Assembly: GCA_016840085.1 (NCBI GenBank)
Contig: JAEOTA010000089.1
Span: 1-10,913 of the forward strand
DNA: 10,913 bases
Direction: 5' to 3'
From: Promethearchaeota archaeon
GTDB taxonomy: Archaea > Asgardarchaeota > Lokiarchaeia > Sigyniarchaeales > SOKP01
The notes under the pieces were generated by a model. The model was given only the letters and a program-made list of their open reading frames with translations. It made no database searches and had not been told where the DNA came from. How positions within the stretch are numbered: the stretch's first letter is position 1; every line of letters begins with the position of its first letter. Below, piece by piece: positions 1 to 10,913 of the stretch. The position numbers were made by a program, and so were the translations under genes.

Positions 1-386
1 AAGTGAGATATCTTCATCCTCATCTATTCAATTATTTTCGAAATGTTATAGCATTGAGGGCAACTGATGCGAGAGATATTGCAGTATTAAAAAACCAGAT
101 GAACTTACAAGAATTACAAGGAACAGGTTATTATAGTTCTAAACGAAATAATACTTACCAAATTGATTACTTAATGAACATGAAAGATGACGAAATAATT
201 GTGAAAAGAAAAGATATTTATCAGCCTTTTCCAGGAATAATACATTATGATAAACTGATTACTACAAATCTTTTCACACATGAGGAAATATTAGCCTATA
301 TGGAAAATCAAGGATATAGATTAAGATTATCAGAGAAAAAAGTCTTAGATAGAGCTAAAAAGACTATTTTTGAAAAAGCATATTGA
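1..386 (+). CDS. C-terminal part of a probable HerA/VirB4/FtsK-superfamily P-loop ATPase-like protein (5'-truncated by the window edge)
   Basis: The frame is open from the window edge. The pattern (xAA)-VRYLHPHLFNYFRNVIALRATDARDIAVLKNQMNL...IDYLMNMKDDEIIVKRKDIYQPFP resembles the segment after the Walker-B/'TQ' motif of HerA/VirB4/TraG-type ATPases ('Q.p..l...v..n....i.fr.....D...l...l.l....l..L..ge.iv......pf'). Walker A/B motifs are not in the window, so this rests on pattern resemblance only. Confidence 0.5.
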   Translation, partial: VRYLHPHLFNYFRNVIALRATDARDIAVLKNQMNLQELQGTGYYSSKRNNTYQIDYLMNMKDDEIIVKRKDIYQPFPGIIHYDKLITTNLFTHEEILAYMENQGYRLRLSEKKVLDRAKKTIFEKAY

Positions 387-2277
387 GAAGTCAACAGACC
401 AAGAGATCTCTAAAAAAATTAAAGAAGAACTACAATTTTTAATTCACCAGTACACCAATAACAATAAGCTTTTAATTAAGCATTTAAAAGAGCAAAATCC
501 GAGATTTGATGATTTTTTTAAAGAATTAAAACGTTCTCTAGCAATCTATAAGGAATATAAACGTAGACACTATGAAAAAAGTTTAATTCCTGAAGGAAAA
601 GGAGTAGTAAAAAAAATAGCTCATCAATTAGTTGAAATACAAAAGAACTACATTTTACAACAAATTTTTAATGAAAATAACCCTGATGTTCAAAATTTAA
701 AGGAGATTTTAAAGGAGAATTTATATAACAATACAATTTTGACCTTAAAAGAAAAAGCAACAATAATAAAAAGCATTCGAAAAGATAAGCTTAATGAAGA
801 AGATAAAAACAAGCTTATATCTGTTTTGAGCAAACTTCCAACAGATGATTTAATTTCTTTATTAGGAAAAGAATATTTCAAGCAAGTCAATTGGCACGAA
901 ATTTCTGATAATTGGGTAATTCAAGTGTATACCGGTACAGGATATAAGACAATTACATTAAATCCTTATCAAGATTGCTCAAAATCAAATCCTCTATACA
1001 TGCATGAAAAGTGGCTAGAATGGGTTTATAACAATAAAGAGTTAAATTTGAATGATCTATCGATAGCTGAAATATGTGGTTTAAACAATAAGACAATCGG
1101 TAATTGGCGTAAAAAATTTAATATTTCAACAAAAATAGTTGGTCATTATTTCAAGAAAGGTTATAAATTTTTAAATATGCCAAAAGAATATAAACACCCT
1201 GAATTAAACCCAATGGGTGATAAAAAAGTTTATAGAGCAGAACATATTATTATGATGGAGGAATATCTCAATAAAACACTTACTCTTAAAGAATTATCTC
1301 TTCACCCTTGTTTAATTAAAAATGATGGTAAATATTATATTAAAAAAAGTTGTGTTGTGCATCACAAAAATCATATTCGTCTGGACAATATAATCAAAAA
1401 TCTGTGGTTGTATAAAAATAAACATGAACATAGTAACTCAAACATTAATATGTGTTTTAGTGACTTGATCAAGCTAGGTCAAATTTTATTTACCAAAGGT
1501 GTTTATTATTTAAATCGTGGTTATGATTACAGGAATTTAAAACCCGAAGAAATTGATAAAGTACGGAAACAAAACGCGTTTGTTGATTATGAAAATTTGG
1601 ATTTGGTGAGAAAAACAATTAAAAATATGGACTGGTCGAGTACGAGTATGAACTGGGATATTGAATATCAAATAAGAAATAATGCTCCGATTGAAAAAAT
1701 ACACCTTAATCCTAATAAGATTTGTTCAAAAGAGAATCCACTATATCGACACAGAGGATGGGTTGAGCGTGTTGTTCGCGATAAGAGATTCTTTCTAACA
1801 GATCGTAGATTAAGTGCATTATGTGGGATTTCAGAAAGATCAGCACGTAGATGGCGTTGGGAGAAATTTAATATTCCAGCAGAGTATTGGGGTTTTGATA
1901 GGTATATAGGTGTAAATAGCAGTGGTAAAAAGATAATTTTTAAGAAGGTGTCCAAAGATTATGGAAATCCTTTTGCCGTAGAAAAAGTAAATTCTGCTAT
2001 AATGCAGGAAAATCGTTATATCATGGAACAGCATTTGGCACAAGATTCCGAATTAAATAAGAAATATCTCATTAATGGCAAGTATTTAAAACCAGAATAT
2101 CTTGTTCATCATATTAACCTCGACAATTTGGACAATAGGTTAGAAAACCTTTATCTATGTAAAAATCATTCTGAACACAATAGGATTCACTCTTCGTTAA
2201 TTAAACTTATTGATGAGTTATTAGGATTAGGACTAATGATTTTCGATAATGGAAAATATTTTTTGGCGTGCCCATAA
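370..2277 (+). CDS. Tandem-duplicated HTH-HNH (HNH_3-like) endonuclease protein with a ~170-aa helical N-terminal region
   Basis: 635-aa ORF with a TTG start (first ATG only at aa 211). Two HNH motifs: YRAEHIIMMEEYL...VVHHKNHIRLDNIIKNLWLYKNKHEHSNSN (aa 288-358) and MQENRYIMEQHL...LVHHINLDNLDNRLENLYLCKNHSEHNRIH (aa 545-607). Each is preceded by an HTH-like segment (LNDLSIAEICGLNNKTIGNWRKKFNI; LTDRRLSALCGISERSARRWRWEKFNI). Confidence 0.85.
   Translation: MKKHIEKSTDQEISKKIKEELQFLIHQYTNNNKLLIKHLKEQNPRFDDFFKELKRSLAIYKEYKRRHYEKSLIPEGKGVVKKIAHQLVEIQKNYILQQIFNENNPDVQNLKEILKENLYNNTILTLKEKATIIKSIRKDKLNEEDKNKLISVLSKLPTDDLISLLGKEYFKQVNWHEISDNWVIQVYTGTGYKTITLNPYQDCSKSNPLYMHEKWLEWVYNNKELNLNDLSIAEICGLNNKTIGNWRKKFNISTKIVGHYFKKGYKFLNMPKEYKHPELNPMGDKKVYRAEHIIMMEEYLNKTLTLKELSLHPCLIKNDGKYYIKKSCVVHHKNHIRLDNIIKNLWLYKNKHEHSNSNINMCFSDLIKLGQILFTKGVYYLNRGYDYRNLKPEEIDKVRKQNAFVDYENLDLVRKTIKNMDWSSTSMNWDIEYQIRNNAPIEKIHLNPNKICSKENPLYRHRGWVERVVRDKRFFLTDRRLSALCGISERSARRWRWEKFNIPAEYWGFDRYIGVNSSGKKIIFKKVSKDYGNPFAVEKVNSAIMQENRYIMEQHLAQDSELNKKYLINGKYLKPEYLVHHINLDNLDNRLENLYLCKNHSEHNRIHSSLIKLIDELLGLGLMIFDNGKYFLACP
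883..1512 (+). repeat. Intragenic protein repeat unit 1 (aa ~172-381) of the HNH protein
   Basis: Aligns by eye with unit 2: VNWHEISDNWVI/MDWSSTSMNWDI, ITLNPYQDCSKSNPLYMHEKW/IHLNPNKICSKENPLYRHRGW, VVHHKN..LDNIIKNL/LVHHIN..LDNRLENL, LIKLGQILFTKGVYYL/LLGLGLMIFDNGKYFL. The period is 249 aa at the NPLY motif. Confidence 0.9.
1624..2265 (+). repeat. Intragenic protein repeat unit 2 (aa ~419-632) of the HNH protein
   Basis: See unit 1. The DNA is diverged at synonymous sites (tgctcaaaatcaaatcctctatac at 976 vs tgttcaaaagagaatccactatat at 1723), which indicates an old duplication. Confidence 0.9.
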
Positions 2278-2310
2278 TTTGTCAATTAATATTTTATATT
2301 ATTCTTACTA

Positions 2311-3342
2311 TTAACAATATCGATTTTTTAAATAATCAATAATTCTATCTAAATTTTCTCCAGTTAAGGCGTTAGTTAAATATAAATCCTCATCTCTTAA
2401 ACTAAGTTTTCTTTTTAAATAATCAATTTCAGACGAACTGGAGAGGTCTTTTTTGTTAAATACAACAATCATTTCTATTTTTCCTTCTTTTGTAAAATTT
2501 TCTTTGATCTCTTTAAATAGTTTAATTTGTGAATCGACGGTATAGCCTGATGCGGGAGTAGGATCAAAAATGAAAAGGATTAAATCAGATATTAATCGTA
2601 GAGCTAAGATTGCCTGTAATTCGATACTATTTCTTCTTGAAATTGGTCTGTCTAATATCCCAGGAGTATCCATAATCTGGATTTTTATTGTATCAAAACG
2701 TCCTTCTATTGCTAAATGCCCTAATGCTAATTTCTTTGTAGTGAAGGGATATTCTTGAATTTCAACTTTTTTGTTCGTTGATATATTTTTTACAATGCTA
2801 CTTTTACCTACATTAGGATAACCTGCTACCACTATACATGGTGTCGTGTAATCAATTGAGGGAATTTCCCTCAATCGACCTCTGATATTATTTAGATATT
2901 CAAGATTTTTATTTTGTTTATTTATTATTGATGATATCCTCCCAAAAGCAGCTCTCCGTAATTGATCACCCTCTTTTGGAGATTCAATTCTGTTTAATTT
3001 ATTTAGATATTCTCTTTCAATTTTACTAAGAACGGGTAAAATTCCATTTAATTTACCAAGTGTTAACTTTAATTCATCAATATTGACTAAAATACAAGCT
3101 AGTTCTTTATAAAAATCAGGAATATCGTCTATTATTGGAACATGTTTAATAATATTAAGAATCCTATTTATGAGGGCATTAATAGCAACCTTTATTCGTT
3201 TTGATTCTTTTTTTTTTGCTTTGATGATAATCGGCGCATTTTTAGAAACTTGGGCGGAACTCTTCATAGCCCTTTTGAAAGCTATGTCTAATAACTCAGA
3301 AGATGAAGGTACATGATAAAATTCATCGAAAGGATTCTTCAT
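2311..3342 (-). CDS. nog1: NOG1-family (Obg-like TRAFAC) GTP-binding protein, archaeal type, probably involved in large ribosomal subunit biogenesis
   Basis: G1 GYPNVGKS, G2 YPFTT, G3 DTPG (DTPGILDRP..RN.IE.QAI.AL is typical of NOG1), G4 NKKD, G5-like TNALTG. It also has the NOG1-type N-terminal helical domain (ELLDIAFKRA...PDFYKEL...RRAAFGRISS). Confidence 0.93.
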   Translation of the reverse strand: MKNPFDEFYHVPSSSELLDIAFKRAMKSSAQVSKNAPIIIKAKKKESKRIKVAINALINRILNIIKHVPIIDDIPDFYKELACILVNIDELKLTLGKLNGILPVLSKIEREYLNKLNRIESPKEGDQLRRAAFGRISSIINKQNKNLEYLNNIRGRLREIPSIDYTTPCIVVAGYPNVGKSSIVKNISTNKKVEIQEYPFTTKKLALGHLAIEGRFDTIKIQIMDTPGILDRPISRRNSIELQAILALRLISDLILFIFDPTPASGYTVDSQIKLFKEIKENFTKEGKIEMIVVFNKKDLSSSSEIDYLKRKLSLRDEDLYLTNALTGENLDRIIDYLKNRYC

Positions 3343-3388
3343 AAAAGTTCAAAAACAATTTATTTAAGATGAAAAGATATATTTTTCT

Positions 3389-3919
3389 TCAAATTTTTGT
3401 CTTGATGAGAGATAACTTCTTCTCAATTTCCGAAATCTCATTTGATAAATTAATTATTTCAATTGGTATTGATCTATACAATTCTAAAACATATTCATAT
3501 CTCCCTATTGCTCTTGGATAGTTTCCTAATTTCTCTTCCCTTCTAGCTTTTTCAATCAATAATTTGATTTTTTCAAGTGTGGTTTTTACTTCAGAGGGGG
3601 GAACTTTCTGTTCTGCTAGCTGTCTTTCTTGATACCTTTGTTGTTCTGTTTCAACCTTCTTCACACGTTTATCAAATTGATCCTGACTTTTTGTTATTGC
3701 AATAGTACCTTGTTGTTCATGTTTAATCAAATTTTTTACTCTAACAATCCTTTGGTTGAGCATTCCGATTTTTCCTTGAAATCCTAGTTTTCTATAGATC
3801 TCTTTTGCTTCTTCTAATAAGGAAACTGATAGAATAAAATTTTTTTTATTAAATTCTTCTTTCGATTGTTTTTCTAGTCTTTCAGCTTCTTTTTCAATCT
3901 CATTAAAAGGTCCTGGCAT
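3389..3919 (-). CDS. Hypothetical all-alpha protein: two TPR/MIT-like helical hairpins joined by a charged coiled-coil linker
   Basis: AERLEKQSKEEFNKKNFILSVSLLEEAKEIYRKLG and LIEKARREEKLGNYPRAIGRYEYVLELYRSI fit TPR-like patterns, with a Q/E/K-rich middle. ATG at 3919 is preferred over TTG at 3928. It lies 46 bp upstream of nog1 on the same strand. Confidence 0.7.
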   Translation of the reverse strand: MPGPFNEIEKEAERLEKQSKEEFNKKNFILSVSLLEEAKEIYRKLGFQGKIGMLNQRIVRVKNLIKHEQQGTIAITKSQDQFDKRVKKVETEQQRYQERQLAEQKVPPSEVKTTLEKIKLLIEKARREEKLGNYPRAIGRYEYVLELYRSIPIEIINLSNEISEIEKKLSLIKTKI

Positions 3920-4080
3920 AAGTATCAAATTTTTGTTATAAAATAATATACTTTATCAAATAAGTTAATGATTTCGATAACAATAAAGATTCTAAAGATT
4001 AAAAATTTATTAAATTTAGGAGATTTAGTAAGTAAAACTTTTAAGCTGATTTAGATTAAAATCTCAAAATCAAATGATTA

Positions 4081-4090
4081 TTTTTATAGT
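4081..4090 (+). promoter_or_regulatory. Candidate archaeal TATA box for asd
   Basis: TTTTTATAGT lies about 25-33 nt upstream of the ATG at 4114, the spacing expected for a leaderless archaeal transcript. Weak in such an AT-rich background. Confidence 0.3.
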
Positions 4091-4113
4091 AAAAATAAAA
4101 TTGTGTGTTTTAA

Positions 4114-5202
4114 ATGAAAAAGTTAAAGATTGGCATCTTAGGCGCTACAGGAATGGTTGGTCAAAATTATATCAAATTACTACAAAATCATCCTTGGTTT
4201 GAAATAATTGATGTTGCCGCATCCCCTAGATCTGCAGGTAAACGTTTTAAGGAAGCTGTTAAGACAAAATGGCAAATGGCTATACCAATTCCAGAGGTAA
4301 TTGAGAATTTAATAGTAAGAGATGTTCAAGATTTTGATTCTATTAGTTCAAATTTAGATTTTGTATTTTCTGCAATAAATATGCCAACAAAAGACCAAAT
4401 TAAAGAAGTTGAATTTGAATATGCTCAAAGAGGAATCCCTGTTGTAAGTAATAATTCTGCTCATAGATGGACTCCTGATGTTCCAATGATAATTCCTGAA
4501 ATTAATCATAATCATATAGAGATAATACCACTCCAACAAAAAAACAGGGGTTTTTCTAAGGGTTTCGTTCTAGTTAAGCCAAACTGCTCACTTCAAAGCT
4601 ATCTTACACCCATTTATGCATTAGAAAGAGAAGGATATAAGATAGACAAATTAATAATAACCACTCTTCAAGCCGTTTCTGGTGCAGGATATCCGGGAGT
4701 AGCTTTTTTAGATATAGTAGACAATATAGTTCCGTATATTAGAGGAGAAGAAGAAAAAACAGAAAAAGAACCATTAAAAATTCTAGGAAAAATTGGTGAA
4801 AAGGGTATTATAAATGATGATTCCATTCAAATAAGCTCTACTTGTACCAGAGTTCCAGTCTCTGATGGCCATACAGCTTGTGTAAATTTGAAGTTTAAGG
4901 ATAAAAAACCGATTAAAGATGAGATAATTAAGATATGGAAAGAATTTAAATCAATACCACAAGAATTAGGTTTACCGTTCGCGCCAAAGCAACCAATACT
5001 TTATTTAGAACATATTGATAGACCTCAACCAAAGAAAGATAGAGATAATGATAAAGGAATGGCAATCACAGTTGGGAGATTACGAGAAGATAATATTTTT
5101 GATTTTAAGTTTGTAGCTTTAAGTCATAATACAATAAGAGGAGCTGCGGGTGGAGCCATTTTAAATGCGGAATTGTTAGTAGTGAAAGGGTTTATAAAAT
5201 AA
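4114..5202 (+). CDS. asd: Aspartate-semialdehyde dehydrogenase (archaeal/fungal-type 'asd_EA' architecture)
   Basis: Rossmann motif GILGATGMVG, AAS.RSAGK, SNNSAHR, catalytic Cys in KPNCS (C158), LQAVSGAGYPG, PYI.GEEEK, catalytic His in CTRVPVSDGH, and HNTIRGAAG. Confidence 0.95.
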   Translation: MKKLKIGILGATGMVGQNYIKLLQNHPWFEIIDVAASPRSAGKRFKEAVKTKWQMAIPIPEVIENLIVRDVQDFDSISSNLDFVFSAINMPTKDQIKEVEFEYAQRGIPVVSNNSAHRWTPDVPMIIPEINHNHIEIIPLQQKNRGFSKGFVLVKPNCSLQSYLTPIYALEREGYKIDKLIITTLQAVSGAGYPGVAFLDIVDNIVPYIRGEEEKTEKEPLKILGKIGEKGIINDDSIQISSTCTRVPVSDGHTACVNLKFKDKKPIKDEIIKIWKEFKSIPQELGLPFAPKQPILYLEHIDRPQPKKDRDNDKGMAITVGRLREDNIFDFKFVALSHNTIRGAAGGAILNAELLVVKGFIK

Positions 5203-5602
5203 ATTGTTAGCGTAGTGGCACACTCCAATAAACACCTTAAATTATCTCCACTTATCTTTAATATATCATTAAAATCTTTTTCGTGTTTTAATAATCTACT
5301 TGTAAATTTTATTAATAATATAATATTGCTAGGGGAACAACACTATTCATTAAAAAATGCAATTGTTTCTAGAATTTAAAAAGTGTGTCAATACAATTCT
5401 TATTTCAGATTTATAATAAAAATTAAAATTTAGAATTATATAGTTCATTGATAATTAACTTAAGTATGAATAGAAAAATAAATTATTTAGAGAAAAATAT
5501 TAAAAACACATATTAGTGGGTTATAGAAAAAATAATAAAAAAATCCAAATTATATAAAAAGAAGGAATTAGAATTTGTAGCTAAAAATGAGATGTTCAAT
5601 TA

Positions 5603-6973
5603 ATGGATGAAAAACAAATAATTCATGTTTTACATGAAATTGTAGGGAATGATTTTGTGTCAAACCGACCAGAGGAACTTTTTATATATTCCCAAGATTC
5701 GGGAGCTTCAGAGCCGAGATCTGTCGATTATGTTGTTATGCCCCAAAATATAATTGAAGTTCAAAAGATAGTAAGACTAGCAAATAGGGAAAAAATCCCG
5801 ATAACTCCAATGGGCGGTGGTTTAACACTTAGTGGGTTAGCTATCCCGGTGAAAAAAGGTATTGTCATGGACATGAAAAGGATGGATAAAATTATTGAAA
5901 TTAATGAATTTAGCCGTTATGCGGTATTAGAAGCAGGAGTAACAACTGGAAAAATCAAAGCTTATTTAGATGAAAATCACCCCGATTTACAACCTCCTAT
6001 TCCAGACGCACCGCCTTCTGTCACAGTTGCAGGAAATATGTTAATACATGGTTCTGGGTATTTATCTCAAAAATACGGATGCCATTCTTCTTTGATTAAT
6101 GGTCTTGAAGTTGTAATATCCACCGGAGAAATATGCAGGTTTGGTTCTTGTGCCGTTTCAGATTATTGGTTTTCAAAGGGGCCTATTCCTGATTTAATTG
6201 GGTTATTCACAAGCGCTTTCGGAACAATGGGTATTATCACTAAAATATCCATTAAATTATTTCCAAAGCCAAAATTTAGGGATCTAGTTTTTGGTTTTCT
6301 TGAGGGTTTCTTAGATTTACCAAAAATTATGTCTAAAATAACTTTTACTGAATTAGCTGAAGATATTATGATCGGAAAAAGTGATGTCCAAGAGGCCTTC
6401 AAAAATTTCGCATCCTTAATGGTTTATATTGTTGGAAATTCGAAAGAAGAACTAAACTTTAAGAGAAAGACTATAGAACAGATTTTCGAAGAATATGATG
6501 CTCGAGTTGCACCCCTTTCAGGGAGAATTAGGGATATAATGATGTCACAACCACAATATGGAGCTGCATTAGCAGCAGATTGGAAGAAAGGTGGTGGATT
6601 TGAATATGTTGGGTCGTTTATACCATTAGAAAAAATTCCAGAGGCCATTGAAAAAGGCACAAAAATATCTAAAAAATATGGACTTATTCCTTCTCTTCTC
6701 TGTAGGTTAATTGGTAGAGGTCATGCGGTCATGTTTTCTGTAACTTTTCCTTTTAATCGTGCAAACCCTAAAGATATGATAAATACAAGGAAAGGATTGG
6801 AGGAAACTAATAAAATGATATTGGAAATAGGGGGAATTCCTTGGAAATCAGAATTAGGAGGTCAAAAATTAATAATGGAGAAAATGGATCCCAACTTTAA
6901 AAAAATATTTAAGAATATTCGAAATATATTTGATCCCAACGGAATTATGAATCCGGGGAACTGGGATGATTAG
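5603..6973 (+). CDS. FAD-linked oxidoreductase, VAO/PCMH superfamily (FAD_binding_4 + FAD-oxidase_C; GlcD/D-lactate dehydrogenase-like), substrate unknown
   Basis: Motifs VVMP...EVQKIVRLAN, PMGGGLTLSG, MDMKRMDKIIEI, EAGVT, TVAGN, GLEVV..TGEI, GPIPDL.GLF..AFGTMGIITK and C-terminal FDPNGIMNPG. Confidence 0.9.
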   Translation: MDEKQIIHVLHEIVGNDFVSNRPEELFIYSQDSGASEPRSVDYVVMPQNIIEVQKIVRLANREKIPITPMGGGLTLSGLAIPVKKGIVMDMKRMDKIIEINEFSRYAVLEAGVTTGKIKAYLDENHPDLQPPIPDAPPSVTVAGNMLIHGSGYLSQKYGCHSSLINGLEVVISTGEICRFGSCAVSDYWFSKGPIPDLIGLFTSAFGTMGIITKISIKLFPKPKFRDLVFGFLEGFLDLPKIMSKITFTELAEDIMIGKSDVQEAFKNFASLMVYIVGNSKEELNFKRKTIEQIFEEYDARVAPLSGRIRDIMMSQPQYGAALAADWKKGGGFEYVGSFIPLEKIPEAIEKGTKISKKYGLIPSLLCRLIGRGHAVMFSVTFPFNRANPKDMINTRKGLEETNKMILEIGGIPWKSELGGQKLIMEKMDPNFKKIFKNIRNIFDPNGIMNPGNWDD

Positions 6974-7033
6974 TAGAAAATTATAAGAATAAAATAATTT
7001 TATATTTTGGTATAAAGAAGGTTATATGAATTT

Positions 7034-8611
7034 TTAAAATTCATGCTTATCAATAACAATTGGAAGTAGTAATTTCAAGAATGACATTGTTCCTCTTCTT
7101 TTAATAACCTCATAAATTGGCAGTTCAGGATAAATATAGAAATAATGAGTTTTTTTTAGCATTTTTAACGTTTTTAATTTTAAAAGCGGAGATAATTTTG
7201 TATGTTCTACAATAAAATTATTCATTAAATTTTTAATCAATGATTTATCAAGTATTATAATTGCTGATATAAAACCAAATTCCTCAGAGACATTTGTTCT
7301 AATTAAATCAAGGGAGTTATAAATACCATCAGAAAATATTATTTCTTTTTTAAGAGGTAATAAATTGATCAATGTGCTCTGTTCAATTTCTAATAAAATC
7401 GCATTTTCAGTTGTAGTCTTTAGATAATCCATTTTTTTAAAATTAATCTTCTTATACTTATCTACATCGGTTAGAATGATTAAGACTTTAGAATTTAATC
7501 CAAAATTAGTATCAAGGAAGTTAAAAACTAAATCTGGTATAACCCAATGAGACAATTTTCTAAGATTTAAATTTAGACCGAAAAGACGCAACATAAATCT
7601 TACAAGAGTGTTAAATACAACTGGTCGAGGAATCATATCCCAATATTTTTCAAAGCTACGATATCCAAATAAAATTTTCTGCATTAAAAATTGTAAGTTC
7701 TCTTTTTTCAGAGGAACAGTAAGTTCAGTCAAATCTGATAATAAAGAGATGACGATATTTTGATCTACACAATAAATATTGTCTGTATTTAACTTCTCTT
7801 GAATAAGGTTTAGAGTTTCTTTCTCACTTAATTCATTATCATTAATTCCTAAATCAAGGGGAAGCAACACTCTGAATTTAAATTGAGGTTTTCCTAATTC
7901 AGAGAGGCGATTTTGTAAGTGAAATATTAAATTCATATTTTCTGAGGTAATTAAAAAAGAAATGTTAAATTCAGGCAAAATACCGTAGGATACACCAACA
8001 AGACTTTTTAATTGAACAGTATTTAAAAATAAGGTAAAATCCTTTAAAGATTGGTATAGGGTTGGTTCAGGATAGATAAAAAATAAATCTTGTTCAAATA
8101 ATTTTTGAAGTAATTCCAGAAATTGAAGAATAAAATCATTAATAGATAAATCTTCAATATTTTCACAATATTTATTTATAATATCAATAGCGCTTTCCTT
8201 AAATAGTCGAATAGAAGAGATTCTTACGTCTTTCCTTTTTAATAAATCATCTTGCATTCTATTAAAGATTCTATCAAATTCATCAAAATGTCTATGCTTA
8301 TACTTAACTATATTCAATGGTAATTTTTCAATAGAATCATGAATCCCTGCCTTACTTGTTTCATACAAATATAAGCTGAGAAGTTCCCTCCCATCATCTG
8401 ATATTATTATATCTAAGATGTTGTTTTGGTCACTTAAAAATTTGGGGTACAAGAGTTCAAAAAAATGATATAAAATATGAGCTTTAATTCTGATTGGAGA
8501 TAATGGAATTCTAACTTCTTGTTCCATTAACTTCGATTTATCTAATAAATCAATTTTAAAATTAAAATCAATAATTTTTTTCCAATTAGTATAAAATTGT
8601 TTATTAATCAA
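7034..8611 (-). CDS. Hypothetical protein (525 aa), apparently three diverged alpha/beta repeats
   Basis: Long ORF with a TTG start 4 nt downstream of the DUF362 stop, suggesting an operon. No family recognised. Recurrent motif FFIYPEPTLY / WDMIPRPVVF / FYIYPELPIY. Confidence 0.8.
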   Translation of the reverse strand: MINKQFYTNWKKIIDFNFKIDLLDKSKLMEQEVRIPLSPIRIKAHILYHFFELLYPKFLSDQNNILDIIISDDGRELLSLYLYETSKAGIHDSIEKLPLNIVKYKHRHFDEFDRIFNRMQDDLLKRKDVRISSIRLFKESAIDIINKYCENIEDLSINDFILQFLELLQKLFEQDLFFIYPEPTLYQSLKDFTLFLNTVQLKSLVGVSYGILPEFNISFLITSENMNLIFHLQNRLSELGKPQFKFRVLLPLDLGINDNELSEKETLNLIQEKLNTDNIYCVDQNIVISLLSDLTELTVPLKKENLQFLMQKILFGYRSFEKYWDMIPRPVVFNTLVRFMLRLFGLNLNLRKLSHWVIPDLVFNFLDTNFGLNSKVLIILTDVDKYKKINFKKMDYLKTTTENAILLEIEQSTLINLLPLKKEIIFSDGIYNSLDLIRTNVSEEFGFISAIIILDKSLIKNLMNNFIVEHTKLSPLLKLKTLKMLKKTHYFYIYPELPIYEVIKRRGTMSFLKLLLPIVIDKHEF

Positions 8612-8615
8612 TTAT

Positions 8616-10082
8616 TTAGAGAGCCTCCCATTTCTTCAATTTTTCTTTAATTTTCCCATTAGTCCATATTTTAACAACTTCATTATATAATGTTAAATTA
8701 GGAGCATTACTTTTTCCATAATAATCTACCATCAATTCTATGCATTTAAAAATGTCAGGTGGACATCCTGGCAATTCTAATATTTTTTTATTTATTTTTT
8801 CTTTAATTTTAATTTTTTCTTCAGAATTAGATTTCTTCAAAACTATATCTTTAGCATCATCAATAATACTTTTACCTTTTTCCTTCTTTATCCTCCTAAA
8901 ATCACTATTTTTGGTACTGTTTATTGCACAATTGCCAAATAAAATGATATTTTCTAAATTTTTAGGTTCTGGTGGATTTTCTCCAATTAAAAAAGAGTTA
9001 ATCGGATTATATTTTAAATCTTTAATCATAATTGTTTTCATTAAATTTAACAAATGATAGCTTTGCTTGAAACATCCAGAGCAATATAATCCTGATCCAA
9101 TAAAGAAATTCCTTAAATTAATATCTTGTAGGTTTGGCACGCATAATTTTATATCTAAATTATCATCCATTTCGCCAAAAATCTTAATTTTTGATGTATC
9201 AGTTATACCTATCCCTCTTTTTTCTGCTTCTAATATTAAATCATGACTATTTGTATCAACATTTAGCATCTTTAAAGTAATTAAATCTACAGAAACTGCA
9301 TCATCTCCAATAATTAAAGAGCCTGTTTTTTTTAAATTGGAATCTCTATAAATATAAGGACCAGCTCCTTCTAATAAAAAGAATAAATCGTTTATTGCCA
9401 GATCTGGCTTTTTTATAGAGTAAACGTCTAAAATGTTAGATATTAATTCTTGTTTATATTCATCATGTATAATATAATCTTCTTCTTCAGGTAATCTTTT
9501 ATTAACTTCTTGATTATGTACTGGAACATTTGAATAACAATTTAATAAGGATAAATTACTCTTGAATATTGGATTCACATTAACTTGGTTTATAGAAATA
9601 AATTTATCTGAATCAACTATTACATGAGGTACTAAAAAGTATTTATCATTTACTTCAATCTTGTAAAAATTATTATCTTTAATCTTTTTTAATTGCTCTA
9701 ATTTTATCCCTTTTTGCTCGAAGTAATTACTATTATCTAAAAAGGCTAATTCTGCTCCTAGATTTTTAAAATATTCTTGAAACCCTAATAATTCAGAGAA
9801 TTTTTTCATACAAATCCCCTTAAAAAGAAAACTTCCAACATAGATCTTTTTTGCTCCAGCTTCTTTACAAGAATTAATTATTGCTCTAATTACATCAAAA
9901 TTTGGTATTACTGGAAAACCATTAGGTAAACTTAAATTTATTTTTATAAATACCTGATCTCCTTCTTTAATGAATTTACCTACCCCTCCTAATCTTTCGA
10001 TTCCTTCTAGCACACAATTCTCTGGTGTAGTGCCTTTAATTATAGTAACACTAGCCTTGTCGGATATTAAATGATTTTCCAT
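8616..10082 (-). CDS. DUF362-domain protein with a C-terminal CxxC...GxC...PGCPP Fe-S-type domain (divergent)
   Basis: DUF362-like features: LGGVGKFIKEGDQVFIKINL, AGAKKIYVG, KPDLAIND..LLEGAGP, GDDAVSVD, AEKRGIG. C-terminal CSGC (C334/C337), GNCA (C385) and LPGCPP (C440). Confidence 0.85.
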   Translation of the reverse strand: MENHLISDKASVTIIKGTTPENCVLEGIERLGGVGKFIKEGDQVFIKINLSLPNGFPVIPNFDVIRAIINSCKEAGAKKIYVGSFLFKGICMKKFSELLGFQEYFKNLGAELAFLDNSNYFEQKGIKLEQLKKIKDNNFYKIEVNDKYFLVPHVIVDSDKFISINQVNVNPIFKSNLSLLNCYSNVPVHNQEVNKRLPEEEDYIIHDEYKQELISNILDVYSIKKPDLAINDLFFLLEGAGPYIYRDSNLKKTGSLIIGDDAVSVDLITLKMLNVDTNSHDLILEAEKRGIGITDTSKIKIFGEMDDNLDIKLCVPNLQDINLRNFFIGSGLYCSGCFKQSYHLLNLMKTIMIKDLKYNPINSFLIGENPPEPKNLENIILFGNCAINSTKNSDFRRIKKEKGKSIIDDAKDIVLKKSNSEEKIKIKEKINKKILELPGCPPDIFKCIELMVDYYGKSNAPNLTLYNEVVKIWTNGKIKEKLKKWEAL

Positions 10083-10158
10083 TATAAATAATTATACAAA
10101 ATTCTTTTATTATAGTAAATTAGTTTAAAATTAATTAAATTTTTAGTTAGTGATATAA
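10083..10158. promoter_or_regulatory. Compact divergent promoter region (DUF362 operon / pantothenate kinase)
   Basis: 76-bp, almost pure A/T spacer between head-to-head ATGs. TATA-like runs: TTTAAAA at 10124-10130 (+) and TATAATAAAA at about 10105-10114 (-). Confidence 0.4.
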
Positions 10159-10818
10159 ATGGCTTTAGAAAACTTAATAAAACTTCCCTTAGAAGAACAT
10201 TTATCTTATTTCCCATCATCAACCGTTGGAATCGATATTGGTCAGAGCCTGAGTAAATTAGTATGCGTAAAGGATAATAAATTACATTTATCAATTAATC
10301 CTACTGAAAATAATCATTTAAAAATTAAGGAATTTATAGAGTCTAAAAAGAATATATTTACAAACTTTAATTTTACAGGAGGAAAAAGTTATGGTTTATA
10401 TCAACAATATTCAGGAGATTTCAACACTCGATTAATAAATGAATTTGAAGCGAATGTTAAAGGCGTTGAGATTTTCTATCGAATAGAAAAAAATAAAGAC
10501 TTACCACCATCATTAGTTGTTTCAGTAGGTACTGGCACCTCAATAGTTTTGAAAAAAGATATGTTTGAACATCTAGGGGGAACAGCTATGGGAGGTGGGC
10601 TCTTTATGGGGTTAATTAAAGCTTTATTCAACATAAATGATTTTCAAGAAGCTATAGATTTAGCCAAAAAAGGAAATAGATATAATGTTGATTTAAAAGT
10701 TTCTGATATATATGATCCTGAAGATGAAAGAGTTGATTTATTATTCAGGGAGTTTACAGCAGCATCACTGGGAAAGATTGATCTAAATTTTAATATGAAT
10801 AATTTGGATAATTTTTAA
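10159..10818 (+). pseudogene. coaW: Type II pantothenate kinase (fumble/CoaW-like, ASKHA fold), C-terminally truncated
   Basis: Motifs GIDIGQSLSK (phosphate-1), FTGGKS, INEFEANVKG (catalytic Glu95), VSVGTGTSI, HLGGTAMGGGLFMGL, GNRYNVDLKVSDIY and TAASLGK. The ORF stops at 219 aa right after AASLGK...NNLDNF. It lacks the following 'eDi..sl...i..nig' helix and the 'vf.Ggf'/'gAlGA' motifs expected in full-length PanK-II. Confidence 0.75.
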
Positions 10819-10913
10819 TTTACCTTCATCGACAAAAATATTTATAGCTTTTGGAGGTTTAATTAAATCACGCTTTTCCTAAACGATAGACTTAAATTCG
10901 CCTAATCCTCTAT

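Follow-up and report, generated by a model that had tools for sequence, protein, structure and literature searches.

A double HTH-HNH endonuclease gene beside NOG1 in a Promethearchaeota archaeon, a probable homing element associated with replacement of the NOG1 3' end

The nuclease gene and its two-unit product

The stretch of DNA analyzed here (the window) comprises 10,913 nucleotides, positions 1 to 10,913 of contig JAEOTA010000089.1 of the Promethearchaeota archaeon assembly GCA_016840085.1. Its first part contains a gene for a double HTH-HNH endonuclease, which is preceded by a fragment of an ATPase-like gene and followed by the GTPase gene NOG1 (Table 1). The TTG start of the nuclease reading frame overlaps the upstream stop, and the ATPase fragment joins the nuclease leader at position ~365 as assembled. 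DNA repeats flanking the nuclease gene were not found in the window. Promoter and terminator scans of the window, made with a bacterial consensus, gave results at chance level.

Table 1. Features of the nuclease gene and the adjoining NOG1 gene in the window
Feature	Position	Strand	Remarks
Large membrane-anchored ATPase-like gene, 3'-truncated fragment (passenger)	3..386	+	Matches aa 878-1001 of a 1261-aa paralog
Swappable leader, aa ~1-167, helical	365..867	+	DNA 85-93% identical to four paralogous nuclease genes of the same genome
Double HTH-HNH endonuclease gene	370..2277	+	635 aa; TTG start inferred
Unit 1	868..1545	+	W-rich N-terminal part, HTH, beta-hairpin, HNH core, helix-hairpin tail
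HTH of unit 1	1045..1122	+	Recognition helix kept inside the target clade, differs between clades
HNH core 1	1357..1437	+	H331, H332, N340, N344, H354
Inter-unit linker, ~23 aa	1546..1614	+	
Unit 2	1615..2274	+	Architecture as in unit 1
HTH of unit 2	1795..1866	+	
HNH core 2	2104..2190	+	H580, H581, N589, N593, H603
NOG1 (GTPase), target gene, intact	2311..3342	-	Convergent with the nuclease gene, 33-bp gap
Putative element-borne replacement 3' end of NOG1	2311..2690	-	Inner boundary approximate, mapped in relatives at nt ~645-667
Predicted target site in its altered (immune) form	2641..2667	-	Met234 ATG -> ATT; Arg codon = AGA

When the two halves of the protein are aligned, aa ~167-392 and aa ~416-635 are 33% identical over 227 aa (E 3e-28), and equivalent motifs are spaced by exactly 249 aa, both for the HH pairs (331-332 and 580-581) and for the NPLY motifs (aa 207 and 456). 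A Pfam search placed HNH_3 on two stretches of the protein (E 4e-9, 36.3 bits versus a cut-off of 24.8) and HTH models on aa 232-251 and aa 477-496, one per unit. The tandem duplication of an HTH-HNH unit that the first-pass annotation had described is thereby confirmed, and so is the retention of both HH-N-H cores, the five core residues of which are intact in the window copy as well as in both units of most family members (see below). Each chain thus has two complete catalytic cores, compared with the single centre per monomer in enzymes of the I-HmuI type. H332 and H581 are predicted to be the general bases by the likeness of their motifs to that around H75 of I-HmuI (PMC3384342). An equivalent of H607, the last histidine of unit 2, is missing in unit 1; this is no defect, because H607 is kept in just 35 of 65 family members. 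Unit 2 of the window copy carries Asn548 where 57/65 members carry His, which may weaken this unit.

An AlphaFold2 model built with 23 homologs (pLDDT 89, pTM 0.70) shows the same order of secondary-structure elements in both units, in agreement with the proposed repeat. I-HmuI (PDB 1u3e) ranked first in three structure searches, with modest scores (Z only 4.7-5.2, Foldseek E 1.2): with the full model it came out best for unit 2 (Z 4.7, rmsd 2.5, 74 aa), and it did so again for the isolated catalytic domain of unit 1 (Z 5.2, rmsd 4.0, 78 aa), where in the single-unit search other HNH nucleases came next. Foldseek searches of the PDB with both models yielded no match at E<=0.001, and a PDB sequence search with the protein yielded a His-tag artefact only. 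The missing significant PDB match is not evidence for a new fold; by its sequence the protein is assigned to the HNH_3 superfamily.

Residues 1-167 lie outside the repeat and form a swappable leader. The four genes that share it continue into other C-termini, at least one of which is a zinc-finger/PD-(D/E)xK-like nuclease by motif; the window gene is thus chimeric, with a shared leader placed before the double module. An obligatory ATPase-nuclease system was considered and rejected, the ATPase being truncated in the window and absent from most NOG1 loci. The ATPase passengers are a mere lead on the passage of DNA between cells.

The double HTH-HNH family

Homologs of the repeat module comprised 25 database proteins including the query, and a family set of 65 double modules was obtained after removal of sequences >=90% identical. 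Full-length two-unit matches on genome contigs came from records of Promethearchaeota, from one record labelled Odinarchaeota and from further archaeal records, and the named proteins with two units include one with a Thorarchaeota label. Searched with the double module, phage genomes and viral contigs gave single-unit matches only, and the ESM Atlas gave clusters of single-unit size only (HNH_3). The search of Asgard and virus genomes proposed in the first-pass annotation has thus located the family in Promethearchaeota. Neither a three-unit nor a single-unit form is the norm: an internal partial repeat is confined to L098 and L107, with a degenerate core, and most proteins with a single full unit contain a portion of another or look truncated.

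In a FastTree analysis the first units and the second units form separate clades (support 97), so that one ancestral duplication suffices. The HH-to-HH spacing is 241-262 aa among full-length members, and N-terminal lengths range from ~10 to >500 aa across the family. Neither unit has lost any of the five core residues in 57/65 members, one core is changed in 8/65, and each core residue, counted per unit, is present in 62-65 of the 65. Purifying selection on both units is indicated by the dN/dS ratios within the NOG1 clade, 0.17-0.45 (unit 1) and 0.17-0.35 (unit 2). Both units appear to be functional and sequence-reading.

Clades of the nuclease match insertion loci across the family. The loci are NOG1, a thiolase region, a MoxR-like gene, a geranylgeranyl-reductase-like gene, a 229-aa ORF, an FAD-oxidase/Fe-S pair and a peptidase; apart from NOG1, thiolase and MoxR, the names given to them are our own interpretation of the adjacent sequences. 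In both units, the recognition helices of the HTH, the hairpins and the loops are constant inside locus clades and different between them; DNA-contact segments that are clade-specific in both units are what is expected if both units read the target.

The first-pass annotation had recognized no named family for this architecture, and none was found in Pfam, NCBIfam or the literature: an NCBIfam search with the protein gave no meaningful match, and among mostly freely readable papers none dealt with a double HTH-HNH architecture or with such elements in archaea. In the papers found on mobile elements of Asgard archaea, PacI-like viral proteins are described and also an element that carries a homing-endonuclease-like gene next to 16S rRNA; the present family does not appear there. 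Two HNH domains per chain are not unique, since the proteins P0148 and P0124 have two HNH_3 domains each and two HNH domains were reported for ORF140 of the giant virus DSLLAV1 (PMC11172284). The novelty is the doubling of the whole HTH+HNH unit, which was not encountered outside the family in the searches run. P0148 and P0124 have the catalytic domain alone doubled, behind other DNA-binding repeats, and a literature search on these two proteins and ORF140 found no characterization of activity.

Occupied and empty NOG1 alleles

In most members of the genus no nuclease follows NOG1, which overlaps the beginning of a hydantoinase-family gene, and a double-HNH gene within 1.5 kb of NOG1 is absent in 46 genomes of the genus; the nuclease is thus an optional gene at a fixed locus. 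The closest homologs are 63-73% identical to it over the module, and all of those with an identifiable neighbourhood (8/8) read convergent to the NOG1 3' end. The nuclease is the sole constant gene and always abuts the new NOG1 tail. Minimal elements (L117 and L118) consist of the nuclease gene alone, whereas those of L021, L022 and L028 carry passengers, an ATPase or other genes in some copies. The window element runs off the contig, so its far end is not in the assembly, and the rest of the assembly of the window genome (G000) yielded no other NOG1 fragment and no hydantoinase gene. Genome G067 is near-identical to that of the window; its NOG1 is 97% identical to the window gene and has the same nuclease junction.

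Trees were compared for a set of 56 NOG1 alleles, nine occupied and 47 without nuclease. In the tree of nt 1-600 the occupied alleles need 8 changes and a single clade is rejected (AU p 5e-55); in trees of each 5' half they need 5-6 changes, a single clade again being rejected (p<1e-6). The tree of nt 661 to the end needs 1 change only (SH-aLRT 96). If the motif columns described below are removed from the 3' tree, or third positions only are used, 2 changes are needed and a single clade is not rejected (p 0.33-0.63).

The change of affinity can be located by comparison with empty alleles. Occupied L021 is 85-100% identical to empty L039 up to nt ~630, and L117 is 95-100% identical to empty L129 over the same part; in both pairs the identity then falls to 52-80%. 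These two recipients, both recent, switch at nt ~645-667 and are 83-97% identical to each other beyond the switch. The window allele is more mosaic: nt 660-850 are closest to its empty kin, and nt 850 to the end alone are closest to other occupied alleles. The nearest of its empty kin are L031 and L033.

L028 (321 bp, 83%), L088, L117, L120 and G067 carry a diverged second NOG1 3' end at the far side of their element. The displaced tail of G067, which sits on a separate contig and stands in for the unassembled far end of the window element, is 85% identical to empty kin versus 74% to the working copy of its own genome. That of L028 starts at nt ~678, inside the motif described below, with the ATG kept. 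No displaced tail was detected at L021 (within 10 kb) or L118. The duplicated-tail pattern is repeated at the MoxR-like locus (L026, L101) and the 229-aa ORF locus (L068), and a duplicated tail occurs also at SMC, beside a paralog with a different nuclease. These alleles indicate that the DNA flanking the nuclease underwent one-way co-conversion.

A candidate target site of the nuclease is NOG1 nt 676-702 (27 bp; window positions 2667-2641), with the motif ACnCCnGGnATnYTnGAYMGnNCnATG. The motif is present in 47/47 alleles without nuclease (one with just 44 bp of downstream sequence), a figure that is a description rather than a test, the motif having been derived from the same alleles. It is present in 0/9 occupied alleles, a count that overstates independence because these represent only about three independent immune types, and it has 0 hits in the 4.7-Mb window genome. 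G702 is invariant in the 47 nuclease-free alleles and lost in all nine occupied ones, in three different ways, one of which is the deletion of 3 bp from a conserved segment of the GTPase. The candidate site contains a GAT-N3-CC direct repeat with copies 18 bp apart, both of which are changed in the commonest immune type (nt 676-677 and 692-702). The repeat coincides with two Asp-x-Pro codon pairs and is hence only suggestive.

Homing model and competing explanations

On these comparisons, the double-HNH gene is very probably a homing element of Promethearchaeota (Lokiarchaeia), free-standing and without an integrase, that replaces the 3' end of its target. Observed were the duplication, the conserved catalytic residues, the site-specific occupancy, the chimeric alleles, the displaced tails and the loss of the motif. 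The element would consist of the double HTH-HNH gene together with the 3' third of NOG1 next to it, in recoded form. On contact between a chromosome that bears the element and an empty one, the nuclease would bind the conserved site at nt ~676-702 and cut in or near it; the protein itself is presumed to cut, the cut position is a predicted one, and both units would take part. Donor-templated repair would then produce a chimeric NOG1, with the 5' part of the host, the 3' part of the element and the site gone, and would also copy in the nuclease gene and any passenger DNA. The native NOG1 tail would be stranded at the far end of the element, where it is often preserved, since it shares sequence with the beginning of the following gene.

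Within the homing model, we lean slightly towards each unit nicking one strand, which would yield from one chain a double-strand break, staggered as the first-pass annotation proposed. Nicking of the same strand and a division of binding and cutting between the units, taken together, have a fair-sized but less than even chance. Homing by a nickase or a same-strand double nickase, in which the duplication lengthens the site and one unit may mainly bind, is accordingly conceivable as a minority reading. Head-to-tail repeats with a short linker could bind direct repeats such as GAT-N3-CC, the alteration of both copies of which in the commonest immune type is suggestive only; T4 MobE homes through a single nick (PMC2790892); and one core is changed in eight of the 65 members. 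However, a binding-only unit should shed catalytic residues, and both cores are whole in the other 57 over a deep radiation. Displaced tails that start at the site also fit a true break.

Duplicated gene ends, as seen here for NOG1, are typical for integrative elements. The nuclease might accordingly be the cargo of an element that attaches at the NOG1 3' end by an integrase or by plain homologous recombination, and the ATPase or other passengers in some copies would be in line with this. We regard it as improbable: no integrase was recognizable in the completely bounded L028 element or in the minimal L117 and L118 elements, the one constant gene is the nuclease next to the new tail, and an integrase leaves unexplained why the otherwise invariant motif is lost in all occupied alleles.

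The first-pass annotation had left the choice between a selfish homing element and a defence or toxin effector. The former is strongly supported and has gained a target gene and a candidate site, whereas the latter has found no support. A polymorphic toxin or defence effector, with a variable leader and a nuclease tip that is exported or activated by a neighbouring ATPase, would account for the wide variation of the leaders and their exchange between differing nuclease C-termini, and for the ATPase genes upstream of some copies. It is nevertheless very improbable, since a PADLOC search gave no hit for the nuclease, although a missing library match does not in itself exclude a role, no immunity gene lies downstream (the next gene past the stop is NOG1, on the opposite strand), the state and distribution of the ATPase given above speak against a partner, the two HTH domains track the target locus, and gene conversion around the gene is one-way and site-specific. 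A collapsed or chimeric contig can practically be dismissed, for although the gene is located at the end of a contig and shares 93% identity in its leader with the end of another, the units are just 33% identical and both the two-unit protein and the NOG1 junction recur in many independent genomes; the duplication itself is secure, and doubt on the assembly is confined to the leader/ATPase junction at ~365.

The homing element has counterparts in other systems. WHO elements, found at FBA1 in Torulaspora and Lachancea, replace the 3' end of their target with a resistant version and leave discordant 5' and 3' trees and displaced 3' fragments (PMC7282813), and like the present element they are free-standing endonuclease genes beside the target. 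However, WHO proteins are intein-related LAGLIDADG-zinc-finger proteins that home in diploid meiosis, whereas the double-HNH element is archaeal, convergent to NOG1, crosses species and has clades at many loci. In fungal mitochondrial gene hybrids (Allomyces atp6; Glomus atp6, atp9, cox2 and nad3) an endonuclease ORF brings a foreign C-terminus (PMC3630166), and displaced native tails likewise resemble empty kin; the enzymes are LAGLIDADG or GIY-YIG proteins in organelles, in contrast to an HNH enzyme on a prokaryotic chromosome. As nuclease, host and target differ, the element belongs to neither group.

Among HNH enzymes, I-HmuI and the free-standing T4 MobE are phage homing endonucleases with one active site per chain, of which MobE nicks (PMC2790892, PMC3384342). 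They share with the present protein an HNH_3 core with a DNA-binding hairpin and HTH, and intron-free homing with co-conversion; here, by contrast, the HTH comes before the HNH, the entire unit is present twice and the native tail is often stranded. Monomeric double-motif LAGLIDADG enzymes also have two nuclease domains per chain from one ancestral duplication (PMC3943268). Their fold is unrelated, and their pseudo-two-fold packing is known.

Tentatively, and at a little under even confidence, we suggest that the family is a new structural class, in which one chain would bear two HTH-HNH heads, each retargetable independently of the other, that nick and so break opposite strands of a long asymmetric site, as the HNH counterpart of the monomeric LAGLIDADG enzymes. 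It would have been retargeted to at least seven loci and would be the integration module of integrase-free, cargo-carrying Asgard elements.

Here an HNH architecture of two units, not described before, serves a known strategy, the replacement of a gene end, in a domain of life new to it. The genomic evidence is for homing by this route on a prokaryotic chromosome, across species, at a conserved single-copy gene for a ribosome-biogenesis GTPase. Such genes are assumed to be vertically inherited, yet the last third of NOG1 follows the element, which calls for caution in phylogenies that use them. The cleavage model can be tested directly with a candidate substrate, a naturally resistant allele and two single-site mutants (H332A and H581A). 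If the heads cut opposite strands, the family provides pairs of DNA-reading units that nature has fitted to different targets; it would then inform how HNH nickases become double-strand cutters, and the design of modular rare-cutting enzymes.

Leader-sharing genes and the SMC-associated element

Contig C85 of the window's own genome carries a paralogous gene that has the same leader as the window nuclease, is convergent to the 3' end of an SMC gene and has a zinc-finger/PD-(D/E)xK-like C-terminus. A second copy of the SMC end (189 bp, 79% identical) is located about 9 kb away. The passengers of this SMC element were read from their sequences as DUF3800-like, phosphoesterase-like and PIN-like, and no integrase was evident within it. 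The assembly probably breaks at the shared leader, which is also found in three further long genes (see the table). N-terminal parts of the ATPase-like family represented at the window's left edge were found at the ends of contigs C20 and C69, and these might be the missing continuation of that fragment.

Coordinates of features in the window, its genome (contigs C4-C85) and related loci (L021, L028)
Feature	Position	Remarks
SMC-associated element	C85:14876-28619	
Four-gene passenger block	C85:23987-27936	PIN-like gene last
Four-gene passenger block	L021:5173-9067	PIN-like gene last
Leader-sharing long gene	C13:14323-17211	contig end; in-frame TAA stop
Leader-sharing long gene	C81:70681-74400	contig end
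Leader-sharing long gene	C4:1-4185	contig end
Decayed W-rich/HTH part of a unit	C81:62864-63121	two stops
Membrane-anchored ATPase-like protein	C50:22699-26484	1261 aa
Truncated piece of the same protein	window 3-386	
Ordinary genes	window 4114-10818	synteny with kin
Aspartate-semialdehyde dehydrogenase	within 4114-10818	
FAD-linked oxidase	within 4114-10818	absent from corresponding place in L021 and L022
525-aa protein	within 4114-10818	no Pfam match
DUF362	within 4114-10818	
Pantothenate kinase (Fumble)	within 4114-10818	
NOG1, apparently frameshifted near codon 113	L028:13207-13560, 12512-13057	seen in this assembly; error or real lesion

Possibly shared cargo and variant family members

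Because four-gene blocks of similar size are carried by the NOG1 element in the L021 genome and by the SMC element in the window's genome, an exchange of cargo between the two elements is suggested; on inspection by eye, similarity was noticed for the first gene alone. In the database proteins P0087, P0093 and P0089 and at loci L110-L113, other C-termini are joined to the N-terminal HTH part of the unit, and multi-nuclease chains recur in such elements, since P0087 and P0093 contain repeated Cys-rich HNH-like domains. Internal partial repeats or a shorter core-to-core spacing (L098, L107, P0054, P0056, P0062) probably reflect inter-unit recombination or assembly errors.

Immune tail of NOG1

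The empty alleles L031, L032 and L033 have codons at NOG1 nt 667-669 in common with the occupied alleles, to which they are sister in the 3' tree. The host lineage of these three loci, the window's organism included, was probably the source of the element's NOG1 tail. In the commonest immune tail (nt 676-702; L021, L022, L088, L117 and L118), the stretch of the GTPase that follows the G3 Asp carries a Thr to Cys replacement and a one-codon deletion; the host protein may pay a cost for these changes.
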